Assembly (NCBI RefSeq): GCF_044324785.1
Contig: NZ_CP172127.1
DNA from: Escherichia coli
GTDB lineage: Bacteria > Pseudomonadota > Gammaproteobacteria > Enterobacterales > Enterobacteriaceae
Direction: 5' to 3' (one strand)
DNA length: 64,000 bases
Translations under genes and position numbers: made by a program
Notes under the pieces: model-generated
The model's database searches: none
What the model was told of the DNA's origin: nothing
Seen by the model: the letters and a program-made list of their open reading frames with translations, nothing else
In this document: in pieces, positions 1 through 64,000 of the stretch
Layout of the letters: each line of letters opens with the position of its first letter
How positions within the stretch are numbered: position 1 is the stretch's first letter

Positions 1-788
1 TGGGTTTTCTTTCCGGTAAGCGCATTCTGGTAACCGGTGTTGCCAGCAAACTGTCCATCGCCTACGGTATCGCTCAGGCGATGCACCGCGAAGGAGCTGA
101 ACTGGCATTCACCTACCAGAACGACAAACTGAAAGGCCGCGTAGAAGAATTTGCCGCTCAATTGGGTTCTGACATCGTTCTGCAGTGCGATGTTGCAGAA
201 GATGCCAGCATCGACACCATGTTCGCTGAACTGGGGAAAGTTTGGCCGAAATTTGACGGTTTCGTACACTCTATTGGTTTTGCACCTGGCGATCAGCTGG
301 ATGGTGACTATGTTAACGCCGTTACCCGTGAAGGCTTCAAAATTGCCCACGACATCAGCTCCTACAGCTTCGTTGCAATGGCAAAAGCTTGCCGCTCCAT
401 GCTGAATCCGGGTTCTGCCCTGCTGACCCTTTCCTACCTTGGCGCTGAGCGCGCTATCCCGAACTACAACGTTATGGGTCTGGCAAAAGCGTCTCTGGAA
501 GCAAACGTGCGCTATATGGCGAACGCGATGGGTCCGGAAGGTGTGCGTGTTAACGCCATCTCTGCTGGTCCGATCCGTACTCTGGCGGCTTCCGGTATCA
601 AAGACTTCCGCAAAATGCTGGCTCATTGCGAAGCCGTTACCCCGATTCGCCGTACCGTTACCATTGAAGATGTGGGTAACTCTGCGGCATTCCTGTGCTC
701 CGATCTCTCTGCCGGTATCTCCGGTGAAGTGGTCCACGTTGACGGCGGTTTCAGCATCGCTGCAATGAACGAACTCGAACTGAAATAA
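1..788 (+). CDS. fabI: enoyl-ACP reductase FabI (5' partial: first base of the ATG lies outside the window)
   Basis: Window begins tgggttttctttccggtaag = (A)TG GGT TTT CTT TCC GGT AAG (MGFLSGK); ORF continues to stop at 788; translation ...MNELELK recognised as FabI. Confidence 0.93.
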
Positions 789-806
789 TCGTTCTGTTGG
801 TCAAGA

Positions 807-840
807 CGGGCGGCGTTCTGCCGCCCGTTATCTCTGTTAT
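807..840 (+). terminator. hairpin acgggcggc-gttct-gccgcccgt downstream of fabI; weak T-run
   Basis: Inverted repeat read directly in sequence just after the fabI stop. Confidence 0.45.
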
Positions 841-931
841 ACCTTTCTGATATTTGTTATCGCCGATCCGTCTTTCTCCCCTTCCCGCCTTGCGTCAGGA
901 TAACGATTTCCTTTACGACCAAGGAGCGCCC

Positions 932-2059
932 ATGGAACAACGCCACATCACCGGCAAAAGCCACTGGTATCATGAAACGCAATCCAGTACTGCGGAATAT
1001 GACGTTCTGCCTCTGGTCCCGGAAGCCGCAAAGGTTAGCGATCCCTTTCTGCTCGACGCGATCCTTGATGAAAAAACGCTGGCCCCCTTCCTTTCATGGC
1101 TGGTCCCGGCGCGCGTTCTTGCAGCGGAGTTATTCCCTGACCAGCTTACCGTGACCCGTTCACAGACCTTCAACGCTTATGAACGCTTGTCGACGGCCCT
1201 GACGGTTGCTCAGGTTTGCGGCGTCCAGCGGTTATGTAACTACTATTCGGCGCGACTTACGCCGCTCCCCGGGCCTGATTCCTCCAGGGAAAGTAATCAT
1301 CGGTTGGCACAAATCACGCAATATGCCCGCCAACTGGCCAGCTCGCCTTCTATTATCGACAACCGATCGCGCCAACATCTGAATGACGTCGGTCTTACTG
1401 CCTGGGACTGTGTAATCATTAACAAAATCATTGGTTTTATTGGCTTTCAGGCGCGGACAATTGCGACATTTCAGGCTTATCTCGGGCATCCGGTACGCTG
1501 GTTACCAGGTCTGGAGATACAAAACTACGCCGACGCGTCACTGTTTGCTGATGAATCATTACGCTGGCGAAGCAGCTATGAGGTGGAAAAACTACCTGAA
1601 GAGCACACAAAAAGTTCAACTGCAGAACTTTGCCAACTGGCCGAAATACTCTCTCTCCACCCTATTTCACTTTCCCTTCTCGAAAAGTTGTTAAACAGCA
1701 CACGGGTCAATACACAGCCGGATAATCAGCTTGCGGCGTTGTTATGCGCGCGTATAAATGGCAGTCCTGCTTGTTTTGCCACCTGTATGGATTCATCAAA
1801 TGAATATAAAAAAATCAGCACCCTTATGCGCAAGGGCGAAAATGAAATTAACCAATGGGCTGACCGTCATTCTGTTGAGCGCGCTACCGTTCAGGCGATA
1901 CAATGGCTGACCCGAGCACCCGATCGCTTTAGCGCCGCCCAGTTCAGCCCTTTACTCGAACACGAAAAATCATCAACGCAGATTATTAATCTGCTGGTAT
2001 GGAGCGGGCTGTGTGGCTGGATAAATCGCTTAAAAATCGCGTTGGGTGAGACATATTAA
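932..2059 (+). CDS. yciW: YciW, putative oxidoreductase/peroxidase-like protein
   Basis: ORF 854..2059 trimmed to internal start [13 protein letters not shown]...; synteny between fabI and rnb. Confidence 0.85.
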
Positions 2060-2126
2060 CCTTGCCGCGTCAGACAGATTCGCGTAAAACTGTCAGCCGC
2101 TCTAATGGCCACCAAAATAGACAATT

Positions 2127-4061
2127 ATGTTTCAGGACAACCCGCTGCTAGCGCAGCTTAAACAGCAACTGCATTCCCAGACGCCACGCGCTGAAGGGGT
2201 GGTAAAAGCCACAGAAAAAGGCTTTGGCTTCCTGGAAGTCGACGCGCAAAAAAGTTATTTCATTCCGCCGCCGCAGATGAAAAAAGTCATGCATGGCGAC
2301 CGAATTATCGCGGTGATCCACAGTGAAAAAGAACGTGAATCCGCAGAGCCAGAAGAACTGGTTGAACCGTTCCTGACTCGTTTCGTGGGTAAAGTTCAGG
2401 GCAAAAATGACCGTCTGGCCATCGTTCCTGATCATCCACTCTTAAAAGACGCCATTCCTTGCCGCGCAGCCCGTGGCCTGAACCACGAGTTTAAAGAAGG
2501 CGACTGGGCGGTTGCCGAAATGCGCCGTCATCCGCTGAAAGGCGATCGTTCTTTCTATGCTGAACTGACACAATACATCACTTTTGGTGACGACCACTTT
2601 GTACCGTGGTGGGTTACCCTTGCGCGCCATAATCTGGAAAAAGAAGCACCAGACGGCGTCGCTACCGAAATGCTCGATGAAGGTCTGGTTCGTGAAGATC
2701 TGACCGCGCTGGATTTTGTCACCATCGACAGTGCCAGCACTGAAGATATGGATGACGCCCTTTTCGCTAAGGCGTTGCCTGATGACAAACTTCAGCTGAT
2801 TGTGGCGATTGCCGATCCAACCGCGTGGATTGCTGAAGGTAGCAAACTGGACAAAGCCGCGAAAATTCGCGCATTCACCAACTATCTGCCTGGCTTCAAC
2901 ATCCCTATGCTGCCTCGCGAGCTTTCTGACGATCTCTGCTCACTGCGCGCCAATGAAGTCCGCCCGGTACTGGCATGCCGCATGACGCTCTCCGCTGATG
3001 GCACCATTGAAGATAATATCGAATTCTTTGCCGCCACCATCGAATCCAAAGCGAAGCTGGTGTATGACCTGGTTTCTGACTGGCTGGAAAATACCGGTGA
3101 CTGGAAGCCTGAAAGTGAAGCAATTGCCGAACAAGTCCGTTTGTTAGCGCAAATTTGCCAACGCCGCGGCGAGTGGCGTCATAACCACGCACTGGTGTTT
3201 AAAGATCGCCCGGATTACCGCTTTATTCTCGGTGAAAAAGGTGAAGTGCTGGATATCGTCGCCGAGCCTCGTCGCATTGCCAACCGTATCGTCGAAGAAG
3301 CGATGATTGCCGCTAACATTTGTGCGGCCCGCGTACTGCGCGATAAGCTCGGTTTTGGCATCTATAACGTGCATATGGGCTTTGATCCGGCGAATGCCGA
3401 CGCGCTGGCAGCGTTGCTGAAAACCCACGGTCTGCATGTCGATGCCGAAGAAGTGCTCACGCTGGACGGTTTCTGCAAACTGCGTCGTGAACTGGATGCG
3501 CAACCAACTGGTTTCCTCGACAGCCGCATTCGTCGCTTCCAGTCATTTGCTGAAATTAGCACTGAACCCGGTCCTCACTTTGGCCTCGGTCTGGAAGCAT
3601 ACGCCACCTGGACTTCGCCGATCCGTAAATATGGCGACATGATCAACCACCGTCTGCTGAAAGCGGTTATCAAAGGCGAAACTGCGACGCGTCCACAGGA
3701 TGAAATCACTGTCCAAATGGCCGAGCGTCGCCGTCTCAACCGAATGGCAGAACGTGATGTTGGCGACTGGTTATACGCACGCTTCCTGAAAGACAAAGCC
3801 GGGACCGACACCCGTTTCGCGGCGGAAATTGTCGATATCAGCCGTGGCGGCATGCGTGTGCGTTTGGTTGATAACGGCGCTATTGCCTTTATTCCGGCAC
3901 CTTTCTTACACGCTGTGCGCGATGAACTGGTTTGCAGCCAGGAAAACGGCACTGTACAAATTAAAGGTGAAACGGCTTACAAAGTGACTGACGTTATTGA
4001 CGTCACCATTGCCGAAGTCCGCATGGAAACCCGCAGCATTATTGCGCGCCCGGTCGCGTAA
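2127..4061 (+). CDS. rnb: ribonuclease II (exoribonuclease)
   Basis: 644-aa [42 protein letters not shown]...; recognised RNase II, S1/cold-shock domain layout. Confidence 0.95.
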
Positions 4062-4070
4062 TCTCCTTTC

Positions 4071-4104
4071 ACGGCCCATTCCTCATGAATGGGCCGTTTA
4101 TTTC
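4071..4104 (+). terminator. rho-independent terminator after rnb
   Basis: Stem acggcccattc / gaatgggccgt with loop ctcat, followed by ttatttcc. Confidence 0.7.
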
Positions 4105-4295
4105 CCCGCTCCACCTTCGTCATATCCCGGCAGATTTTTAACTGACTTTCGTTTGAAAACTGGCGTTTTTCCAAAACTGGATTACAAATAAATATATAAA
4201 AAAAACAATGCGTTTAGCCGCCGTTAATTTCATGTAAGTCATGTTGTTCCTTTTATTTAACCGCGGACTCCGCTGTTAACCGGAGGATATGCATC

Positions 4296-6281
4296 ATGAA
4301 AACCGTTAGGGAGTCCACAACGTTGTACAACTTTCTCGGATCGCACAATCCATACTGGCGGTTAACGGAAAGCAGCGATGTTTTGCGCTTTTCTACCACC
4401 GAAACCACAGAACCTGAACGTACGTTGCAGTTATCTGCCGAACAGGCTGCTCGCATCAGGGAAATGACGGTCATCACCTCCAGCCTGATGATGAGTCTGA
4501 CCGTCGATGAGAGCGATCTTTCTGTGCATCTGGTAGGACGAAAAATCAATAAACGGGAATGGGCTGGCAACGCGTCGGCATGGCATGACACACCGGCGGT
4601 TGCTCGTGATTTATCACACGGGCTTTCCTTTGCTGAGCAGGTAGTTTCTGAAGCACATTCCGCAATAGTGATTCTCGACAGTCGGGGGAATATCCAGCGC
4701 TTCAATCGGTTATGTGAAGATTACACAGGGTTGAAAGAACACGACGTCATTGGGCAAAGCGTGTTTAAACTGTTTATGAGCCGTCGTGAAGCTGCGGCAT
4801 CCAGGCGCAATAACCGTGTATTTTTTCGAAGCGGCAATGCATATGAAGTCGAACTGTGGATACCAACACGTAAAGGCCAGCGGCTGTTTCTGTTTCGCAA
4901 TAAATTTGTCCACAGCGGCAGTGGCAAAAACGAGATTTTTTTAATCTGTTCCGGCACCGACATTACCGAAGAGCGCCGCGCTCAGGAGCGACTGCGCATT
5001 CTGGCAAATACCGACAGTATCACCGGACTGCCGAATCGTAACGCAATGCAGGAGTTAATCGATCACGCTATTAATCAGGCAGATAACAATAAAGTTGGGG
5101 TTGTGTATCTTGATTTGGATAATTTTAAAAAGGTCAACGACGCCTATGGGCATTTGTTTGGTGACCAGCTATTACGCGACGTGTCATTGGCCATTTTAAG
5201 CTGTCTGGAGCATGACCAGGTTTTGGCGCGTCCAGGTGGCGATGAGTTTCTGGTACTGGCATCCAATACCTCACAAAGCGCGCTGGAAGCAATGGCATCA
5301 CGTATTTTGACCCGCTTACGGCTCCCCTTCCGCATTGGTTTAATTGAAGTTTATACCAGCTGTTCAGTGGGTATTTCACTCTCTCCCGAACATGGTTCGG
5401 ACAGCGCGGCTATTATTCGTCACGCCGACACAGCAATGTACACAGCGAAGGAAGGCGGACGAGGACAATTTTGCGTTTTTACTCCAGAAATGAATCAGCG
5501 GGTATTTGAATATCTCTGGCTGGATACCAACTTGCGTAAAGCACTGGAAAACGATCAGTTGGTTATTCACTATCAACCGAAAATCACCTGGCGTGGCGAG
5601 GTGCGCAGTCTGGAAGCACTAGTACGTTGGCAGTCACCTGAACGTGGGTTGATTCCACCGTTGGACTTCATTTCCTACGCCGAAGAGTCAGGGCTAATTG
5701 TGCCTTTAGGCCGTTGGGTGATTCTCGATGTCGTACGCCAGGTGGCAAAGTGGCGGGATAAAGGTATTAACCTGCGAGTGGCGGTAAACATTTCTGCACG
5801 TCAGCTCGCCGATCAAACCATTTTCACCGCCCTGAAACAGGTTCTCCAGGAACTCAATTTTGAATACTGCCCTATTGATGTTGAACTGACGGAGAGCTGC
5901 CTGATTGAGAATGATGAACTGGCACTTTCTGTTATTCAACAATTTAGCCAACTAGGTGCGCAAGTGCATCTGGACGATTTTGGTACCGGCTACTCTTCAC
6001 TTTCGCAACTGGCGCGCTTTCCGATCGATGCCATCAAACTTGACCAGGTTTTTGTTCGAGATATTCACAAACAACCTGTCTCGCAGTCACTGGTCCGGGC
6101 GATCGTCGCTGTGGCCCAGGCATTGAATCTTCAGGTGATCGCCGAAGGTGTAGAGAGTGCAAAGGAAGATGCTTTTTTAACCAAGAACGGGATCAATGAG
6201 CGGCAAGGATTTTTGTTTGCCAAACCGATGCCCGCCGTCGCCTTCGAACGCTGGTATAAACGCTATCTGAAGCGCGCATAA
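4296..6281 (+). CDS. pdeR: cyclic-di-GMP phosphodiesterase PdeR (GGDEF-EAL protein)
   Basis: 661-aa ORF; PAS-like N-terminus, GGDEF-type region (RPGGDEF) and EAL region (EVRSLEALVRW...) visible in the translation. Confidence 0.93.
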   Translation: MKTVRESTTLYNFLGSHNPYWRLTESSDVLRFSTTETTEPERTLQLSAEQAARIREMTVITSSLMMSLTVDESDLSVHLVGRKINKREWAGNASAWHDTPAVARDLSHGLSFAEQVVSEAHSAIVILDSRGNIQRFNRLCEDYTGLKEHDVIGQSVFKLFMSRREAAASRRNNRVFFRSGNAYEVELWIPTRKGQRLFLFRNKFVHSGSGKNEIFLICSGTDITEERRAQERLRILANTDSITGLPNRNAMQELIDHAINQADNNKVGVVYLDLDNFKKVNDAYGHLFGDQLLRDVSLAILSCLEHDQVLARPGGDEFLVLASNTSQSALEAMASRILTRLRLPFRIGLIEVYTSCSVGISLSPEHGSDSAAIIRHADTAMYTAKEGGRGQFCVFTPEMNQRVFEYLWLDTNLRKALENDQLVIHYQPKITWRGEVRSLEALVRWQSPERGLIPPLDFISYAEESGLIVPLGRWVILDVVRQVAKWRDKGINLRVAVNISARQLADQTIFTALKQVLQELNFEYCPIDVELTESCLIENDELALSVIQQFSQLGAQVHLDDFGTGYSSLSQLARFPIDAIKLDQVFVRDIHKQPVSQSLVRAIVAVAQALNLQVIAEGVESAKEDAFLTKNGINERQGFLFAKPMPAVAFERWYKRYLKRA

Positions 6282-6428
6282 GTAGATGAATATATATACT
6301 TAGCGATATATTCCGTCATTATATATCGTATTACTGGATGATAATTAGCCGTTGCTGTTAAACACTTCTCTTTTAGCGGCAATTTTTGCATTATTCATTT
6401 TCCCACTTTTGCTATAAGGATGTCCTTG

Positions 6429-6602
6429 ATGTCTGAATTTGATGCCCAGCGCGTTGCCGAACGTATTGATATTGTGTTAGATATCCTTGTGGCAGGCGAT
6501 TACCACTCTGCGATCCATAATCTCGAGATACTTAAAGCAGAACTCTTGCGCCAGGTTGCTGAATCTACGCCAGACATCCCGAAGGCACCGTGGGAGATTT
6601 AA
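6429..6602 (+). CDS. yciZ: small protein YciZ (UPF0509)
   Basis: ORF 6420..6602 trimmed to [42 protein letters not shown]...; position between pdeR and yciT. Confidence 0.75.
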
Positions 6603-6691
6603 CAATCGTGCCTTCAGGTTTTCCTATTTGAGGATGCCCGGCGCGTCAGTATTTTTTTATTTAGTATTATAACGTTATAAGAATTACAGCG

Positions 6692-7441
6692 ATGAATTCC
6701 CGACAACAAACTATTCTACAGATGGTCATTGACCAGGGTCAGGTTAGCGTAACCGATCTGGCAAAAGCCACTGGAGTTTCTGAAGTTACCATTCGCCAGG
6801 ATCTCAACACCCTCGAAAAACTGAGTTACCTCCGCCGTGCACATGGTTTTGCAGTTTCGCTTGATAGTGATGACGTCGAAACCCGTATGATGAACAACTA
6901 TACGCTGAAGCGTGAACTCGCCGAGTTTGCCGCGTCACTGGTTCAACCGGGCGAAACCATCTTTATCGAAAATGGCAGCAGCAATGCCCTGCTCGCCCGG
7001 ACTCTGGGCGAGCAGAAGAAAAATGTCACGATCATCACGGTCAGCAGCTACATCGCGCATTTGCTGAAAGACGCGCCTTGTGAAGTCATTTTGCTCGGTG
7101 GCGTGTACCAGAAAAAAAGCGAAAGTATGGTTGGTCCTTTGACACGCCAGTGCATCCAACAGGTGCATTTCAGCAAAGCATTTATTGGTATTGATGGCTG
7201 GCAACCTGAAACTGGGTTTACCGGTCGCGATATGATGCGTACCGATGTGGTCAATGCCGTGCTGGAAAAAGAGTGCGAAGCGATAGTCCTGACTGACAGC
7301 TCGAAATTTGGTGCTGTACATTCATACTCCATCGGCCCCGTTGAGCGATTCAATCGCGTGATTACCGATTCGAAAATACGCGCCAGCGATCTGATGCATC
7401 TTGAGCACAGTAAACTCACCGTTCACGTCGTTGACATTTAA
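6692..7441 (+). CDS. yciT: DeoR-family transcriptional regulator YciT
   Basis: 249-aa ORF with N-terminal HTH ([22 protein letters not shown]) and sugar-binding-like C-terminus. Confidence 0.88.
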
Positions 7442-7709
7442 CCATTTCCCTTCTCTACGGATGATTTGCTGTTTTGCAAATCATCCGCTCTAAGATGATT
7501 CCTGGTTGATAATTAAGACTATTTACCTGTTATTAACACTCTCAAGATATAAAATTATTATCAGCGATATAACAGGAAGTCATTATCACCTGCGTGATAT
7601 AACCCTGCGCGCGAGCGGATTTCACGGAATAATTTCACCAGGCTTATTCTTAGCTATTATAGTTATAGAGAGCTTACTTCCGTGAATCATAAATTCAGGA
7701 GAGAGTATT

Positions 7710-7928
7710 ATGTTTGTAACGAGCAAAAAAATGACCGCGGCTGTTCTGGCAATTACCCTGGCAATGTCTCTGAGTGCCTGTTCTAACTGGTCTAAACGAG
7801 ACCGTAACACCGCAATTGGCGCGGGTGCAGGGGCATTAGGCGGTGCAGTACTGACCGATGGCAGTACGCTGGGTACATTAGGTGGTGCAGCCGTCGGTGG
7901 TGTTATTGGTCACCAGGTCGGTAAATAA
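7710..7928 (+). CDS. osmB: osmotically inducible lipoprotein OsmB
   Basis: 72-aa ORF MFVTSKKMTAAVLAITLAMSLSACSNWSK... with lipobox LSAC and Gly-rich body. Confidence 0.9.
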   Translation: MFVTSKKMTAAVLAITLAMSLSACSNWSKRDRNTAIGAGAGALGGAVLTDGSTLGTLGGAAVGGVIGHQVGK

Positions 7929-8022
7929 TCGTAAATAAATGTCGATTATCGACTCGCAATTATAATACGCTTGATTCTGTTCAGTACGAAATAACTGAAT
8001 AATACACACAGTAAAATATTCG

Positions 8023-8051
8023 AAAGCCACGGATATATCCGTGGCTTTTTA
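8023..8051. terminator. hairpin terminator between convergent osmB and yciH
   Basis: aaagccacgga-tata-tccgtggcttt followed by ttttt. Confidence 0.7.
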
Positions 8052-8053
8052 TG

Positions 8054-8383
8054 TTAACCGCCTGCGAGTTTTACCTTCATCCCTTTCGCTTCAAGTAGTG
8101 ATTTTAATAAATCACGCTTATCGCCTTGGATTTCAATAACTCCATCTTTAACTGCTCCGCCGCAGCCGCATTTTTTCTTCAGTTCCGCTGCCAGTTTTGT
8201 CAGTTCGGCATCATCGAGATCGATACCGGTAATCAGGCAAACGCCCTTACCTTTACGTCCACTGGTCTGACGCTGAATACGCACCACACCGTCGCCTTTA
8301 GGGCGTACAGGGGCCGCTTTTGGCTCATCAATACGTCCGGTTTCCGTTGAGTAGACCAGACGGCTGTTGGAATCACTCATCAT
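8054..8383 (-). CDS. yciH: SUI1/eIF1-like translation initiation factor homologue YciH
   Basis: 109-aa ORF; start overlaps pyrF stop by 4 nt (translational coupling). Confidence 0.85.
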
Positions 8384-9117
8384 ACACTCCGCTGTAAAGA
8401 GGCGTTGATCGCTTTCAGCGTCTGCGCTGGATCTACCGATTGCGTTACCGGGCGACCAATCACCATATAATCAACACCAGCCGCCAACGCCTGTTCTGGC
8501 GTCATAATGCGGCGCTGGTCACCTGCTTCACTCCCCTGCGGACGAATGCCCGGTGTAACCAGTTTGAACTCCTGACCGAATACCTGTTTAAAGCGCACAG
8601 CTTCCTGAGCAGAACACACCACACCATCAAGGCCACATTTTTGCGTCAGTGCCGCCAGACGTTCTGCATAATCTGCAGGTGACAGTGTCACGCCAAGATC
8701 GGCCAGGTCGCTGGCTTCCATGCTGGTCAATACTGTCACAGCAATCAAAAGCGGTGCATCTTTGCCAAACGGAACCAGTGCCTCACGCGCTGCGGTCATC
8801 ATACGCGCCCCACCGGAGGCGTGAACATTCACCATCCACACGCCTAAGTCAGCTGCAGCAGCGACAGCGTGCGCTGCAGTGTTGGGAATATCGTGAAATT
8901 TCAGGTCGAGGAAGATATCAAAACCACGCTGTTGAAGTTCGCGTACAAATTGAGGTCCAAACAGCGTAAACATCTCTTTGCCGACTTTCAGACGACAATC
9001 GCGTGGGTCGATCTTGTCGACAAAGGCCAGCGCGGCATCACGATTATGATAATCAAGGGCAACAACCACAGGAGAATTCGTAACAGCGCGGGAAGAAGAT
9101 GAAGCAGTTAACGTCAT
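8380..9117 (-). CDS. pyrF: orotidine-5'-phosphate decarboxylase
   Basis: ORF 8380..9177 trimmed to [24 protein letters not shown]...; recognised PyrF. Confidence 0.93.
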
Positions 9118-9308
9118 GACCAGACCTTCTTGATGATGGGCACCGGAAGTGGCGCGAAACAGGTAAACGGCGAGCATTCTACCCGTGGAAATAAAAAATT
9201 AACAGTTGCGATTTCTCCCCTGGCAGGCTTTTCTGCGTCGTCGTTGCCGGAGCACAATGGGACATCAATAACTAGTATGTTGTAACTAAAGTCGGATTTT
9301 TTTAAAAA

Positions 9309-10478
9309 TTACAGGCCATCAAGACCGCGAATCGGTTTAATAGTTGACCAGGCACGACAAGACGGACAATGCCAGTAGAGGGTGTATGCGGTAAAACCAC
9401 ATTTCTGGCAGCGATAACGAGGCTTACTACGTACCTTTTCGCCAACCATGTCACGCAGCACCATCAGGCTCTCTTTGGCACGCCCTTCTTCCGCTTCATT
9501 TAAGTGGTAATCCATTAGCTTATGGAACACACGCATGGTCGGATGACGCTGAAGCTGACGCGTAATATAGACCTGTGCGGCCTCACTACCGTCGCGCGCT
9601 TCGATAATATCCGCAAGCATCAGTTCAGCATCGGCACCGGTGTTCTCTTCCACCGCGCGCTGCAGGAACTCTGCCCATTCGGCAGTTTTACCCAACTGCT
9701 GATAGCAGGTTTGCAACATTTCCAGCGTTTCGCTGACCAGTTCTCTGTCCTGGGATATCACGCGTTGCAGACTTTCGACGGCTTTGGCGTATTCTCCTTT
9801 CGCCATAAACACGCGTCCCATCATGATGGATACGCGGGCGCTGTTTTTATCTGCCGCCGCACCTTTTTTTAACAAGGCCATGGCACGATCGAGATCGTCG
9901 CTGGCCATATGCTGTAGGGCTAACTCGCAGTAGAAATGAGCAATTTCGACGCGCTGCTTATCTTTACCCAGCTTCACCAGGCGTTCGGCAACATCAATTG
10001 CTTTCTGCCACTCGCTGGTAGCCTGGTAGATTTGTAGCAACTGTTGCAGCGCGCCAATGCGGAAGTCAGTTTCATCGGTCAGTTGATTGAACATGTCTTC
10101 CGCGCGGTCGTATAACCCGGCGGCCATGTAATCACGCCCCAGTTGTTGAATCGCCAACAGACGCTGTTCATAGGTCAGCGAGGCGCTTTCCATTAGGGTC
10201 TGATGGATGCGAATAGCGCGATCAACTTCGCCACGCGAACGGAACAGGTTTCCGAGCGTAAGGTGGGCTTCAACGGTACCCGTATCCTCTTTAAGCATAT
10301 CGAGAAACAGGTCTACCGCTTTATCCTGTTGATTACTAAGCAGAAAGTTAACCCCCGCTACGTAATCACGCGACAGGCGGTTGGCTTCATCTTGCTTGTT
10401 TTGTTGCGCACTTCTGCGGCCCATATACCAGCCATAGGCAGCGGCTACAGGCAAAAGCAGAAACAACAACTCCAGCAT
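9309..10478 (-). CDS. lapB: LPS assembly protein LapB (YciM), TPR repeats plus C-terminal rubredoxin-like Cys cluster
   Basis: 389-aa ORF; N-terminal TM segment, TPR-like body, C-terminal CQKCGF...CPSC. Confidence 0.93.
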   Translation of the reverse strand: MLELLFLLLPVAAAYGWYMGRRSAQQNKQDEANRLSRDYVAGVNFLLSNQQDKAVDLFLDMLKEDTGTVEAHLTLGNLFRSRGEVDRAIRIHQTLMESASLTYEQRLLAIQQLGRDYMAAGLYDRAEDMFNQLTDETDFRIGALQQLLQIYQATSEWQKAIDVAERLVKLGKDKQRVEIAHFYCELALQHMASDDLDRAMALLKKGAAADKNSARVSIMMGRVFMAKGEYAKAVESLQRVISQDRELVSETLEMLQTCYQQLGKTAEWAEFLQRAVEENTGADAELMLADIIEARDGSEAAQVYITRQLQRHPTMRVFHKLMDYHLNEAEEGRAKESLMVLRDMVGEKVRSKPRYRCQKCGFTAYTLYWHCPSCRAWSTIKPIRGLDGL

Positions 10479-10484
10479 AGAAAG

Positions 10485-10793
10485 TTATTCCTTCGCCGCT
10501 GACGAATGCGGCGCTACAGCCACGTCAGTCGCGGGTGAAAGCTGGTTTTCCAGTCGCTTTATTTTACGTTCAGCGCGCGCCAGGGAAACACGAACTCGCA
10601 GCCAGAACAGGCCGCAAATCAGCCAACCGATAGCAAATCCCGCAGCAAACAATACCGCCAGCAATGTGGAAATACGGTACTCCCCTTGCGCTAACAGATA
10701 ATTAAACGTCACCTGTTGATCGTTCTGCGCACCTAACGTGACCGAAATCACGAAGATCGCTAACACCAGTAAGAAAATGAGTAAATATTTCAC
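10485..10793 (-). CDS. lapA: LPS assembly protein LapA (YciS)
   Basis: 102-aa membrane protein immediately upstream of lapB on the same strand. Confidence 0.88.
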   Translation of the reverse strand: MKYLLIFLLVLAIFVISVTLGAQNDQQVTFNYLLAQGEYRISTLLAVLFAAGFAIGWLICGLFWLRVRVSLARAERKIKRLENQLSPATDVAVAPHSSAAKE

Positions 10794-10941
10794 ATTACTT
10801 CCCGTTATGTGGTTAGAGCGAATAAATTATGGTCAACTTACCGCAATAGCCCTTTAAAGTACCATTTTCGCGCCGTCTGCGAAATGGCATCCACGCGCAT
10901 TGTTGATGATTTAAGGGCTAAATTCGGAAAATCAACCAGCG

Positions 10942-11706
10942 TTAACTTTCTTGTTCTCGTTGTGCAATTTCGCGATTTTCTTCCGCAGGTGGTGTTAATG
11001 GCCCACAAATTCGTTGCGCAAGCCACGTTGCCACCGCCACCAGCGCCCACGAAATCAACGTAGCTACCACCAGATCGCGTGGCCAATGCATCCCGAGCAG
11101 CAGTCGGCTTCCCATGACTCCCGTTGCCCAGACCAACAAGATAGCAATGGTTAACGTTCGCCGACGCGGCCACAGCAAACCAACGGCCAGCAGCGCCCAA
11201 CTGGCAGCAAACATCGTGTGACCGGAAGGAAAGGCAAACCCCGTCTCTTTCTGCCAGTGTGAACGCAAATATTGTGGGATATTTTTCTCTTCAGCCAACT
11301 GTTCTTTCACTAGATTTCCGCGTTCTGCTCGCTTTAAAGTGTAGAACTCATCAACCGGAATATGATGTGTTTTTTCCAGCCAGATAACAAAAGGTCGTGG
11401 TTCCTGGACTTTGTCTTTGATCCAGGATTTAACGCCTTGTCCCACAAGAATTGCCGCCGCCAGAATGGCAAATAACATAATGGCAGCCTTAATGCGAAAA
11501 CGCAGACACCAGAGAAACCAACCGAATAAAATCAAATGTGTAATAACGCCCCAGGGCTGGGTGACAGTTTCAGTAACCCAAAAAGCCGCTTTTAGTAGCC
11601 AACTTTGTTCTCCAGGTTGCCAACGCCAGCCAGAAATCCATACGGCTACTGGCATAACAAGCAATAGTGCAGCTCCCACTGCGGTACGTCTGGCAATCGA
11701 ACGCAT
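10942..11706 (-). CDS. pgpB: phosphatidylglycerophosphatase B (PAP2 family)
   Basis: 254-aa polytopic membrane ORF; PAP2-type motifs (PSGH, HWPRD). Confidence 0.9.
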   Translation of the reverse strand: MRSIARRTAVGAALLLVMPVAVWISGWRWQPGEQSWLLKAAFWVTETVTQPWGVITHLILFGWFLWCLRFRIKAAIMLFAILAAAILVGQGVKSWIKDKVQEPRPFVIWLEKTHHIPVDEFYTLKRAERGNLVKEQLAEEKNIPQYLRSHWQKETGFAFPSGHTMFAASWALLAVGLLWPRRRTLTIAILLVWATGVMGSRLLLGMHWPRDLVVATLISWALVAVATWLAQRICGPLTPPAEENREIAQREQES

Positions 11707-11875
11707 GGCCTCTCCTTTTTGATAAGTCCCACAATCATAACTGAAAATGCCAGTTCCAGGAAAAATTGACAGATTTGTGCCATTCCGTGAACGATCGACG
11801 CGTCGTGATTAGGTGAACCCCTTCTCGTTATGGCAAAATAAGCCAATACAGAACCAGCATTATCTGGAGAATTTC

Positions 11876-12466
11876 ATGCAGCTTAAACGTGTGGCAGAAG
11901 CCAAACTGCCAACCCCATGGGGCGATTTCCTGATGGTGGGATTTGAAGAACTGGCAACCGGACACGATCATGTCGCGCTAGTCTATGGCGATATTTCCGG
12001 GCATACCCCGGTACTTGCGCGCGTCCATTCCGAATGTCTGACCGGTGACGCCCTGTTCAGCTTGCGCTGCGATTGTGGCTTCCAGCTCGAAGCGGCATTG
12101 ACGCAAATTGCCGAGGAAGGCCGTGGTATTTTGCTGTATCACCGTCAGGAAGGTCGTAACATTGGTCTGCTGAATAAAATCCGCGCTTACGCACTGCAGG
12201 ATCAAGGTTACGATACTGTAGAGGCTAACCACCAGTTAGGCTTCGCCGCTGATGAGCGCGACTTCACTCTTTGCGCTGATATGTTCAAACTACTTGGCGT
12301 CAATGAAGTCCGCTTGTTAACCAACAACCCGAAAAAAGTCGAAATTCTGACCGAAGCAGGGATTAATATTGTTGAACGCGTACCGTTGATTGTAGGTCGT
12401 AACCCCAATAACGAACATTATCTCGATACCAAAGCCGAGAAAATGGGTCATTTGCTGAACAAATAA
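11876..12466 (+). CDS. ribA: GTP cyclohydrolase II
   Basis: ORF 11813..12466 trimmed to [26 protein letters not shown]...; Cys cluster [15 protein letters not shown]. Confidence 0.9.
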
Positions 12467-12487
12467 CCCTCTTGCATTGTGTAATTC

Positions 12488-12524
12488 ATTTGCTTGCCGG
12501 AAGCAAAATAACCGGCAAGCAAAT
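12488..12524. terminator. 13-bp-stem hairpin between convergent ribA and acnA
   Basis: atttgcttgccgg-aagcaaaataa-ccggcaagcaaat; no strong T-run on either side. Confidence 0.5.
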
Positions 12525-12529
12525 ACTCG

Positions 12530-15205
12530 TTACTTCAACATATTACGAATGACATAATGCAAAATGCCGTCGTTCTGGTAGTAGGTCAACTCCGTCGCGG
12601 TGTCGATACGACAACGGCAGGGTACGACTTCCTGGCTACCATCCGCGCGCGTAAGCGTCACCGGAACCGTCGCGCCGGGTTGTAGATTTTGCAGATCGCC
12701 AATATCAATCTTCTCTTCCCCGGTTAGCTCTAACGTTTTACGCGTCACGCCTTGCGGAAATTCCAGCGGCAGGATGCCCATGCCAATTAAATTCGAGCGG
12801 TGAATTCGTTCAAACGATTCGGCAATCACAACACGAATACCAAGCAGACGCGGACCTTTTGCCGCCCAGTCACGGCTGGAGCCTGATCCATACTCTTTAC
12901 CGGCAATCACCGCCAGCGGCGTTTGCTCCTGCTTATAGCGCATCGCGGCATCATAAATAGAGATGACCTCGCTGTCAGGTAAATGCCGCGTCATCCCCCC
13001 TTCAACGCCAGGCACCATTTCATTACGGATGCGAATATTGGCGAAGGTGCCGCGCATCATCACTTCATGGTTACCACGCCGCGAACCGTAGGAGTTAAAG
13101 TCTTTGCGCTCAACACCCCGACCTTGTAGATATCGCCCCGCCGGGCTATCGGGCTTAATGCTGCCCGCCGGAGAGATATGGTCAGTGGTGACCGAATCCC
13201 CCAGCATTGCGAGGATCCGCGCACCGTGAATATCTTCCACAGGTGCTGGTGTTGCCTGCATTTCATCAAAGAAAGGCGATAAGCGAATATAGGTTGAATC
13301 TTCCTGCCAACCGTAGGTATCGGATCGTGTGACGTTAATTTCCTTCCACTCTGCTGTGCCTTCAAAAACTTCTGCGTACTCTTTGCGGAACATTTCTGTG
13401 GAGACTTGTTCTACCGCACGGGCAATTTCTTGTGCCGAGGGCCAGATATCTTTCAGATATACCGGGTCGCCTTTACGATCGTGACCAATAGGCTCAGAAG
13501 CGAGGTTAATATTCATATTTCCCGCCAGCGCATAGGCAACCACCAGCGGCGGCGAGGCCAGCCAGTTAGTTTTAACCAGCGGATGGATACGGCCTTCAAA
13601 GTTACGGTTGCCGGACAGCACCGCACCGACGGTTAAATCACCTTTTTTGATTGCCGTTTCGATAGGATCGGGCAATGGACCAGAGTTACCAATACAGGTG
13701 GTACAACCGTATCCCACAAGGTTAAATCCCAGTTCATCGAGATACGGTGTCAGTTTCGCTTTTGCCAGATAATCAGAAACGACTTTCGAGCCTGGTGCCA
13801 GCGACGCTTTGACCCACGGTTGCCGCTTGAGGCCCAGAGTTACAGCTTTTTTCGCCAGCAAACCTGCGGCCATCAGCACACTTGGGTTAGAGGTGTTGGT
13901 GCACGACGTTATCGCAGCAATGACCACCGCGCCATCAGGTAACTGATACTGATGTCCATTCATAACATAATCGACCGGCTGGCGATCTTTATGCGTGGCA
14001 TTCACTTCCAGTTCGTTACTGGCGGCAAATGCTTTTGGTACATCGGGCAGTGCAACGCGATCCTGTGGGCGTTTTGGCCCTGCCAGGCTCGCTTCAACGT
14101 CATTCATATCCAGTTCTAACGTACTGGTAAAAATCGGTTCATCGCCCGGGTTACGCCACATGCCCTGCGCTTTGGCATATTTTTCGACCAACTCGACCTG
14201 ATCTTCGCTGCGCCCGCTTAAACGCATGTAATCGAGGGTTACAGCATCGATTGGGAAGAAGCCACAGGTGGCACCATATTCTGGCGACATATTGGCAATG
14301 GTGGCGCGATCCGCCAACGGTAGTGAATCCAGACCATCACCATAAAATTCGACGAATTTCCCCACCACGCCATGTTTGCGCAGCATTTGGGTAACAGTGA
14401 GAACCAGGTCTGTGGCGGTAATACCTTCACGTAATTTTCCGGTAAGTTTAAAGCCCACTACGTCCGGGATAAGCATGGAAACCGGCTGGCCTAACATTGC
14501 GGCTTCGGCTTCGATGCCACCCACGCCCCACCCCAGCACGCCAAGGCCGTTGATCATGGTGGTGTGCGAGTCAGTACCAACGAGTGTATCCGGATAAGCA
14601 ATCCATTCACCGTCCTGCAATTCGCTCCACACTGCTTTGCCGAGATATTCGAGGTTAACCTGATGGCAAATGCCTGTGCCTGGCGGCACGACGCTAAAAC
14701 GACTGAACGCCTGCTTTCCCCATTTCAGGAACACATAACGTTCGTGGTTGCGCTCCATTTCCAGGCGCACGTTTTCTTCAAATGCCTCATCATCACCAAA
14801 ACGATCGACGGTCACCGAGTGGTCAATGACCAGGTCGACCGGTGAGAGCGGGTTAACCTTTGCAGTATCGCCGCCGAGGCGTTTAACCGCTTCGCGCATT
14901 GCCGCCAGATCAACAACGGCAGGTACGCCGGTAAAGTCCTGCATCAGCACCCTTGCCGGGCGGTAGGCAATTTCACGGTCAGCATGGGCATTTTTCAGCC
15001 ATCCCGCCAGCGCGTAGATATCCTCTTCGGTAACCGAGTTACCATCCTGCCAGCGCAGCAGGTTTTCGAGCAAAACTTTGAGTGACTTAGGCAGACGGGT
15101 GATATCGCCCAGTGATTTGGCAGCAAGCGGCAGGCTGTAGTAGTGGTAAGTTTTATCTTTGGCCTGCAACGTGTCCTTACTGGCTTCTCGTAGGGTTGAC
15201 GACAT
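12530..15205 (-). CDS. acnA: aconitate hydratase A
   Basis: 891-aa [58 protein letters not shown]...; recognised AcnA. Confidence 0.95.
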
Positions 15206-15368
15206 AGCTCCTCCTTAATGACAGGGTTGCGAAGCCCTGATTCTCTTCAGGGTGAATATTAAAGATAACACAAACACCGCGTAACGATTTGATAACAACC
15301 CAAATTGATAAAAGAGGAGAATCCTTGTGGCAAAGCAAATGAAAACCCCGCCGCAGCGGGGTCAGGGA

Positions 15369-15464
15369 TCAGTGAGTAATGATCCAGAGGAGTTCGGCCC
15401 AGAAGAGCATCGACAGAGAAAATGCGCCCATCCAGGACCAATATTTCATATTTGTGTTGATCAT
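15369..15464 (-). CDS. candidate 31-codon small hydrophobic protein (MINTNMKYWSWMGAFSLSMLFWAELLWIITH)
   Basis: Hand-translated minus-strand ORF with plausible SD (aagggtg, about 6 nt spacer); below the 60-aa track cutoff; identity uncertain. Confidence 0.3.
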   Translation of the reverse strand: MINTNMKYWSWMGAFSLSMLFWAELLWIITH

Positions 15465-15577
15465 AGGCTACACCCTTAACGGTTATTACTTTGTGTTGAG
15501 ATAACTCAACCTGTTATTGCTGCGGTGTATTAAAAGCCCTTTAATTCATTAAAAATGGGTAATAAGAATGATGATAA

Positions 15578-15745
15578 TTATTGTTTCGGCTGATCATCTT
15601 CAGCAAACAGTTCTATAAAGGCTTGCTGCTGCGTTGTTAGTTGCCAGTCGTCTGGAATAACGACGGAACATTCCCGTTTCGTTTCTGGTTCATTGTCACT
15701 ATGCTGACATAATGGTGACGACTCCAGTTGCTCCTGACCGACCAT
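15578..15745 (-). CDS. yciX: small protein YciX
   Basis: ORF 15578..15766 trimmed to MVGQEQLESSPLCQHSDNEPETKRECSVVIPDDWQLTTQQQAFIELFAEDDQPKQ. Confidence 0.7.
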   Translation of the reverse strand: MVGQEQLESSPLCQHSDNEPETKRECSVVIPDDWQLTTQQQAFIELFAEDDQPKQ

Positions 15746-15747
15746 AG

Positions 15748-15888
15748 TTATCCCCACACTTTCCAAATCAGCAGTGCGACAACCACCCAGAAAAGAGCAG
15801 AACCAAGAAATACCGCCAGCCAGGCTTTGCGTTTTAATTCAGGGTCCCGGCGGGGTTCCTGATTTCCAGAAGGCATTGCTAACCTCAT
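15748..15888 (-). CDS. ymiA: small membrane protein YmiA
   Basis: Hand translation MRLAMPSGNQEPRRDPELKRKAWLAVFLGSALFWVVVALLIWKVWG; stop sits 2 nt before the yciX ATG. Confidence 0.7.
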   Translation of the reverse strand: MRLAMPSGNQEPRRDPELKRKAWLAVFLGSALFWVVVALLIWKVWG

Positions 15889-16206
15889 ATAATCGCCATC
15901 ACTTATCAGCAAGACGTTGAACGATTGGTGTAATTAATCATACGATGAGACAAATCCTAAAGAAACTTTAGTCAAAAATCCAGCGAATTTACGAATCGTC
16001 TCCAGTGAATAATTCAATCTTTTGACCTGAAATAGATATTTGAAAACTGGAGTTTGCGAGGCGGGTAATTAGACACTACTTTACAGGTAATTTACCCTAT
16101 AAATATGAGGGATAAAAATATTGTGCACGGTATACAAATAAGCAACAAAAGAGAATATATTCCGGCACCTTCGCTACATAAAAGGTGCCGAAAATAACGC
16201 AAGAAA

Positions 16207-17205
<999 letters not shown>

Positions 17206-17390
17206 TCAGAACATCGTTTTTTCGTCACACCTGGCGGGTGACTAATACGATTTAATAATAAAAAAGGTGCTAACTATAACCACTATATCATTTATAGCCT
17301 TAGTGTATAGGTGTGAAGAAAAAATAATATGCAATAAAAAAGGGCCGCTTTCGCGACCCTTTGTTTATAAAAACCTGACAGAATTAAAGG

Positions 17391-19988
17391 TTATTTTTTC
17401 CCTTCAACCCATTTGCCATCAACATAAAATGCTGACCAGCCAGTCGCCTTTCCGTCTTTTTCCGAAGAGACATATTGCTGTTTGGTTTTACGGCTAAAGC
17501 GAACCATGGTCTTATTACCTTCCGGATCCTGCTGTGGCGCATCGGCCAGATAACGCAGTTTTTCCGGCAGACGGTCGCGGAAGCGATAAAGCTCTTCCAC
17601 CAATGGCGCACGTGTTTCACGCGATTTCGGGAAGGTATTGGCCGCCAGGAACACACCGGCAGCACCGTCACGCAGCACGAAATAAGCATCTGATTTTTCG
17701 CACGGCAGCTCCGGTAATGGCACCGGATCTTCCTTCGGTGGTGCCACTTCGCCGTTACGTAAAATCTTACGTGTGTTTTTACACTCTTCGTTAGTGCAGG
17801 CCATGTATTTACCGAAACGCCCCATTTTCAGGTGCATTTCAGAGCCACATTTTTCACACTCAACGATCGGGCCGTCATAACCTTTAATGCGGAATTCGCC
17901 CTCTTCGATCTCGTAACCGTCGCAGGTTGGGTTATTACCACAGACATGCAACTTACGTTTCGGATCGATGAGATAGCTGTCCATCGCCGTGCCGCATTTC
18001 GGGCAACGACGTTTTGCGCGCAGCGCGTTGGTTTCAGCGTCTTCACCTTCCAGCACGTTCAGCACTTCGTTTTCCGGCACCAGGTTGATGGTGGTTTTGC
18101 AACGCTCTTTCGGTGGCAGAGCGTAGCCGGAACAGCCAAGGAATACCCCGGTGCTCGCTGTGCGAATCCCCATTTTGCGACCACAAGTCGGGCAGTCAAT
18201 GCTGGTCAGAACCATCTGGTTCGGACGCATCCCCCCCTCTTCCGGATCTTTTTCCGCTTTATCTAACTGCAGGGTGAAATCCGAGAAGAAGTGATCCAGT
18301 ACAGCTTTCCACTCTGCTTCGTGATTTGCCACCTGGTCGAGGCTGTTTTCCATCTGCGCGGTAAAGTCGTAGTTCATTAACTCACGGAAATTTTCTTCCA
18401 AGCGATCGGTGACAATTTCACCCATTTTTTCCGCGTAGAAACGACGATTTTCTACTCGCACATAGCCACGATCCTGAATGGTCGAAATGATCGACGCATA
18501 GGTAGACGGACGACCGATGCCGCGTTTTTCCAGCTCTTTAACCAACGATGCTTCACTGAAACGCGCTGGCGGCTTGGTAAAGTGCTGGGCTGGTGTCAGT
18601 TCAACGAGTGTCAAAGCATCGCCTTTATCGACTGCCGGTAAGATACGATCTTCATCGCCTTTACGCAGTGCAGGCATCACTTTCGTCCAGCCATCAAAGC
18701 GCAAAATACGACCGCGTGCTTTCAGGCGGAAATCGCCCGCACCAACGGTCAGCGTCGTGGAGTCATATTTCGCTGGGGTCATCTGGCAGGCAACGAACTG
18801 ACGCCAGATTAACTGGTACAGTTTCTGCGCATCTGCTTCCATATCCTTCAGCGATTCCGCCATCACATTGACGTCAGAAGGACGAATCGCTTCGTGCGCT
18901 TCCTGTGAGTTTTCTTTGCTGGCGTACTGATTCGGACTTTCCGGCAGATATTTCTTACCAAAATTATCGCTGATATAACCGCGAACCATATTTACCGCGT
19001 CCTGACTCAGGTTAGTGGAGTCGGTACGCATGTAAGTGATATAGCCTGCTTCATACAAACGCTGCGCCATCATCATGGTTTTTTTCACGCCAAATCCAAG
19101 ACGGGTGCTGGCAGCTTGTTGCAGCGTAGAGGTAATAAAAGGAGCGCCAGGTTTACTGGTTGTCGGTTTGTCTTCACGTTCCAGCACGCTGTAGCGCGCT
19201 TTTTCCAGCAGACTTACCGCAGCCTGAGTTTGTTCTTTGTTGACCGGACGGAACGGTTTGTCGTTCTGATGAGTCACCTGCAACGCCAACGCTTCACCAG
19301 ATGGCGTGGTCGTGCTGGCATCGACTTCCCAGAACTCTTCCGGCACGAACGCTTTAATTTCACGCTCACGCTCGACCACCAGGCGAACCGCCACCGACTG
19401 CACACGACCTGCAGACAGACCACGAGCGATCTTTTTCCACAGCAGCGGCGAAACCATATATCCCACCACGCGGTCCATAAAGCGACGCGCCTGCTGGGCA
19501 TTAACACGATCAATATTCAGCTCACCTGGTTTGTTAAATGCCTGGCGGATCGCGTTTTTAGTAATTTCGTTAAACACCACTCGGCTATAGCGCGCATCAT
19601 CACCACCAATCACTTCCCGCAGGTGCCATGCAATGGCTTCCCCTTCGCGGTCAAGGTCGGTTGCGAGATAGATGTGGTCTGCTTTTTCAGCCAGTTGTTT
19701 CAGTTCAGAGACGACCTTCTCTTTACCAGGCAACACTTCATAGTGCGCCTCCCAATTGTGCCACGGGTCAACCCCCATACGGTTGACGAGAGCGCCACGT
19801 TCATCCTTTTTAGGCTTTTTAGCCGTCTTGGTGGAGGTAGAGTCGGCACTCTTTTTGGCAGCTGAGCCACTGGTCGGCAAATCACGGATGTGACCGACGC
19901 TGGATTTCACCACGTAGTCACTACCCAGATACTTGTTGATCGTTTTGGCTTTTGCCGGGGACTCAACGATGACAAGAGCTTTACCCAT
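17391..19988 (-). CDS. topA: DNA topoisomerase I
   Basis: ORF 17391..20030 trimmed to [22 protein letters not shown]...; C-terminal zinc-ribbon Cys repeats. Confidence 0.95.
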
Positions 19989-20367
19989 ATTCACCTTACC
20001 TAATTTGATTCTTCCAGGAATGCGTCGCACGTTGATAAACCTTCCACTGGCAACGAGTTACCGATATGGACTCGTTCTCTGTGGTTATCAACCCCTTGTC
20101 GTGACTCTGTTCACGAAAATTCAGGTGACTGAGTTAACAGGTCTTGGCCTACAGGCGCTATAGCACGACGGAATTTTGGTCGAATGTCAAGCAAATCTAT
20201 TGCCAGATTGACGAAAGCGTCACACTGTACCTGATAAAATCCGATACGCAACTTTATTAGCATGCAAAATCCAAAGTTGCCAGTAAGGCGCTCTTGCCAC
20301 CAGCGTGGTATATTTGTCTGCAAGCCATGCCTGGCGTAGACTAATGTCCTTGTTTAAGGAGTAAATA

Positions 20368-20619
20368 ATGAACAAAGAGACACAACCCATCGACCGCGAG
20401 ACGCTGTTGAAAGAGGCCAACAAAATCATTCGTGAGCATGAGGATACGCTCGCAGGGATTGAAGCCACCGGCGTCACGCAGCGTAATGGCGTGCTAGTAT
20501 TTACCGGCGACTACTTTTTAGATGAACAAGGATTGCCAACAGCCAAAAGCACCGCGGTGTTTAATATGTTCAAACACCTGGCCCATGTGCTTTCAGAAAA
20601 ATATCATCTGGTTGATTAA
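20368..20619 (+). CDS. yciN: YciN, small protein of unknown function
   Basis: 83-aa ORF between topA and sohB; synteny. Confidence 0.8.
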
Positions 20620-20623
20620 AACA

Positions 20624-20655
20624 AAACGCGAGGTCTTAGCCTCGCGTTTGTCTTT
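20624..20655. terminator. hairpin terminator between convergent yciN and sohB
   Basis: aaacgcgagg-tcttag-cctcgcgttt then ttgtctttt. Confidence 0.75.
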
Positions 20656-21704
20656 TACATCAATGGCTTTTGACCCCGCTGCCACCAGCGTAGCAACAAT
20701 CGATCGGCGCTCTCTGCCGCGCTGCCGGTGAATCGGTCAATGAGTCGTTTACGCTGCATATAGCGTACATTGACCACTTCACGGCCTTCCATCAGGCTAA
20801 GAATAACTTCATCACTGGTGTTGATTTCATCAACCAGGCCTTTCTCTACCGCCTGTTGTCCGTACCAGTGTTCACCCGTTGCCACCTGTTCAATATCCAG
20901 AGACGGACGCATACGCTTCACAAAATCTTTAAATAACTGATGCGTTTCGTTCAGCTCTTCGCGGAATTTCTCCCGCCCTTCTTCGGTGTTTTCACCCAGC
21001 AAGGTCAGCGTGCGCTTATACTGCCCGGCGGTGTGCAGTTCGATATCAATATCTTTGCTTTTCAGGAAGCGGTTAAAGTTGGGCATTTGTGCCACCACGC
21101 CAATGGAACCCACAATAGCAAACGGTGCGGAAACAATTTTGTCCGCCACACAGGCCATCATGTAACCGCCGCTGGCAGCGACTTTGTCTACCGTAACAGT
21201 TAAAGGAATGTTTTTATCACGCAGACGCTGCAGCTGCGAAGCCGCCAACCCGTAACCATGCACCATGCCACCAGGGCTTTCCAGACGGAGCACAACCTGA
21301 TCCTGCGGTTTGAATGCTGCGAGTACCGCCGTTATCTCTTCACGTAGCGAGTTCACTTCATGGGCGTCCATGCTGCCTTTAAAATCCAGCACCCAGACGC
21401 GAGGTTTACTGTCAGTTGCCACCTCGCCCAGTTTGGCTTTCGCTTTTGCTGCTTTCGCTTCTTGCTTGTGCTTTTTCTTCTGCGCTTTGTGCCACTGTTT
21501 TTGCTGATGTGAGTCCATCAGCGCCGCGGCCAGTTCTTCTTTCATCTCCTTATACTGTTCGCTGAGATTGTTGACCCGTAACTCGCCACGCTGGCGTTTA
21601 TTACGTTGAGCAACATTGACAATAATGGCGGCAATCGCCGCAATCGCTAGCACAACGGTAACGATTTTCGCCAAAAACAAACCATATTCAGACAACAATT
21701 CCAC
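20655..21704 (-). CDS. sohB: periplasmic serine protease SohB (S49 family)
   Basis: 349-aa ORF with N-terminal TM segment and S49 peptidase-like body. Confidence 0.92.
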   Translation of the reverse strand: MELLSEYGLFLAKIVTVVLAIAAIAAIIVNVAQRNKRQRGELRVNNLSEQYKEMKEELAAALMDSHQQKQWHKAQKKKHKQEAKAAKAKAKLGEVATDSKPRVWVLDFKGSMDAHEVNSLREEITAVLAAFKPQDQVVLRLESPGGMVHGYGLAASQLQRLRDKNIPLTVTVDKVAASGGYMMACVADKIVSAPFAIVGSIGVVAQMPNFNRFLKSKDIDIELHTAGQYKRTLTLLGENTEEGREKFREELNETHQLFKDFVKRMRPSLDIEQVATGEHWYGQQAVEKGLVDEINTSDEVILSLMEGREVVNVRYMQRKRLIDRFTGSAAESADRLLLRWWQRGQKPLM

Positions 21705-21923
21705 GAGTCCCCACCTTGGTTAAACAACGCTTTGGCTCACAGTTTACAACAGGCATGTTAAGCCGTCTCGCAGAGATGTTATTGCAGCGAAAGTATGACA
21801 AAGTATCCATTTTGCGGTGTTATCGCCCCAGGCTGATTGAAATGCCCTTCTGTTTCAGGCATAAAGCCCCAAAGTCATAAAGTACACTGGCAGCGCGACA
21901 GACAACGTCGTTGAGGAGTAGCC

Positions 21924-22682
21924 ATGCATTACCAGCCAAAACAAGATTTACTCAATGATCGCATTATCCTGGTGACGGGAGCCAGTGATGGTATTGGTCG
22001 TGAAGCCGCGATGACGTATGCACGCTATGGTGCGACAGTGATTCTGTTGGGCCGTAATGAAGAAAAATTACGTCAGGTAGCCAGCCACATAAACGAAGAA
22101 ACTGGGCGTCAGCCACAGTGGTTTATTCTCGATTTGCTGACCTGCACGTCCGAAGATTGCCAACAACTGGCACAGCGCATTGCCGTTAATTATCCACGCC
22201 TGGATGGTGTTTTGCATAATGCCGGATTGCTCGGCGATGTTTGCCCAATGAGCGAACAAAATCCGCAGGTCTGGCAGGACGTCATGCAGGTCAACGTTAA
22301 TGCCACCTTTATGCTCACCCAGGCACTGCTTCCTTTATTACTCAAATCGGACGCCGGTTCACTGGTCTTTACTTCATCAAGCGTTGGACGTCAGGGACGA
22401 GCCAACTGGGGCGCATATGCAGCGTCGAAATTTGCCACCGAAGGGATGATGCAGGTACTGGCCGATGAATATCAGCAGCGCCTGCGCGTCAACTGCATTA
22501 ACCCAGGCGGTACGCGCACCGCAATGCGTGCCAGCGCCTTTCCGACCGAAGATCCACAGAAACTTAAAACCCCCGCTGATATCATGCCGCTCTACCTCTG
22601 GCTGATGGGCGATGACAGCCGCCGTAAGACCGGCATGACCTTTGACGCCCAACCGGGCCGTAAACCAGGAATTTCCCAATGA
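21924..22682 (+). CDS. yciK: short-chain dehydrogenase/reductase YciK
   Basis: 252-aa ORF with Rossmann motif VTGASDGIGRE and YAASK catalytic motif. Confidence 0.9.
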   Translation: MHYQPKQDLLNDRIILVTGASDGIGREAAMTYARYGATVILLGRNEEKLRQVASHINEETGRQPQWFILDLLTCTSEDCQQLAQRIAVNYPRLDGVLHNAGLLGDVCPMSEQNPQVWQDVMQVNVNATFMLTQALLPLLLKSDAGSLVFTSSSVGRQGRANWGAYAASKFATEGMMQVLADEYQQRLRVNCINPGGTRTAMRASAFPTEDPQKLKTPADIMPLYLWLMGDDSRRKTGMTFDAQPGRKPGISQ

Positions 22683-23269
22683 GTGATGAACGCTACCAAC
22701 AGCGTCAGCAGCGAGTGAAAGAAAAAGTAGATGCTCGTGTGGCCCAGGCCCAGGATGAACGCGGTATTATCATCGTCTTTACCGGCAATGGAAAAGGCAA
22801 AACCACCGCGGCATTTGGTACGGCAACACGCGCAGTTGGTCACGGAAAAAAAGTGGGCGTCGTGCAGTTTATTAAAGGCACCTGGCCTAACGGCGAACGA
22901 AAACTGCTGGAACCACACGGCGTTGAATTTCAGGTGATGGCAACGGGCTTTACCTGGGATACACAAAATCGCGAATCTGATACCGCCGCCTGTCGCGAAG
23001 TCTGGCAACATGCAAAGCGGATGCTTGCCAATCCTTCACTGGATATGGTTTTGCTCGATGAGCTGACGTATATGGTGGCGTATGACTATTTGCCACTGAA
23101 AGAAGTGGTGCAGGCGTTAAATGAACGTCCAAATCAGCAAACTGTCATTATTACAGGTCGGGGCTGTCATCGGGATATTCTTGAACTGGCGGATACGGTG
23201 AGTGAATTGCGCCCCATCAAACATGCGTTTGATGCCGGTGTAAAAGCGCAGATAGGGATTGACTACTAA
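22679..23269 (+). CDS. cobO: cob(I)yrinic acid a,c-diamide adenosyltransferase (CobO/BtuR)
   Basis: 196-aa ORF with P-loop GNGKGKTTAAFG; start overlaps yciK stop by 4 nt. Confidence 0.9.
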   Translation: MSDERYQQRQQRVKEKVDARVAQAQDERGIIIVFTGNGKGKTTAAFGTATRAVGHGKKVGVVQFIKGTWPNGERKLLEPHGVEFQVMATGFTWDTQNRESDTAACREVWQHAKRMLANPSLDMVLLDELTYMVAYDYLPLKEVVQALNERPNQQTVIITGRGCHRDILELADTVSELRPIKHAFDAGVKAQIGIDY

Positions 23270-23272
23270 GTG

Positions 23273-23306
23273 AAAGCACCTCAAAAGAAGCCTCTTGAGG
23301 TGCTTT
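23273..23306. terminator. 12-bp-stem hairpin at the cobO 3' end and left islet boundary
   Basis: aaagcacctcaa-aagaagcctc-ttgaggtgcttt read directly; no clean T-run on either strand, so terminator function is uncertain. Confidence 0.4.
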
Positions 23307-23320
23307 AATCATGATTATAT

Positions 23321-23629
23321 TCAAGCGGCAATAGCGAAATTCAGAATACGTGTAATCTCATTCAAATGTCCCTGATATGCTTCATGATTCTCAGCGTCAA
23401 CATCTTCAATAAATAATATCAGTTCAGTAATTAACGCATTAGCATCGTCATAATTTATCCCGGCTAACTCTGGCGAAGTTTCAGTACCGTAGTTAATCGT
23501 CAGGTTGTTCATAACTGTGAGGATATGGATAAAATATTTATGACAAACATTACATGTGGTTTTATTACCCAAAGTATTATACAGCATATCAAGTAATGCC
23601 AGTATTCTACGGTTTTGCACATCGTTCAT
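23321..23629 (-). CDS. hypothetical 102-aa protein, islet gene 2 (no signal peptide, CNVCH motif, acidic C-terminal half)
   Basis: ORF preceded by strong SD aggagg about 7 nt upstream of ATG; starts 10 nt after the stop of the upstream lipoprotein gene. Confidence 0.55.
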   Translation of the reverse strand: MNDVQNRRILALLDMLYNTLGNKTTCNVCHKYFIHILTVMNNLTINYGTETSPELAGINYDDANALITELILFIEDVDAENHEAYQGHLNEITRILNFAIAA

Positions 23630-23639
23630 AAAAAGCCTC

Positions 23640-24641
23640 CTATAACATTATTCCGCTGGCAATAAGTAATTTTGCCAGCCCCTCAGACGCCTTTAACCCA
23701 CTAATGACCTGTGCGCGTAATATTTCATTTAATCTTTTTTGTTCAGCTGCCGTGCGTGTTTTATTAACGTATAAGCTTTTCAGATAATCACCCTTATCTA
23801 TAAAGGCATTTAAAGCCTCAATCGCAGGCATGGCAGGTGCCGATGCCTGTAGTCTGGTTTCATTCACATTGATTACTGAACTTAGAAACTCCTTCCTGTT
23901 TTTCAGAGTGTTAAACTCTGTATTCTTAGAGTTTTTAGATGCCGTATTATAATAAAACATATTATCATGCACATTCGCAAAGGTATAATTTTCAATCTTA
24001 TTGCTTTTTGTATAAATATCATTGCGCAAAACTGCCATGTTCTTTATAAGTCTTACCCAGTTTTCATCTACCGTTTTGCCTATTTTTCCAGAATTGACTT
24101 TAATTATATATAACTCATTGAAATAATTTACCAAATCTTTAACCGCTGCTGCAGATTGAGCTAAATCTTTGCTATGTGAAACACCAAGTAGTGTTTGTGC
24201 GTTGTTTGCGTGATCCAGAGCCTGTTTAAGTAATGCCACTTGCTGACTTTCCGTAGTTGCCATATCCTTTGTCAGAAGTTCCACATAAGCGCTCATGCTA
24301 TTAATGACTTCCATTGAAGCCAGTAATTTTTCTTTCTCGAAAGGGACTAATTGTACTTGTTTTGTATTTGGCCCTGAACGCTGGCATAATTTTCCGCCAT
24401 TCCCATCACCGCCTATATCAATGGTATAATCAGGTCGCAGGGCACAATCCGGATTAGTCGCGTAGAAATTAACAAGGAAGTTTTCACGAGAAGCATAGTA
24501 TTGTTTAAAGAAACTTGCATTCGCCGCTACTGCTTTGTTACCCGCAGTAATAACAGTTTCAGCTTGTTCGTTTTTCAATGCTTCAGTTGCACAACCTGAA
24601 AGCATTAACAGCGATAGAAATATTCCACTATATCTAATCAT
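23640..24641 (-). CDS. hypothetical 333-aa lipoprotein, islet gene 1 (signal peptide + lipobox LSGC, Ala at +2)
   Basis: 1-kb ORF in roughly 30% GC DNA; MIRYSGIFLSLLMLSGCATE...; SD aagagg upstream; Asn/Lys/Ser-rich mature region. Confidence 0.65.
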   Translation of the reverse strand: MIRYSGIFLSLLMLSGCATEALKNEQAETVITAGNKAVAANASFFKQYYASRENFLVNFYATNPDCALRPDYTIDIGGDGNGGKLCQRSGPNTKQVQLVPFEKEKLLASMEVINSMSAYVELLTKDMATTESQQVALLKQALDHANNAQTLLGVSHSKDLAQSAAAVKDLVNYFNELYIIKVNSGKIGKTVDENWVRLIKNMAVLRNDIYTKSNKIENYTFANVHDNMFYYNTASKNSKNTEFNTLKNRKEFLSSVINVNETRLQASAPAMPAIEALNAFIDKGDYLKSLYVNKTRTAAEQKRLNEILRAQVISGLKASEGLAKLLIASGIML

Positions 24642-24766
24642 AACCCACCTCTTGACGTTGAGTTTATCTCAGATAATTAAATAGTAATGTGGCTATTTCC
24701 GGGTATTATTCATAAGCAAGTATGAAATTAAATTAAAATACTGCGACTATTTATCATGCTTCAAAT

Positions 24767-24791
24767 GAAGAAAAGGCCCCGCAGGGCCTTT
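24767..24791 (-). terminator. rho-independent terminator of rluB
   Basis: On the minus strand, stem aaggccc-tgcg-gggcctt followed by ttttcttc. Confidence 0.7.
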
Positions 24792-24810
24792 ATTTTATAC
24801 TTATCTTAAA

Positions 24811-25686
24811 TTAACCGTTATTATTACGTCCACCAGAACGGCGACCACCGCTCACCTGGCTATGACGTTTCACCGCACGACGAATCTGATTTGCTTTCAT
24901 GCGACGACGATCTTTTTCTACAGCAACTTTAGAGCTGGTTTCTGGTGGCAGTTCCACCAGTTCACGCAGATAGTTAGTCTGGGCGAGGTCCAGCTCCGTC
25001 CAGCCGCCGCGTGGCAGACCTTTCGGCAGTGGGATATCACCGTAACGAACACGAATCAGGCGGCTTACCTGCACACCAACCGCTTCCCACAGACGACGAA
25101 CTTCACGGTTACGGCCTTCGGTCAGAGTCACGTTGTACCACTGGTTGATCCCTTCGCCGCCGCTGAACTTAATGGTTTTAAAGGCTGCCGGACCATCTTC
25201 AAGCTGCACGCCACTACTCAAATCACGCAGTTTCGCGTCGTCAACCTGACCAAATACACGCACGGCATATTCACGTTCAACTTCACGGCTTGGATGCATT
25301 AAACGGTTTGCCAGTTCACCGTCGGTGGTGAAGAGCAACAGACCACAGGTGTTAACGTCCAGACGACCTACGGCAATCCAGCGTGCGCCACGCAGCTTTG
25401 GCAGACGGTCAAACACCGTTGGACGCCCTTCCGGATCGTTACGGGTACACAACTCACCTTCCGGTTTGTAATAGGCCAGAACGCGACAAATTTGTTCAGC
25501 GGACTCACGTACCGAAATCAGGTGACCATCGATACGGATTTTCAATCCAGGGGTAATTTCAACACGATCGCCGAGTTTAGCAATTTTGCCATCAACACTC
25601 ACACGACCGGCTTCAATAATAGATTCGATTTCACGGCGAGAACCGTGGCCGGCACGCGCCAGCACTTTCTGTAGCTTTTCGCTCAT
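24811..25686 (-). CDS. rluB: 23S rRNA pseudouridine synthase RluB
   Basis: 291-aa ORF with S4 domain N-terminus, RsuA/RluB-type core and Arg/Gly-rich C-terminal tail. Confidence 0.93.
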
Positions 25687-25896
25687 AGAGCTTCCTTTTG
25701 GTGTCGCCTTCCCAGGCGTCTGATATGCTTTTGTGCAACAGTGAGTCAGAACTTACATCTGACTCACTGATAGTAAAGTCTGTTTGAACTCTTCAGGCCT
25801 TAAGTAAACGACTCGACGTTTATCGGCCTGGCTTTGAGGCGCAACATACTACACTATCTTTATGGTTAAAGCTTGTTTCGATTAACGTCGATTTGG

Positions 25897-27792
25897 TTAC
25901 CAACCACCACCGCCTCCGCCACCCGCACCGCCGCCAGCACCACCACCGGAATAGCTTCGCCCCAACAAACTGGTATAGGCCCCGCAACTCAGGTGCGTCT
26001 GCAATGAGAATAAAACGCCACTACGGGCAATTTCCGGGGCGCTAACAGCCGCTGTGAGTGATGGGGTGATACGTTCTGCCCATTCTCTGCCAAGGTTTGC
26101 CGAGACCGCCCAACCTAACAATGCGTAATCCAGTTTCCGTGTTTCCCCTTTCCGCCGCCGCCCACTGTGTGTTGCCGCCTCTTTACGCGCAAGATAGTTA
26201 ACGATAGCTTCGCCGTGGGCATAACGTTGCTGCCCAGTTTGGGTAAACTTTGGCAGAAAAATATACCCAATGCCAGTGAGATAACCGGTCAGGAAAACAG
26301 AGCTAAAATAACCCGCTGGCATATACCAGTAAAAGAATACATCTCCGACATTGATATAGAGAGAATAGAAGGCCACGCCTGAACAAATCAGTGGTAAAAA
26401 CAAAGTGATGATTACACGATTAACGCAAGGCTTGTCATCATCGCGGGCAAACAAAAGCTCAAGGGAACAAAATAAGAAAGGAAGAAGCCAGCAGATCATA
26501 ATAAACATATCGCCTACCAGACTCATTCCTGCCCAGCCTACGGGACTCAGGTTACCGTAGAGAATGACCGCCAATATTGCCATTCCGCCCCATTGCAAAA
26601 ACGCATCAGGTCGGTAAAACGAAGACTTTTTACGCGGCAGATAAAATTTCTGCATCCGTAAAAATGCACTGCGTAAGACTCTGTTGCGTCTCCCCGTAAG
26701 AACGACCTTATCGCCTTTACGAAATAACGCTTCCAGTAATAACTGCTCTGCGGGCAGTAATACCGCATTATTTCTGGTCGCGCCTTCATTAACACGAATC
26801 AGGATTTGCTGGTTCTTGTCATACTGATCTTTCAGATGAATTTTGCCTTTCACAATCAGATTTACGATATCGGCACAAAAACCTTTATCGTCGTAAACCA
26901 GTTTCGCATCGAGACGTAACATGCCGGGCGTGTAATCTGGCGGAATGACATCGGTTTCAATCACATCTACCGGCGTAAATTGTGGCCTGCGCTTCCAGAG
27001 ATATAACCATCCACACGCCAGGAACAGACACGGAAACCAAATTAACAACGATGACGTAGAGGGTAAAAGAAGATGGCTGAAAATATTCGTCGTTTGTGGT
27101 GCCGAGGCATTACCAAGTAAAGCGTGAGGCCAGCGGTAGAGGACCGTGAAGTCTTCACGATAAAACGGATCGCGGGATTCAATTCTTCCGTCCTCAAGGA
27201 TGCGGCCATTTCGATATGTGTCGCCCTCTTCTCCAGTAAAGAGATCAATTTCGCTAAATGGATTACCCGCAATATCAGGCAACTGGAGAGAAAATCGGGT
27301 CTTATAGATTTCAAACGGCCACTTGTTACCGGTCACGTTCCAGATTAACAGATCTGAATCTCCCTCACGCAGGAAAGCATTTTTAACCTGATAATGAATT
27401 TGATAATGATAGTCGCCTTGAGGCAAGAAACGTTGTTTATCGCCCACGACAATACTCATTAACCCGATATGCCAGTCAAGATGCCAGGGTTCAGGAATAC
27501 CATCACGGGTGACGCCAACAATATGATAGTTCAGCAGTGCAGCGTCCCCATTAGGCTGCATCCATAGTCGTGGTAAATCACGATAAAATCCGTGCTTAAT
27601 CTGCTGATTTCGCGCCTGAAAATGAATGTTCTCTTTGATGTCGAGCACCCCATCCAGTTGCAGGGTGGCTTCAACATCAAAGAGCGAGATCCCTTCTTCA
27701 TAAAAAGGGATCTCCGTGTTTTTCGGATAACTCAACGAAGAGAAAAAAAGCCCAACTATCAACAGCAAAATGCAGCGATATATCCCTGCCAT
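25897..27792 (-). CDS. yciQ: YciQ, large inner-membrane protein (DUF2207-like), Gly-rich C-terminus
   Basis: 631-aa ORF; synteny between rluB and yciO. Confidence 0.85.
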   Translation of the reverse strand: MAGIYRCILLLIVGLFFSSLSYPKNTEIPFYEEGISLFDVEATLQLDGVLDIKENIHFQARNQQIKHGFYRDLPRLWMQPNGDAALLNYHIVGVTRDGIPEPWHLDWHIGLMSIVVGDKQRFLPQGDYHYQIHYQVKNAFLREGDSDLLIWNVTGNKWPFEIYKTRFSLQLPDIAGNPFSEIDLFTGEEGDTYRNGRILEDGRIESRDPFYREDFTVLYRWPHALLGNASAPQTTNIFSHLLLPSTSSLLIWFPCLFLACGWLYLWKRRPQFTPVDVIETDVIPPDYTPGMLRLDAKLVYDDKGFCADIVNLIVKGKIHLKDQYDKNQQILIRVNEGATRNNAVLLPAEQLLLEALFRKGDKVVLTGRRNRVLRSAFLRMQKFYLPRKKSSFYRPDAFLQWGGMAILAVILYGNLSPVGWAGMSLVGDMFIMICWLLPFLFCSLELLFARDDDKPCVNRVIITLFLPLICSGVAFYSLYINVGDVFFYWYMPAGYFSSVFLTGYLTGIGYIFLPKFTQTGQQRYAHGEAIVNYLARKEAATHSGRRRKGETRKLDYALLGWAVSANLGREWAERITPSLTAAVSAPEIARSGVLFSLQTHLSCGAYTSLLGRSYSGGGAGGGAGGGGGGGW

Positions 27793-27819
27793 AGTCTTCC
27801 ATCCGTGGAACGCAATTTG

Positions 27820-28440
27820 TTATAAGAAAGGCTTCACATCACCTACGCCTTCACGCACCACGACCGGCGTATCATCGGTAAGATCAATAACCGTTGTTGG
27901 TTTCTGTCCGAGATAGCCGCCGTGGATAATCAAATCCACCTGTTTTTCCAGACGGTCTTTAATTTCTTCGGGATCGGATTCGGTAAATTCGCTGCCTGGC
28001 AGCATTAGCGAAGTGGAAAGCATCGGTTCGCCCAATGCTTCAAGCAACGCCTGCGCAATCGGGTTAGAAGGCACGCGCATACCGATGGTTTTGCGTTTTT
28101 CCTGCAACAGACGGCGTGGCACCTCCTTCGTCCCTTTCAGGATGAAGGTGTAGTTGCCCGGCGTGTTGTTTTTCATCAAACGAAACGCAACGTTATCCAC
28201 GAATGAATAGGTCGAGAGCTCAGAAAGATCGCGACACATCAGGGTAAAGTTGTGACCGTCCGGCAGCTGGCGAATTCGACAAATACGCTCCATGGCGTTT
28301 TTATCTTCAATTTTACAGCCGAGCGCATAGCCGGAATCGGTTGGATAAACAATCACCCCGCCTTTACGCACGATCTCCACCGCCTGGTTGATCAGTCGTT
28401 GCTGCGGGTTATCAGGATGAATATAAAAAAACTGGCTCAT
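27820..28440 (-). CDS. yciO: YciO, Sua5/YrdC-family protein
   Basis: ORF 27820..28476 trimmed to MSQFFYIHPDNPQQRLINQAVEIVRKGGVIVYPTDSGYALGC...; start overlaps trpH stop by 4 nt. Confidence 0.85.
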   Translation of the reverse strand: MSQFFYIHPDNPQQRLINQAVEIVRKGGVIVYPTDSGYALGCKIEDKNAMERICRIRQLPDGHNFTLMCRDLSELSTYSFVDNVAFRLMKNNTPGNYTFILKGTKEVPRRLLQEKRKTIGMRVPSNPIAQALLEALGEPMLSTSLMLPGSEFTESDPEEIKDRLEKQVDLIIHGGYLGQKPTTVIDLTDDTPVVVREGVGDVKPFL

Positions 28441-29318
28441 AATTCCCTCTCTGTGGTGTTCTGCGGCTGTTCCCATAGCTGCCAGACGCCTTCAACGCCT
28501 GCAGGCAGCCAGAGTTTACGACCCAGTTCAATCCACGGGCACGGCTGATGAAAATCAGATCCTTGTGATGCCCATAAATGATGCTGACGCGCAAGTGTCG
28601 CCAGCTGGGTGCGTTCATTGGGCGATTGCTGGCACTGCGCGACTTCCATCGCGTCGCCGTGGTGTTCAGCAAAATGCGCAACCAATCTTTTCAGCCATTT
28701 AGCACTAAGATTGTACCGCCCAGGATGAGCTAGCACCGCCTTACCGCCAGAATGATGAATGACATCAATAGCTTGTTCTATTGTACACCACTGTGGCGGA
28801 ACGTATCCGGTTTTCCCGCGCGCCAGATATTTTTTAAAGACATCCGCCATTGAACTGGCTTTGCCGCACTCCACAAGGAAACGAGCAAAATGACCGCGCG
28901 TCACCGCACCGCCCTGCGCCAGTCGTTGCGCGCCTTCCAGCGCACCTGGTATCTGCGCTTTTTCAAGTCTTTCGGCAATCAGCTGCGCCCGCTGATTGCG
29001 CCGTTCTGTCTGCTGCGCGAGGAACTCACACATTAGCGGATGAGTAATATCAATATTCAGCCCGACAATATGAATTTCATGATTTTCCCAGACCGTGGAG
29101 ATTTCCACGCCGGGAATAAGATTCAGCGCCAGTCCCGAACGTGAAATTTCCTCTCTTGCTGGTGAGATTGCAGCTGTGGTGTCATGGTCGGTGATCGCCA
29201 GGGTGCCGACGCGCATCTCGACTGCACGGTGCACCAATGCTTCTGGCGTCAGGCAGCCATCGGAAGCTGTGGTATGGCTGTGCAGGTCGTAAATCACTGC
29301 GTAATTCGTGTCGCTCAA
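28437..29318 (-). CDS. trpH: PHP-family phosphoesterase TrpH/YciV
   Basis: 293-aa ORF MSDTNYAVIYDLHSHTTASDGCLTPEAL... (PHP-domain His motif); divergent from the trp operon. Confidence 0.9.
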   Translation of the reverse strand: MSDTNYAVIYDLHSHTTASDGCLTPEALVHRAVEMRVGTLAITDHDTTAAISPAREEISRSGLALNLIPGVEISTVWENHEIHIVGLNIDITHPLMCEFLAQQTERRNQRAQLIAERLEKAQIPGALEGAQRLAQGGAVTRGHFARFLVECGKASSMADVFKKYLARGKTGYVPPQWCTIEQAIDVIHHSGGKAVLAHPGRYNLSAKWLKRLVAHFAEHHGDAMEVAQCQQSPNERTQLATLARQHHLWASQGSDFHQPCPWIELGRKLWLPAGVEGVWQLWEQPQNTTEREL

Positions 29319-29393
29319 GGCGCACTCCCGTTCTGGATAATGTTTTTTGCGCCGACATCATAACGGTTCTGGCAAATATTCTGAAATGAGCTG

Positions 29394-29430
29394 TTGACAA
29401 TTAATCATCGAACTAGTTAACTAGTACGCA
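29394..29430 (+). promoter_or_regulatory. trp promoter (-35 TTGACA 29394..29399; -10 TTAACT 29417..29422) with overlapping TrpR operator palindrome
   Basis: Sequence tgttgacaattaatcatcgaactagttaactagtacgcaagttcacg recognised as the classical trp promoter/operator. Confidence 0.9.
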
Positions 29431-29454
29431 AGTTCACGTAAAAAGGGTATCGAC

Positions 29455-29499
29455 AATGAAAGCAATTTTCGTACTGAAAGGTTGGTGGCGCACTTCCTG
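29455..29499 (+). CDS. trpL: trp operon leader peptide ([14 protein letters not shown]) with tandem Trp codons at 29482..29487
   Basis: Hand translation of atgaaagcaattttcgtactgaaaggttggtggcgcacttcctga. Confidence 0.92.
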
Positions 29500-29542
29500 A
29501 AACGGGCAGTGTATTCACCATGCGTAAAGCAATCAGATACCC

Positions 29543-29570
29543 AGCCCGCCTAATGAGCGGGCTTTTTTTT
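29543..29570 (+). terminator. trp attenuator (3:4 terminator hairpin + U8)
   Basis: agcccgcctaatgagcgggct followed by tttttttt, 22 nt upstream of trpE. Confidence 0.92.
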
Positions 29571-29591
29571 GAACAAAATTAGAGAATAACA

Positions 29592-31154
29592 ATGCAAACA
29601 CAAAAACCGACTCTTGAACTGCTAACCTGCGAAGGCGCTTATCGCGACAACCCGACTGCGCTTTTTCACCAGTTGTGTGGGAATCGTCCAGCAACGCTGC
29701 TGCTGGAATCCGCAGATATCGACAGCAAAGATGATTTAAAAAGCCTGCTGCTGGTAGACAGTGCGCTGCGCATTACAGCATTAGGTGACACTGTCACAAT
29801 TCAGGCACTTTCCGGCAATGGCGAAGCCCTGCTGGCACTACTGGATAACGCCCTGCCTGCGGGTGTGGAAAATGAACAATCACCAAACTGCCGTGTGCTG
29901 CGCTTCCCCCCTGTCAGTCCACTGCTGGATGAAGACGCCCGCTTATGCTCCCTTTCGGTTTTTGACGCTTTCCGCTTATTGCAGAATCTGTTGAATGTAC
30001 CGAAGGAAGAACGAGAAGCAATGTTCTTCGGCGGCCTGTTCTCTTATGACCTTGTGGCGGGATTTGAAGATTTACCACAACTGGCAGCGGAAAATAACTG
30101 TCCTGATTTCTGTTTTTATCTCGCTGAAACGCTGATGGTGATTGACCATCAGAAAAAAAGCACCCGCATTCAGGCCAGTCTTTTTGCTCCGAATGAAGAA
30201 GAAAAACAACGTCTCACTGCTCGCCTGAACGATCTTCGCCAGCAGCTGACCGAAACCGCGCCACCGCTGCCGGTGGTTTCCGTGCCGCATATGCATTGTG
30301 AATGTAACCAGAGCGATGAAGAGTTCGGTGGCGTAGTGCGTTTGTTGCAAAAAGCGATTCGCGCCGGAGAGATTTTCCAGGTGGTGCCATCTCGCCGTTT
30401 CTCACTACCCTGCCCGTCACCGCTGGCGGCCTATTACGTGCTGAAAAAGAGTAATCCCAGCCCGTACATGTTTTTTATGCAGGATGATGATTTCACCCTG
30501 TTTGGCGCGTCGCCGGAAAGTTCGCTCAAGTATGACGCCACCAGCCGCCAGATTGAGATCTACCCCATTGCCGGAACACGTCCACGCGGTCGTCGTGCCG
30601 ATGGTTCACTGGACAGAGACCTCGACAGCCGCATCGAACTGGAAATGCGTACCGATCATAAAGAGCTTTCTGAACATCTGATGCTGGTGGATCTCGCCCG
30701 TAATGACCTGGCGCGTATTTGCACCCCCGGCAGTCGTTATGTCGCCGATCTCACCAAAGTTGACCGTTATTCTTATGTGATGCACCTCGTCTCCCGCGTG
30801 GTCGGTGAGCTGCGCCACGATCTCGACGCCCTGCACGCTTACCGCGCCTGTATGAATATGGGCACGTTAAGCGGCGCGCCGAAAGTGCGCGCCATGCAGT
30901 TAATTGCCGGGGCGGAAGGTCGTCGCCGCGGCAGCTACGGCGGCGCGGTAGGTTATTTCACCGCGCATGGCGATCTCGACACCTGCATTGTGATCCGCTC
31001 GGCGCTGGTGGAAAACGGTATCGCCACCGTGCAAGCCGGTGCTGGCGTGGTACTTGATTCTGTTCCGCAGTCGGAAGCCGACGAAACCCGTAACAAAGCC
31101 CGCGCTGTACTGCGCGCTATTGCCACCGCGCATCATGCACAGGAGACGTTCTGA
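29592..31154 (+). CDS. trpE: anthranilate synthase component I
   Basis: 520-aa [33 protein letters not shown]... Confidence 0.97.
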
Positions 31155-32749
31155 TGGCTGACATTCTGCTGCTCGATAATATCGACTCTTTTACTTACAA
31201 CCTGGCAGATCAGTTGCGCAGCAATGGTCATAACGTGGTGATTTACCGCAACCATATTCCGGCGCAGACCTTAATTGAACGCCTGGCGACAATGAGCAAT
31301 CCGGTGCTGATGCTTTCTCCTGGCCCCGGTGTGCCAAGCGAAGCCGGTTGTATGCCAGAACTCCTCACCCGCCTGCGCGGCAAGCTGCCCATTATTGGCA
31401 TTTGCCTCGGTCATCAGGCGATTGTCGAAGCTTATGGGGGGTATGTCGGTCAGGCGGGCGAAATTCTTCACGGTAAAGCCTCCAGCATTGAACATGACGG
31501 TCAGGCGATGTTTGCCGGATTAACAAACCCGCTGCCGGTGGCGCGTTATCACTCGCTGGTTGGCAGTAATATCCCGGCCGGTTTAACCATCAACGCCCAT
31601 TTTAATGGCATGGTGATGGCGGTGCGTCACGATGCAGATCGCGTTTGCGGTTTCCAGTTCCATCCGGAATCCATTCTTACTACCCAGGGCGCTCGCCTGC
31701 TGGAACAAACGCTGGCCTGGGCGCAGCAGAAACTTGAGCCAACCAACACGCTGCAACCGATTCTGGAAAAACTGTATCAGGCGCAGACCCTTAGCCAGCA
31801 GGAAAGTCATCAGCTGTTTTCAGCGGTGGTGCGTGGCGAGCTGAAGCCAGAACAGCTCGCGGCGGCTCTGGTAAGCATGAAAATTCGTGGCGAGCACCCG
31901 AACGAAATCGCCGGGGCAGCAACTGCCCTTCTGGAAAATGCTGCGCCATTCCCGCGCCCGGATTATCTGTTTGCCGATATCGTCGGTACCGGTGGTGACG
32001 GCAGCAACAGTATCAATATTTCTACCGCCAGTGCTTTTGTCGCCGCGGCCTGTGGGCTGAAAGTGGCGAAACACGGCAACCGTAGCGTCTCCAGTAAGTC
32101 TGGCTCGTCGGATCTGCTGGCGGCATTCGGTATTAATCTTGATATGAACGCCGATAAATCGCGCCAGGCGCTGGATGAGTTAGGCGTCTGTTTCCTCTTT
32201 GCGCCGAAATATCACACCGGATTCCGCCACGCGATGCCGGTTCGCCAGCAACTGAAAACCCGCACCCTGTTTAATGTGCTTGGGCCATTGATTAACCCGG
32301 CGCATCCTCCGCTGGCGTTAATTGGTGTTTATAGTCCGGAACTGGTGCTACCGATTGCCGAAACCTTGCGCGTGCTGGGGTATCAACGCGCGGCAGTGGT
32401 GCACAGCGGCGGGATGGATGAAGTTTCATTACACGCGCCGACAATCGTTGCCGAACTGCATGACGGCGAAATTAAGAGCTATCAATTGACCGCTGAAGAT
32501 TTTGGCCTGACACCCTACCACCTGGAGCAACTGGCAGGCGGAACACCGGAAGAAAACCGTGACATTTTAACACGCTTGTTACAAGGTAAAGGCGACGCCG
32601 CCCATGAAGCAGCCGTCGCGGCGAACGTCGCCATGTTAATGCGCCTGCATGGCCATGAAGATCTGCAAGCCAATGCGCAAACCGTTCTTGAGGTACTGCG
32701 TAGTGGTTCCGCTTACGACAGAGTCACCGCACTGGCGGCACGAGGGTAA
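31154..32749 (+). CDS. trpD: anthranilate synthase component II / anthranilate phosphoribosyltransferase (bifunctional)
   Basis: 531-aa ORF; overlaps trpE stop by 1 nt (tgatg). Confidence 0.97.
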
Positions 32750-34111
32750 ATGATGCAAACCGTTTTAGCGAAAATCGTCGCAGACAAGGCGATTTGGGTA
32801 GAAGCCCGCAAACAGCAGCAACCGCTGGCCAGTTTTCAGAATGAGGTTCAGCCGAGCACGCGACATTTTTATGATGCGCTACAGGGTGCACGCACGGCGT
32901 TTATTCTGGAGTGTAAAAAAGCGTCACCGTCAAAAGGCGTGATCCGCTATGATTTTGATCCGGCACACATTGCAACCGTCTACAGAAATTACGCTTCGGC
33001 AATTTCGGTGCTGACTGACGAGAAATATTTCCAGGGAAGCTTTGATTTCCTCCCCATCGTCAGCCAAATCGCCCCACAGCCGATTTTATGTAAAGACTTT
33101 ATTATCGACCCTTACCAGATCTATCTGGCGCGCTATTACCAGGCCGATGCCTGCTTATTAATGCTTTCAGTACTGGATGACGAACAATATCGCCAGCTTG
33201 CCGCCGTCGCTCACAGTCTGGAGATGGGCGTGCTGACCGAAGTCAGTAATGAAGAGGAACTGGAGCGCGCCATTGCATTGGGGGCAAAGGTCGTTGGCAT
33301 CAACAACCGCGATCTGCGTGATTTGTCGATTGATCTCAACCGTACCCGCGAGCTTGCGCCGAAACTGGGGCACAACGTGACGGTAATCAGCGAATCCGGC
33401 ATCAATACTTACGCTCAGGTGCGCGAGTTAAGCCACTTCGCTAACGGCTTTTTAATTGGCTCGGCGTTGATGGCCCATGACGATTTGAACGCCGCCGTGC
33501 GCCGGGTGTTGCTGGGTGAGAATAAAGTGTGTGGCCTGACGCGTGGGCAAGATGCTAAAGCAGCTTATGACGCGGGCGCGATTTACGGTGGGTTGATTTT
33601 TGTTACGACATCACCGCGTTGCGTCAGCGTTGAACAGGCGCAGGAAGTGATGGCTGCGGCACCGTTGCAGTATGTTGGCGTGTTCCGCAATCACGATATT
33701 GCCGATGTGGTGGGCAAAGCGAAGGTGTTATCGCTGGCGGCAGTGCAACTGCATGGTAATGAAGATCAGCAATATATCGACGAACTGCGTGGTGCGCTGC
33801 CTGAAAACGTTGCCATCTGGAAAGCATTAAGCGTCGGTGAAACCCTGCCCGCCCGCGAGCTTCAGCACGTTGATAAATATGTTTTAGACAACGGCCAGGG
33901 TGGAAGCGGTCAACGTTTCGACTGGTCACTGTTAAACGGTCAATCGCTTGGCAACGTTCTGCTGGCGGGGGGCTTAGGCGCAGATAACTGCGTGGAAGCG
34001 GCACAAACCGGCTGCGCCGGACTTGATTTTAATTCTGCTGTAGAGTCGCAACCGGGCATCAAAGACGCACGTCTTTTGGCCTCGGTTTTCCAGACGCTGC
34101 GCGCATATTAA
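32750..34111 (+). CDS. trpC: indole-3-glycerol-phosphate synthase / phosphoribosylanthranilate isomerase (bifunctional)
   Basis: 453-aa [33 protein letters not shown]... Confidence 0.97.
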
Positions 34112-34122
34112 GGAAAGGAACA

Positions 34123-35316
34123 ATGACAACATTACTTAACCCGTATTTTGGTGAGTTTGGCGGCATGTACGTGCCACAAATCCTGATGCCTGCTCTGCGC
34201 CAGCTGGAAGAAGCTTTTGTCAGCGCGCAAAAAGATCCTGAATTTCAGGCTCAGTTCAACGACCTGCTGAAAAACTATGCCGGGCGTCCAACCGCACTAA
34301 CCAAATGCCAGAACATTACGGCTGGCACTAACACCACGCTGTATCTCAAGCGCGAAGATTTGCTGCACGGCGGCGCGCATAAAACCAACCAGGTGCTCGG
34401 CCAGGCTTTGCTGGCGAAGCGGATGGGTAAAACGGAAATCATCGCCGAAACCGGAGCCGGTCAGCATGGCGTGGCGTCGGCCCTTGCCAGCGCCCTGCTC
34501 GGCCTGAAATGTCGCATTTATATGGGTGCCAAAGACGTCGAGCGCCAGTCGCCTAACGTTTTTCGTATGCGTTTAATGGGTGCGGAAGTGATCCCGGTGC
34601 ATAGCGGTTCCGCGACGCTGAAAGATGCCTGTAATGAGGCGCTACGCGACTGGTCCGGCAGTTATGAAACCGCGCACTATATGCTGGGCACCGCAGCTGG
34701 CCCGCATCCTTACCCGACCATTGTGCGTGAGTTTCAGCGGATGATTGGCGAAGAAACGAAAGCGCAGATTCTGGAAAGAGAAGGTCGTCTGCCGGATGCC
34801 GTTATCGCCTGTGTTGGCGGCGGTTCGAATGCCATCGGTATGTTTGCAGATTTCATCAACGAAACCGACGTCGGCCTGATTGGTGTGGAGCCTGGTGGTC
34901 ACGGTATCGAAACTGGCGAGCACGGCGCACCGTTAAAACATGGTCGCGTGGGCATCTATTTCGGTATGAAAGCGCCGATGATGCAAACCGAAGACGGGCA
35001 GATTGAAGAATCTTACTCCATCTCCGCCGGACTGGATTTCCCGTCTGTCGGCCCACAACACGCGTATCTTAACAGCACTGGACGCGCTGATTACGTGTCA
35101 ATTACCGATGATGAAGCACTGGAAGCCTTCAAAACGCTGTGCCTGCACGAAGGGATTATCCCGGCGCTGGAATCCTCCCACGCCCTGGCCCATGCGCTGA
35201 AAATGATGCGCGAAAACCCGGAAAAAGAGCAGCTACTGGTGGTTAACCTTTCCGGTCGCGGCGATAAAGACATCTTCACCGTTCACGATATTTTGAAAGC
35301 ACGAGGGGAAATCTGA
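34123..35316 (+). CDS. trpB: tryptophan synthase beta chain
   Basis: 397-aa [35 protein letters not shown]... Confidence 0.97.
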
Positions 35317-36122
35317 TGGAACGCTACGAATCTCTGTTTGCCCAGTTGAAGGAGCGCAAAGAAGGCGCATTCGTTCCTTTCGTCACGCTCGGGGATCCAG
35401 GCATTGAGCTGTCATTGAAAATTATCGATACGCTAATTGAAGCCGGTGCTGACGCGCTGGAGTTAGGCATCCCCTTCTCCGACCCACTGGCAGATGGCCC
35501 GACGATTCAAAACGCCACACTGCGTGCCTTTGCGGCAGGTGTGACCCCGGCGCAGTGCTTTGAGATGCTGGCACTCATTCGCCAGAAGCACCCGACCATT
35601 CCGATCGGCCTTTTGATGTATGCCAACCTGGTGTTTAACAAAGGCATTGATGAGTTTTATGCCCAGTGCGAGAAAGTCGGCGTCGATTCGGTGCTGGTTG
35701 CCGATGTGCCAGTGGAAGAGTCCGCGCCCTTCCGCCAGGCCGCGTTGCGTCATAATGTCGCACCTATCTTTATTTGCCCGCCGAATGCCGACGATGATTT
35801 GCTGCGCCAGATAGCCTCCTACGGCCGTGGATACACCTATTTATTGTCACGTGCGGGCGTGACCGGTGCAGAAAACCGCGCCGCGTTACCCCTCAATCAT
35901 CTGGTCACGAAGCTGAAAGAATACAATGCTGCGCCTCCATTGCAGGGATTTGGGATTTCCTCCCCGGATCAGGTAAAAGCAGCGATTGATGCAGGAGCTG
36001 CGGGCGCGATTTCTGGTTCGGCCATCGTTAAAATCATCGAGCAACATATTAATGAGCCAGAGAAAATGCTGGCGGCACTGAAAGCTTTTGTACAACCGAT
36101 GAAAGCGGCGACGCGCAGTTAA
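35316..36122 (+). CDS. trpA: tryptophan synthase alpha chain
   Basis: 268-aa [60 protein letters not shown]...; overlaps trpB stop by 1 nt. Confidence 0.97.
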
Positions 36123-36128
36123 TCCCAC

Positions 36129-36156
36129 AGCCGCCAGTTCCGCTGGCGGCATTTTA
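36129..36156 (+). terminator. trp operon terminator (trp t)
   Basis: gccgccag-ttccg-ctggcggc followed by atttt. Confidence 0.7.
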
Positions 36157-36502
36157 ACTTTCGTTAACGAAGCCGGAAAAATCCTAAATTCATTTATTAT
36201 TTATCTTTTTACCGTTTCGCTTACCCCTGTCGAACGTCAACTTACGTCATTTTTCCGCCCAACAGTAATATAATCAAACAAATTAATCCCGCAACATAAC
36301 ACCAGTAAGATCAATAATTTTCTCTAAGTCACTTATTCCTCAGGCAATTGCTAATACATCCAGAACGTTTCTCAAAATATATTTTTCCACTTTCTTCTCG
36401 TTACGCTTAATTTGACTAATTTTCATTAGTGACTAATTTTAATGAGTGTCGACACACAACACTCATATTAATGAAACAATGCAACGCAACGGGAGAAATA
36501 AC

Positions 36503-36682
36503 ATGGCCGAACATCGTGGTGGTTCAGGAAATTTCGCCGAAGACCGTGAAAAGGCATCCGACGCTGGCCGTAAAGGCGGTCAGCATAGCGGCGGTAATTT
36601 TAAAAATGATCCGCAACGCGCATCCGAAGCGGGTAAAAAAGGCGGTCAACAAAGCGGTGGTAATAAATCAGGAAAATCCTGA
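36503..36682 (+). CDS. yciG: small stress-induced protein YciG with repeated KKGGQ-SGGN motifs
   Basis: ORF 36446..36682 trimmed to MAEHRGGSGNFAEDREKASDAGRKGGQHSGGNFKNDPQRASEAGKKGGQQSGGNKSGKS. Confidence 0.8.
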   Translation: MAEHRGGSGNFAEDREKASDAGRKGGQHSGGNFKNDPQRASEAGKKGGQQSGGNKSGKS

Positions 36683-36767
36683 TTCACCGTTAATTATTAA
36701 TATCAGCTGATAAAGATAATTGCATCTGCGGGCCGTATGGCTCGCAGTGATTTCACTGGAGAAAAAT

Positions 36768-37268
36768 ATGAATATGAAGACCATTGAAGATGTATTTAAT
36801 CACCTGCTTTCAGATACCTACAGCGCAGAAAAACAATTAACCCGGGCACTGGCAAAACTCGCAAGAGCAACATCAAATGAAAAATTAAGTCAGGCTTTTC
36901 ATGCGCACCTCGAGGAAACTCATGGACAGATTGAACGTATTGATCAAGTTGTGGAATCCGAATCGAACCTGAAAATTAAGCGCATGAAATGTGTGGCAAT
37001 GGAAGGTCTCATTGAAGAAGCTAATGAGGTCATCGAAAGCACCGAGAAAAACGAAGTGCGTGATGCCGCACTGATTGCCGCTGCACAGAAAGTCGAGCAC
37101 TATGAGATCGCCAGTTACGGGACATTAGCGACGCTGGCTGAACAATTAGGTTACCGTAAAGCAGCGAAGCTTCTGAAAGAAACTCTTGAAGAAGAAAAGG
37201 CCACCGACATCAAACTGACTGATCTGGCCCTTAATAACGTAAATAAGAAAGCCGAAAATAAAGCCTGA
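36768..37268 (+). CDS. yciF: YciF (DUF892, ferritin-like stress protein)
   Basis: ORF 36720..37268 trimmed to MNMKTIEDVFNHLLSDTYSAEKQL... Confidence 0.85.
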   Translation: MNMKTIEDVFNHLLSDTYSAEKQLTRALAKLARATSNEKLSQAFHAHLEETHGQIERIDQVVESESNLKIKRMKCVAMEGLIEEANEVIESTEKNEVRDAALIAAAQKVEHYEIASYGTLATLAEQLGYRKAAKLLKETLEEEKATDIKLTDLALNNVNKKAENKA

Positions 37269-37313
37269 AATATGAACTTTAACTTTTAGTCATTTTATAA
37301 ATAGGACATTTTC

Positions 37314-37820
37314 ATGAATCGTATTGAACATTATCATGACTGGTTACGTGACGCCCACGCAATGGAAAAGCAAGCCGAATCTATGCTTGAATCCATGGCT
37401 AGTCGTATAGATAATTATCCTGAACTACGCGCTCGTATTGAACAACATCTTAGTGAAACCAAAAACCAGATTGTTCAACTGGAAACTATTCTTGATCGTA
37501 ATGACATTTCACGTTCAGTCATTAAAGATTCCATGAGTAAAATGGCTGCGCTTGGGCAGTCAATCGGTGGTATATTCCCTTCTGATGAAATAGTCAAAGG
37601 CTCTATTAGCGGATATGTCTTCGAGCAATTTGAAATCGCCTGTTACACCTCACTATTAGCAACAGCAAAAAATGCCGGTGATACAGCTTCAATTCCAACC
37701 ATCGAAGCGATTTTAAATGAGGAAAAAGAAATGGCCGACTGGCTGATTCAGCATATTCCGCAAACAACTGAGAAATTTTTAATTCGCTCTGAAACTGATG
37801 GCGTAGAAGCGAAGAAATAA
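37314..37820 (+). CDS. yciE: YciE (DUF892, ferritin-like stress protein)
   Basis: 168-aa ORF, paralogous in appearance to yciF. Confidence 0.85.
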   Translation: MNRIEHYHDWLRDAHAMEKQAESMLESMASRIDNYPELRARIEQHLSETKNQIVQLETILDRNDISRSVIKDSMSKMAALGQSIGGIFPSDEIVKGSISGYVFEQFEIACYTSLLATAKNAGDTASIPTIEAILNEEKEMADWLIQHIPQTTEKFLIRSETDGVEAKK

Positions 37821-37878
37821 TACCCTTTATACCATGTCCTTATTGACCCCGTAATTACGGGGTCATTTTTGTGCGGAA

Positions 37879-38517
37879 TTAAAAACGATATCCTGCTGAG
37901 AACATAAACACCCACGGATCGAGGCGTACGCTATCGTGTTGCTGTGCACCGCCCAGCTTATAACTGGCGGTGGTATCGATATCCATGTACCAGACTGACA
38001 TGTTAACCAACCAGTCACGGTTAATCAGATAATCAACCCCCACCTGCCCGGCTGCTCCCCAGGAGTCTTTCAGACTGAGATCGGAAAGCCCCGCCTCTTT
38101 GCCATGATCGTTAAATCCATTATCAAAGAAGGTGGTGTAGTTAATACCTGCACCAACGTAAGGACGGAATTTGCTGCTGGCATCACCAAAATACCACTGC
38201 GCCATCAGTGTTGGCGGCAGATGATGAACGGTTGCAATATCGCCGGTCGCCCGGGTGCCGATTTTATGGCGGAACGGCGTCGCTGCCAGTAATTCCACAC
38301 CAATGTTGTCGGTCGCCATATAAGTAAACGTCAGGCCCAGTTGAGTGTTATTGGTCACGCTGAATCCACCCAGACTTCCTAACGTACCACCAGCACCTTC
38401 TGTTGGACGTACGGTTGCAGAACCTGCACGCATAAAAAATTCGCCTGCTTCATGCGCAAAGGCACTGCCAGAGAGAAGAGTTGTTACTGCCAAAGCCGCC
38501 ACTGTTAACTTTTTCAT
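37879..38517 (-). CDS. ompW: outer membrane protein W
   Basis: 212-aa ORF with signal peptide MKKLTVAALAVTTLLSGSAFA and C-terminal ...SAGYRF. Confidence 0.92.
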   Translation of the reverse strand: MKKLTVAALAVTTLLSGSAFAHEAGEFFMRAGSATVRPTEGAGGTLGSLGGFSVTNNTQLGLTFTYMATDNIGVELLAATPFRHKIGTRATGDIATVHHLPPTLMAQWYFGDASSKFRPYVGAGINYTTFFDNGFNDHGKEAGLSDLSLKDSWGAAGQVGVDYLINRDWLVNMSVWYMDIDTTASYKLGGAQQHDSVRLDPWVFMFSAGYRF

Positions 38518-38873
38518 ATCCGCTCCGTCGTTATGGTTATAAAAACGTGACGAATATACCTACATTGGAGTAACAAATGATCCTACATAGATCACATTAC
38601 ATATGATAATTCACCCTTTATTGATCTGGATTAATTTAGAAGTTGCATTGAGAATCCTGGTTAATGTGATTTAAATCAATTTTTAAATATTTTCGCTACG
38701 CAAATATTAACTCGCTCGCCACTAGCAGCGGTTTGCCCACGCCTGAAGGCCAGCAATTACCTCCGCTTTACAAAGATATGCTTTTCCATACAAGACCTGA
38801 TGCTGCCACCCGAGGCTTAACCAGGGTACAATTGCCCGCTAATTAACACCTGCATAAAACTCAAGGAGAGTGC

Positions 38874-39617
38874 ATGTCTATCACGGCGCAGTCCGTATAC
38901 CGTGACACCGGAAATTTCTTCCGTAATCAATTTATGACCATTCTGTTGGTATCGTTGCTATGTGCGTTTATCACAGTGGTGTTAGGGCATGTTTTCTCAC
39001 CCAGTGATGCACAGCTTGCGCAGCTCAATGACGGCGTGCCCGTTAGCGGCAGTAGTGGGTTGTTCGACCTGGTTCAGAATATGTCACCTGAACAGCAACA
39101 AATTTTGCTGCAGGCTTCAGCGGCGTCCACTTTTTCAGGATTAATCGGTAACGCCATTCTCGCCGGAGGCGTAATATTAATTATCCAGCTGGTGTCTGCG
39201 GGTCAGAGAGTCAGTGCGCTTCGAGCTATTGGTGCCAGTGCGCCGATATTGCCAAAGTTATTTATTCTCATTTTTCTGACTACCCTTTTAGTACAAATTG
39301 GCATCATGCTGGTCGTCGTTCCGGGAATTATCATGGCCATTTTACTGGCTCTGGCACCGGTGATGTTGGTACAGGACAAAATGGGCATTTTTGCCTCGAT
39401 GCGTAGCAGTATGCGGCTGACATGGGCGAATATGCGTCTGGTGGCACCCGCAGTACTGAGCTGGTTGCTGGCAAAAACACTGTTGCTGCTTTTTGCCTCT
39501 TCTTTTGCCGCATTGACCCCGGAAATTGGTGCCGTACTGGCGAACACTTTGAGCAACCTGATTTCAGCCGTACTGCTCATCTATCTGTTCCGCCTGTATA
39601 TGTTGATTCGCCAATAA
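38874..39617 (+). CDS. yciC: inner-membrane protein YciC (UPF0259)
   Basis: 247-aa polytopic ORF; synteny. Confidence 0.85.
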
Positions 39618-39646
39618 CCTTAAGCATTTGATTACGGAATCGTAAA

Positions 39647-40186
39647 ATGAAGCAGTTTCTTGATTTTTTACCGCTGGTTGTCTTTTTCGCGTTTTACAAG
39701 ATTTATGACATCTATGCGGCTACTGCGGCGCTGATCGTCGCCACGGCGATTGTGCTTATCTATAGCTGGGTTCGCTTTCGTAAGGTTGAGAAGATGGCCC
39801 TGATCACTTTTGTTCTGGTGGTCGTCTTCGGTGGCTTGACGCTGTTCTTCCACAATGATGAGTTTATAAAATGGAAGGTTACTGTCATTTATGCCCTGTT
39901 TGCGGGTGCCCTGTTAGTCAGCCAATGGGTGATGAAAAAGCCGCTAATTCAGCGGATGCTGGGTAAAGAACTCACGCTGCCGCAACCGGTATGGTCGAAG
40001 CTGAATCTGGCCTGGGCTGTTTTCTTTATCCTTTGCGGTCTGGCAAACATCTACATCGCATTCTGGCTGCCGCAAAATATTTGGGTCAACTTTAAAGTCT
40101 TTGGCCTGACCGCCCTTACCTTAATCTTCACATTGTTAAGCGGTATCTATATCTACCGCCACATGCCGCAGGAAGATAAATCCTAA
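39647..40186 (+). CDS. yciB: inner-membrane protein YciB (intracellular septation protein A family)
   Basis: 179-aa polytopic ORF; synteny. Confidence 0.85.
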
Positions 40187-40290
40187 CCAGACTGCCAGTC
40201 CTTCGGGGCTGGCGCTGTATCTCCTCTGTTCTCCTCAGGAAAATCATAGTAGCATCGCGCCTGTGATTTTCCTTTTAAGTCGGTTTTACC

Positions 40291-40689
40291 ATGTCTACAA
40301 CACATAACGTCCCTCAGGGCGATCTTGTTTTACGTACTTTAGCCATGCCCGCCGATACCAATGCCAATGGTGACATCTTTGGTGGTTGGTTAATGTCACA
40401 AATGGATATTGGCGGCGCTATTCTGGCAAAAGAAATTGCCCACGGTCGCGTAGTGACTGTGCGGGTTGAAGGAATGACTTTCTTACGGCCGGTTGCGGTC
40501 GGCGATGTGGTGTGCTGCTATGCACGCTGTGTCCAGAAAGGGACGACATCGGTCAGCATTAATATTGAAGTGTGGGTGAAAAAAGTCGCGTCTGAACCCA
40601 TCGGGCAACGTTATAAAGCGACAGAAGCATTATTTAAGTATGTCGCGGTTGATCCTGAAGGAAAACCTCGCGCCTTACCTGTTGAGTAA
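40291..40689 (+). CDS. yciA: acyl-CoA thioesterase YciA (hotdog fold)
   Basis: 132-aa ORF MSTTHNVPQGDLVLRTLAMPADTNANGDIFGGWLMSQMD... Confidence 0.9.
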   Translation: MSTTHNVPQGDLVLRTLAMPADTNANGDIFGGWLMSQMDIGGAILAKEIAHGRVVTVRVEGMTFLRPVAVGDVVCCYARCVQKGTTSVSINIEVWVKKVASEPIGQRYKATEALFKYVAVDPEGKPRALPVE

Positions 40690-40690
40690 T

Positions 40691-40722
40691 AGTCAAAAGC
40701 CTCCGGTCGGAGGCTTTTGACT
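40691..40722. terminator. bidirectional terminator between convergent yciA and tonB
   Basis: Near-perfect palindrome agtcaaaagcctccg-g-tcggaggcttttgact. Confidence 0.85.
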
Positions 40723-40728
40723 TTCTGC

Positions 40729-41445
40729 TTACTGAATTTCGGTGGTGCCGTTAATTTTAAACAGGATATTCACCACAATCCCACTGCCTGGCTTACCCGG
40801 CTCATAACGCCATCTGCGCATCGCATTTTTCACCTCACGCTCAAACATGTTCGCAGGCTTGGCTGAGAGGATTTGCACGTTATCCACGCGACCATCCGGC
40901 GTGACATCAAATTTAACTTTAACCTGCCCTTCAATGCGCAATGCCTGTGCTCGTGCCGGATACTGCGGCTGATTGCGGCTTAATGCGCGTGGTCCTGAAG
41001 CCACACTTGTAACCGGCTTGCTGGTTGCAGCCGTCGCCGTACTTGATGTCGGGCGCGCGGGTGCCGTATTTTCAAACGGTGATGCCGGACGCGACTCTAC
41101 GGGTTTGACATCGCGTTTTGGCTGCTCCTGTACCTTTTTCACCGGCTTCGGTTTTGGCTTAGGTTTCGGCTTCGGCTTTTCAATGACCACCGGTGCTTCT
41201 TTTGGCGGTTCGGGGATCGGCTCAGGTTCCGGTTCTGGCTCTACCACCGGCTCCGGTGGCGGCTGAACGGCTTGTGGCGGTTCGAGATCCGCAGGCGCAA
41301 CCATCGTGACAGAAATTGGCTGCGCAGGCGCAGGTAGTTCAATAACCTGATGTACCGAGGTATAGAGCAGACCCGCCACAACAGCACCATGAATGCAGAC
41401 CGAAAGTAACGTCGGCCAGGGGAAGCGGCGAGGTAAATCAAGGGT
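40729..41445 (-). CDS. tonB: TonB energy transducer, with (EP)n/(KP)n proline-rich spacer
   Basis: ORF 40729..41499 trimmed to [29 protein letters not shown]...; [15 protein letters not shown] and [12 protein letters not shown] repeats. Confidence 0.95.
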
Positions 41446-41485
41446 CATTGAAGTCATAATCATTTCAGTAGAAAAACCAGGCCTT

Positions 41486-41515
41486 GATTTTAAATGCAAA
41501 TAGCAATCATATTCA
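41486..41515 (-). promoter_or_regulatory. tonB promoter region with Fur-box-like AT-rich repeat
   Basis: Minus-strand tgaatatgattgctatttgcatttaaaatc 40-70 nt upstream of the tonB ATG; resembles the GATAATGATAATCATTATC Fur consensus. Confidence 0.55.
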
Positions 41516-41671
41516 ATAAGGCAAGACGATCAGGATCAGTGAAAATGTCATTTTTGGCGTTATTGACCTTACTTTTTAAATGGTCTTAACAAAGACATCA
41601 TCTTTCCGTTGCAGATCTTCGCCCTTTCAAATAACGTACTTTACAACTTTCCCGAACAAGGAGTTGTGCCC

Positions 41672-41968
41672 GTGTTGTATGTTATTTACGCTCAAGACAA
41701 AGCTGATAGCCTCGAAAAACGCCTTTCCGTTCGTCCGGCACATTTAGCACGTTTACAGTTACTGCATGGTGAAGGTCGATTGTTGACCGCCGGTCCAATG
41801 CCAGCAGTAGACAGTAACGATCCAGGGGCTGCGGGATTTACTGGCTCAACCGTTATTGCTGAATTTGAATCGCTGGAAGCAGCTCAGGCCTGGGCCGATG
41901 CTGACCCGTACGTAGCGGCAGGGGTCTATGAACACGTTTCAGTGAAACCATTTAAGAAAGTGTTCTGA
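41672..41968 (+). CDS. yciI: YciI-family protein
   Basis: ORF 41609..41968 trimmed to a GTG start giving (M)[27 protein letters not shown]... Confidence 0.8.
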
Positions 41969-42268
41969 ATAGAGATTCAATATTTAAGGGCACGGTTTTT
42001 GCAACCGTGTTCTTGTTTGGCCTTTCCTTATAGGTCGGTCAGTGCATTCACCCCCACAAGCAGATAATAACTTTATCTGTATTTCTTTATATGATGTGAG
42101 CATATTCAGGAAAAATGCCCTTTCCTGACGCAGAGTTGCTCACTCAAAACCTTTGATTACTGCGGATAAAGTCATCTACTATTGTTTAACACATTCACGC
42201 GCTGCATGTATGTTCAGAAAATGTGCACGCTAAGATAATTAAACAAAATTGTGGTTACAGAGGTATCA

Positions 42269-43522
42269 GTGAGTCACTGGGCTACATTCAAACAAACAGC
42301 AACTAATTTATGGGTGACCCTACGGCACGACATTCTCGCGCTGGCCGTCTTTTTAAATGGATTGCTTATTTTTAAAACAATCTATGGTATGTCGGTCAAT
42401 TTGCTAGATATTTTCCATATCAAAGCATTTTCAGAGTTGGATCTCTCCTTGCTGGCAAACGCCCCACTATTTATGCTCGGCGTCTTTCTTGTCCTGAACT
42501 CCATTGGCTTACTGTTCCGGGCAAAGCTCGCATGGGCAATCAGTATCATTTTGTTGTTGATAGCGCTAATTTACACCCTGCATTTTTATCCCTGGCTGAA
42601 ATTTAGTATTGGATTTTGCATTTTTACGCTGGTGTTTTTGCTGATACTGCGCAAAGACTTCTCCCACAGTAGCGCCGCAGCCGGGACAATTTTCGCATTT
42701 ATTAGTTTCACGACGTTACTGTTTTACTCCACCTACGGTGCGCTTTATTTAAGCGAAGGTTTTAATCCGCGAATAGAAAGTTTGATGACCGCGTTCTATT
42801 TTTCGATAGAAACCATGTCAACCGTCGGCTATGGCGATATTGTCCCTGTTTCTGAATCAGCACGATTGTTCACTATTTCGGTCATTATTTCCGGCATTAC
42901 CGTTTTTGCCACCTCTATGACCTCAATTTTTGGTCCGCTTATCCGCGGGGGATTCAACAAACTTGTAAAAGGAAACAATCATACAATGCATCGTAAAGAT
43001 CATTTTATTGTTTGCGGACATTCGATTCTCGCCATCAATACGATCCTGCAACTGAATCAACGCGGACAAAACGTAACGGTTATCAGCAACTTGCCTGAAG
43101 ATGATATCAAGCAACTTGAGCAACGCTTAGGCGATAACGCTGATGTTATCCCCGGTGACAGTAATGACAGTTCAGTATTAAAGAAAGCGGGAATCGATCG
43201 ATGCCGGGCCATTCTGGCGCTGAGTGATAACGATGCAGATAACGCGTTTGTTGTACTCTCGGCAAAAGATATGAGCAGTGATGTCAAAACAGTTCTCGCC
43301 GTCAGTGATAGCAAAAACCTGAATAAGATTAAGATGGTACATCCGGATATCATTCTCTCGCCGCAACTGTTTGGCAGCGAAATTCTGGCGCGAGTTTTAA
43401 ATGGTGAAGAGATTAATAATGATATGCTCGTTTCAATGTTGTTGAACTCCGGTCATGGCATTTTCAGCGATAACGATGAACAAGAAACGAAAGCTGACAG
43501 TAAAGAATCGGCGCAAAAATAG
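42269..43522 (+). CDS. kch: voltage-gated potassium channel Kch (TVGYGD selectivity filter, RCK/TrkA domain)
   Basis: ORF 42251..43522 trimmed to GTG start at VSHWATFKQ; selectivity filter TVGYGD present. Confidence 0.85.
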   Translation: MSHWATFKQTATNLWVTLRHDILALAVFLNGLLIFKTIYGMSVNLLDIFHIKAFSELDLSLLANAPLFMLGVFLVLNSIGLLFRAKLAWAISIILLLIALIYTLHFYPWLKFSIGFCIFTLVFLLILRKDFSHSSAAAGTIFAFISFTTLLFYSTYGALYLSEGFNPRIESLMTAFYFSIETMSTVGYGDIVPVSESARLFTISVIISGITVFATSMTSIFGPLIRGGFNKLVKGNNHTMHRKDHFIVCGHSILAINTILQLNQRGQNVTVISNLPEDDIKQLEQRLGDNADVIPGDSNDSSVLKKAGIDRCRAILALSDNDADNAFVVLSAKDMSSDVKTVLAVSDSKNLNKIKMVHPDIILSPQLFGSEILARVLNGEEINNDMLVSMLLNSGHGIFSDNDEQETKADSKESAQK

Positions 43523-43892
43523 AGTTTAAAGACGGAAGAGTAAACTTATTGGGCACCGCAATGGTGCCCAGTACATTTAGATATTGTAGATCGCAAACAA
43601 TAACGAGTTACGCTGTTTGTTTAGAATGCACTTCCTGATGCTGTGGATACGCATATTTCGGCGCGATTGCCCCTCAAGCCAACGCGATTTACGTCGGCTA
43701 GCCTGACGCTGCATGCGCCAGCGCCCCACTTCCGTTCTACTCCGCTTCATGTTAACTACTCTATGCAATAACAGAATGGTCATTATACCCCCGCCCCCGA
43801 CGCTGACCAGTGCTTTTCCCGCGTTTTTATTTGCCAGATGAATCCATATGCGTAAACTCATAACAATGCGCTTTCAAAAGGATTTCTAATCT

Positions 43893-45717
<1,825 letters not shown>

Positions 45718-45769
45718 ATAATCACTTTCGGCGTGAAAAAGGGCTGACAACTGTCAGCCCTTATTGTGT

Positions 45770-46774
45770 TTAAAGCGGATCGACTTTCAGGCAAGAAACG
45801 GCGTGTCTGAAACTCCCCTCCAGCACAGGACGTGTTTTGGCACACTCCGGACCGGCAATCGGGCAACGGGTACGGAAAACACAACCGGAAGGCGGGTTGA
45901 TCGGCGACGGTAATTCCCCTTCCAGTAACTGGATGGTTTTGTTCTTCTCCAGATCCGGATCAGGTATGGGGACTGCCGACATCAATGCCCTGGTGTAAGG
46001 ATGTAGCGGATTGTGATAGACCTCATCATAGGTCCCCAGTTCTACCGCATGGCCGAGATACATCACTAACACACGATCGGAAATGTGTTTTACCACGGCC
46101 AGGTCGTGAGCGATAAAAATTAATGACAATCCCATCTCGCGTTGCAGCTGCTGGAGCAGGTTGACCACCTGCGCCTGAATTGACACGTCCAGCGCCGACA
46201 CCGGCTCATCACAGATAATCAGCTTCGGTTCAAGAATAAGAGCACGAGCAATCCCGATACGCTGGCACTGCCCACCGGAAAACTCATGCGGATAGCGGTT
46301 AATCAGGTTAGGCAATAACCCGACTTTCAGCATCATCGCCTTCACGCGCTCGCGAACTTCCTGGCGTGACATTTTCGGATGATAGGTACGCAGTGGTTCA
46401 GCGATGATCTCGCCGATGGTCATACGCGGGTTAAGCGATGCCAATGGATCCTGGAAAATCATCTGAATATCACTGCGAACGGCACGCCATTCATCGGGCT
46501 TCATGCCCAGCAACTCTTTACCTAACCAGGCAACATGACCGTCGGTCGCTTTAACCAGGCCAATGATGGCGCGAGCAAAGGTGGACTTACCGCATCCCGA
46601 CTCCCCTACCACACCTAATGTTTCCCCTTCATACAGGCGAAGAGTTACACCATCTACGGCTTTGAGCGTTTTCGGCGGTTGCCAGAACCACTGTTTGCCA
46701 TCTTTGATTTCAAAATGCACTTTCAGATCGGCGATTTCGAGGAGGACTTTTCTTCCTTCGGTTACAGCATTCAT
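45770..46774 (-). CDS. oppF: oligopeptide ABC transporter ATPase OppF
   Basis: 334-aa ORF with Walker A GESGCGKST and ABC signature. Confidence 0.95.
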   Translation of the reverse strand: MNAVTEGRKVLLEIADLKVHFEIKDGKQWFWQPPKTLKAVDGVTLRLYEGETLGVVGESGCGKSTFARAIIGLVKATDGHVAWLGKELLGMKPDEWRAVRSDIQMIFQDPLASLNPRMTIGEIIAEPLRTYHPKMSRQEVRERVKAMMLKVGLLPNLINRYPHEFSGGQCQRIGIARALILEPKLIICDEPVSALDVSIQAQVVNLLQQLQREMGLSLIFIAHDLAVVKHISDRVLVMYLGHAVELGTYDEVYHNPLHPYTRALMSAVPIPDPDLEKNKTIQLLEGELPSPINPPSGCVFRTRCPIAGPECAKTRPVLEGSFRHAVSCLKVDPL

Positions 46775-47784
46775 AACAGTTCCTCCACCGGTTTAAAGCA
46801 AGCACGCAGACGGCCAGGCGTAAACTCTTCCAGCGGCGGTGCGCTACTACAAATTTCCATCGCATGCGGACAACGTGGCTGGAACGGGCAACCTTTCGGT
46901 AATCGCAACAGGTTTGGCGGATTACCCGGGATGGTCAACATTGTTTCACCTTCCGCATCGAGACGCGGCACCGCGTTGAGTAAACCGATAGAATAAGGAT
47001 GAACGGGTTGATAAAAGACATCGCGCGCGTTGCCATATTCCATCGTGCGCCCGGCGTACATTACCAGCACTTTGTCGCAGATACCCGCCACCACGCCAAG
47101 ATCGTGGGTGATCATAATGATGGCGGTATTAAATTCCCGCTTCAGTTCATTTAATAGCGTCATGATCTGCGCCTGTACGGTGACGTCCAGCGCAGTAGTG
47201 GGTTCATCCGCAATCAGCAGCTTAGGTCGACATAGCAATGCCATCGCAATCATGACTCGCTGACGCATGCCACCAGAAAATTCGTGCGGGTACATTTTCA
47301 TGCGTTTACGCGCTTCCGGCATTTTTACCGCATCGAGCATCCGCACCGACTCTTCAAACGCCTCAGCTTTGCTCATGTTCTTATGTAGCATCAGCACTTC
47401 CATCAACTGCTCACCGACACGCATATAGGGATTCAACGAAGTCATTGGGTCCTGAAAAATCATTGAGATTTGTTCAGCGCGCAGTTTATTGAGTTCACGC
47501 TCTGGCAAATTGAGGATTTCACGCCCATTGAAGGTTGCCGATCCGCCAATACGTCCGTTGGCAGCCAACAGGCCCATCAACGCAAATGCAGTTTGCGATT
47601 TACCCGAACCAGACTCACCTACAATGCCCAGCGTTTCTCCGGCACGTAGGGAAAAATTTAAATCATTGACCGCCGTGACGTCGCCGTCCGGGGTACTAAA
47701 GGTGACACGCAAATCTTTCACGTTCAGCAGTGCGTCAGCCTGTTGTTGTGCGAGCGGCACAGTTGCAGTTTCAATTACGCTCAT
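46771..47784 (-). CDS. oppD: oligopeptide ABC transporter ATPase OppD
   Basis: 337-aa ORF with Walker A GESGSGKSQ; start overlaps oppF by 4 nt. Confidence 0.95.
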   Translation of the reverse strand: MSVIETATVPLAQQQADALLNVKDLRVTFSTPDGDVTAVNDLNFSLRAGETLGIVGESGSGKSQTAFALMGLLAANGRIGGSATFNGREILNLPERELNKLRAEQISMIFQDPMTSLNPYMRVGEQLMEVLMLHKNMSKAEAFEESVRMLDAVKMPEARKRMKMYPHEFSGGMRQRVMIAMALLCRPKLLIADEPTTALDVTVQAQIMTLLNELKREFNTAIIMITHDLGVVAGICDKVLVMYAGRTMEYGNARDVFYQPVHPYSIGLLNAVPRLDAEGETMLTIPGNPPNLLRLPKGCPFQPRCPHAMEICSSAPPLEEFTPGRLRACFKPVEELL

Positions 47785-47795
47785 GGCTGCACTCC

Positions 47796-48704
47796 TTAAC
47801 GATCTTTCGGGTCGAGGGCATCACGCAAGCCATCGCCGATAAAGTTGAAACAAAACAGTGTCACCACGAGGAATCCCGCTGGGAACAACAATAACCATGG
47901 AGAGACTTCCATCGAGTTCGCGCCATCACTCAGCAATGCACCCCAGCTGCTTAACGGCTCTTGCGTACCCAACCCCAGGAAGCTAAGGAAAGATTCAAAG
48001 AGGATCATGCTGGGCACCAGAAGTGATGCGTAGACCACCACCACACCGAGTACATTCGGCACAATGTGGCGAATAACAATGCCCGACGTCGATACACCGC
48101 CAACTTGTGCCGCCTCAATAAACTCTTTGCGCTTCAGACTCAGGGTTTGCCCACGCACAATACGAGCCATATCCAGCCAGGAAACCATGCCAATCGCCAC
48201 GAAAATCAGCAGGATGTTTTGACCGAAAAAGGTCACCAGCAAAATGACGAAGAACATGAATGGGAAGGAGTTGAGGATTTCCAGCAGACGCATCATTACC
48301 GAATCCACTTTACCGCCCAGATAACCGGAAAGCGAACCATAAAGTGTCCCCACGACCACTGCCACCAGTGCCGCAGCAACACCGACCATGAGTGAGATAC
48401 GCCCGCCAATCGCAACACGCACAAGCAGGTCGCGACCGGATGAGTCAGTACCAAAGTAGTGACCGGACTCCATATCCGGGGCGCTGGACATCATCGCCCA
48501 GTCAGTATCGTCATAGGCAAACTGCGAAAGCATCGGTGCCAGGATTACAAATAACGCGATTAGCACCAGCACTATCAGACTGGCAACCGCCGCACGGTTA
48601 TGCATAAAACGTCGACGTGCGTCCTGCCACAAGCTGCGCCCTTCGACCTCCAGCTTTTCACTGAAATTTTCCAGCGTCTCGCTGTTTTTCTTACTTAACA
48701 TCAT
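47796..48704 (-). CDS. oppC: oligopeptide ABC transporter permease OppC
   Basis: 302-aa polytopic permease ORF; synteny. Confidence 0.95.
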   Translation of the reverse strand: MMLSKKNSETLENFSEKLEVEGRSLWQDARRRFMHNRAAVASLIVLVLIALFVILAPMLSQFAYDDTDWAMMSSAPDMESGHYFGTDSSGRDLLVRVAIGGRISLMVGVAAALVAVVVGTLYGSLSGYLGGKVDSVMMRLLEILNSFPFMFFVILLVTFFGQNILLIFVAIGMVSWLDMARIVRGQTLSLKRKEFIEAAQVGGVSTSGIVIRHIVPNVLGVVVVYASLLVPSMILFESFLSFLGLGTQEPLSSWGALLSDGANSMEVSPWLLLFPAGFLVVTLFCFNFIGDGLRDALDPKDR

Positions 48705-48718
48705 CGCGAGCTCCAGTA

Positions 48719-49639
48719 TCAGTAACGGATTTTCGGGTCGATAACCGCATATAGCACATCGACAATGGCATTAAACAAAATGGTTAACGCACCAACCAGA
48801 ATGGTCAGACTTAACACTAAGGAATAGTCACGGTTCAATGCGCCATTAACGAACAATTGCCCAATCCCCGGTAAACCATAAATGGTTTCGATGACCATAG
48901 AACCGGTAATAATGCCGACAAATGCAGGGCCCATATAGGAGAGCACGGGTAACAGAGCAGGTTTTAATGCATGGCGTAAAATGATCCGCCGCATAGGTAA
49001 CCCTTTCGCCCGGGCAGTACGAATAAAGTTGGAGTGTAATACTTCAATCATAGAGCCACGGGTAATACGCGCAATACTGGCGATATAGGCGAGTGACAAC
49101 GCCACCATTGGCAGTATCATGAATTTAAGCGCACCACCATTCCAGCCACCTCCCGGCAGCCAATGCAAAATGATCGCAAATATCATGACTAATAATGGCG
49201 CAACCACAAAACTGGGAATAACAACCCCGGTCATTGCCAGCCCCATCACGGTATAGTCCCATTTGGTGTTTTGTTTTAATGCGGCAATAACGCCAGCACT
49301 AACACCCAGTATTACCGCAAGGAAAAATGCTGCGGCTCCCAGTTTGGCAGAAACGGGAAAACTGGATGCAACCAGGTCGTTGACCGAATAATCTTTATAT
49401 TTAAACGATGGACCGAAATCGCCATGCGCCAGTTGTTTCAGGTAGCTGAAATACTGTGTCATGATCGGATCATTAAGATGATATTTCGCTTCGATATTGG
49501 CCATCACTTCTGGCGGTAAAGTACGTTCGCCGGTAAAAGGGCTTCCCGGCGCGAGGCGCATCATGAAGAACGAAATAGTAATAAGAATAAATAGCGTCGG
49601 AATCGCTTCCAGACAGCGACGTAGAATAAATTTTAACAT
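48719..49639 (-). CDS. oppB: oligopeptide ABC transporter permease OppB
   Basis: 306-aa polytopic permease ORF; synteny. Confidence 0.95.
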   Translation of the reverse strand: MLKFILRRCLEAIPTLFILITISFFMMRLAPGSPFTGERTLPPEVMANIEAKYHLNDPIMTQYFSYLKQLAHGDFGPSFKYKDYSVNDLVASSFPVSAKLGAAAFFLAVILGVSAGVIAALKQNTKWDYTVMGLAMTGVVIPSFVVAPLLVMIFAIILHWLPGGGWNGGALKFMILPMVALSLAYIASIARITRGSMIEVLHSNFIRTARAKGLPMRRIILRHALKPALLPVLSYMGPAFVGIITGSMVIETIYGLPGIGQLFVNGALNRDYSLVLSLTILVGALTILFNAIVDVLYAVIDPKIRY

Positions 49640-49724
49640 TGCCCTACCTTCTGGCCTGTGCCTTCTGTAATGCGATAAAAATCAGACACCGTGGAGCAGG
49701 ACACGCCTGCCCCACGTATTGCCA

Positions 49725-51356
49725 TTAGTGCTTCACAATGTACATATTCCGGGTGTAGGTATTATCCAGCGGATCTTTGCCGGTATAGCCACCAACCCAC
49801 GGTTTCACCAGACGCGCATTCACGTAGTAATAAACAGGAACAATGGCCGAATCCTTATCCAGCTGTTGTTCTGCTTTAGTGTACAGAGCTGTGCGCTGCG
49901 CCTCGTCAGTCACTTTCAGCGTTTCCGCCATAATGCTGTCAAAGGCCGGGCTCTTATAATGCGCGGTATTCATCGAGCTGTTCGACAGCATGGTGTTCAG
50001 GAAGGAAGTTGGTTCGTTGTAGTCTGCACACCAGCCTGCACGGGCCACATCAAAAGTGCCCTGGTGACGGGTGTCGAGGAACGTTTTCCACTCCTGGTTA
50101 ACCAGTTTGACGTTTACACCAATGTTTTTCTTCCACAATGAAGAGGCTGCAATCGCCAGCTTTTTATGCAGATCGGAGGTGTTATACAACAGGTTGATGG
50201 TTAACGGTTTGTCTGCGGTATAACCCGCTTCAGCCAGCAGTTTTTTCGCTTCTTCGTTACGTTTTTCCTGGCTCCAGCCAAACCATTCCGGCTGAGTCAA
50301 TTTTGCGCCATCAGTATACGGTGGAGTGTAACCATAGGCGGGCATGTCGCCCTGCGCTTTCACTTTATTAACAATGATATCGCGGTCCATACCCAGTTTC
50401 AGTGCGGTACGCACACGTACATCGTTAAATGGCGGTTTCTGGTTGTTAATTTCGTAATAATAAGTGCACAGGTATGGATCAACGTGAACTTCGTCCGGGA
50501 TCTCTTTTTTCAGCTTCTGGAACAATTCGATCGGCATGTTGTTATACGTCATGTCGATTTCACCACTACGGTAGCGGTTGACATCGGTAACTTCAGAAGC
50601 AATAGGCAAATAGGTTACCTGGTTAATAACGGTTTTCGCGTTGTTCCAGTAAGTCGGGCTGCGTTCAAGAACGATTCGCTCGTTTACGACCCAATCTTTT
50701 AAGGTATAGGCACCGTTGGTGACGATATTTCCAGGCTGGGTCCATTTTTCGCCGAATTTCTCGATAGCGGCTTTTGACACCGGTGAAGTTGATGGGTGAA
50801 CAAGTAATTTATAGAAGTACGGAACAGGTTCACTTAAGGTGACTTCTAATGTGTGATCATCAATAGCTTTCACGCCGAGATCGGTAATCGGTTTTTTCCC
50901 TTCAAGAATTTCATCAATACCGGCGATATGCCCATATTGCAGATAACTGGCATACGGAGAAGCGGTGTTCGGATCAACAGAACGTTGCCAGCTATACACA
51001 AAGTCTTGGGCTGTGACTGGCGTGCCATCAGACCATTTCGCATCTTTACGCAAATGGAAGGTCCAGACTTTCGCGTCTTTATTATCCCAGGATTCAGCGA
51101 CGCCAGGTGCTGGATGACCGTCAAGATCGCTGACCAGTAAGCCTTCAAACAGGTCTCGGCTGATATTAGACTCCGGAACACCTTCAATTTTGTGCGGATC
51201 TAATGACTGAACTTCTGAACCATTGTTACGTACCAGCGTTTGTTTTTCCGCCAGTGTGACGCCTGCGGGTACATCAGCTGCCAGCGCGACATTCCCTGCC
51301 ATTAGCGCAGCCAGAACGCCAGCTGCTACTAAACTTCTCTTGGTGATGTTGGTCAT
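49725..51356 (-). CDS. oppA: periplasmic oligopeptide-binding protein OppA
   Basis: ORF 49725..51428 trimmed to MTNITKRSLVAAGVLAALMAGNVALA (signal peptide) with SD gagggag upstream. Confidence 0.95.
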   Translation of the reverse strand: MTNITKRSLVAAGVLAALMAGNVALAADVPAGVTLAEKQTLVRNNGSEVQSLDPHKIEGVPESNISRDLFEGLLVSDLDGHPAPGVAESWDNKDAKVWTFHLRKDAKWSDGTPVTAQDFVYSWQRSVDPNTASPYASYLQYGHIAGIDEILEGKKPITDLGVKAIDDHTLEVTLSEPVPYFYKLLVHPSTSPVSKAAIEKFGEKWTQPGNIVTNGAYTLKDWVVNERIVLERSPTYWNNAKTVINQVTYLPIASEVTDVNRYRSGEIDMTYNNMPIELFQKLKKEIPDEVHVDPYLCTYYYEINNQKPPFNDVRVRTALKLGMDRDIIVNKVKAQGDMPAYGYTPPYTDGAKLTQPEWFGWSQEKRNEEAKKLLAEAGYTADKPLTINLLYNTSDLHKKLAIAASSLWKKNIGVNVKLVNQEWKTFLDTRHQGTFDVARAGWCADYNEPTSFLNTMLSNSSMNTAHYKSPAFDSIMAETLKVTDEAQRTALYTKAEQQLDKDSAIVPVYYYVNARLVKPWVGGYTGKDPLDNTYTRNMYIVKH

Positions 51357-52093
51357 TGTTTTTTGGACTCCCTCATTATAATTACTGGTATTAACCAGCA
51401 TGTGTAATCCCGGATTGGGACCCTGCACAGGCTCGGAGACTTTCTGCTGTCAGGTTACTTTATCGTTACGGATTGCTATCACCGACTTTATTTATTCTGG
51501 TGATTCAGACGATCACCTTATGTCGATTCGTACTGTGTCTCCCCTGTCGAGACACATTATTCTTTCGCGACGCTCTTTAATTGTTAATTATTCTCATTAC
51601 CAATAAAGAATCGCCTGACGGTTGCCCGGAAAGTACCAAATGCGGTTCTTACTCGCCAATACATTTTGCAAAATTGTTAAGCAATTCTCTTTTATTGACC
51701 GTATCAGAATCTATAGCTTGTATCCATGACTTAACAAACATCTTTAAATTCAATCAAATAGAGATTGGTTAAGCATGTCTATCTTTTCTGATTACAGTTC
51801 CAGTAGTGAAATGCACAATAATTTAACAATTGATTATTATTTAGCACTTTCCTCTACCAAAGGCAGTGGAATTACTAATATCATTTCAATTATTCTTCAG
51901 CAAGCCCAGGATTATGATGTGGCGAAAATAACATGATGGTAAGGAGAAGCAGTTAAGGAAATCCTTATAACTACCTGTAATTTGAGAAGAATATTTTTAC
52001 CTATTCCTTTTGCTTTTGATAACTGCGCGGGAACAAAGTAAAAATAATGACGAAGTAAACGGAGCATGGCAGCTCCGTTTCATTTGAAAGGAA

Positions 52094-52741
52094 TTAATTA
52101 AGCAGGCCGGGGAAAATCCCCTTAATACCAGTAACGATAAATTCAATCCCCAATGCCATCAGCAATAGCCCCATAATACGCGTAATCACGTTGATGCCGG
52201 TCTGGCGTAAAACCCGTACCAGCCACGGTGCCATGCGGAACAATCCCCAGCAACATAAAGCGAACAAAGCAATAGCCACAAAGAAACCAAACAGATAGCT
52301 AATGCTGTGATAACGCGTACCCCAGACGATGGTAGAACTGATCGCCCCTGGCCCCGCCATCAACGGCAACGCCAACGGCACCACACCAATGCTTTCACGT
52401 ACCGCGGTTTCTGATTTTTCTTGCTTGTTCTGTTTATCCTCGCCAAGCTTGCCGCTGATCATCGACATCGCTATCGTCACCACCAGGATGCCCCCGGCGA
52501 TACGGAACGAATCAATTGATATACCAAAAAGTTGCAGAATCGTGTCGCCGAGAAAAAGCGAGATCCACAAGATAATGGCCACAGACAGGTTGGCTGTAAG
52601 GTTCGTTTTGTTTCGCGCTGCCGCTGTCTGATAACTGGTCATGCTGATAAAGACGGGAATAATCCCTACCGGGTTGACCAGCGCAAATAACCCGATGAAA
52701 AATTTGAAGTAAACGGGAAAATCAAAAAGGGTCTGAATCAC
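52094..52741 (-). CDS. ychE: MarC-family inner-membrane protein YchE
   Basis: 215-aa polytopic ORF; synteny between oppA and adhE. Confidence 0.85.
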   Translation of the reverse strand: MIQTLFDFPVYFKFFIGLFALVNPVGIIPVFISMTSYQTAAARNKTNLTANLSVAIILWISLFLGDTILQLFGISIDSFRIAGGILVVTIAMSMISGKLGEDKQNKQEKSETAVRESIGVVPLALPLMAGPGAISSTIVWGTRYHSISYLFGFFVAIALFALCCWGLFRMAPWLVRVLRQTGINVITRIMGLLLMALGIEFIVTGIKGIFPGLLN

Positions 52742-53217
52742 GGTTAGCTCCGAAGCAAAAGCCGGATAATGTTAGCCATAAATAAGGTTGAAAAGACGCG
52801 CTGACAATACGCCTTTTGACAGCATTTTTCACCTCCTAACTACTTAAAATTGCTATCATTCGTTATTGTTATCTGGTTGTGCAAAACATGCTAATGTAGC
52901 CACCAAATCATACTACAATTTATTAACTGTTAGCTATAATGGCGAAAAGCGATGCTGAAAGGTGTCAGCTTTGCAAAAATTTGATTTGGATCACGTAATC
53001 AGTACCCAGAAGTGAGTAATCTTGCTTACGCCACCTGGAAGTGACGCATTAGAGATAATAACTCTAATGTTTAAACTCTTTTAGTAAATCACAGTGAGTG
53101 TGAGCGCGAGTAAGCTTTTGATTTTCATCGGTTAAGCAAATCATCACCGCACTGACTATACTCTCGTATTCGAGCAGATGATTTACTAAAAAAGTTTAAC
53201 ATTATCAGGAGAGCATT

Positions 53218-55893
53218 ATGGCTGTTACTAATGTCGCTGAACTTAACGCACTCGTAGAGCGTGTAAAAAAAGCCCAGCGTGAATATGCCAGTTTCACTCA
53301 AGAGCAAGTAGACAAAATCTTCCGCGCCGCCGCTCTGGCTGCTGCAGATGCTCGAATCCCACTCGCGAAAATGGCCGTTGCCGAATCCGGCATGGGTATC
53401 GTCGAAGATAAAGTGATCAAAAACCACTTTGCTTCTGAATATATCTACAACGCCTATAAAGATGAAAAAACCTGTGGTGTTCTGTCTGAAGACGACACTT
53501 TTGGTACCATCACTATCGCTGAACCAATCGGTATTATTTGCGGTATCGTTCCGACCACTAACCCGACTTCAACTGCTATCTTCAAATCGCTGATCAGTCT
53601 GAAGACCCGTAACGCCATTATCTTCTCCCCGCACCCGCGTGCAAAAGATGCCACCAACAAAGCGGCTGATATCGTTCTGCAGGCTGCTATCGCTGCCGGT
53701 GCTCCGAAAGATCTGATCGGCTGGATCGATCAACCTTCTGTTGAACTGTCTAACGCACTGATGCACCACCCAGACATCAACCTGATCCTCGCGACTGGTG
53801 GTCCGGGCATGGTTAAAGCCGCATACAGCTCCGGTAAACCAGCTATCGGTGTAGGCGCGGGTAACACTCCAGTTGTTATTGATGAAACTGCTGATATCAA
53901 ACGTGCAGTTGCATCTGTACTGATGTCCAAAACCTTCGACAACGGCGTAATCTGTGCTTCTGAACAGTCTGTTGTTGTTGTTGACTCTGTTTATGACGCA
54001 GTACGTGAACGTTTCGCAACCCACGGCGGCTATCTGTTGCAGGGTAAAGAGCTGAAAGCTGTTCAGGACGTTATCCTGAAAAACGGTGCGCTGAACGCGG
54101 CTATCGTTGGTCAGCCAGCCTATAAAATTGCTGAACTGGCAGGCTTCTCTGTACCAGAAAACACCAAGATTCTGATCGGTGAAGTGACCGTTGTTGATGA
54201 AAGCGAACCGTTCGCACATGAAAAACTGTCCCCAACTCTGGCAATGTACCGCGCTAAAGATTTCGAAGACGCGGTAGAAAAAGCAGAGAAACTGGTAGCT
54301 ATGGGCGGTATCGGTCATACCTCTTGCCTGTACACTGACCAGGATAACCAACCGGCTCGCGTTTCTTACTTCGGTCAGAAAATGAAAACGGCTCGTATCC
54401 TGATTAACACCCCGGCTTCGCAGGGTGGTATCGGTGACCTGTATAACTTCAAACTCGCACCTTCCCTGACTCTGGGTTGTGGTTCCTGGGGTGGTAACTC
54501 CATCTCTGAAAACGTTGGTCCGAAACACCTGATCAACAAGAAAACCGTTGCTAAGCGAGCTGAAAACATGTTGTGGCACAAACTTCCGAAATCTATCTAC
54601 TTCCGCCGTGGCTCCCTGCCAATCGCGCTGGATGAAGTGATTACTGATGGCCACAAACGTGCGCTCATCGTGACTGACCGCTTCCTGTTCAACAATGGTT
54701 ATGCTGATCAGATCACTTCCGTACTGAAAGCAGCAGGCGTTGAAACTGAAGTCTTCTTCGAAGTAGAAGCTGACCCGACCCTGAGCATCGTTCGTAAAGG
54801 TGCAGAACTGGCAAACTCCTTCAAACCAGACGTGATTATCGCGCTGGGTGGTGGTTCCCCGATGGACGCCGCGAAGATCATGTGGGTCATGTACGAACAT
54901 CCGGAAACTCACTTCGAAGAACTGGCGCTGCGCTTTATGGATATCCGTAAACGTATCTACAAGTTCCCGAAAATGGGCGTGAAAGCGAAAATGATCGCTG
55001 TCACCACCACTTCTGGTACAGGTTCTGAAGTCACTCCGTTTGCGGTTGTAACTGACGACGCTACTGGTCAGAAATATCCGCTGGCAGACTATGCGCTGAC
55101 CCCGGATATGGCGATTGTCGATGCCAACCTGGTTATGGACATGCCGAAGTCCCTGTGTGCTTTCGGTGGTCTGGACGCAGTAACTCACGCCATGGAAGCT
55201 TATGTTTCTGTACTGGCATCTGAGTTCTCTGATGGTCAGGCTCTGCAGGCGCTGAAACTGCTGAAAGAATATCTGCCAGCGTCCTACCACGAAGGATCTA
55301 AAAATCCGGTAGCGCGTGAACGTGTTCACAGTGCAGCAACTATCGCGGGTATCGCGTTTGCGAACGCCTTCCTGGGTGTATGTCACTCAATGGCGCACAA
55401 ACTGGGTTCCCAGTTCCATATTCCGCACGGTCTGGCAAACGCCCTGCTGATTTGTAACGTTATTCGCTACAACGCGAACGACAACCCGACCAAGCAGACT
55501 GCATTCAGCCAGTATGACCGTCCGCAGGCTCGCCGTCGTTATGCTGAAATTGCCGACCACCTGGGTCTGAGCGCACCGGGCGACCGTACTGCTGCTAAGA
55601 TCGAGAAACTGCTGGCATGGCTGGAAACGCTGAAGGCTGAACTGGGTATTCCGAAATCTATCCGTGAAGCTGGCGTTCAGGAAGCAGACTTCCTGGCGAA
55701 TGTGGATAAACTGTCTGAAGATGCATTCGATGACCAGTGCACCGGCGCTAACCCGCGTTACCCACTGATCTCCGAGCTGAAACAGATTCTGCTGGATACC
55801 TACTACGGTCGTGATTATGTAGAAGGTGAAACTGCAGCGAAAAAAGAAGCCGCTCCGGCTAAAGCTGAGAAAAAAGCGAAGAAATCCGCTTAA
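53218..55893 (+). CDS. adhE: bifunctional acetaldehyde-CoA/alcohol dehydrogenase
   Basis: 891-aa [81 protein letters not shown]... Confidence 0.97.
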
Positions 55894-55909
55894 TCAGTAG
55901 CGCTGTCTG

Positions 55910-55934
55910 GCAACATAAACGGTCCCTTCTGGGG
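55910..55934 (+). terminator. rho-independent terminator of adhE
   Basis: cggtccc-ttct-ggggccg (one G-U pair) followed by ttttttt. Confidence 0.8.
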
Positions 55935-56195
55935 CCGTTTTTTTGTTTTACCCAAAGCAACTTTCCCATAAACCGACAGCATTTGCCTTCATCATATTTA
56001 CGGCGATGTATAACGCCTACACACAGCGATATTGTACTTTACAGGTCACAAGTCAACGTCACTGTAAAAGCGCTCTGTGAGGGGTATAGCGGCGTTAAAG
56101 AACTGTCGAGAAGGGTATATACACCGGATGAAGTGAGTAAAACGAACTGACAGGATAAAAGTGCCCTGCTCACCCTGTCAGTAAAGAAATTCTTA

Positions 56196-56813
56196 TTAAT
56201 CGTGGCGATGCCTTTCCTGAATAGCCGTTAATGAGCCGACTTCTAACGCTTCTTTATAGTGTTTACGGCATACAGAAACGTAGCGTTCATTACCACCAAT
56301 AACCACCTGCTCACCTTCGTTATAAGGTCTGCCTGCTTGATCAAGACGCAGCACCATGCTTGCTTTGCGGCCACAAAAACAGATGGTTTTTAATTCAACC
56401 AGTTTGTCGGACCATGCCAGTAAGTATTGGCTGCCAATAAATAATTCACCTCGAAAATCGGTACGTAAACCATAACAAAGTACGGGTATATCGAGTTGAT
56501 CGACAACCTCCGATAATTCATATACTTGTTGTCTGGTTAAAAACTGGCATTCATCAACCAGTACGCAATGAATTGCCTGCTGTTCATGTTCCGCACGAAT
56601 CTCATCAAATAATGATGAATTTTGGTTAAATAATTTTGCAGGCGATGACAAACCTATACGCGAACTGACTTTCCCGGCACCAAAGCGATCATCAATTTCT
56701 GCCGTATATACGACAGTGCGCATGCCGCGTTCCTGGTAATTGTATGAAGATTGCAACAATGCTGTAGACTTACCCGCATTCATTGCGGAATAGTAGAAAT
56801 ATAGCTGTGCCAT
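56196..56813 (-). CDS. tdk: thymidine kinase
   Basis: 205-aa [33 protein letters not shown]... (P-loop). Confidence 0.92.
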
Positions 56814-57416
56814 CAGCCACAGGCCCTCAATGATATGAATTAAAGTTGGCTGGAGTTTATCATAATTCGTCAGTTTTTCAGCTCAACAGTATGCACAGAA
56901 GTGGTATATGCGTTCTCCCTTACGAAGCCTTGCATAATCCTTCTGAGCTATCATTACAACTGCCTCGCTTGTTATAAGCGGGTAAATGACTGCTGGTAAC
57001 TATTCACAATCTTTAACCTGTTGCGCAAGTAATAGCCCTCTGTTGACCTCCAGGAGATAGTGCAATACTAAGTCCCTGCTCTTATTGCGACTGTTCTACT
57101 TTTCATCATTCGCTTAATAGGGAATTCTCGTAAACACGACTAATACAGAAGACTGAAAGGTCGTCAGCCTACGATAATCTCCCCATAAAATGTGACATGA
57201 ATCAGGAAGTTTTAACCTCACGTGCTGCGAAATCATCGGCGCAAATAGGGCTATATGCCGCGTCTTTTCTGGCTAATTTTATGAAAAGATATTTATTGGC
57301 GGCACAAAATAAAGAACAATTTTGAATTCCTTACATTCCTGGCTATTGCACAACTGAATTTAAGGCTCTATTATTACCTCAACAAACCACCCCAATATAA
57401 GTTTGAGATTACTACA

Positions 57417-57830
57417 ATGAGCGAAGCACTTAAAATTCTGAACAACATCCGTACTCTTCGTGCGCAGGCAAGAGAATGTACACTTGAAACGCTGGAAGAA
57501 ATGCTGGAAAAATTAGAAGTTGTTGTTAACGAACGTCGCGAAGAAGAAAGCGCGGCTGCTGCTGAAGTTGAAGAGCGCACTCGTAAACTGCAGCAATATC
57601 GCGAAATGCTGATCGCTGACGGTATTGACCCGAACGAACTGCTGAATAGCCTTGCTGCCGTTAAATCTGGCACCAAAGCTAAACGTGCTCAGCGTCCGGC
57701 AAAATATAGCTACGTTGACGAAAACGGCGAAACTAAAACCTGGACTGGCCAGGGCCGTACTCCAGCTGTAATCAAAAAAGCAATGGATGAGCAAGGTAAA
57801 TCCCTCGACGATTTCCTGATCAAGCAATAA
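57417..57830 (+). CDS. hns: nucleoid-associated protein H-NS
   Basis: 137-aa [47 protein letters not shown]... Confidence 0.97.
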
Positions 57831-57854
57831 TCTTCTGTGGATTGCACTTGCTTA

Positions 57855-57881
57855 AAATCCCGCCATCGGCGGGATTTTTTA
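57855..57881 (+). terminator. rho-independent terminator of hns
   Basis: aaatcccgcc-atcg-gcgggattt followed by tttttt. Confidence 0.85.
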
Positions 57882-57918
57882 TTGTCCGGTTTAAGACAAT
57901 TTAATAAGAATAAGCTAT

Positions 57919-57950
57919 AAAAAAACGGCGTCGATTACTCAACGCCGTTT
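57919..57950 (-). terminator. rho-independent terminator of galU
   Basis: On the minus strand, aacggcgt-tgagtaatcg-acgccgtt followed by ttttt. Confidence 0.8.
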
Positions 57951-57973
57951 CGTGGATAACACCGATACGGATG

Positions 57974-58882
57974 TTACTTCTTAATGCCCATCTCTTCTTC
58001 AAGCCAGGCTTTAAATTCCGTGCCAAGGGTGTTATGACGAATACCGTATTCAACGAAGGCCTGCATGTAACCTAATTTATTACCGCAGTCATGGCTCTTC
58101 CCTTTCATATGATAGGCTTCAACCGTTTCTTTTTCGATCAGCATATCAATTGCGTCGGTGAGCTGAATTTCATCACCAGCACCCGGAGGTGTTTTTGCCA
58201 GCAACGGCCAAATATCCGCGCTAAGTACGTAACGACCCACAATAGCGAGATTAGACGGCGCAACATCCGCTTTTGGTTTTTCAACCACGCCAACCATAGG
58301 TACGCTTTCACCCGGCGCTAATTCAACGCCTTTGCAATCCACAACGCCATATGCGGTAACATCAGCAACCGGTTCAACCATGATCTGGCTATGACCCGTT
58401 TCATCAAAGCGGCGGATCATCTCTGCCAGGTTATCCTGTGACAAATCGGATTCATATTCATCCAGAATAACGTCAGGCAAAATAACAGCCACAGGTTCAT
58501 CACCCACTACCGGGTGAGCACACAATACCGCGTGTCCCAGGCCTTTCGCCAGCCCCTGACGAACTTGCATAATAGTCACGTGCGGCGGACAAATAGACTG
58601 CACTTCATCAAGCAGTTGACGTTTTACACGTTTTTCCAGCATTGCTTCCAGTTCAAAACTGGTATCAAAGTGGTTTTCAATAGAGTTTTTAGATGAGTGA
58701 GTAACCAGCACAATTTCAGTAATGCCAGCCGCAATACATTCATTCACGACGTATTGAATTAATGGCTTATCGACAAGTGGCAGCATCTCTTTCGGGATGG
58801 CTTTCGTCGCCGGCAACATCCTGGTTCCTAATCCCGCAACGGGGATAACGGCTTTTTTGACTTTCGTATTAATGGCAGCCAT
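57974..58882 (-). CDS. galU: UTP--glucose-1-phosphate uridylyltransferase
   Basis: 302-aa [51 protein letters not shown]... Confidence 0.95.
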
Positions 58883-59083
58883 TTAAATTCTCCTGGACTG
58901 TTCGTGTTTTGAACGTGTTCATATTTCTGTATCGCATCCCAGTATATCAGCACCCCGAAGGGGCTAAGTTCTGAAAAGGATGCGAGTTAGCATAATTAAG
59001 ACAATTACTTATACGAATGGCGACGATAGTACCACCAGCCGACATTAGCTGGTAATGCAAATTTAGCCCGCGTTATCGTTTGC

Positions 59084-60097
59084 TCATTCTGCAGACAACA
59101 TCAAGCGCAGCCGACCACCGGTTCCCCATATTTGGCATTGCCAGGCATCGCATCGCTGGCTCAATTGATTCAAATAAGCGTTACCTAAAGTGCCTAACGG
59201 AACACCATTACTGATTTGCACCTGGTGTTCGCCGGTATTTAACGTCGCATTCAGCCCCGCAGAAACCAGAATGAGATTTTTCAGTTCGCGATGATAATAG
59301 CCAACTAATAGCGGAAACTGCCCCGGCAGATTGGCCTGACGGAGTAAATGGTTTACCTGCTTCAATAACGCGCCCAACTCTGGCAACCGTTGATTTTGGT
59401 GTGCAAGCTGTTCCTGTAATAATCCGTTAAACAATGCGCGTAATAACAAGGCAGCAAGTACGCCATTATGTCCAGCTCGGGTGACATCAAGGCAATAAAA
59501 TGCCAGATCGTTTTCCGAAAGTGCGGCAATATCAAGCACCAGGCCGGGTTTGTCCGCGGCAACCAATTGACGATAATTAACCCGGCAATGGGAAATCACC
59601 TGCTGAACCGGCGGTTGCAATTCCTGTAATAATTTCGCCGCTGCGGCAGGGTTATCAACCATTGCATCCCAGTCGCGAAAAAGCCTCTCCTCTTCCTCAA
59701 CGCGGGAATTAAACATGCTGGGATAGAGACAGGCAAAAACCATCTCGCGCAAGCGATTCAGATCTTTAACTGGTTTCAGCAAAACATCTTCAACGCCCAG
59801 ACGTAACGCTTTGGCAATATCTGCCATATTTTCAGTGGCAGATATCACCAGAACCGGTGTCTGGTCACCTCTGTTACGTATATGCTCCAGCAATTTAAGC
59901 CCGTTCATTCGTGGCATCGCGATATCACATATCATCAGGTCTGGAGTGAAACCTCCCAGCAACTCAAGGGCATCCACCCCATCAGCCGCCAGTACCGTTG
60001 TCGCTCCCAATGAGGAAAACCACGAATCCAGAAGCGAGCGAAATACCTGCTCATCTTCAACAATGAGAATCTGTTTTCCGACCAATGGCTGCGTCAT
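59084..60097 (-). CDS. rssB: RpoS-degradation adaptor response regulator RssB
   Basis: 337-aa ORF MTQPLVGKQILIVEDEQVFRSLLDSWFSSLGATTVLAADGVDALELL... (receiver domain). Confidence 0.95.
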   Translation of the reverse strand: MTQPLVGKQILIVEDEQVFRSLLDSWFSSLGATTVLAADGVDALELLGGFTPDLMICDIAMPRMNGLKLLEHIRNRGDQTPVLVISATENMADIAKALRLGVEDVLLKPVKDLNRLREMVFACLYPSMFNSRVEEEERLFRDWDAMVDNPAAAAKLLQELQPPVQQVISHCRVNYRQLVAADKPGLVLDIAALSENDLAFYCLDVTRAGHNGVLAALLLRALFNGLLQEQLAHQNQRLPELGALLKQVNHLLRQANLPGQFPLLVGYYHRELKNLILVSAGLNATLNTGEHQVQISNGVPLGTLGNAYLNQLSQRCDAWQCQIWGTGGRLRLMLSAE

Positions 60098-60188
60098 GTT
60101 CTCTCCCCTGACTGGCTTTACTCAATAGTGGCATGCTATTGCCACCTGCGCCTGTCAGAATTAACTTAAGTGTAGATAAAAATTCTGG

Positions 60189-61094
60189 TCAAATGTTGGT
60201 GCGTACCAACGGCAAAAGTTCGTCCATTTTCTTTTCCACTGCCAGCTGCCCAGCCGCAATGGCAGCGTGCGCGCGATGGAAATCAAGCGTAGATATTTGC
60301 GGGCAAACAGGTTGAATCAGAATATCGGGCGGATCACCTGCCATGCGGTTCCTTTTAAGGCGGTTCTCCAGCACCTGGATAGAAGTGGTCATAATCTCTG
60401 TTGCCGTTGGCGCTGTCACCGCCCGACGTGTCGTTATGCTGCCCAACCTTTCTTTCAGACGCGCATGCCACGGCAGAGAATCACCATTCTCGCTATTTTC
60501 TTCACTGACATTAAAGGAGAGCAGATCTTGTTGCATCAAATGAGCATCGTGCTGCAGGTCGACCGCTATCACAATATCAGCACCCAATGCACGCGTGAGC
60601 GAAATAGGAATTGGGTTAACTACAGCGCCATCAACCAGCCAATAGCCGTTATGCGCAACGGGTGCCATTAGTCCTGGAATACTGCATGATGCACGAATAG
60701 CAAGATGGAGATCGCCTTCAGTAAACCATAATTCGCGCCCAGTACTTAAATTGGTGGCAACAGCCGCGAAGCGACGGGAACAATTTTCGATCTCTGTTTC
60801 CGGCATTATTTCGCGATATTGATTGAAGACACGCTCGCCGCGCAGTAACCCACCGCGCTGCCAGGAGAGATCCATCAGGCGTAAAACATCCCAATAACTG
60901 AAAGAGGTTACCCAATCTTCCAGCGCAGATAATCGATCGCATGCATAGGCAGCGCCCACCAGCGAACCAATTGAACATCCTGCAACGATATCAATTTCAA
61001 TACCCACTTTTTTTAGCGCATTAATAACGCCAATATGCGACCAACCTCTCGCCGCGCCAGATCCCAGCGCCAGCCCTATTTTTATCTTTCTCAT
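60189..61094 (-). CDS. rssA: patatin-like phospholipase RssA
   Basis: 301-aa ORF with GxGxxRG (GSGAARG) and GCSIG nucleophile motif. Confidence 0.88.
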   Translation of the reverse strand: MRKIKIGLALGSGAARGWSHIGVINALKKVGIEIDIVAGCSIGSLVGAAYACDRLSALEDWVTSFSYWDVLRLMDLSWQRGGLLRGERVFNQYREIMPETEIENCSRRFAAVATNLSTGRELWFTEGDLHLAIRASCSIPGLMAPVAHNGYWLVDGAVVNPIPISLTRALGADIVIAVDLQHDAHLMQQDLLSFNVSEENSENGDSLPWHARLKERLGSITTRRAVTAPTATEIMTTSIQVLENRLKRNRMAGDPPDILIQPVCPQISTLDFHRAHAAIAAGQLAVEKKMDELLPLVRTNI

Positions 61095-61206
61095 TATTCC
61101 CGCAAGATTCCCCTGGAATGCAATCGTAGCAACATCGCTACTGCTCGGTTAACATAGTGCTACTCAGGCGGTTAATACGCCGTTATTGTTTCCAGGGAGA
61201 TTATTT

Positions 61207-61665
61207 GTGTCTCAGCTTTGTCCCTGTGGTAGTGCTGTCGAGTATAGCCTATGTTGCCACCCTTATGTGTCTGGTGAAAAGGTTGCACCTGATCCAGAAC
61301 ATCTCATGCGTTCGCGTTACTGCGCTTTTGTGATGCAAGACGCAGATTATTTAATAAAGACCTGGCATCCATCTTGTGGAGCGGCGGCGTTACGTGCCGA
61401 ATTGATTGCCGGATTTGCGCATACTGAATGGTTGGGATTGACCGTATTTGAACATTGTTGGCAGGACGGCGACAATATCGGTTTTGTCAGTTTTGTTGCG
61501 CGATTTACCGAAGGTGGCAAAACAGGTGCAATCATTGAACGTTCGCGATTTTTGAAAGAAAACGGTCAATGGTACTATATTGACGGTACACGTCCGCAGT
61601 TTGGCCGCAACGATCCCTGCCCTTGTGGTTCAGGTAAAAAATTTAAAAAGTGCTGCGGCCAATAA
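61207..61665 (+). CDS. ychJ: YchJ (UPF0225), with SEC-C-like CPCGS...CC motifs at both termini
   Basis: ORF 61186..61665 trimmed to a GTG start at (M)[19 protein letters not shown]...; C-terminal [13 protein letters not shown]. Confidence 0.8.
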
Positions 61666-61714
61666 TGGTTGACGGTACGGTTTAGCAAACACTCTCAACA
61701 AGGTTTTTCCAGCA

Positions 61715-62557
61715 ATGCAATCACTCCAACGTAAAGTTCTGCGTACTATTTGTCCGGACCAAAAAGGTCTGATCGCACGTATTACCAATATTTGCTACAA
61801 GCACGAGTTAAATATCGTACAGAACAATGAATTTGTTGATCACCGTACCGGGCGCTTTTTTATGCGCACGGAACTGGAAGGAATTTTTAATGATTCCACC
61901 CTGCTGGCGGATCTCGACAGCGCATTGCCAGAAGGCTCCGTACGTGAGCTGAATCCTGCTGGTCGTCGCCGGATAGTGATTCTGGTCACTAAAGAGGCGC
62001 ATTGCCTTGGCGATTTGTTGATGAAAGCCAATTACGGCGGCCTGGATGTCGAAATCGCGGCAGTTATTGGTAACCACGATACTTTACGTTCTCTGGTTGA
62101 GCGTTTTGATATTCCGTTTGAGCTGGTAAGTCATGAAGGATTAAGCCGCAACGAGCACGATCAAAAGATGGCGGATGCCATTGATGCTTATCAGCCTGAC
62201 TACGTGGTGCTGGCGAAGTATATGCGGGTATTAACGCCAGAATTTGTGGCACGCTTCCCGAATAAGATCATCAATATTCACCATTCATTCCTGCCAGCGT
62301 TTATCGGCGCACGTCCTTATCACCAGGCCTATGAACGTGGCGTGAAGATTATTGGCGCAACCGCTCACTATGTGAATGACAATCTGGACGAAGGTCCAAT
62401 CATCATGCAGGACGTTATTCATGTCGATCATACCTACACAGCTGAAGATATGATGCGCGCAGGTCGTGACGTCGAGAAAAACGTCTTAAGTCGCGCACTC
62501 TACAAAGTACTGGCGCAGCGCGTCTTTGTTTACGGTAATCGGACGATTATTCTTTAA
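61715..62557 (+). CDS. purU: formyltetrahydrofolate deformylase
   Basis: 280-aa ORF MQSLQRKVLRTICPDQKGLIARITNICYKHELNIVQNNEFVDHRTGRFFMR... (ACT + formyltransferase domains). Confidence 0.95.
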   Translation: MQSLQRKVLRTICPDQKGLIARITNICYKHELNIVQNNEFVDHRTGRFFMRTELEGIFNDSTLLADLDSALPEGSVRELNPAGRRRIVILVTKEAHCLGDLLMKANYGGLDVEIAAVIGNHDTLRSLVERFDIPFELVSHEGLSRNEHDQKMADAIDAYQPDYVVLAKYMRVLTPEFVARFPNKIINIHHSFLPAFIGARPYHQAYERGVKIIGATAHYVNDNLDEGPIIMQDVIHVDHTYTAEDMMRAGRDVEKNVLSRALYKVLAQRVFVYGNRTIIL

Positions 62558-62638
62558 TCGCCAGCAAAAATAACTGGTTACCTTTAATCCGTTACGGATG
62601 AAAATTACGCAACCAGTTCATTTTTCTCAACGTAACAC

Positions 62639-62666
62639 TTTACAGCGGCGCGTCATTTGATATGAT
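62639..62666 (+). promoter_or_regulatory. tyrT promoter (-35 TTTACA 62639..62644; -10 TATGAT 62661..62666) with GC-rich discriminator
   Basis: aacactttacagcggcgcgtcatttgatatgatgcgccccgcttcc; predicted start about 40 nt before the mature tRNA 5' end. Confidence 0.8.
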
Positions 62667-62715
62667 GCGCCCCGCTTCCCGATGAGGGAGCAGGCCAGTA
62701 AAAAGCATTACCCCG

Positions 62716-62800
<85 letters not shown>

Positions 62801-63000
62801 ATCACTTTCAAAAGTCCGTGAACTCTCAAACGAATCCGCGATTAAATATTCTGCCCATGCGGGGAAGGATGGGAAGCTTCGACCAAGGTGCGACTCGAGC
62901 GCCAGCGAGAAAGCGTTGCCGCAGGCAACGACCCGAAGGGTGAAGCGCGCAGCGCTGAGTAATCCTTCCCCCACCACCATCACTTCCTGTAAATACTCAA
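62801..63000 (+). repeat. tRNA-distal repeat region (rtT-like): about one unit ending in a second copy of the tRNA 3' segment aatccttcccccaccacca (62971..62989)
   Basis: 3' end of the tRNA (62782..62800) recurs 189 nt downstream; partial third similarity (tcactt, attctgccca) after that. Confidence 0.6.
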
Positions 63001-63046
63001 AACCAGTTACTCCGAGCTAATTCTGCCCAATGGCACCGCGTTTACC

Positions 63047-63098
63047 GGACCTACAATATCCATCCCTGTAGGTCGGATAAGCGAAGCGCATCCGACAA
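63047..63098. repeat. REP-like (repetitive extragenic palindromic) element
   Basis: cctacaatatccatccctgtaggtcggataagcgaagcgcatccgacaa; gtcggat/atccgac inverted repeat, matches REP consensus pattern. Confidence 0.6.
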
Positions 63099-63119
63099 CT
63101 CACCCCGTACCGTGCCCAT

Positions 63120-63143
63120 AAAAAACCCCGCCGAAGCGGGGTC
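63120..63143 (-). terminator. rho-independent terminator of the narGHJI operon
   Basis: On the minus strand, accccgc-ttcg-gcggggt followed by ttttt. Confidence 0.8.
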
Positions 63144-63162
63144 TATGCAAACTAAAATTCGC

Positions 63163-63840
63163 TTAGTGACGAGCGCGCACCAGCTGATACTTACGTGTCA
63201 GATACTCCACCGGTACGCTCCAGATGTGCACCAGACGTGAGAACGGGAACAGCAAGAATAACGTCATCCCCAGCACCAGGTGCAGACGGAAGATAAACGC
63301 CACGCCATCAAGATGTTGAGAAGCGCCACCGTGGAAGGTCACCACCGACTGCGCCCAGCCAACCAGTTTCATCATCTCGCTACCGTCCATATGCTGGGCG
63401 GAGAACGGAATGGTCAGCAAGCCCAGAGCGCATTGGATAACCAGCAGAGACAGGATCAGGATATCCGCTCCGGTAGTCGTTGCACGCACGCGTGGGCTGA
63501 ACAGACGACGTTTCAGCAACAGCACGCCGCCAATCAGACACAGCACGCCGCTGGCACCACCAGCAAACATCGCCATTTTCTGTTTCACTTCAATCGGCAG
63601 CCAGGCTTCATACATCCAGTGCGGCGTCAGCATACCGAAGAAGTGACCGACAAAAATCCCCAGAATACCGATATGGAACAGGTTCGACGCCAGGTTCATC
63701 CCTTTGCGATCCAGCATCTGGCTGGACGCCGCGCGCCAGGTGTACTGCCCGTAGTCATAACGTAGCCAGCTACCAATCAGGAAGACCGCCCCGGCTATGT
63801 ACGGGTAGATATCAAAGAAGAACATATTCAGGAATTGCAT
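63163..63840 (-). CDS. narI: respiratory nitrate reductase gamma subunit
   Basis: 225-aa [61 protein letters not shown]... Confidence 0.95.
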
Positions 63841-64000
63841 TAGTGCTGTCCTCCGGTGGTGATATTCAGATATTGCGGCGCGACGGCACCGGCAAAGCGA
63901 CGTTGATGGGCAGTGATGGCTGAATCACCGCAGCCTTTGTCAGCAAAGAATTTAACCTGCTCTTCTTCCCAGACGGCATCCAGCGCCTGCGGCGTATCGT
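63840..64000 (-). CDS. narJ: nitrate reductase chaperone NarJ (3' partial; the N-terminal part lies beyond the window end)
   Basis: Hand translation of the open minus-strand frame: ...[52 protein letters not shown]; TAATG stop/start overlap with narI. Confidence 0.85.

Follow-up and report, generated by a model that had tools for sequence, protein, structure and literature searches.

The three tiny minus-strand ORFs at 15369..15888 of the window (the whole 64,000-nt stretch of Escherichia coli DNA that was analyzed) are the genes ymiA, yciX, and ymiC of the known E. coli locus cysB-ymiA-yciX-ymiC-acnA. The three ORFs are real, but they are already annotated, and their recognition is a correct, ordinary finding: all of them appear in today's annotation of K-12 and in RefSeq, and experimental work on YmiA and YmiC has been published. 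We consider it very probable that this known locus is, as a whole, a terminated operon encoding functional peptides with a role in envelope or Mg2+ stress. From 16300 down to 15000, the minus strand has the following layout.

Stop codon at 16207, minus strand: end of cysB (sequence read).
318 nt, minus strand: spacer between cysB and ymiA (sequence read).
15748..15888, minus strand: ymiA coding sequence (b4522 homologue), ATG start, 46 aa, MRLAMPSGNQEPRRDPELKRKAWLAVFLGSALFWVVVALLIWKVWG (ORF list, annotation, and profile models).
15578..15745, minus strand: yciX coding sequence (b4523 homologue), ATG start, 55 aa (ORF list and annotation).
113 nt, minus strand: spacer between yciX and ymiC (sequence read).
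15471..15477, minus strand: Shine-Dalgarno-like AAGGGTG of ymiC, 6 nt before the ATG (sequence read).
15369..15464, minus strand: ymiC coding sequence (b4741 homologue), ATG start, 31 aa, MINTNMKYWSWMGAFSLSMLFWAELLWIITH (annotation, profile models, and published sequence).
15335..15363, minus strand: intrinsic terminator, an 8-bp GC stem ACCCCGC/GCGGGGT with loop TGCG, followed by TTTTCATTTGC (terminator scan).
15205, minus strand: ATG of acnA, 163 nt downstream of the ymiC stop.

RefSeq annotation has ymiA, yciX, and ymiC in precisely the corresponding places in both strain N3 and K-12 MG1655, in the latter of which they carry the locus tags b4522, b4523, and b4741, respectively. The cysB-acnA interval of 1011 bases was matched in 5421 of the 5426 complete E. 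coli genomes, with 100% identity in strain N3. The first-pass annotation had named ymiA (46 aa) and yciX (55 aa) with 2 nt between them, and had placed a third ORF of 31 codons with a plausible Shine-Dalgarno sequence between yciX and acnA. Its ORF coordinates and sequences are all correct, the two names are those used in N3 and K-12, and the third ORF is found at 15464..15369 with AAGGGTG upstream. The known E. coli small membrane protein that it suspected there is YmiC (b4741, YP_009518771.1), which has the same position in K-12 and N3; in the comparison with K-12 annotation that had been proposed as a check, the ORF at 15369..15464 is annotated, the opposite of the outcome named as counting against it. 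This has little weight as a discovery; a reader working from sequence alone had placed a 31-codon gene correctly.

The length of these ORFs is in itself no better than chance, as 45 ORFs of at least 20 aa in the ORF list overlap the same 2.3 kb, and the case for the three genes therefore rests on other evidence. What sets ymiA, yciX, and ymiC above this background is RefSeq annotation, curated profile models, conservation in approximately 34 species, and published evidence of translation.

YmiA is 100% identical to K-12 YmiA and matches Pfam PF22868 over residues 1-46 of 46 (125.9 bits, cut-off 27) and NCBIfam NF000536 over residues 5-46 (96.8 bits, cut-off 30). The start of ymiA has been revised repeatedly in the literature, giving proteins of 42, 54, and then 46 aa, and the 46-aa start is supported by tetracycline-inhibited ribosome profiling (TetRP), the tryptic peptide LAMPSGNQEPR detected by mass spectrometry, and initiation-complex profiling (Weaver 2019). 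The NCBIfam model differs from this annotated and experimentally supported E. coli start in that it begins at the third Met (42 aa), whereas YmiA of most other genera has a possible start seven codons further upstream (53 aa). At that upstream position, an in-frame ATG preceded by a GGTG Shine-Dalgarno sequence is present in 24 of 30 species and opens a 53-aa reading frame starting with MISDxDC. Escherichia has CTG in place of this ATG and has lost its Shine-Dalgarno sequence, which is consistent with the experimentally supported 46-aa start. Published Ribo-seq with initiation inhibitors documents translation of YmiA, and targeted (PRM) mass spectrometry detects the protein at roughly 1000-3000 copies per cell. 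Sequence features indicate a basic N-terminal tail (residues 1-23, pI 10.8) and one C-terminal transmembrane helix. A GFP fusion of YmiA is found at the cell periphery, deletion of ymiA has no phenotype, and overexpression of YmiA prolongs the lag phase (PMC11429745).

YmiC is 100% identical over 31 aa to the K-12 protein, the feature of which (b4741) lies at 1335572-1335667; we find no difference from the known YmiC and regard this as the same gene in another E. coli strain. The protein matches Pfam PF23694 over its full length (residues 1-31 of 31, 87.5 bits, cut-off 27) and NCBIfam NF041484 "small membrane protein YmiC" (66.3 bits, cut-off 42), and its one hydrophobic stretch of approximately 23 aa is consistent with a single-pass small membrane protein. 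Both experimental checks that the first-pass annotation had proposed, ribosome profiling and epitope tagging at the native locus, have been carried out in the literature. YmiC was earlier an unidentified positive in TetRP data, and its validation came from the chromosomal (SPA) tagging, by VanOrsdel et al. (2018), of an ORF with identical sequence between yciX and acnA (PMC6001520). The ORF was also seen in retapamulin Ribo-RET data, and GFP-YmiC localizes to the cell periphery; neither deletion of ymiC nor overexpression of YmiC has an effect (PMC11429745). The family is narrow, since a HMMER scan of 1.84 billion representative proteins returned only 10 relatives of YmiC, all of them close.

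YciX is 96% identical to its K-12 counterpart over 55 aa, with two substitutions and with the same gene order and the same 2-nt junction to ymiA. The protein is acidic (pI 4.05) and hydrophilic, AF2 predicts a single short, conserved helix at residues 38-48, and profile searches matched it to no Pfam or NCBIfam family. We found no direct protein-level evidence for YciX in the literature. The yciX gene has been counted in the Salmonella Cpx regulon and is strongly down-regulated when lipoprotein transport (Lol) is inhibited. The TAA stop of ymiA is separated from the ATG of yciX by exactly 2 nt ("ct"), and the yciX Shine-Dalgarno sequence (TGGGG) sits within the final codons of ymiA. In every species compared, yciX starts 1-3 nt past the ymiA stop with its Shine-Dalgarno sequence in the terminal codons of ymiA. 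Translationally coupled genes typically have this arrangement, and yciX is positioned for such coupling to ymiA.

To survey the locus in other species, we used a degenerate DNA pattern for the acnA N terminus, which yielded 120 loci from species-representative genomes. The order cysB-ymiA-yciX-ymiC-acnA is kept in approximately 34 species of Enterobacteriaceae, with a cysB-acnA gap of approximately 1.0-1.1 kb; the genera with the full order include Escherichia, Citrobacter, Salmonella, Enterobacter, Kosakonia, and Phytobacter as well as Leclercia, Cedecea, Buttiauxella, Siccibacter, Trabulsiella, and Atlantibacter. All three ORFs are open, of near-constant length, and in the same order in approximately 30 species. 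The ymiC gene always starts with ATG and has 30-33 codons (34 species), and a purine stretch of the GGTG/GGTA/GAGT type lies at the same distance from this ATG in all species compared. The core K-Y-W-S-W..A-F..S..F-W of YmiC is invariant and a Glu/Gln inside the helix is conserved. Intact in 33 species, yciX shows the lowest conservation among these genes, with 32-51% identity outside Escherichia; its N-terminal half varies, and a nearly invariant motif, P-x-S-W-x-L-T-x-Q-Q-x-A-F-I-D-x-F-x-E-D-D, is found at the C terminus. Pooling Nei-Gojobori counts from 14-16 species pairs, we obtained pN/pS ratios of 0.14 for ymiA, 0.43 for yciX, and 0.23 for ymiC, from which we conclude that all three are selected as proteins. 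Losses were also seen: the E. albertii type strain has cleanly lost all three genes by a deletion from approximately 15922 to approximately 15365 and retains a promoter fragment and the terminator, Raoultella and one "Enterobacter" have only a divergent YmiA, and ymiA, yciX, and ymiC are absent from the loci of Xenorhabdus, Edaphovirga, and Pluralibacter gergoviae.

Mg2+ starvation induces 17 small proteins, with YmiA and YmiC among them, and reporter assays show that transcription of ymiA and ymiC is PhoQ dependent (PMC11429745, a 2024-25 preprint). In the same work, reporter activity came from the region upstream of ymiA only, that of the region just upstream of ymiC being negligible. With the sole active promoter region located upstream of ymiA, the three genes behave as one operon, ymiA-yciX-ymiC, on the basis of reporter fusions in a preprint (PMC11429745). 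Two features stand out in this upstream region.

15920..16085, minus strand: conserved non-coding block of approximately 165 nt, the ymiA promoter/regulatory region, with conservation equal to or above that of the coding sequences.
15946..15959, minus strand: TAGGATTTGTCTCA, the reverse complement of the RcsB ChIP motif TGAGACAAATCCTA, within a nearly invariant block.

In Salmonella, RcsB binds TGAGACAAATCCTA abutting the ymiA transcription start site and represses ymiA (PMC7913699); by homology, we infer that the E. coli ymiA transcript would start at about 15946. A YmiA-family gene is also the most strongly up-regulated gene in the comparison table of a study of a Klebsiella ompR mutant. Scanning with the PhoP box pattern (T/G)GTTTA-N5-(T/G)GTTTA returned only matches with three mismatches upstream of ymiA, a class close to chance expectation (202 in the window vs. 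157 expected). In view of the lack of a convincing PhoP box upstream of ymiA, the dependence on PhoQ may be indirect.

At the other end of the unit, the terminator begins 6 nt past the ymiC stop and folds with -23.3 kcal/mol (z = -4.2) in a 61-nt stretch that includes an upstream hairpin. In most of the other species compared, and in nearly every genus, a hairpin with a T-tract occupies the same place; the stems have no sequence relationship to one another, and the T-tract is as a rule longer than that of E. coli, which is interrupted (TTTTCATTT here, TTGTCATTT in K-12). The distance from the end of ymiC to acnA ranges from 137 to 331 nt across species and is mostly 156-225 nt. Downstream of the terminator, the conservation profile is almost invariant over the 70 nt ahead of the acnA leader (15318..15250), a block corresponding to the proximal promoter already known for acnA. 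This is read most simply as a unit of three genes that ends at a terminator of its own, with acnA beyond it transcribed from an independent promoter. A distal acnA promoter was reportedly placed by Cunningham, Gruer and Guest in 1997 approximately 407 nt upstream of acnA, a position that presumably falls inside yciX. Transcripts from such a promoter would carry ymiC and would need to read through the terminator to reach acnA; as the E. coli terminator is rather weak, read-through from this promoter would put ymiC on some acnA transcripts. A Fur-box cluster predicted at -371 of acnA was considered and set aside; it falls in an AT-rich stretch after the yciX stop, and this stretch is not conserved between genera.

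The region between yciX and acnA also contains conserved RNA features, which are as follows.

15513..15531, minus strand: conserved leader motif AATACACCGCAGCAATAAC (conservation profile and alignment).
15495..15510, minus strand: conserved leader hairpin GTTGAG-TTAT-CTCAAC (alignment and covariation).
15335..15537, minus strand: match to Rfam RF02079 "STnc180", spanning the ymiC leader, coding sequence, and terminator.

The match to RF02079 covers model positions 1-208 of 208 with a score of 202.7 bits (gathering score 50, E = 6e-44). Of 13 further species with ymiC that were scanned, 12 have a hit of the model at the ymiC locus and one, Buttiauxella agrestis, fell below the gathering score; the model has no match in E. 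albertii, which lacks ymiC. STnc180 was first predicted as an orphan promoter/terminator pair and was among the sRNA candidates followed up in a deep-sequencing study of Hfq coimmunoprecipitates (Sittka 2008). In that study, the STnc180 probe detected RNAs of 500-2000 nt in Salmonella that were described as "likely processed mRNA species" (Sittka 2008). Rfam files STnc180 as an sRNA gene, yet its central half is the translated ymiC coding sequence; rather than a discrete non-coding small RNA, the entry holds a complete translated ORF with coding-type substitutions. Because only mRNA species of 500-2000 nt were seen and the ymiC ORF lies inside, we regard the sRNA label of STnc180 as a misnomer. 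The equivalence of STnc180 with the leader, coding sequence, and terminator of ymiC is mildly new.

Across species, the consensus of the leader motif is AATACACC(R)CAGCAATAA (15531..15513). The hairpin next to it is a covarying one, which is likewise mildly new: in an alignment of 24 species, two-sided changes are seen at five of its six pairs (helix 2), and pairing is kept in 81% of cells. RNAalifold returned no structure on the raw MAFFT alignment of the leader, and the covariation of the hairpin is seen with a trimmed alignment. The ACACC of the leader motif is complementary to the GGUGU of the ymiC Shine-Dalgarno sequence, and this pairing is predicted in many species and drawn in the Rfam consensus. 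Nevertheless, cognate and shuffled ACACC/Shine-Dalgarno duplexes have similar energies (-7.67 vs. -7.27 kcal/mol, permutation p = 0.10), and this helix (helix 1) is 64% paired with almost no two-sided changes, the pairing not being maintained where the Shine-Dalgarno sequence differs. As neither significant covariation nor a pairing advantage was found, we do not claim that ACACC masks the Shine-Dalgarno sequence. The spacer motif was also tried as a sigma-70 promoter (TTGTAC ... CAATAA) and rejected, with a spacing of 21 nt in most genera that shifts with a 3-nt indel.

The leader motif, the covarying hairpin, and the orphan promoter/terminator prediction for STnc180 would be compatible with a ymiC transcript that is separate or processed. 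It is conceivable, although we think it improbable, that motif and hairpin act in cis as an RNA element through which ymiC is regulated independently of ymiA-yciX. Such an element might work through masking of the GGUGU Shine-Dalgarno sequence of ymiC by the ACACC motif or might define a processed, stabilized transcript of approximately 200 nt. If so, the name STnc180 would stand for a small mRNA under separate regulation that is possibly bound by Hfq, and neither for an sRNA nor for a passive operon tail.

Two rival readings take the YmiC peptide not to be the main product. In one, ymiC is mainly a regulatory uORF (leader peptide) whose translation controls terminator read-through into acnA, the peptide being a by-product. 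Like the leader ORFs in mdtU-mdtJI, mgtL, and trpL, ymiC is short, has a transcription 3' end close behind it, and precedes a larger gene, and ymiC-acnA is listed among the validated small ORFs that are followed within less than 200 nt by an RNA 3' end, on which ground ymiC has been treated as a possible uORF (Adams et al. 2021). In addition, with the hairpin starting 6 nt past the stop codon, a terminating ribosome would cover its 5' arm, the interrupted E. coli T-tract would permit read-through, and the distal acnA promoter, in its reported position, is upstream of ymiC. However, YmiC is a conserved transmembrane helix whose invariant core and pN/pS of 0.23 are not expected of a pure translation sensor, the peptide of which should vary freely outside regulatory codons, and it is a stable, membrane-localized protein (PMC6001520, PMC11429745). 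Unlike the leader ORFs named above, ymiC has no runs of regulatory codons, and we saw no conserved alternative (antiterminator) pairing in the folds that were made, which did not amount to a dedicated search. The distance from the ymiC stop to the hairpin varies from approximately 4 to approximately 25 nt, in most of the other genera the terminator is strong and canonical and has a long T-tract, acnA is served by a highly conserved proximal promoter that lies beyond the terminator and is its own, and E. albertii keeps terminator and acnA promoter without ymiC. Given the conserved peptide, the lack of regulatory codons and of a visible antiterminator, the varying distance, and the strong terminators elsewhere, we judge a uORF to be unlikely.

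Less probable still, and by a clear step, is a non-coding or dual-function sRNA, STnc180, to whose Hfq-dependent base-pairing the ORF would be secondary. The full-length match to RF02079 with its conservation in other genera, the inclusion of STnc180 among the candidates of the Hfq study, and the covarying leader hairpin with the conserved A-rich motif would all agree with such an RNA, but the Salmonella transcripts were called processed mRNA by the authors themselves (Sittka 2008), the ymiC ORF is translated (PMC6001520, PMC11429745) and has a coding-type substitution pattern, part of the Rfam consensus structure falls within the ymiC coding sequence, and no target of STnc180 is known. We consider it hardly credible that over-annotation of an intergenic region has turned chance reading frames into one or more of these genes. 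ORFs of such length are common in these 2.3 kb, and yciX, without a profile family or protein-level detection and with the lowest conservation and the highest pN/pS of the three, would be the obvious suspect. This is countered by the constant length and order of the open frames in approximately 30 species, the nearly invariant C-terminal motif of YciX, and the conserved 1-3 nt junction with the Shine-Dalgarno sequence inside ymiA; YmiA and YmiC, for their part, are directly supported by experiment.

Conservation, selection, and the terminator thus favor a small envelope-stress operon that would encode functional peptides over a mere leader ORF of acnA. In such an operon, YmiA, with its basic cytoplasmic tail and one transmembrane helix (N-in), would act as a peptide rather than as a translation sensor, and the same would hold for YmiC with its one transmembrane helix and conserved Glu/Gln. 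YmiA and YmiC resemble MgrB, MgtS, and PmrR in having less than 50 aa, a single transmembrane helix, and induction by low Mg2+ through PhoQ. The known partners of MgrB, MgtS, and PmrR are PhoQ, MgtA/PitA, and LpxT, respectively. By analogy with these PhoP-controlled proteins, YmiA and YmiC most likely would bind to some larger protein of the inner membrane and tune it when the cell is under envelope or Mg2+ stress. They share no sequence similarity with MgrB, MgtS, and PmrR, alongside which they have been studied (PMC11429745), and they differ from them in having no known partner and no deletion phenotype. YciX may be a mostly disordered acidic cytoplasmic partner produced in step with YmiA. 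AF2 modeling of YciX joined to YmiA by a (G4S)4 linker, on a paired alignment of 30 species, showed no confident contact between the two (mean pLDDT 61, pTM 0.25) and was confident only for the YmiA transmembrane helix and the short YciX helix, and so the pairing of YciX with YmiA is a guess.

The comparative evidence speaks for ymiC as a functional peptide gene at the end of a terminated unit, an argument that is mildly new. The locus is controlled by several envelope-stress systems (PhoQ, with RcsB, OmpR, and Cpx in relatives), which makes its products reasonable, if unexceptional, small-protein candidates.

Two non-coding elements lie on the minus strand around the ymiA-yciX-ymiC cluster:

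15920..16085, minus strand, non-coding block preceding ymiA, about 165 nt long
15495..15531, minus strand, conserved motif AATACACCGCAGCAATAAC plus a hairpin in the yciX-ymiC spacer

The upstream block is conserved across genera at least as strongly as the coding sequences, and it contains, at 15959..15946 on the minus strand, the sequence TAGGATTTGTCTCA; read on the opposite strand, this is the motif recovered by RcsB ChIP at the ymiA transcription start site in Salmonella. Two further stretches in the block, GTCAAAAGATT and GTAAATTCRCTGG, are invariant. No clear PhoP box was found in this block, although PhoQ dependence has been reported; the best PhoP-box-like match of the region, TGTTTGTGTTATCTTTA (two mismatches; 15260..15276, minus strand), lies not upstream of ymiA but within the nearly invariant proximal acnA promoter block (15318..15250) and may simply belong to known acnA regulator sites.

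Comparison of the cysB-acnA loci (15888..15912, minus strand, with L005-L120 from representative genomes) showed that 24 of 30 species have an in-frame ATG with a GGTG Shine-Dalgarno sequence seven codons before the position where E. coli ymiA starts; a 53-aa product beginning MISDxDC would be read from it. Escherichia has TTG-CTG at this position and has lost the Shine-Dalgarno sequence. The absence of the upstream start in Escherichia matches the shorter, experimentally supported 46-aa ymiA start in E. coli, and the difference between the species explains past conflicting annotations of the ymiA start.

The spacer hairpin, GTTGAG/CTCAAC, carries compensatory changes in five of its six pairs among 24 species. 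The spacer also includes ACACC, complementary to the ymiC Shine-Dalgarno sequence GGUGU; covariation for this pairing was not significant (p = 0.10). Directly 3' of the yciX stop codon (about 15545..15580, minus strand) lies the AT-rich stretch TAATTATCATCATTCTTATTA, which corresponds to a cluster of Fur boxes that a published prediction places at -371 relative to acnA (PMC2189734); this stretch shows no conservation between genera.

The region 15335..15537 (minus strand) is a full-length match, at 202.7 bits, to the Rfam family RF02079, "Enterobacterial sRNA STnc180," and spans the ymiC leader, the whole ymiC coding sequence and the terminator. Because of this span, and because an STnc180 probe detected only mRNA species of 500–2000 nt in Salmonella, this sRNA family appears to be a segment of a small-protein mRNA. 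The T-tract of the terminator (15335..15345, minus strand) reads GGGGTTTTCATTT here versus GGGGTTGTCATTT in K-12; both E. coli tracts are interrupted and far weaker than the T6-T7 of most other genera, which suggests that termination into acnA would be leaky in E. coli.

The cluster itself varies among relatives. In Raoultella planticola (L067) and Enterobacter sp. JUb54 (L104) the cysB-acnA gap lacks yciX and ymiC and holds just a divergent YmiA-like ORF (42% identity; 55 aa counted from the upstream ATG, beginning MISDIDYMKFAMSQ). In Leclercia adecarboxylata NCTC13032 (L106) ymiA and yciX are apparently frameshifted, giving aberrant products of 53 aa and 84 aa, and both are intact in a sister Leclercia genome (L120); the frameshifts reflect either pseudogenisation or assembly indel errors. 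Escherichia albertii NBRC 107761 (L006, 6662..6923) has a clean deletion of ymiA-yciX-ymiC, equivalent to about 15922..15365; part of the ymiA promoter block is still there, as are the terminator that follows ymiC and the promoter of acnA. Given this clean loss, the cluster is dispensable in a close relative.

Follow-up and report, generated by a model that had tools for sequence, protein, structure and literature searches.

Gene 2, a 102-codon reading frame in an AT-rich islet of the Escherichia coli chromosome, forms with the lipoprotein gene directly upstream of it (gene 1) a two-gene envelope module that, as judged from sequence, is common in E. coli and is an orphan, with neither protein having a family assignment. 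Comparative analysis firmly indicates that gene 2 is genuine, evolves under purifying selection and is obligately linked to gene 1, and that its product is a cytoplasmic protein of an unannotated family, predicted by AlphaFold2 to fold as a four-helix bundle. The window analyzed comprises 64,000 nucleotides of the chromosome (contig NZ_CP172127.1), and positions given without a locus label refer to it.

Organization of the islet

The islet consists of two genes within 1.5 kb of AT-rich DNA between cobO (btuR) and rluB, in the chromosomal order topA-yciN-sohB-yciK-cobO-islet-rluB-yciQ-yciO. Its GC content is 0.30–0.40, versus about 0.5 in the flanks. The boundaries and noncoding elements of the islet are as follows.

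23270–24810, unstranded: whole islet, from the cobO stop to the rluB stop; in K-12 this position holds a 39-bp spacer
23273–23306, unstranded: perfect 15-bp hairpin separating the stop codons of gene 2 and cobO
24642–24810, minus strand: region upstream of gene 1, with the rluB terminator hairpin (24772–24791) and an AT-rich leader/promoter

The hairpin at 23273–23306 has a folding energy of −22.3 kcal/mol (z = −3.98), a stability reached by 0 of 200 shuffled sequences, and is probably a bidirectional terminator. No RNA family in Rfam matched the islet, and no direct repeats flank it. The rluB–cobO site of E. coli is binary among the sampled loci: it holds either this pair or nothing, with the flanks abutting and no other cargo. 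In K-12 MG1655 the spacer at the empty site (L018, 5729–5767) contains an inverted repeat of its own, atgccggatatgacgtccggcat, which is unrelated to both terminator hairpins of the islet.

On the far side of rluB, the product of yciQ (25897–27792; DUF2207) has a Gly-rich C-terminal tail, GGGAGGGAGGGGGGGW. The annotation of strain N3 (L001, 5628–7522), whose islet matches that of the window at 99.9% identity, marks this gene as frameshifted, and E. albertii and Citrobacter have no yciQ between yciO and rluB.

Gene 2 and its product

The following features of gene 2 were delimited.

23321–23629, minus strand: gene 2, with an ATG start, 102 codons and an intact reading frame, encoding a predicted acidic four-helix-bundle protein
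23366–23368, minus strand: codon 88, an invariant His in the alignment
23408–23458, minus strand: codons 58–74, the most conserved block (I-N-Y-D-D-A-N-A-L-I-T-E-L-I-L-F-I), comprising the N-cap and body of helix 3
23540–23554, minus strand: codons 26–30, the C-N-V-C-H motif, from sequence and alignment
23636–23641, minus strand: Shine-Dalgarno sequence of gene 2, AGGAGG, overlapping the TAG stop of gene 1, from sequence

The original prediction described a 102-residue frame that starts 10 nt after the lipoprotein stop and is preceded by AGGAGG. The sequence and the list of open reading frames confirm this description: the ATG (23627–23629) and the TAG of gene 1 (23640–23642) are exactly 10 nt apart. 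The overlap between the AGGAGG and this stop codon implies that gene 2 would be translationally coupled to gene 1. Rather than being consistently missing or broken in related islets, gene 2 is a single uninterrupted frame 9–14 nt after gene 1 in all 37 loci that reach it. Its start is preceded by tAGGAGG or GGAGG in each of the 15 loci examined, and the frames run from ATG to stop over 95–104 codons. Nei–Gojobori dN/dS ratios, taken only from comparisons with unsaturated dS, are 0.08–0.19 for gene 2 and 0.10–0.23 for gene 1.

The encoded protein has a mass of approximately 11.6 kDa and contains 13 Asp and Glu residues versus 5 Lys and Arg, giving a pI of 4.6 in the window and of 4.4–5.6 across lineages. 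Both elements singled out earlier are present, namely the C-N-V-C-H motif and an acidic stretch, IEDVDAENHEAYQGHLNEITRIL, which corresponds to residues 74–96. Neither an N-terminal hydrophobic signal nor a membrane span was found by hydropathy, the best 19-residue Kyte-Doolittle window scoring 0.93; together with the assignment of residues 3–21 to helix 1, this bears out the earlier statement that a signal peptide is lacking. The segment NRRILALL was also considered as a Tat signal and rejected, as the RR pair is absent from the homologue in Duffyella and the segment forms helix 1 of the fold.

Structure prediction, one of the checks proposed at the outset, gave a confident result. The AlphaFold2 model, built on a 12-sequence alignment, is a four-helix bundle with a pLDDT of 89.8 and a pTM of 0.84, in which helices 1 to 4 span residues 3–21, 27–42, 60–78 and 82–101. 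The helices are 50–58% hydrophobic, which exceeds what the core of a soluble bundle needs and suggests that part of this surface may be exposed for binding. Residues invariant in all lineages are M1, N2, Q5, L16, N22, C26, C29, S52, E54, I58, A63, N64, I67, T68, E69, L70, L72, F73, I74, H88 and I92. Constraint is unevenly distributed along the protein: pN is 0.02–0.13 in codons 58–74, and 0.20–0.36 in helix 4 versus 0.00–0.13 in helices 1 and 3, so that helix 4 evolves 3–5 times faster in most comparisons, with pN/pS remaining below 1.

Searches of Pfam (with sequences and with alignments), NCBIfam, PADLOC and PHROGs returned no significant match for either gene, and searches of PDB sequence profiles nothing significant. 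For gene 2 we likewise found no DNA-binding motif and no match to a DNA-binding or enzyme family. Foldseek searches of AFDB50 and BFVD gave no significant relative, and hhalign (probability 0.1) did not identify gene 2 as a duplicated piece of gene 1. Literature searches under accession, locus tag and the names of the flanking genes retrieved nothing relevant.

The upstream lipoprotein

23640–24641, minus strand: gene 1, encoding a 333-residue prolipoprotein with lipobox L-S-G-C17

The N-terminus of the gene 1 product, MIRYSGIFLSLLMLSG followed by Cys, forms a canonical lipobox, which is kept as L-S-G-C in Escherichia, I/L-S-G-C in Citrobacter and L-S-S-C in Duffyella, with S15, C17 and A18 invariant. 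The protein thus combines the signal peptide and conserved lipobox by which bacterial lipoproteins are recognized, and is predicted to be one. In NCBIfam its weak matches are confined to the signal-peptide region. The mature product is mostly helical and basic, with a pI of 8.9 in the window and of 8.2–8.9 across lineages, and its charge is complementary to that of the acidic gene 2 product. The AlphaFold2 model of gene 1 has a pLDDT of 48.6, which makes it usable for secondary structure only and too poor for a fold search.

Alignments of gene 1 place a hypervariable stretch between the invariant residues C66 and C86, which looks like an exposed, disulfide-stapled loop. This stretch and the next ~15 residues (24344–24446, codons 66–100) are the most variable part of the lipoprotein, with a 7-residue length difference between haplotypes. 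Among 11 relatives of gene 1, two gave weak Pfam matches to HEPN_DZIP3 (best E = 1.5e-3), with no conserved Rx4-6H motif apparent; the protein carries an export signal.

Distribution and divergence of the pair

Gene 2 was found in 1234 of 5426 complete E. coli genomes (approximately 23%), at 80% or more of its length in 1232 of them, and in every case it adjoins gene 1; the 5′ part of the islet is present in 1237. The carriers include SE15 and uk_P46212, which we take to be ST131-related strains. E. albertii, E. whittamii and two Citrobacter lineages carry the same pair at the rluB–cobO site. A scan of genomes and metagenomes with a gene 1 profile retrieved Escherichia-like loci only. True plasmids held no relatives of the pair, and three matches labelled as plasmids most likely stem from wrongly labelled chromosomal records or from fragments.

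A phmmer search of 1.84 billion representative proteins identified a single distant relative of gene 2, P0044 from Duffyella gerundensis, and a profile search added no homologues beyond it. P0044 has 95 residues and is 35–36% identical to gene 2 by phmmer and BLASTP (whole-library E = 4e-5). Its gene lies 14 nt downstream of one encoding a 347-residue lipoprotein, which shares 26% identity with gene 1 (E = 3e-29). The two genes have thus kept their adjacency, shared orientation and coupling despite deep divergence and a new genomic context. Taken with the near-equal genome counts (1234 versus 1237), the occurrence in other Escherichia species and in Citrobacter and the 9–14-nt spacing, this arrangement lends good support to the suggestion, made from the window alone, that gene 2 functions as a partner to gene 1. 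Of this evidence, the co-occurrence is a check that had been proposed with that suggestion.

At least three haplotypes of the islet exist in E. coli. Haplotype 1, the window type, is present over its full length in 424 genomes. Haplotype 2, found in 776 genomes, shows protein identities to the window of 66% for gene 1 and 73% for gene 2, and haplotype 3 combines a third type of gene 1 with a gene 2 sharing 90% identity with that of the window. Sliding identity between haplotypes is 92–98% in the flanks, upstream of gene 1 and over the initial ~70 gene 1 codons, falls sharply to 55–70% across the remainder of gene 1 and gene 2, and recovers to approximately 90% after the gene 2 stop. The haplotypes appear to be old, because synonymous sites between them are saturated (pS 0.84).

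The segment 24430–24810, which spans the 3′ end of rluB, the region upstream of gene 1 and the first ~70 gene 1 codons, was also compared with L003, L002 and L008. It is 92–100% identical among the three E. coli haplotypes and 82–98% identical to E. albertii, above the 83–90% that separates E. coli from E. albertii over the rluB coding sequence. Within this segment, the stretch from gene 1 to the rluB stop (24642–24810) is 92–100% identical across these haplotypes and E. albertii alike. Beyond the ~70 codons, identity drops abruptly to 38–70%. The pattern suggests either a recombination boundary or a conserved regulatory or leader element.

Gene 1 and gene 2 types have been reassorted. In two loci (L002 and L050) a window-like gene 2 follows a gene 1 of type 3, in a third (L021) the 90% identical gene 2 variant follows a window-type gene 1, and gene 2 variants sharing ~90% identity are found next to gene 1 types that share just ~65%. 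Because these recombinants mix types, variation in gene 2 is not tied to that in the central variable part of the lipoprotein gene.

Each gene also occurs disrupted beside an intact partner. Gene 1 is disrupted and gene 2 intact in six of the 37 loci. In the complete genome of E. coli M114 (L002, 3372–4394) gene 1 is a pseudogene with an internal stop, in the E. albertii type strain NBRC 107761 (L017, 2898–3916) it is apparently frameshifted, and in L014 it is called in three pieces; L035, L037 and L038 give split gene 1 alignments, L037 being a low-coverage metagenome contig. The reverse was seen in a single case, the complete genome NZ_OZ040331.1 (L048, 2287–2984), in which an IS1 lies inside gene 2 and a common-allele gene 1 is intact. 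In strain Ec-U3 (L051, 3097–3794) an IS1 stands in place of the whole islet. As natural knock-outs exist for each gene alone, neither appears to behave as an addiction partner of the other.

A possible cofactor of the lipoprotein

Our leading proposal, a tentative one that we regard as possible though not probable, is that gene 2 encodes a protein-binding cofactor or chaperone-like partner that would bind the gene 1 lipoprotein or its precursor. The gene 2 product would be made in fixed proportion to the lipoprotein, because its ribosome-binding site overlaps the gene 1 stop, and would act by binding and not by catalysis. The conserved face formed by helices 1 and 3, together with a probable metal site at Cys26, Cys29 and His88, may engage a constant partner surface, and the faster-evolving helix 4 may track the allele. 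The likeliest partner would be the basic lipoprotein encoded by gene 1, or the precursor of that protein prior to Sec/Lol export. Gene 2 would then be the dedicated cofactor of a polymorphic, horizontally mobile envelope module and not an addiction antidote.

Several of the observations above are consistent with such a cofactor. Co-occurrence, the 9–14-nt spacing and the GGAGG are found in every lineage, including the 26%/35% identical pair in another context, and both genes are under purifying selection. The bundle is confidently predicted and matches no enzyme or DNA-binding family, its helices are rich in hydrophobic residues, and its pI (4.4–5.6) is opposed to that of mature gene 1 (8.2–8.9). 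Helices 1 and 3 are highly constrained, with helix 4 evolving faster, and single knock-outs of either gene seem to be tolerated. Against the cofactor proposal, a Sec/Lol lipoprotein and a cytoplasmic protein reside in different compartments and could meet only before export, and we know of no dedicated cytoplasmic chaperone for Sec-dependent lipoproteins. The absence of co-variation with the central part of gene 1, as in the recombinants L002 and L021, also argues against it. The established helical chaperones FliT/FliS and TorD differ from gene 2 in that their clients use flagellar/type III or Tat export, whereas gene 1 carries a Sec/SpII signal; gene 2 has no match to their families, and its match to their fold is partial and generic.

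A cargo slot shared with defense genes

The context of the Duffyella pair raises a second reading. There, the two genes and an oppositely oriented Mrr_cat nuclease gene form an insert of 31–32% GC within the 56% GC backbone of a conjugative element (ICE), between a TIGR03747/DtrJ-like gene and a RAQPRD gene. The slot was compared across the following loci.

L012, 6605–9331 (Duffyella insert)
L040, 5976–7773
L044, 6116–7744
L046, 6161–7558
L045, 6053–10287

In ICEs with a related backbone, the slot holds Septu PtuA/PtuB in Pantoea (PADLOC E = 8e-119 and 7e-77), an OLD-like ATPase-Toprim protein in Enterobacter (E = 1e-46), a 465-residue protein of unknown function in Rouxiella, and purely metabolic genes in L045 and L047. 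These differing contents mark the TIGR03747/DtrJ-like–RAQPRD slot as a variable cargo position that often, but not always, carries defense genes. The Duffyella element has a second AT-rich block (L012, 1–2000; 33–36% GC) encoding an NA37 nucleoid-associated protein and a 386-residue protein; the latter has a far sub-threshold NCBIfam match to DS1_2_antiphage (E = 7.6e-5, 22 bits against a cut-off of 315).

The pair could accordingly be an unrecognized anti-phage, anti-plasmid or exclusion module, in which the lipoprotein would block or sense entry and gene 2 would be the cytoplasmic effector or signal receiver. We consider this rather unlikely. Its case draws on the AT-rich insert beside the Mrr_cat nuclease gene, on the Septu and OLD-like occupants of the same slot, and on the presence/absence polymorphism (23% of E. 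coli), the three or more deeply diverged haplotypes and the hypervariable Cys-bounded loop. Gene 1 further resembles TraT, phage Cor and phage T5 Llp in being an outer-membrane-type lipoprotein that is encoded on AT-rich mobile DNA, is polymorphic and variably present, and lies within a conjugative element in one lineage. These proteins are, however, much smaller than gene 1 or unrelated to it in sequence, and they act alone, with no coupled cytoplasmic partner. A defense or exclusion function is also opposed by the lack of any PADLOC-DB 2.0 family at E ≤ 1 for genes 1 and 2 or for their Citrobacter and Duffyella relatives, by the purely metabolic cargo of the slot in L045 and L047, and by the binary nature of the E. 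coli site, which is not a multi-cargo defense hotspot. Moreover, phage genomes, viral contigs and prophage contigs contain no relatives of the pair, and a cytoplasmic bundle that has no membrane link has no assignable role in such a module.

Comparison with toxin–immunity pairs

The roles originally listed for gene 2 as a partner of gene 1 were those of an immunity protein or antitoxin, a regulator or an effector. The partnership stood up; the case for an immunity or antitoxin role is weakened, and we judge it unlikely that gene 2 neutralizes a toxic activity of gene 1. The gene order, the tight coupling and the pairing of a small acidic helical protein with a larger basic one would fit, and the pair shares with CdiA-CT/CdiI and colicin/Im7–Im9 the position of a small acidic helical cytoplasmic protein directly downstream of a larger basic exported protein. 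As in those systems, a constant 5′ part (~70 codons, 95–98% identity) is followed by a diverged remainder and a diverged partner gene. The disruption of gene 1 in six of 37 loci with gene 2 intact in all 37 would also be expected, but because the genes differ 3.2-fold in length, the 6-to-0 count does not reach significance (P ~0.2), and truncated gene 2 variants exist (P0014 and P0046).

Other differences from the CDI and colicin systems weigh against a toxin–immunity pair. No toxin domain was recognized in gene 1 or its relatives with Pfam, NCBIfam, PADLOC or PHROGs. No colicin or CDI immunity family in Pfam matches gene 2 at E ≤ 10; nine members of the gene 2 family gave no Im7/Im9, Hha/YmoA or FliS/FliT match at E ≤ 0.1, and the query itself none at E ≤ 10. 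The islet alleles are homologous, at 65–73% identity, and not swapped unrelated cassettes, and gene 2 variants of ~90% identity accompany gene 1 types of ~65%. Finally, in the one strain with an IS1 insertion in gene 2 beside an intact gene 1 (NZ_OZ040331.1), this loss, which should be self-lethal in a toxin–immunity system, seems to be tolerated.

The invariant cysteines and the predicted helical fold

By alignment, the C-N-V-C-H motif is a conserved CxxC and not a heme-binding CXXCH site, because H30 is replaced by Lys in the Duffyella homologue (C-D-N-C-K), in which C26 and C29 are retained. The up-down-up-down topology of the bundle would place C26, C29 and H88 at or near the same end, where they could form a putative structural metal site with H88 as the third ligand. 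It is conceivable, and in our view doubtful, that gene 2 is an autonomous metal-binding or redox-sensing protein, for instance a regulator of the islet, whose linkage to gene 1 reflects only co-transfer. The invariance of the three residues even in the 35% identical homologue and their modeled proximity would suit this role, as would a weak match to zf-FCS at residues 21–40 (E = 0.14), the only Pfam match of gene 2 at E ≤ 10. Yet gene 2 has a single CxxC and matches neither a DNA-binding motif nor such a family, its product is strongly acidic, and the way the two genes have remained strictly adjacent and coupled despite deep divergence points to a joint function.

The closest solved folds to the gene 2 model are those of plant CC, MLKL and HeLo domains. 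A bolder version of the defense reading, which we hold to be very unlikely, would have the pair be a new two-compartment defense or exclusion cargo in which the lipoprotein detects or blocks phage or conjugative DNA and the gene 2 bundle serves as executioner or signal receiver. That gene 2 is itself a membrane-permeabilizing four-helix-bundle executioner of the CC, MLKL or HeLo kind seems more improbable still. An E-D-V-D stretch in helix 3 presumably recalls the EDVID motif only superficially. Fold matches as a whole show 6–16% identity and those to CC, MLKL and HeLo 7–14%, and de novo designed bundles rank among these matches with scores just as high. There is no significant relative in AFDB50, no Rx_N, HeLo or MLKL match in Pfam at E ≤ 10 and, unlike in those proteins, no sensor domain attached to gene 2, which is carried constitutively and has no recognizable activation domain.

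Two further candidates have a negligible joint probability: a c-type cytochrome or heme protein, given Lys in place of H30 in Duffyella and the lack of a periplasmic signal peptide, and a spurious reading frame, given the conservation, dN/dS ratios, conserved Shine-Dalgarno sequence and confident fold. A ZAS anti-sigma factor was rejected because the motif reads C-x2-C-H and not H-x3-C-x2-C, and because gene 2 is flanked by a lipoprotein gene and cobO and has no sigma factor gene nearby.

Implications

Frequency-dependent selection acting on an envelope function is suggested by the deep allelic divergence of the pair, by its presence/absence polymorphism and by its second location, in an ICE cargo slot that elsewhere holds Septu or OLD-like defense genes. 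K-12 lacks the islet and would provide a ready isogenic test bed for the module. Should the pair prove to be merely an accessory lipoprotein and its helper, it would be of routine interest; if its function is instead defense, exclusion or kin discrimination, it would represent a new protein family for that function.

Follow-up and report, generated by a model that had tools for sequence, protein, structure and literature searches.

The window, by which we mean the whole 64,000-nucleotide stretch of E. coli DNA that was analysed, carries topA, yciN, sohB, yciK, cobO/btuR, an islet, rluB, yciQ, yciO, rnm and trpE in that order. The islet is flanked by the core genes rluB and cobO/btuR, which converge on it, and harbours a two-gene operon, of which the first gene encodes a predicted lipoprotein and the second a small partner protein. 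Both are labelled as hypothetical proteins in RefSeq, the lipoprotein as WP_054250544.1. The G+C content of the islet is 39% as compared to about 50-53% in its flanks. An earlier annotation made from the letters alone (the sequence-only reading) described the lipoprotein gene without mention of the conserved downstream partner; the lipoprotein gene is one half of a two-gene operon. The features of the islet, from its rluB side to its cobO/btuR side, are as follows.

24772..24791, minus strand: rluB terminator, a G+C-rich hairpin with a T run, found in the terminator scan (inverted repeat I6); upstream boundary of the cassette
24709..24726, minus strand: palindrome TTCATA-CTTGCT-TATGAA, a candidate operator/promoter element inside the upstream block conserved between E. 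coli and Citrobacter
24646..24653, minus strand: Shine-Dalgarno sequence AAGAGGTG of the lipoprotein gene, read from the sequence
23640..24641, minus strand: lipoprotein gene, 333 codons, ATG start, TAG stop
24591..24641, minus strand: signal peptide (residues 1-16) and lipobox Cys17 (codon 24593..24591); lipobox LSGC, Cys aligned in 39 of 39 relatives
24342..24446, minus strand: Cys66 to residue 100, the least conserved segment, with the invariant Cys66 (24446..24444) and Cys86 (24386..24384) bracketing a predicted beta-hairpin
24422..24393, minus strand: Gly-rich tip DIGGDGNGGK (residues 74-83) of the least conserved segment
23636..23641, minus strand: Shine-Dalgarno sequence AGGAGG of the partner gene, read from the sequence; overlaps the lipoprotein stop codon
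23321..23629, minus strand: partner gene, 102 aa, beginning 10 nt downstream of the lipoprotein gene
23273..23306, no strand assigned: hairpin (inverted repeat I3, 15-bp stem, 4-nt loop, 93% complementary) in the interval from the partner gene to the convergent cobO/btuR

The Shine-Dalgarno sequence of the lipoprotein gene is purine-rich and its 3' end lies 4 nt from the ATG. Since the strong AGGAGG ribosome-binding site of the partner gene runs over the stop codon of the lipoprotein gene, translational coupling of the two genes is plausible. The palindrome is centred about 76 nt before the lipoprotein start codon, and alignment of the upstream regions of three E. coli allele classes and Citrobacter revealed that ATTTCATACTTGCT(T/C)ATGAA is retained despite saturation of synonymous sites in the genes. 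The palindrome is a candidate operator for some regulator. Its identity as an EvgA box was rejected, as it differed at more than 3 positions from the consensus, which does find the emrK-evgA site. A simple scan called no sigma-70 promoter on the minus strand. The hairpin at the other end of the islet likely acts as a bidirectional terminator and marks the downstream boundary of the cassette. In K-12, the 39 bp rluB-btuR spacer contains a single hairpin, which is different from the rluB hairpin of the islet. No Rfam family was found in positions 22500-25500, and no phage genes were found near the copy in the window, which lies outside any prophage and is flanked by core genes.

The N-terminus of the lipoprotein reads MIRYSGIFLSLLMLSG-C17-ATEA. 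Its n-region has a single Arg, and a hydrophobic core leads to the lipobox L-S-G-C, with Ala at position +2. The lipobox was called by a rule-based pattern ([LVI][ASTVI][GAS]-C following a positive n-region and a hydrophobic core), which confirmed the lipobox reported in the sequence-only reading, and the Cys column was kept in all the 39 aligned relatives. According to the Lol rule of E. coli, Asp at position +2 is the signal for retention in the inner membrane. Since the residue at +2 is Ala in the present case, the lipoprotein is predicted to be transferred to the outer membrane, as had been proposed from the same residue; Asp was found at +2 in none of the 39 relatives. An SPase II-type lipobox with predicted outer-membrane sorting is as well supported as sequence analysis allows. 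The highest 19-residue Kyte-Doolittle windows were those of the signal peptide (1.35) and the C-terminal helix (1.12), and no further segment at the usual transmembrane level was detected with such windows, in agreement with the earlier claim that the protein lacks further transmembrane segments. The protein had also been described as rich in Asn, Lys and Ser. This was borne out for Asn (9.3%) and Lys (8.1%), each about twice the E. coli average, while Ser (7.2%) was barely raised. The Gly-rich loop noted earlier is indeed present at residues 74-83, although other alleles of the lipoprotein are not Gly-rich at this position. The exact sequence of the lipoprotein was recorded from 463 contigs.

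A word-indexed protein search retrieved relatives only from Escherichia, E. albertii and Citrobacter, down to 51% identity. A profile search of 1.84 billion representative proteins was more revealing and gave 56 matches, about 30 of which were full-length (324-357 aa) with 15-25% identity. These distant relatives come from many Proteobacteria, and a partner gene lies directly downstream in each locus examined. A search of genome loci with the alphaproteobacterial subgroup added three Sphingomonas loci only. In an alignment of 39 sequences just four residues were invariant, namely the lipobox Cys17, Cys66, Cys86 and Tyr119. The strict lipobox was present in 35 members, while the other 4 had near-lipoboxes with the Cys in the same column. 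Conservation of the Cys column and of the lipobox across the 39 members strongly supports a family made up of lipoproteins, and going by the E. coli Lol rule its members are predicted not to be retained in the inner membrane.

Searches of Pfam, NCBIfam, PADLOC, PHROGs and PDB sequences with both E. coli proteins and with distant relatives yielded matches at the level of the signal peptide at the most, an example being Lpp/OprI with 12 bits against a cutoff of 43. The statement that the protein could not be placed in any known family thus withstood these searches. Defence models of PADLOC-DB v2 gave no match for the E. coli pair and only chance-level matches for ten distant relatives, and no description of the lipoprotein family was found in the literature. 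The lipoprotein gene is real and conserved, and its product belongs to a family without prior description. The family and its two-gene arrangement are both new, inside a familiar category, that of accessory envelope lipoproteins.

A first AlphaFold2 model built from 13 close sequences was poor (pLDDT 54) and was replaced by a model based on 39 sequences, with a pLDDT of 73 and a pTM of 0.68. The latter shows a long helix at the N-terminus that takes in the signal peptide, two strands (residues 73-77 and 93-97) forming a hairpin, and seven further helices. The pLDDT of the hairpin block is 74-86. Cys66 ends the first helix region in the model and Cys86 is placed in the hairpin loop, from which we infer a Cys66-Cys86 disulfide. 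With this query model of moderate confidence (pLDDT 73), the nearest folds outside the family found by Foldseek were those of DUF3829 proteins (TM 0.69, E 1e-9), to which YiiG belongs. Like the present family, these are all-helical lipoproteins of about 330-350 aa from Enterobacteria with function likewise unassigned, whereas yiiG of K-12 differs in having no partner gene downstream on the same strand. Membership in DUF3829/YiiG (PF12889) was nevertheless rejected, since none of the 39 sequences gave the Pfam match, the hhalign probability against an alignment of 25 YiiG sequences was 6%, and the invariant motifs of YiiG are absent; hhalign against YiiG alone likewise spoke against membership. 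A confident match to a known core lipoprotein family, which had been named as a result that would overturn the earlier reading, was not obtained. The modelled fold may be one shared with YiiG.

The partner protein of E. coli (102 aa) is acidic, with a net charge of -8, and has neither a signal peptide nor a membrane segment. A C-x-x-C-H motif is present in all enteric partners, being C26-N-V-C29-H30 in the copy in the window. In every locus examined, among Proteobacteria of widely differing G+C content, the lipoprotein gene is followed after 1-25 nt by another gene on its strand. The product of this second gene has 96-107 aa in the three E. coli allele classes, in E. albertii, Citrobacter and one further enteric, and in seven distant loci from metagenomes or genomes. 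It has 253-275 aa in four loci of alphaproteobacterial type, three of them in Sphingomonas genomes. The long partners of the Sphingomonas branch have an extra C-terminal part with 3-4 hydrophobic helices, while the small partners lack a signal peptide. Among distant partners, the enteric partner profile detected only a copy carried by a prophage (26.6 bits); with that exception, profile comparison could not detect similarity between the enteric partner and most of the others. The small partners are fast-evolving; position and size are conserved, common ancestry of the partners as a whole being unproven. Since the flanking genes differ completely from one locus to the other, the pair behaves as a self-contained unit. 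We infer that its two genes act jointly.

The islet is present in 1237 of the 5426 complete E. coli genomes, i.e. about a quarter, including pandemic ST131, while 4182 have an empty rluB-btuR junction of 39 bp as in K-12; 77% of the E. coli genomes lack the pair. The closest complete genome over the islet is that of strain N3, with 99.9% identity. On the basis of the middle portion of the lipoprotein gene, three allele classes were distinguished, as given below.

Window-type class (class A): this window and strain N3, 333 aa, 424 genomes
ST131-type class: EC958, 340 aa, 776 genomes
Third class: GPEC403-625, 340 aa, 34-36 genomes

Over the promoter region and the first ~72 codons, the DNA of the classes is 95-97% identical. 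In the central region, synonymous sites are saturated between classes (pS 0.66-0.75), as compared to a dS of 0.11-0.13 for the neighbouring rluB and 0.24-0.40 for cobO. The third class is a mosaic with a unique centre and with a 3' end and partner gene close to those of the window type. Between alleles dN/dS was about 0.1-0.2, with an overall value of ~0.2 for both genes and 0.19 for the partner gene. Thus, both genes are functional and purifying selection acts on both. The ORF was intact in the complete genomes listed or inspected, a few IS1 insertions aside; insertions of IS1 in the islet are tolerated in some genomes. Residues 18-66 form the most conserved segment of the lipoprotein and residues 67-100 are always the least conserved, being 62-71% identical where the rest is 84-100% identical and 27-34% identical where the rest is 34-100% identical. 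Positive selection on the hairpin was not found within class A, where four genomes with few changes gave a pN/pS of at most 0.13. Since the within-class changes are few and show no excess of amino-acid changes in the hairpin, the diversity represents old variation between classes. E. albertii, Citrobacter and another enteric also carry the pair between rluB and cobO. Either it was ancestral at this site and was lost by most E. coli, or it was recombined through the conserved flanks. Being fixed at one chromosomal position in Escherichia, E. albertii and Citrobacter, the enteric copies do not resemble recently mobile cargo.

The closest relative outside the enteric group at this chromosomal site is P0052 (357 aa, 23% identity), which is followed by a partner of 96 aa. 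Its locus is part of a P2-like (Peduovirus-like) prophage, which has 73% DNA identity to P2-like phages, and is flanked there by a gpS-like tail-completion gene and the baseplate V gene. P2-like phages have three known moron sites, of which the S-V site is one (PMC6823313). P0052 and its partner thus occupy the same site as the ORF30-type morons of these phages, located between tail-completion gene S and baseplate gene V, in contrast to the E. coli copy, which lies between two core genes and not in a prophage. Relationship with P2 ORF30 itself is unlikely, since tblastn against 50,697 phage genomes, including P2-like Peduovirus genomes, gave no relatives. Similarly, pattern scans of IMG/VR contigs, a fold search of BFVD and the PHROGs families gave no relatives. 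Three apparent plasmid matches were discarded, as they proved to be chromosomal fragments or mislabelled chromosomes. The prophage-borne relative is a single example. Elsewhere, one relative is located among VapBC, Fic, Y1 transposase and MazG-like genes and another directly after a DDE transposase, and many family members are found among ordinary housekeeping and metabolic genes.

We are highly confident that the lipoprotein gene is the first of a self-contained two-gene operon which encodes a Sec-exported, Cys17-lipidated, predicted outer-membrane protein with a helical-bundle fold, together with a small partner. Lipidation at Cys17 would proceed via Lgt, LspA and Lnt following export by Sec, and the mature protein would be an all-helical bundle with a beta-hairpin probably pinned by the disulfide. 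The product of the second gene, of ~100 aa and fast-evolving, would be cytoplasmic in enterics and would have 3-4 membrane helices in the Sphingomonas relatives.

The role of the pair can be proposed only tentatively. Phage receptor masking or exclusion, an immunity function and a sensor function, as suggested in the sequence-only reading, are candidate roles. Our leading proposal, to which we assign a probability of about 0.3, is that it forms an accessory envelope-protection module with an exclusion or protection role. The variable face of the lipoprotein, the hairpin above all, would bind a fast-evolving partner from outside, such as a phage tail or receptor-binding protein, the receptor of the phage, or an incoming toxin acting in the periplasm. 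Binding would block entry, as with Cor, Llp, TraT and Ltp, while the partner protein would have no contact with the invader and would act in producing or controlling the lipoprotein. The Escherichia-Citrobacter group would have had the pair at its rluB-cobO site for a long time; most E. coli would since have lost it, and three ancient allele classes would persist. Cor of phi80 and N15, Llp of T5, TraT of F and Ltp of TP-J34 are exclusion lipoproteins encoded by phages or plasmids, and known exclusion lipoproteins are single genes for products of roughly 60-250 aa. They share with the present lipoprotein an SPase II signal peptide, an envelope location and an accessory rather than core status. 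They are typically morons with their own expression signals, and one relative of the present lipoprotein is found in the S-V moron site. In contrast, the family shows neither sequence nor fold similarity to them, is almost never found on phages or plasmids, and comprises here a protein of 333 aa that is always accompanied by a second gene. TraT is an outer-membrane lipoprotein which masks OmpA and blocks phage (PMC10002423).

The exclusion role was ranked first because of an architecture like that of morons, the relative carried by a prophage, old allele classes differing on an exposed-looking hairpin, and the precedent of TraT. It is favoured by the presence/absence polymorphism, the three very old classes, the hairpin as the most divergent part and the relative in a prophage moron site, and also by the operon structure with terminators on both sides, the low G+C content and the locus among VapBC, Fic and transposase genes. 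Counting against it are the absence of a PADLOC match and of relatives in the phage collections searched, the lack of within-class positive selection, the fixed enteric site and the housekeeping neighbours, to which are added the size of 333 aa and a cytoplasmic partner whose role is left unexplained by the exclusion model. An even broader proposal, that lipoprotein and partner are the first known case of a two-component envelope system widespread in Proteobacteria, which excludes phages or other invaders with a specificity set by the allele and travels occasionally as prophage cargo, is rather doubtful.

About equally likely as the exclusion role is that the lipoprotein is a dispensable envelope protein of housekeeping type, i.e. 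a helical scaffold or a ligand-binding protein that faces the periplasm and belongs to the YiiG/DUF3829 structural class, which was ancestral at the rluB-cobO site and mostly lost. Its divergence would then have resulted from age, recombination with sister species and weak constraint on the loop and not from an arms race. Such a role is supported by the fixed site across genera, the same in E. coli, E. albertii, Citrobacter and another enteric, by purifying selection (dN/dS about 0.1-0.2 without within-class positive selection), and by the near absence of the family from phages, plasmids and other mobile elements. The DUF3829 folds as nearest outside the family (TM 0.69, E 1e-9) and the location of distant members among metabolic genes agree with it as well. 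However, the profile comparison with YiiG/DUF3829 reached just 6% and the invariant YiiG motifs are missing; YiiG has no downstream partner on the same strand; and further points against a housekeeping role are the low G+C content of the islet, which has its own terminators, the lack of the pair in 77% of E. coli genomes, the three classes with saturated synonymous divergence within one species, and the one copy that is prophage cargo. That the ORF is not a functional gene at all, but a chance reading frame or decaying remnant in an AT-rich spacer, is hardly conceivable. It would agree with the purely hypothetical annotation and with the simple scan having called no promoter on its strand, but not with a dN/dS of ~0.2, an ORF intact in the complete genomes listed or inspected with the exception of a few IS1 insertions, full-length relatives down to 15% identity with invariant cysteines, or a strong ribosome-binding site.

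Two other kinds of gene pair were considered, both weaker since a toxin gene is never adjacent and the products are predicted in different compartments. In one, the pair would be an orphan immunity pair, with the lipoprotein neutralising a toxin that acts in the periplasm (a T6SS lipase or amidase, or a colicin-like protein) and the small protein neutralising a cytoplasmic toxin domain. The predicted periplasmic or outer-membrane location fits this role, as does the multi-allelic population structure with presence and absence, and the partner is small, acidic and fast-evolving like many immunity proteins. We regard it as unlikely, since no toxin, T6SS, CDI or bacteriocin gene adjoins the pair in any locus examined, the Pfam immunity families are unmatched, and strict pairing across distant bacteria argues for joint action instead of two separate immunities. 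Still less probable is a toxin-antitoxin-like or abortive-infection pair, in which the lipoprotein would be a membrane-damaging effector restrained by its small partner. A two-gene operon with a small acidic second gene, and one locus among VapBC and Fic genes, are reminiscent of such systems, but the enteric proteins are predicted to be located in different compartments, the gene order (with the large gene in front) and the gene sizes are unusual for systems of this kind, PADLOC and Pfam revealed no toxin, antitoxin or Abi domains, and some genomes tolerate IS1 in the islet.

The lipoprotein is common in clinically important E. coli: the 776 ST131-type genomes, EC958 included, and about 460 others express or can express this predicted envelope protein that is unnamed in databases, and an unusual mechanism is not indicated so far. 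If the lipoprotein does control entry of phages, colicins or contact-dependent toxins into the cell, the host range in phage therapy and competition between gut strains would be affected, and a lipoprotein-based two-gene type would be added to the known exclusion mechanisms. Even if it is a plain structural lipoprotein, it represents a new family, with a signature consisting of a lipobox, two invariant cysteines round a variable hairpin and an obligatory partner gene downstream.

The 102-aa partner of the predicted lipoprotein in the islet carries a short cysteine motif, C-x-x-C-H, in the form C26-N-V-C29-H30.

window 23321-23629, minus strand, partner gene, 102 aa, with C-x-x-C-H at C26-N-V-C29-H30

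The motif was kept in all enteric copies of the partner, where it occurred as CNVCH, CKVCH, CDICH or CDKCH. C-x-x-C-H matches the pattern found at haem c attachment sites; the 102-aa partner, however, lacks a signal peptide. The 96-aa partner found in a P2-like prophage has C-x4-C in place of C-x-x-C-H, and a single Cys was retained in most of the distant partners.

The downstream partners of the Sphingomonas-type branch are longer (253-275 aa), and are encoded in alphaproteobacterial-type loci at the following positions.

L012, 2171-2980, long downstream partner gene
L028, 7003-7830, long downstream partner gene
L029, 3387-4154, long downstream partner gene
L030, 6296-7057, long downstream partner gene

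These proteins have a soluble part at the N-terminus, followed by a Pro-rich linker and then 3-4 hydrophobic helices with a YYxxLxxLFPxEA motif that is conserved. No family in Pfam or NCBIfam was matched by the Sphingomonas-type partner. Another distant copy of the gene pair lies in surroundings that look like a mobile or defence island, with genes for VapBC, a Fic protein, a Y1 transposase, a MazG_C protein and a QSregVF_b protein.

L013/L014, 8001-9393 and flanks, distant copy of the gene pair

A gene for a 413-aa membrane protein, on the same strand, ends 40 nt upstream of this pair.

Upstream of the islet genes, a perfect inverted repeat with 6-bp arms, TTCATA-N6-TATGAA, falls within the block that is conserved between E. 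coli and Citrobacter.

window 24709-24726, minus strand, inverted repeat TTCATA-N6-TATGAA

The palindrome is a candidate operator. Its identity as an EvgA box was rejected, as it differed by more than 3 mismatches from the EvgA-box consensus.

The islet is flanked by two core genes.

window 22679-23269, cobO/btuR
window 24811-25686, rluB

When genomes with different islet allele classes were compared, dS was 0.24-0.40 for cobO as against 0.11-0.13 for rluB. For a core gene of E. coli, the cobO figure seems high; old linked variation or imported flanks may account for it. In the window, the nearby yciQ gene (DUF2207) forms an intact ORF of 631 codons (25897-27792); the annotation of strain N3, the closest complete genome, gives yciQ as frameshifted (L001, 6628-8522).

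In a few complete E. coli genomes, IS1 had inserted in the islet or replaced part of it (NZ_OZ546911.1, H39; NZ_CP029420.1, H82; NZ_CM192149.1, H65), and loss of the gene pair is therefore tolerated. One of the two islet genes of GPEC1042 (NZ_CM142795.1, H37) is labelled 'amino acid kinase family protein', differing from every other genome listed, which is probably an annotation oddity. Three PLSDB records, CP054249.1, CP054253.1 and NZ_CP134663.1, are filed as plasmids but are in fact chromosomal: one is 4.9 Mb in size, and the trp operon is found on a 33-kb 'plasmid' among them. For CP054249.1, sequence errors in the assembly may explain the reported identity of 33%.

Follow-up and report, generated by a model that had tools for sequence, protein, structure and literature searches.

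An AT-Rich Leader Ahead of a Two-Gene Lipoprotein Cassette between rluB and cobO in Escherichia coli, with Candidate Positions for Its Promoter

Gene Content and Boundaries of the rluB–cobO Interval

The region studied here, positions 24642–24766, belongs to a 64,000-nucleotide stretch of Escherichia coli DNA (the window, by which we mean the whole stretch analyzed), and alignment of the study region with E. coli strain N3 gave 99.8% identity. On its left side lie sohB (20655–21704, minus strand), yciK (21924–22682, plus strand), and cobO/btuR (22679–23269, plus strand), followed by two minus-strand open reading frames, namely ORF2 of 102 amino acids (23321–23629) and ORF1 of 333 amino acids (23640–24641), the latter encoding a predicted lipoprotein. 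Ten nucleotides separate ORF1 from ORF2, which has a GAGG of its own. Upstream of ORF1, on the same strand, is rluB (24811–25686), whose TAA stop codon occupies 24811–24813. The two open reading frames and their flanking noncoding DNA form a cassette of 1,541 bp (23270–24810) that fills the whole intergenic space between rluB and cobO.

Comparison with cassette-free E. coli genomes defined the size of the replacement. In K-12 (locus L002, 1570–1608) the stop codons of cobO and rluB are separated by 39 bp, and the rluB–cobO gap is likewise just 39 bp in CFT073 (c1734/c1735) and in EAEC 042 (locus L023, 33341–33379). The 39-bp spacer has thus been swapped for 1,541 bp, with edges that abut both stop codons, and inspection of these edges for terminal repeats or target-site duplications found none. 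Because the replacement runs from stop codon to stop codon, the two hairpins that bound the interval (23273–23306 and 24772–24791) are to be assigned to the cassette itself. In the flanking DNA, yciQ (DUF2207) is annotated as frameshifted in N3 (locus L001, 4197–4700), and the corresponding open reading frame of the window is intact, with 631 amino acids (25897–27792).

Hairpins Flanking the Cassette

Both a terminator scan and folding identified a stem-loop, AAAGGCCC-NNNN-GGGCCTTT, at 24772–24791, 20 nt past the rluB stop codon. As RNA it reads AAAGGCCC-UGCG-GGGCCUUU, with an 8-bp stem containing five G-C pairs, a 4-nt loop, and a folding energy of about −16 kcal/mol, and it thereby combines the G+C-rich stem-loop, the U-run, and the position after a stop codon that characterize intrinsic terminators. 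The scanner classified it as terminator-like on both strands. It is followed by UUUUCUUCAUUU, an interrupted U-tract, on the minus (rluB) strand and by UUUAUUUUAU on the plus strand; of the two, the plus strand is the one on which the hairpin seems better suited to terminate transcription. Across Escherichia, the enterobacterium L007, and Citrobacter, the stem is invariant and the loop is variable. The hairpin would stop minus-strand transcripts of rluB and, on the plus strand, block antisense transcription exiting the cassette.

The initial annotation had described this element as the rluB terminator. A terminator-like hairpin is indeed present upstream of the leader, but it travels with the cassette: it is missing from K-12, in which the 39-bp spacer contains a different hairpin (TGCCGGATATGACGTCCGGCA) that is unrelated to it. 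It resembles the intrinsic bidirectional terminators found between tandem or convergent genes of E. coli in its G+C-rich 8-bp stem, 4-nt loop, T-runs on both sides, location directly past the rluB stop codon, and conserved stem with variable loop, and it differs from them in its interrupted rluB-strand U-tract and in not being used by cassette-free E. coli.

The distal end of the cassette is formed by a second hairpin (23273–23306; −20 to −22 kcal/mol), located between the convergent stop codons of cobO and ORF2. Its U-tract is poor on both strands, and it was absent from the output of the terminator scan. Since a proper U-tract is lacking on either strand, this hairpin might stabilize the RNA or serve as a noncanonical terminator.

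The Two Encoded Proteins

The N-terminus of ORF1 (MIRYSGIFLSLLMLSGC) carries the lipobox LSGC followed by Ala at +2, in agreement with the [LVI][ASTVI][GAS]C pattern of lipoproteins processed by Lgt and LspA, and all 42 family members share the lipobox Cys. Under the +2 rule, the Ala predicts sorting of ORF1 to the outer membrane. A structure predicted from the 42-sequence alignment (pLDDT 69.5) is all-α apart from one β-hairpin, which bears a hypervariable loop between Cys66 and Cys86. ORF2 encodes an acidic protein of 102 amino acids with no signal peptide. The operon appears well formed, with strong Shine–Dalgarno sequences, a gap of 10 nt between the open reading frames, and a hairpin at each end. 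The Shine–Dalgarno sequence of ORF1, AGAGGTGGG (24644–24652, minus strand), lies directly ahead of the ATG (24641–24639), so that the two together span 24639–24652; it is strong, and GGTGGG-N2-ATG is invariant across genera.

Searches of both proteins against families, defense-system models, solved structures, and folds returned no meaningful match, and the anti-phage defense models of PADLOC 2.0 gave none at E ≤ 1. The lipoprotein family has no Pfam model, both proteins are labeled hypothetical in every public record, and literature searches for the locus or the protein accessions retrieved nothing.

Distribution and Age of the Cassette

Of 5,426 complete E. coli genomes, 1,237 (∼23%) contain the 5′ part of the cassette. 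These yielded 1,243 matches, all of them at least 95% identical, nearly always one per genome, and all but one chromosomal; in every carrier E. coli record examined, the cassette was at the rluB–cobO site. Across 100,044 species-representative genomes a close relative was present in E. whittamii and E. albertii only, and we therefore regard the cassette as a rare accessory element. The rluB–cobO slot holds the same gene pair in E. albertii, E. whittamii, several Citrobacter, and the enterobacterium L007, and the Citrobacter lipoprotein is 51–52% identical at the amino acid level.

Two deeply diverged allele classes, encoding lipoproteins of 333 and 340 amino acids, coexist in E. coli. Aligned with ST131 strain SaT040, the window showed 55–75% nucleotide identity over 23290–24440 and 95–100% identity from about 24440 through the leader into rluB. 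Synonymous divergence between these two genomes was ∼1.05 in the lipoprotein gene and saturated in ORF2, compared with 0.11 in rluB. The dN/dS ratios of the cassette open reading frames ranged from 0.1 to 0.24 where estimable, which indicates that both are real genes under purifying selection and, in turn, that the operon is expressed under some condition. Positions 24642–24766 are thus part of a conserved 5′ anchor, the distal part of the locus being made up of ancient alleles. The description of the cassette as an acquired islet holds as far as its foreign composition is concerned (36.7% G+C), but the occupation of the same slot in E. albertii, E. whittamii, and Citrobacter, together with an allele dS of at least 1, makes it old at its site and not a recent import.

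The leader and the first 65 lipoprotein codons are 95–100% identical between the allele classes, and the divergence stops sharply near codon 67, just before the hypervariable Cys66–Cys86 loop. The window-type allele also occurs in E. whittamii, and the other one in E. albertii.

Remote Relatives of the Module

A profile search recovered remote full-length relatives of the lipoprotein, with identities of ∼17–25%, which share the invariant lipobox Cys, two more invariant Cys residues, and one invariant Tyr. These relatives are scattered through metagenomes and draft genomes of contrasting G+C content. A partner gene of 96–104 amino acids follows the lipoprotein gene in every relative with readable context, including all five of the remote relatives whose surroundings could be read, in which the gene for a 96–102-amino-acid protein comes directly after. 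Upstream DNA was available for four of these five pairs, and it consisted of more than 130 nt without a called gene. One remote pair (locus L015, 4001–5375; GCA_051414855.1) encodes proteins of 357 and 96 amino acids at 35% G+C and is inserted between the tail genes gpS and gpV of a P2-like prophage of 60% G+C; another adjoins a transposase gene. A module found in such varied settings most likely supplies its own promoter.

The prophage-borne pair invites comparison with prophage morons, small autonomous cassettes that bring a promoter and a terminator of their own, which the cassette resembles as a compact two-gene unit of low G+C content between hairpins. In contrast, the surroundings of the window copy are a housekeeping part of the chromosome and bear no signatures of phages or mobile elements. 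Searches of phage, IMG/VR, and plasmid collections recovered neither close nor remote relatives, and L015 is the sole phage-associated copy found, so that the link to phages consists of a single locus.

Composition of the Leader and the Initially Proposed Hexamers

The initial annotation had placed an AT-rich stretch of about 125 bp between the hairpin and the lipoprotein ATG, and the sequence bears this out: 24642–24766 contains 30.4% G+C, compared with 49% window-wide, and only 0.75% of all 125-bp windows have a G+C content as low. It had also pointed to minus-strand hexamers resembling σ70 elements, none of them compelling. The pair in question consists of a −35 candidate, TTGAAG (24759–24764), which shares bases with the terminator U-tract and with a small hairpin of 4 bp, and, 18 nt after it, a −10 candidate, TATTTT (24735–24740). 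With 9.7 bits, TTGAAG-N18-TATTTT is the top match of a σ70 position weight matrix (PWM) on the minus strand. An equal or higher score was obtained for 38% of shuffles that preserved the dinucleotides of these 130 nt and for 17–40% of 130-nt windows of cassette coding DNA, and a stricter consensus scan (9/12 matches) retrieved no minus-strand promoter site in the region. Neither the PWM with shuffles nor the consensus scan, then, detected in the region a hexamer pair of 16–18 nt spacing that resembles the σ70 consensus (TTGACA-N17-TATAAT) more closely than expected by chance, and the reservation of the initial annotation was justified.

Citrobacter and L007 have lost TTGAAG, which is invariant within Escherichia, and TATTTT falls in a stretch that differs between genera and reads CATTTT in one Escherichia haplotype. 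In Citrobacter and L007 the pair is abolished by substitutions and by an indel of 10–12 nt, which in these non-Escherichia genera sits between the −35 position and the first conserved block described below. The pair is a chance-level match, and whatever it contributes to transcription in Escherichia may be nothing at all.

Conserved Blocks in the Leader

Alignment of the DNA from the rluB stop codon to the ATG in Escherichia, L007, and Citrobacter delineated three conserved minus-strand blocks. Block b, ATAA(A/T)TAGTCGCAG (24741–24754), contains GTCGCA (24742–24747), a candidate weak −35 element. Block c, TTTCATACTTG(C/T)T(T/C)AT(G/T)AA (24709–24727), contains CATACT (24719–24724), a candidate −10 element, and also holds the imperfect dyad TTCAT-N8-ATGAA. 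Block d, (C/T)ATTAC..T.T.A.TATC.G (24670–24689), contains AATTAT/TAATAT (24673–24678), which could alternatively serve as the −10 element. A short dyad that overlaps block d, TTATC-N3-GATAA (24664–24676), is kept by Citrobacter in a different sequence (ATATCTG-CAA-CAGATAT).

The distance from GTCGCA to CATACT is exactly 17 nt in every ortholog, and the spacer sequence is free to vary; fixed spacing around a variable spacer matches the pattern expected of a −35/−10 pair. On the σ70 PWM, GTCGCA-17-CATACT reaches 4.7 bits, and such scores occur ∼16–26 times per kb per strand in the window. The invariant runs across the three clades comprise 9 nt in block b and 10 nt in block c. Their joint probability is ∼0.006 against a neutral proxy (the four-fold degenerate sites of rluB, 50% of which are invariant among the three clades) and ∼0.0004 when the mean of the region itself is used. 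These values are suggestive but not conclusive, since the blocks themselves may have anchored the alignment, in which case their significance would be inflated.

Nearly all leader variation among ∼14 Escherichia haplotypes is confined to a hypervariable 10-nt patch between blocks c and d (24698–24707, minus strand), with variants including CCCGG, CCAGG, TTCGG, and CCATG. This variability argues against a functional −35 element at that position and weakens a promoter model built on block d. As the variants center on a CCWGG site of the Dcm type, the patch may be a hotspot of deamination.

When the exact pattern of blocks b and c was searched in public metagenomes, 22 of the 25 matches were the cassette and three were unrelated chance matches. 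The pattern is thus essentially confined to the cassette, and a wider regulon motif for the block pair was ruled out.

Other readings of the leader were also examined. Rfam returned no match better than E = 1 in the region, all hits being far under the gathering scores, and the search for leader RNA structure or a riboswitch gave a fold z-score of +0.6 and no covariation. Pairing of block c with the Shine–Dalgarno sequence and ATG was rejected, as it was weak (−4.5 kcal/mol) and involved only invariant bases. None of ∼25 transcription-factor and sigma consensus sequences compared (σE, σ32, σ28, σ54, the P2 late-promoter dyad, and ∼20 transcription factors) fits the conserved blocks. An antisense small RNA ending at the plus-strand side of the hairpin was discarded as well, the plus-strand promoter-like hexamers not being conserved in Citrobacter, and among small open reading frames on both strands of the aligned leaders none was common to Escherichia and Citrobacter.

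AT-Richness and Possible Silencing by H-NS

It had further been proposed that AT-rich acquired DNA of this kind is typically silenced by H-NS, whose gene was said to lie in the same window, and that the module may therefore be cryptic in the laboratory. The hns gene is present at 57417–57827, with 100% protein identity. The cassette averages 36.7% G+C over its 1,541 bp, as expected of the AT-rich segment of an H-NS-bound locus, and it makes up the window's longest segment with less than 40% G+C (∼1.75 kb). Segments of such length and composition are usually H-NS targets. A high-affinity H-NS motif occurs in the cassette at about twice its density in the window, with zero matches within the 125 bp. 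Many promoter-like sites are found on both strands of the cassette, including antisense intragenic ones. Spurious intragenic promoters are common in AT-rich DNA, and abundant promoter-like sites are typical of DNA that is quieted by H-NS.

Given this strongly AT-rich composition, binding of H-NS is likely, and silencing of the cassette is plausible. The cassette resembles H-NS-silenced accessory genes in several respects: it is an accessory segment of 1.5 kb carried by ∼23% of strains, it has ∼37% G+C within a genome of 49–51% G+C, and it is rich in promoter-like sites on both strands. It departs from them in being no recent import, in its synteny across genera, in a 5′ end as conserved as the core flank, and in an unremarkable match to the high-affinity motif. 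The H-NS data sets found, H-NS/StpA ChIP data for CFT073 (PMC9765446) and an hns transcriptome of EAEC 042 (PMC5861252), both derive from cassette-free strains.

Additional segments below 40% G+C in the window span 36101–37700, 38401–38850, 41401–42650, and 51451–53300. The antisense promoter-like sites on the plus strand are located at 23962–23989, 23388–23417, and 23508–23535, the best of them being TTATCA-N16-TATAAT (10/12 positions).

Candidate Promoters and Alternative Explanations

We conclude that 24642–24766 is an ordinary intergenic leader/promoter region, which the initial annotation located correctly, and that the position of the promoter is not callable from the sequence alone. A promoter is expected here because the region comes directly after a conserved terminator-like hairpin and is the sole noncoding DNA upstream of a well-formed operon. 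The account that we favor, and that we hold as a whole with moderate confidence, is that of a self-contained cassette with its own weak or conditional promoter, for which GTCGCA-17-CATACT would be the best candidate, coated by H-NS and receiving minor read-through. Transcription of the cassette would then start mainly in 24642–24766, from a promoter that is weak or conditionally active. With GTCGCA at 24747–24742 and CATACT at 24724–24719, the leader would measure ∼70 nt. The putative −10 element CATACT would have A at −11 and T at −7, the most important positions, and the ATACTT core would be of the type favored by σS/σ70 promoters with poor −35 elements. H-NS probably coats the 1.5-kb cassette at ∼37% G+C and would keep its expression low in laboratory culture, and slight read-through from rluB over the imperfect U-tract is a likely secondary input. 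A promoter of the cassette's own is preferred to pure read-through because the module occurs in very different settings and has a conserved hairpin upstream.

Read-through past a leaky terminator could nevertheless be the only source of transcription, with no dedicated promoter and with the blocks acting as leader or regulator sites. The shared orientation of rluB and the cassette would permit this, no above-chance σ70 match was seen anywhere in the region, and the hairpin, with its interrupted UUUUCUUCAUUU tract on the rluB strand and its UUUAUUUUAU tract on the other, looks better suited to terminate on the opposite strand. We nonetheless consider such an arrangement unlikely, given that conservation of the hairpin stem from genus to genus speaks for a function, that remote cassettes reside in unrelated contexts and mostly behind long upstream noncoding DNA, that the blocks are spaced at a fixed distance like −35 and −10 elements, and that no stable or covarying leader structure is predicted. 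We are also doubtful that TTGAAG-N18-TATTTT (24764–24735) is a working σ70 promoter in Escherichia, in which case a leader of ∼90 nt would include blocks c and d. Its score is the highest on the strand (9.7 bits) and only a single one of the ∼14 Escherichia haplotypes departs from the two hexamers, but 38% of shuffles score equally, the −35 element overlaps the terminator U-tract, the spacer is 18 nt long, and the −10 element is without the consensus A at positions 4 and 5 and becomes CATTTT in that one haplotype. Moreover, hexamers and spacing are gone in Citrobacter and L007, though both keep the cassette and the other blocks.

A promoter closer to the gene would use AATTAT/TAATAT (24678–24673) as the −10 element with no −35 element, depending on an activator or an extended −10, and block c with its TTCAT-N8-ATGAA dyad would be the activator site, centered near −51. 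In favor of this model, block d is conserved, every clade retains A at −11 and T at −7, and an extended −10 TG is present in L007. The −35 position, however, would fall in the hypervariable patch, the distance from block c to block d is not the same in Escherichia and Citrobacter (a 1-nt difference), the site scores poorly on the PWM, and block c fits no known regulator consensus, all of which makes this placement very unlikely. Independently of these placements, the blocks could be regulator-binding sites or leader elements instead of core promoter hexamers. Our preferred reading remains a weak or conditional promoter of the cassette's own, with GTCGCA-17-CATACT as the leading candidate.

Implications for Annotation and Possible Function

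By itself, the leader matters little, since noncoding DNA is to be expected where an accessory operon follows a terminator. Its consequences for annotation are that the hairpins at both ends should be attributed to the cassette and not to the core genome, and that chance-level hexamers such as TTGAAG/TATTTT are unfit to be labeled a promoter. The cassette as a whole offers a small and clean test case, being present or absent at a single E. coli site, with two very old alleles and uncharacterized proteins, and it could serve for studying the regulation of old AT-rich accessory genes and the persistence of such alleles.

With its ancient cross-species alleles, an obligate small partner, and one prophage-borne relative, the cassette is mildly interesting, and it could hide a new surface-variation or phage-exclusion function. 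The more specific proposal of a new surface-variation or phage-exclusion/defense module under diversifying or balancing selection, with the conserved blocks targeted by a dedicated regulator, has in our judgment only a slim chance of being correct; it would fit the ancient alleles shared across species, the variable disulfide-bounded loop with its partner, and the copy resembling a prophage moron. The Escherichia alleles differ most in the predicted disulfide-bounded surface loop and in the partner protein.

Follow-up and report, generated by a model that had tools for sequence, protein, structure and literature searches.

Operator-like repeats upstream of yciG in Escherichia coli very likely form the yciGFE core promoter and its start site

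The DNA at positions 36411-36470 of the window, i.e., of the whole 64,000-nucleotide stretch of Escherichia coli sequence analyzed here, very likely makes up the core promoter of the yciGFE operon, of the sigma-S type, together with its start site. The positions and the conservation of its elements come from the present analysis, the start sites have been published, and the sigma-S dependence of the operon is taken from the literature; from these we infer that sigma-S recognizes exactly these bases. The segment carries a direct repeat and palindromes close to yciG, and in the initial annotation this arrangement was held to resemble the binding site of a regulator. It is best described as an ordinary, already known RpoS-dependent promoter and not as a new operator, with the exact repeat being an accident of a rare allele, superimposed on the -35 and -10 elements.

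In the proposed mechanism, RNA polymerase holoenzyme, mainly with sigma-S (RpoS), would recognize TTGACT (36412-36417) as the -35 element and, after a 16-nt spacer, the extended -10 element C-TAATTT-TAA (36433-36442). Transcription would then begin from G36446-G36448 and produce a leader of 55-57 nt ahead of the yciG ATG, with the palindrome GTGTCGACAC serving as the start site and the initial transcribed sequence. According to the literature, H-NS and StpA would silence this promoter and the surrounding AT-rich DNA, on which McbR/YncC would work as an activator or antisilencer. The promoter reading leaves room for a regulator with contacts to these bases as well.

Genomic context

The feature belongs to the trpB-trpA / yciG-yciF-yciE / ompW region of E. 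coli and lies in the 380-bp spacer between trpA and yciG. The coordinates of the three yci genes follow the RefSeq annotation of identical or near-identical loci.

36122: end of trpA
36130-36150: trpA terminator
36503-36682, plus strand: yciG coding sequence, 59 amino acids, a KGG-repeat general stress protein
36768 (ATG) to 37268 (stop), plus strand: yciF, after yciG
37314-37820, plus strand: yciE, after yciF

The trpA-yciG spacer has a GC content of 36%, compared with 49% for the whole window, and the yciGFE block ranges from 33 to 48% compared with about 55% in trpBA. Both the spacer upstream of yciG and the operon itself are AT-rich relative to the genome, as are regions of the H-NS-silenced type. 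Among 5426 complete E. coli genomes, 100% identity over the spacer (36123-36505) was found only with E. coli N3 (CP031609). The remaining genomes are at most 97.4% identical over the same interval, most E. coli falling at 95-97%, and 691 of them have no match to it at all. A search of 36000-36800 against Rfam at a permissive threshold found no known RNA family, the sole match being a subthreshold hit to sroD on the trpA terminator (E = 0.096).

Several other features of the locus were seen along the way. A perfect 12-bp palindrome, TTCGTTAACGAA, lies at 36160-36171 directly after the trpA terminator and is imperfect in K-12 (TTCTTTAATGAA); at the head of the spacer, Enterobacter species have CTTCGTAACGAAG and many genera have AAGCGAAGCG. 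In strain Nissle 1917 the DNA from 36478 to about 36797 is deleted, which removes yciG completely, together with about 11 codons from the start of yciF, and joins the intact yciG promoter to a truncated yciF. Strain 536, which belongs to phylogroup B2 as does Nissle 1917, retains yciG.

Reported regulation of yciGFE

The promoter of yciGFE(katN), pyciG, and a YncC site were reportedly mapped by Beraud et al. in 2010. The literature describes yciG as RpoS-dependent in both E. coli and Salmonella. According to secondary sources that cite Beraud et al. 2010 (PMID 20713450), McbR/YncC, which is a GntR/VanR protein, binds the yciG promoter and activates yciGFE, and the operon is repressed or silenced by H-NS/StpA. 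The view of this DNA as a control region for stress-induced genes to which proteins bind is therefore borne out, through secondary sources, for McbR/YncC and H-NS; the accompanying view of the repeats as operator half-sites is not. In Salmonella, effects on yciG linked to PhoB, OmpR, and RcsB have been reported, as has a putative Pho box at -154.5. The RcsB-box 14-mer quoted for Salmonella yciG was not found in the printed promoter sequence of Salmonella 14028s.

The core promoter and its start site

When checked against the window sequence, the repeat, the palindrome, and the arms were all found where the initial annotation had placed them. The direct repeat TGACTAATTTT occurs twice, 17 bp apart from start to start, and is followed by the perfect 10-bp palindrome; the whole feature lies 33-92 bp 5' of the yciG ATG, inside the spacer of 36% GC. 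The outer inverted repeat is also real, with arms slightly better than had been described (8 bp each, around a 9-nt loop). The direct repeat can be widened to a 17-bp tandem, TGACTAATTTTCATTAG / TGACTAATTTTAATGAG, with 15 of 17 positions identical. Set against the promoter elements, the features are as follows.

36412-36417, plus strand: -35 hexamer TTGACT, invariant in 11 E. coli strains, with TTGAC(T/G) spaced 16 nt ahead of the hexamer at -10 in 53 of 57 upstream regions
36413-36423, plus strand: first copy of the direct repeat TGACTAATTTT, consisting of bases 2-6 of the -35 hexamer and the first six spacer bases
36415-36420 and 36425-36430: ACTAAT and ATTAGT, a small inverted repeat in the promoter spacer of E. 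coli
36418-36432, plus strand: promoter spacer, poorly conserved and the site of substitutions within E. coli
36430-36440, plus strand: second copy of the direct repeat TGACTAATTTT, consisting of the last spacer bases, the C at -13, the -10 hexamer, and the next base
36433-36442, plus strand: extended -10 element C-TAATTT-TAA, with the C at -13 at 36433, the hexamer at 36434-36439, and TAA at 36440-36442
36442-36466, no strand: outer inverted repeat ATGAGTGT-N9-ACACTCAT, with arms at 36442-36449 and 36459-36466
36446-36448, plus strand: transcription start cluster, with G36448 as the K-12 start and G36446 as the aligned Salmonella start
36446-36455, no strand: palindrome GTGTCGACAC, spanning the start site and the first transcribed bases
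36448-36502, plus strand: yciG 5' untranslated region of 55-57 nt, with the Shine-Dalgarno sequence GGAG at 36492-36495 and two copies of GCAAC at 36481-36490

Promoters used by sigma-S are marked by a C at -13 and by TAA after the hexamer, and their consensus is approximately KCTAYRCTTAA, which we take C-TAATTT-TAA to match. The hexamer TAATTT has the A at -11 and the T at -7, and a TAnnnT is found at the orthologous position in 53-56 of 57 upstream regions. The C at -13 is present and invariant in 11 E. coli strains, TAA occupies -6 to -4, and the published starts (36448, and 36446 by alignment with Salmonella) fall within the 5-9 nt past the hexamer that is typical of this class. A generic sigma-70 scan of 36050-36800 returned no promoter, its threshold being too strict for TAATTT, which matches TATAAT at three of six positions. 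It is usual for the -10 element of a sigma-S promoter to fall below the threshold of a sigma-70 scan.

Published start sites place the beginning of transcription inside the palindrome. For K-12, the yciG start is given as 1314114 on the minus strand with a 55-nt 5' untranslated region and two reads (Kim et al. 2012, PMC3415461, Table S1). The 51-mer from the same work ends in ...TAATGAGTG (...CGACTAATTTTAATGAGTG), which puts the K-12 start at G36448 of the window, 9 nt past the hexamer and thus toward the upper limit of normal distances. That there were only two reads fits the poor expression of the H-NS-silenced yciGFE operon in K-12. The promoter of Salmonella 14028s is printed with an experimentally inferred start as ...ctaattttaataggGtgtcgacac (...ttgactaatcggtttaaccaactaattttaataggGtgtcgacac...) (supplement of PMC10715179); this start is the G that opens GTGTCGACAC, and it aligns with 36446. 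The start in strain SL1344, at 1782355 and about 55 nt before the ATG (PMC7913699), lies within 1 nt of the one in 14028s. It follows from these data that the palindrome begins at the start site.

The leader has features of its own. The Shine-Dalgarno block GGAGAAATAA is kept in Salmonella, Citrobacter, and Kosakonia, and the GCAAC repeat (36481-36490) varies in length, with two copies here and five in strain WP2-W18-ESBL-08. In strain STIN_95 an IS1 element is inserted at 36448/36449, exactly at the yciG start and between promoter and leader, and presumably uncouples yciGFE from its own promoter. The start-site G at 36446 is also the first base of a GTG in frame with yciG, which opens a 78-amino-acid reading frame (36446-36682). 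This is not a conserved longer protein, because the frame is lost in Salmonella, where the leader is 56 nt.

Conservation across enterobacterial genera

Comparative sequences were gathered from loci containing yciE, with one genome per species; yciG and yciF were located in each, and the 170 nt upstream of each yciG were taken. The resulting 57 upstream regions represent about 20 genera of enterobacteria, including Citrobacter, Enterobacter, Klebsiella, Salmonella, Leclercia, Lelliottia, Trabulsiella, Kosakonia, Phytobacter, and Pantoea. The pattern TT[GT]A[ACT]N-N15-C-TAnnnT is present in 53 of the 57 regions, where shuffled sequences would lead one to expect 0.46, and CTAnnnTT[AGT][AGT] is present in 56, compared with an expected 8.4. 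The conserved layout is a TTGAC(T) -35 element, a 16-nt spacer that includes the C at -13, a -10 hexamer of the form TAnnnT, and then TAA, and the distance from -35 to -10 is invariant in the multigenus set. High information content is confined to the promoter elements and drops to near zero upstream of the -35 element and in the spacer. Conservation also extends to bases outside the pattern used as an anchor: among the 52 unique orthologous promoters, position -6 is T in all 52, position -5 is A in 48, and TTGAC has its G in 51.

The same picture is obtained from the pairwise comparison of K-12 with Salmonella, where identity occurs as islands at the -35 element (12/12), at the -10 element (12/12), and over +1 to +10, with diverged sequence between them (4 of 11 positions identical in the promoter spacer). 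An alternative placement of the -10 element at CATATT (36463-36468), which would leave the palindrome in the promoter spacer, was rejected by the multigenus comparison and the published start sites.

The palindrome as a possible operator

Chance expectations for the repeats and palindromes were obtained from 2000 dinucleotide-preserving shuffles of the 380-bp spacer. GTGTCGACAC is surpassed in length by another perfect palindrome, the 12-bp AAAATATATTTT (36374-36385), which is the longest of the spacer; a palindrome of that length is reached in 14% of shuffles, so the 10-bp palindrome is unremarkable when taken alone.

The operators of GntR/FadR-family regulators are short palindromes built on GT-Nx-AC. 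The TGTCGACA inside the palindrome has a GT-N2-AC dyad and conforms to this general form, a likeness that is formal only, and a GntR-family protein has been reported to bind the yciG promoter region. The palindrome (core T-GT-CG-AC-A) might thus be both the start site and an operator at +1 to +10 for a dimeric regulator, e.g., the GntR/FadR-type McbR/YncC, although judged on its sequence this seems rather unlikely. The strongest point in its favor is that all ten bases are identical in Escherichia, Salmonella, and Intestinirhabdus even though the flanks have diverged; that identity could equally stem from constraints on the start site and the initial transcribed sequence. An operator would be expected to keep its symmetry in orthologous promoters, and here the dyad is kept only in the same three genera. 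The left half is changed in Citrobacter (GGTGACGACAAC, GGTACCGACACC), Enterobacter (GAACGACAAC), Klebsiella, and Kosakonia, and it is the right half alone, CGAC(A/G), that persists in other genera (GAACGACAAC, GGTGACGACAAC, CACCGACGACAT). Even within E. coli, O157:H7 EDL933 has GTATCGACAC in place of GTGTCGACAC. Position is a further difficulty since a repressor would fit at +1 to +10 better than McbR, which is reported to activate yciGFE.

The longer palindrome AAAATATATTTT lies about 65 bp 5' of the start site and is conserved in most of the E. coli strains examined. A motif derived from McbR ChIP-seq includes ATATAT (a 2026 paper). When the K-12 mcbA (ybiM) promoter was compared with pyciG for a shared McbR motif, only the 9-mer AAAATATAT was common to both; it lies upstream of pyciG, and such a match is at chance level for AT-rich spacers. 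From sequence considerations, AAAATATATTTT may be a real McbR site, though this is a weak lead.

The direct repeat and its rare allele

The repeats had been taken as half-sites for an unnamed regulator. Seen from the core promoter, one copy is the -35 element plus spacer and the other is the C at -13 with the -10 hexamer, and across about 20 genera it is only the positions contacted by RNA polymerase that are conserved, not the repeat as such. By coincidence, the -35 box with the bases that follow it (TTGACT+AAT) and the surroundings of the -10 element (GAC+TAAT) have GACTAAT in common. This gives rise to the direct repeat, whose 17-bp period is the -35 to -10 distance.

The exact form of the repeat is peculiar to a rare allele. 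The 66-mer of the window is found exactly in 23 of 5426 complete E. coli genomes, compared with 3267 for the K-12 version, and its carriers are strain N3 and mainly porcine ETEC/O139 strains. In K-12 the corresponding sequences are TGACTAATTCT... and CGACTAATTTT, which have only the 8-bp GACTAATT in common, a match at chance level. The window allele has T at 36422-36423 and T at 36430, so the sequence next to the -35 element equals that next to the -10 element over 11 bp; two spacer substitutions in the rare allele thus lengthened the match.

Within the species, an alignment of 11 E. coli strains finds the -35 hexamer with the following AAT, the A at -14, the C at -13, TAATTT, and TAATGAG all unchanged. 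The substitutions that affect the repeat fall entirely at spacer positions and never in the hexamers. At 36421-36423 the strains have TTT, TTC, TCC, or TAC; at 36427-36429 some of them carry TAC, TAA, or TTG instead of TAG; at 36430, T is exclusive to the rare allele of the window, most E. coli having C; and 36431 is G or A. Substitutions confined to the spacer are the pattern predicted for a promoter and not the one predicted for two equivalent operator half-sites.

It has also to be considered that the TGACTAATTTT copies, or the series CTAAT/ATTAG/CTAAT (36416-36420, 36425-36429, and 36433-36437), are iterated sites for a transcription factor, McbR/YncC or another, that sits on the core promoter and controls yciGFE. 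Only 0.8% of shuffles contain an exact direct repeat of 11 bp or more at an offset of 5-40, which makes the repeat in the window allele significant; McbR is reported to bind the yciG promoter; and the spacer contains ACTAAT-N4-ATTAGT, with CTATC-N4-GATAG at the same place in Citrobacter. This account nonetheless appears quite improbable. The significant repeat is limited to the 23 genomes with the rare allele, while the 8 bp of the common allele turn up in 31% of shuffles, and E. coli strains vary at those repeat positions that lie outside the hexamers. Iterated operators would be expected to be conserved as repeats, and in this case K-12 shares 8 bp and other genera only GACT(A), with conservation across genera limited to polymerase-contact positions. 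The 17-bp period is that of promoter spacing and not a helical repeat, and the K-12 mcbA promoter, the other reported target of McbR, lacks a similar string.

Sites for response regulators of the OmpR/PhoB family consist of 6-7 bp direct repeats every 10-11 bp. The resemblance lies in the two direct repeats upstream of a stress gene, yciG, for which PhoB-, OmpR-, and RcsB-dependent effects are reported in Salmonella; in contrast, the yciG repeat has a period of 17 bp and not 10-11 bp, and no match to a Pho, OmpR, or RcsB box was found.

The substitutions of the rare allele could have a consequence for the promoter itself. Through the C-to-T change at 36422, the first copy of the repeat could amount to a second complete extended -10 element (C at 36416, TAATTT at 36417-36422, T at 36423), at a place where K-12 has TAATTC and so lacks the essential T at -7. 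It is doubtful, though conceivable, that this duplicated extended -10 would let sigma-S initiate at a second point near 36429-36431, about 17 nt further upstream. If it did, the transcript would include the whole ATGAGTGT/ACACTCAT hairpin, and the N3-type lineage would differ from other E. coli in possessing a tandem promoter and a structured leader.

The leader also contains the 14-mer ACTAATTTTAATGA a third time, at 86% identity, as ACTCATATTAATGA at 36461-36474, 29 bp 3' of the second copy. It includes CATATT, a possible weak -10 element, is not conserved in Salmonella, and has no reported start downstream.

Inverted repeats in the leader

An RNA stem-loop formed by ATGAGTGT-N9-ACACTCAT at the 5' end of the yciG mRNA, which would stabilize the message or modulate its translation as other 5' hairpins of stress mRNAs do, is very unlikely in E. 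coli and was rejected because the 5' arm is located across the start site or upstream of it and the leader has no significant fold. The isolated 29-mer does fold to -8.9 kcal/mol (z = -3.1), and many other genera have a hairpin of 6-11 bp early in the yciG leader. However, both mapped starts (36446 and 36448) are inside the 5' arm (36442-36449), so the complete stem is not transcribed at the extreme 5' end and at most GUGU/ACAC can pair; the fold of the RNA from start site to ATG is no more stable than that of shuffled sequences (-3.7 kcal/mol, z = +0.9); Salmonella lacks the outer arms; an 8-bp stem is found in 13% of shuffles of the spacer; and the hairpins of the other genera lie elsewhere, at +12 to +36.

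Those hairpins of 6-11 bp, at about +12 to +36 of the yciG 5' untranslated region, are present in Enterobacter, Klebsiella, the Citrobacter freundii group, Leclercia, Kosakonia, and Trabulsiella. Their stems vary by genus (GATACG/CGTATC, ACGACAT/ATGTCGT, ATGATATGCA/TGCATGTCAT), and the conserved GAACGACAAC precedes them. In the GATACG group the hairpin is mostly conserved in sequence and covariation is weak, with two of six pairs changed on both sides and several G-U pairs, a pattern compatible with a role as either RNA or DNA. They are not positionally homologous to the inverted repeat of E. coli, and E. coli, Salmonella, and the C. amalonaticus group have no early-leader hairpin.

Conclusions

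The sequence in the window agrees with sigma-S extended -10 promoters in having a C at -13, an A at -11, a T at -7, TAA after the hexamer, a good -35 element at 16 nt, and starts 7-9 nt past the hexamer, and it occupies the same locus as the published promoter. That promoter, pyciG, is described in the literature as RpoS-dependent, H-NS-silenced, and modulated by McbR/YncC. In nothing essential does the window differ from it; what sets the window apart is the rare allele (T at 36422-36423 and T at 36430).

The case carries a caution for the reading of short repeats: a significant direct repeat beside a palindrome looked like an operator, yet it is the -35 and -10 elements and the start site of a known promoter. 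The usefulness of the result is limited to work on the regulation of yciGFE by RpoS, H-NS, and McbR. For that work, the comparative set offers a clean picture of pyciG in about 20 genera, with invariant spacing, an invariant C at -13, and TAA after the hexamer, and it singles out the block from +1 to +10, GTGTCGACAC in Escherichia and Salmonella and CGAC(A/G) elsewhere, as a conserved element of the promoter region.

Follow-up and report, generated by a model that had tools for sequence, protein, structure and literature searches.

Canonical anatomy of the tonB promoter, its weak Fur operator and the terminator shared with yciA in a 64-kb stretch of an Escherichia coli chromosome

Two short sequences flanking tonB raise the question of how far a regulatory locus can be read from its letters alone: is the minus-strand DNA upstream of the gene, described in the initial annotation as resembling the Fur consensus, really the iron-responsive operator, and does the palindrome lying between tonB and the convergent gene yciA end the transcripts of both? 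In the stretch of 64,000 nucleotides analysed here (the window), the answer is very probably the canonical E. coli tonB anatomy, in which a sigma-70 promoter is placed under a weak multi-dimer Fur operator and a terminator acting in two directions is shared with the neighbouring gene. Both the operator and the terminator are already known and neither is new.

The window is a piece of E. coli chromosome running from fabI to narJ and is collinear, in reverse orientation, with positions 1,351,038 to 1,285,691 of K-12 MG1655. In its central part, yciA (40291..40689, plus strand) encodes 132 aa and ends with the TAA at 40687-40689; its product is presumably the protein formerly called P14, encoded by the gene opposing tonB. 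The tonB gene (40729..41448, minus strand, 239 aa) is convergent with yciA and extends from the ATG at 41448 to the TAA at 40731..40729, while yciI (41673..41968, plus strand, GTG start) is divergent from tonB and bounds a regulatory intergenic region of 224 bp. In-frame ATGs at –15 and –9 were considered as an extension of TonB and rejected, the ATG at –15 not being conserved. A 1751-bp query across yciA, tonB and yciI matched 5422 of the 5426 complete E. coli genomes searched, the best at 99.3%, and among the best matches listed tonB, yciA and yciI were annotated under the query. From the –35 element to the tonB ATG only two positions, 41485 and 41482, differ from K-12, and these lie on the downstream side of the –10 element; seven of the nine K-12 differences found in the whole tonB-yciI intergenic region are packed into the 26 bp of 41560-41585, a patch that is also poorly conserved between genera.

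Larger differences from K-12 are found elsewhere in the window. Between btuR and rluB, a 1.5-kb segment (23270-24809) without a K-12 counterpart encodes a putative lipoprotein of 333 aa, with a lipobox-like N-terminal LSGC, and a protein of 102 aa, neither of which has a Pfam match; the segment is complete in 424 of the 5426 E. coli genomes, in which it is annotated as two hypothetical proteins. Moreover, two insertion elements that K-12 MG1655 carries, an IS5 upstream of oppA and an ISZ element close to tdk, are absent here (window positions 51841-51844 and 55924-55933, respectively).

The stop codons of yciA and tonB are separated by 39 nt, almost filled by a hairpin at 40691..40722, predicted to be an intrinsic terminator serving both genes. 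This is exactly where the initial annotation had placed a near-perfect palindrome common to the convergent pair; the stem is in fact perfect, its 14 pairs (seven of them G-C) closing a loop of 4 nt, with the plus strand reading AGTCAAAAGCCTCC-GGTC-GGAGGCTTTTGACT. A G+C core, GCCTCC/GGAGGC, occupies 40699-40714, with AAAA on one side and TTTT on the other. From the yciA stop it is 1 nt to the stem, and from the tonB stop 6 nt. Folding gave –28.4 kcal/mol in the yciA sense (plus strand) and –25.3 kcal/mol in the tonB sense (minus strand), with z scores of –7.4 and –5.8, respectively, and none of 200 shuffled sequences folded equally well. Because the two arms are perfectly complementary, the same 3′ end is found on both strands: each strand reads GGAGGC-TTTTGACT and both transcripts end in ...GGAGGCUUUUGACU. 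In the proposed mechanism, each transcript would fold the same G+C stem and continue into UUUUGACU, so that a single hairpin would terminate transcription in a Rho-independent manner both ways, the A-tract of one strand being the U-tract of the other. An Rfam scan of 40000-42300 at E ≤ 1 returned three sub-threshold chance matches (two to miRNA models, one of these two lying on the hairpin) and no RNA family.

The 45-nt region that includes both stop codons is identical to K-12; searched as a 45-mer, it has exact counterparts in 3266 E. coli records and carries one or two differences in 2044. In 44 other genomes in which yciA is convergent, the gap from stop to stop measures 27-87 nt, and most of them have AAAAA-GCCTCC-loop-GGAGGC-TTTTT between tonB and yciA. 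Among other genera, 27 different tonB-yciA spacers again gave a consensus of A-tract, G+C stem and T-tract, with 12 pairs, nine of which show compensatory double changes; this design is thus kept by compensatory change in many Enterobacteriaceae.

Some relatives depart from this design. In two Salmonella loci the GCCTCC hairpin is replaced by palindromes without T-tracts, and it is likewise replaced in four loci belonging to the Citrobacter freundii group and to a metagenome-assembled genome labelled Raoultella. The replacement palindromes are longer and some of them are REP-like (GCCGGATG...), which raises the question of how the tonB and yciA transcripts end in Salmonella and in the C. freundii group.

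A different reading of the hairpin at 40691-40722, which we regard as quite unlikely, is that it is an efficient terminator in one direction only, or that it acts mainly as a stem stabilising the 3′ ends of both mRNAs. Several observations lean this way. The U-tract is short and interrupted (UUUU followed by GACU), the terminator scan called the plus strand only if the full 14-bp stem was counted, and the Salmonella and C. freundii-group palindromes at this position have no U-tract. In addition, the yciA stop adjoins the stem and a terminator placed very near a translated gene is described as open to inhibition by the ribosome (PMC4824070). Against this, however, the arms are symmetric and give both RNAs the same end, and the A-tracts and T-tracts are both kept in the 27 distinct spacers of other genera. 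Furthermore, the title and the citations of Postle and Good (1985; Cell 41:577) credit that study with Rho-independent termination in both directions at this site between tonB and its opposing gene. A shared two-way terminator remains the preferred interpretation, although the efficiencies of termination in the two directions may differ, given the position of the yciA stop 1 nt from the stem. A search of the literature for relevant modern 3′-end data on the yciA/tonB terminator found none.

On the other side of tonB, the minus-strand 30-mer quoted in the initial annotation, tgaatatgattgctatttgcatttaaaatc, lies at 41515..41486, that is 38-67 nt upstream of the ATG at 41448, and is the same as in K-12 MG1655. 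In essence, this sequence is the core promoter of tonB and not a Fur box with borders of its own. In fact, a –35 hexamer TTGAAT (41516-41511) and a –10 hexamer TAAAAT (41492-41487), both on the minus strand and separated by a spacer of 18 bp (41493-41510), make up the single sigma-70-like match that a scan of both strands of 40200-42100 gave, and the quoted 30-mer differs from this unit only in missing the first T of the –35 hexamer and in adding one base after the –10.

The Fur operator can be placed on this promoter from published data. The footprint of Fur at tonB was listed at 1309040-1309072 of NC_000913 (Chen et al., 2007; PMC2189734, Table 3). With the tonB ATG placed at 1309113 on that coordinate system (Shultzaberger et al., 2007; PMC1807945, legend of Fig. 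5), the footprint is computed to span –73 to –41 relative to the ATG. These borders are second-hand, being taken from PMC2189734 and PMC1807945, while the original work is that of Young and Postle (1994). The old coordinates were converted to current K-12 numbering by adding 1976, and the sequence was then compared directly with the window. The footprint maps to 41521..41489 on the minus strand, where CCTTATTGAATATGATTGCTATTTGCATTTAAA is identical in K-12; it overlaps 27 of the 30 quoted bases and reaches 6 bp further upstream, to 41521, while the quoted 30-mer runs 3 bp downstream of the listed end, to 41486, at a border that was itself reported as uncertain (PMC1807945). The operator thus takes in everything from the –35 hexamer through the spacer to the fourth base of the –10 hexamer, on the one sigma-70-like promoter seen upstream of tonB. 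Within the footprinted region, three Fur sites had been predicted, the strongest of 11.5 bits, with 88% of the region covered by sequence walkers (PMC2189734), and two Fur sites had been described over the sigma-70 promoter and polymerase site of tonB, one of them competing with the –35 (PMC1807945).

More recent genome-wide data fall on the same bases. In Fur ChIP-exo experiments under iron-replete conditions, a peak was listed at 1312747-1312759 in W3110 and at 1309033-1309056 in MG1655 (Gao et al., 2023; PMC10164565, Dataset 2). The W3110 peak, GCTATTTGCATTT, corresponds to window positions 41504..41492 (the tonB ATG of W3110 being at 1312803), and the MG1655 peak, CGTCTTGCCTTATTGAATATGATT, to 41528..41505. 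As to the dataset itself, the gene labels of the MG1655 sheet appear to be displaced by one row from peak P37 onward: the peak at 1309033-1309056 lies upstream of tonB and yet is labelled acnA, and later peaks bear the label of the next gene. Expression data point to the same control, since deletion of fur raises tonB mRNA by log2 1.6-4.8 in eight E. coli strains (PMC10164565), and in a fur mutant of Salmonella the increase is 11.4-fold (PMC3212961). The comparison with the published tonB footprint proposed in the initial annotation therefore places Fur on the quoted sequence, and a Fur site lying elsewhere in the upstream region, which had been named as the observation that would speak against it, was not observed; ChIP-exo and derepression in fur deletions agree on this point.

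The resemblance to the Fur consensus is weak. The best match to the 19-bp consensus GATAATGATAATCATTATC is 12/19, a value reached or exceeded at 117 positions of the window. A symmetrised 19-bp Fur matrix was derived from the 11 K-12 regions that have footprints apart from tonB, which was left out (PMC2189734, Table 3); with it, the best site of the tonB promoter (41502-41520) scores 7.6 bits and ranks 30th in the window, while 15.6 ± 4.3 sites of at least 7.57 bits are expected in 64 kb of first-order Markov sequence. Moreover, when the tonB-yciI intergenic region was shuffled, 13.5% of the shuffled sequences equalled or beat its best matrix score. As a lone motif, the tonB Fur site is indistinguishable from chance. 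The consensus count and the single-site matrix score being insufficient as evidence, the clustering of phased sites and their conservation were used instead. The matrix reveals three overlapping sites with 6-bp phasing in 41490-41520, namely 41490-41508 (0.45 bit), 41496-41514 (2.1 bits) and 41502-41520 (7.6 bits); such triples of positive sites phased by 6 bp occur at five positions (four loci) in the window, where 0.44 are expected. The triple-phased arrangement exceeds chance, and the cluster coincides almost to the base with the published footprint. The weakness of the single sites also fits the modest aerobic repression of tonB reported in MG1655, log2 1.6 (PMC10164565).

Other matches to the Fur matrix are scattered in the window. 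The strongest, at 51583-51601 (18.7 bits), lies about 227 bp upstream of oppA and belongs to one of the other three loci with triple phasing; a Fur site upstream of oppA has been confirmed by gel shift (Chen et al., 2007; PMC2189734). Second comes a match of 15.5 bits at 15564-15582, located upstream of acnA in the interval between yciX and ymiC; its position agrees approximately with the peak named ‘acnA’ in the W3110 ChIP-exo data (PMC10164565). Further matches are located inside yciC (39257) and yciQ (27390).

The conservation of the promoter was followed in 100 loci, retrieved by searching species-representative genomes with a degenerate DNA pattern of TonB codons 1-13. More than 20 genera of the family Enterobacteriaceae are represented, among them Escherichia, Salmonella, Citrobacter, Klebsiella, Enterobacter and Kluyvera, as well as Kosakonia, Raoultella, Buttiauxella, Atlantibacter, Cedecea and Siccibacter. 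When 97 upstream regions were aligned, identity to the window amounted to 98% in the –35 hexamer, 98.5% in the 18-bp spacer, 99% in the –10 hexamer and 95% in the Fur footprint, to be compared with 75% in the tonB leader and 36-40% in 41522-41600. The 30-mer that extends from –35 to –10, TTGAATATGATTGCTATTTGCATTTAAAAT (41487-41516, minus strand), is identical in 88 of the 97 genomes and has one or two differences in six more; within the species, of 5409 E. coli records compared with a 41-mer over it, 5399 reach at least 99% identity across the aligned part. Two other conserved blocks of the intergenic region, at about 41608-41614 and 41623-41635, read GTTGCAG and CCTTTCAAATAAC on the plus strand and are probably the promoter of yciI.

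In three loci (two from Enterobacter and one from Silvania) the tonB promoter region is unrelated to that of E. coli. In its place there is a better Fur-like box, GCAAATGATT(A/C)TCAATTAG, scoring 10.7-13.4 bits and accompanied by a 6-bp-phased partner; it lies at –71 to –80 from the ATG, the same distance as the E. coli operator. That replaced promoters should keep a Fur-like box argues, from the comparison of these sequences, that Fur control is likely to be the conserved function at this position.

Taken with the published work, these observations fit a simple model. When iron is sufficient, two or three Fe2+-Fur dimers would occupy the overlapping 6-bp-phased sites in 41489-41521 and compete with the sigma-70 RNA polymerase for the same DNA, so that tonB transcription would decrease; when iron is scarce, Fur would leave the operator and tonB would be derepressed. 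Fur binding, and derepression in the absence of Fur, are published for the identical tonB sequence (PMC2189734, PMC1807945, PMC10164565), and occlusion of the promoter by Fur is a published interpretation (PMC1807945) that we infer to hold here as well. It should be stressed that the assignment of Fur to this site rests on the published experiments, because the sequence resemblance by itself is weak.

It is also necessary to ask whether a functional Fur site might lie elsewhere, or additionally elsewhere, for example as a roadblock or translation-region site. The candidate is a second Fur-like 19-mer in the tonB leader, TGAAATGATTATGACTTCA (41449..41467, minus strand), which abuts the ATG, scores 7.8 bits, on a par with the best promoter site, and has a core, GATTATGAC, that is conserved across genera. 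Conservation beside a start codon is, however, expected from translation initiation signals; the 19-mer has no 6-bp-phased partners, its Salmonella counterpart falls to 4.7 bits, the published footprint stops at about –41 from the ATG, and no separate ChIP-exo peak is listed at 41449-41467 (PMC10164565). We consider it very unlikely that the functional site, or an additional one, lies elsewhere than on the promoter; to judge from its sequence, the leader 19-mer may serve translation initiation or be a secondary site for Fur and, if bound by Fur, it could only supplement the promoter site and never replace it.

Finally, the notion that the 30-mer is a sigma-70 core promoter and nothing else, its likeness to Fur sites having arisen by chance in AT-rich DNA and the iron regulation being indirect or exerted elsewhere, draws on the chance-level consensus match and single-site score and on the part of the conservation explained by the hexamers themselves, but is scarcely credible in view of the footprint and ChIP-exo peaks on exactly these bases, of 18 spacer bases that promoter function alone is unlikely to have fixed one by one, of a triple-phased cluster far above expectation and of the replaced promoters that retain a Fur box at the same position.

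The preferred reading, a promoter overlaid by a weak multi-dimer operator, leaves one feature that is mildly unexpected, namely that a 30-mer matching the Fur consensus so poorly should be invariant from genus to genus. The constraint on it, all 18 bases of the spacer included, is greater than a weak Fur operator and two hexamers would obviously need, and therefore it is conceivable that the spacer carries an additional constraint not yet described, such as the binding of a second sequence-specific protein or the sensing of DNA twist or supercoiling. We offer this as a speculation with a small chance of being correct. The supercoiling option for the 18-bp spacer is a possibility that would link it with the anaerobic and supercoiling control of tonB that Dorman and colleagues are said to have described in 1988.

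With regard to anaerobic control, the title of Young and Postle (1994) names a further factor, acting upstream, for the anaerobic repression of tonB. An FNR ChIP-seq summit has been listed upstream of tonB at the old K-12 coordinate 1308975 (PMC3688515, Table 4), which maps to about 41586 in the window; this summit is possibly connected with the ‘second factor binding upstream’ of that title. No convincing FNR box was found in the tonB-yciI intergenic region: the best match to TTGAT-N4-ATCAA is 7/10, at 41526-41539, and 375 positions of the window match this consensus at 7/10 or better.

As far as its wider meaning is concerned, the value of the locus is mainly one of quality control, documenting an intact E. 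coli chromosome around tonB with its textbook promoter/operator and terminator unchanged. The initial annotation had presented the two features as expected, well described and useful as an internal check of the integrity of the region, and this judgement was appropriate: both were already known, and both are identical to K-12. A more general lesson concerns the prediction of regulons. The tonB Fur site cannot be recognised by consensus or by single-site score alone, which calls for caution where predictions rely on motifs only; it is instead identified by the 6-bp-phased clustering of its sites, by their position on the promoter and by their extreme conservation.

In comparison with known systems, the terminator agrees with the one of K-12 tonB attributed to Postle and Good (1985): the sequence in the window is identical to K-12, is located between convergent genes and has the symmetric design of A-tract, G+C stem and T-tract. 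Compared with the other genera, the E. coli terminator has only four A or T residues in its tracts and a stem extended by GTC/GAC, where theirs continues into longer A/T runs. The operator, in turn, is like the strong Fur boxes of fepD-entS, fhuF, entC and fur in being AT-rich, in consisting of overlapping sites phased by 6 bp, in lying over the core promoter and in serving repression when iron is replete. Unlike them it is weak, with 7.6 bits against 15-23 for most of the eleven training sites (two are lower, 10.8 and 12.6), and the 11.5 bits published for tonB are the lowest strongest-site Ri among all the footprinted regions of PMC2189734 (Table 3). With respect to the Fur operator of K-12 tonB, attributed to Young and Postle (1994) and modelled in PMC2189734 and PMC1807945, the sequence is identical from –35 through –10 and over the whole footprint, the distance to the ATG is equal and so is the yciI-tonB-yciA context; the two substitutions at 41485 and 41482 and the seven at 41560-41585 all lie outside the footprint.
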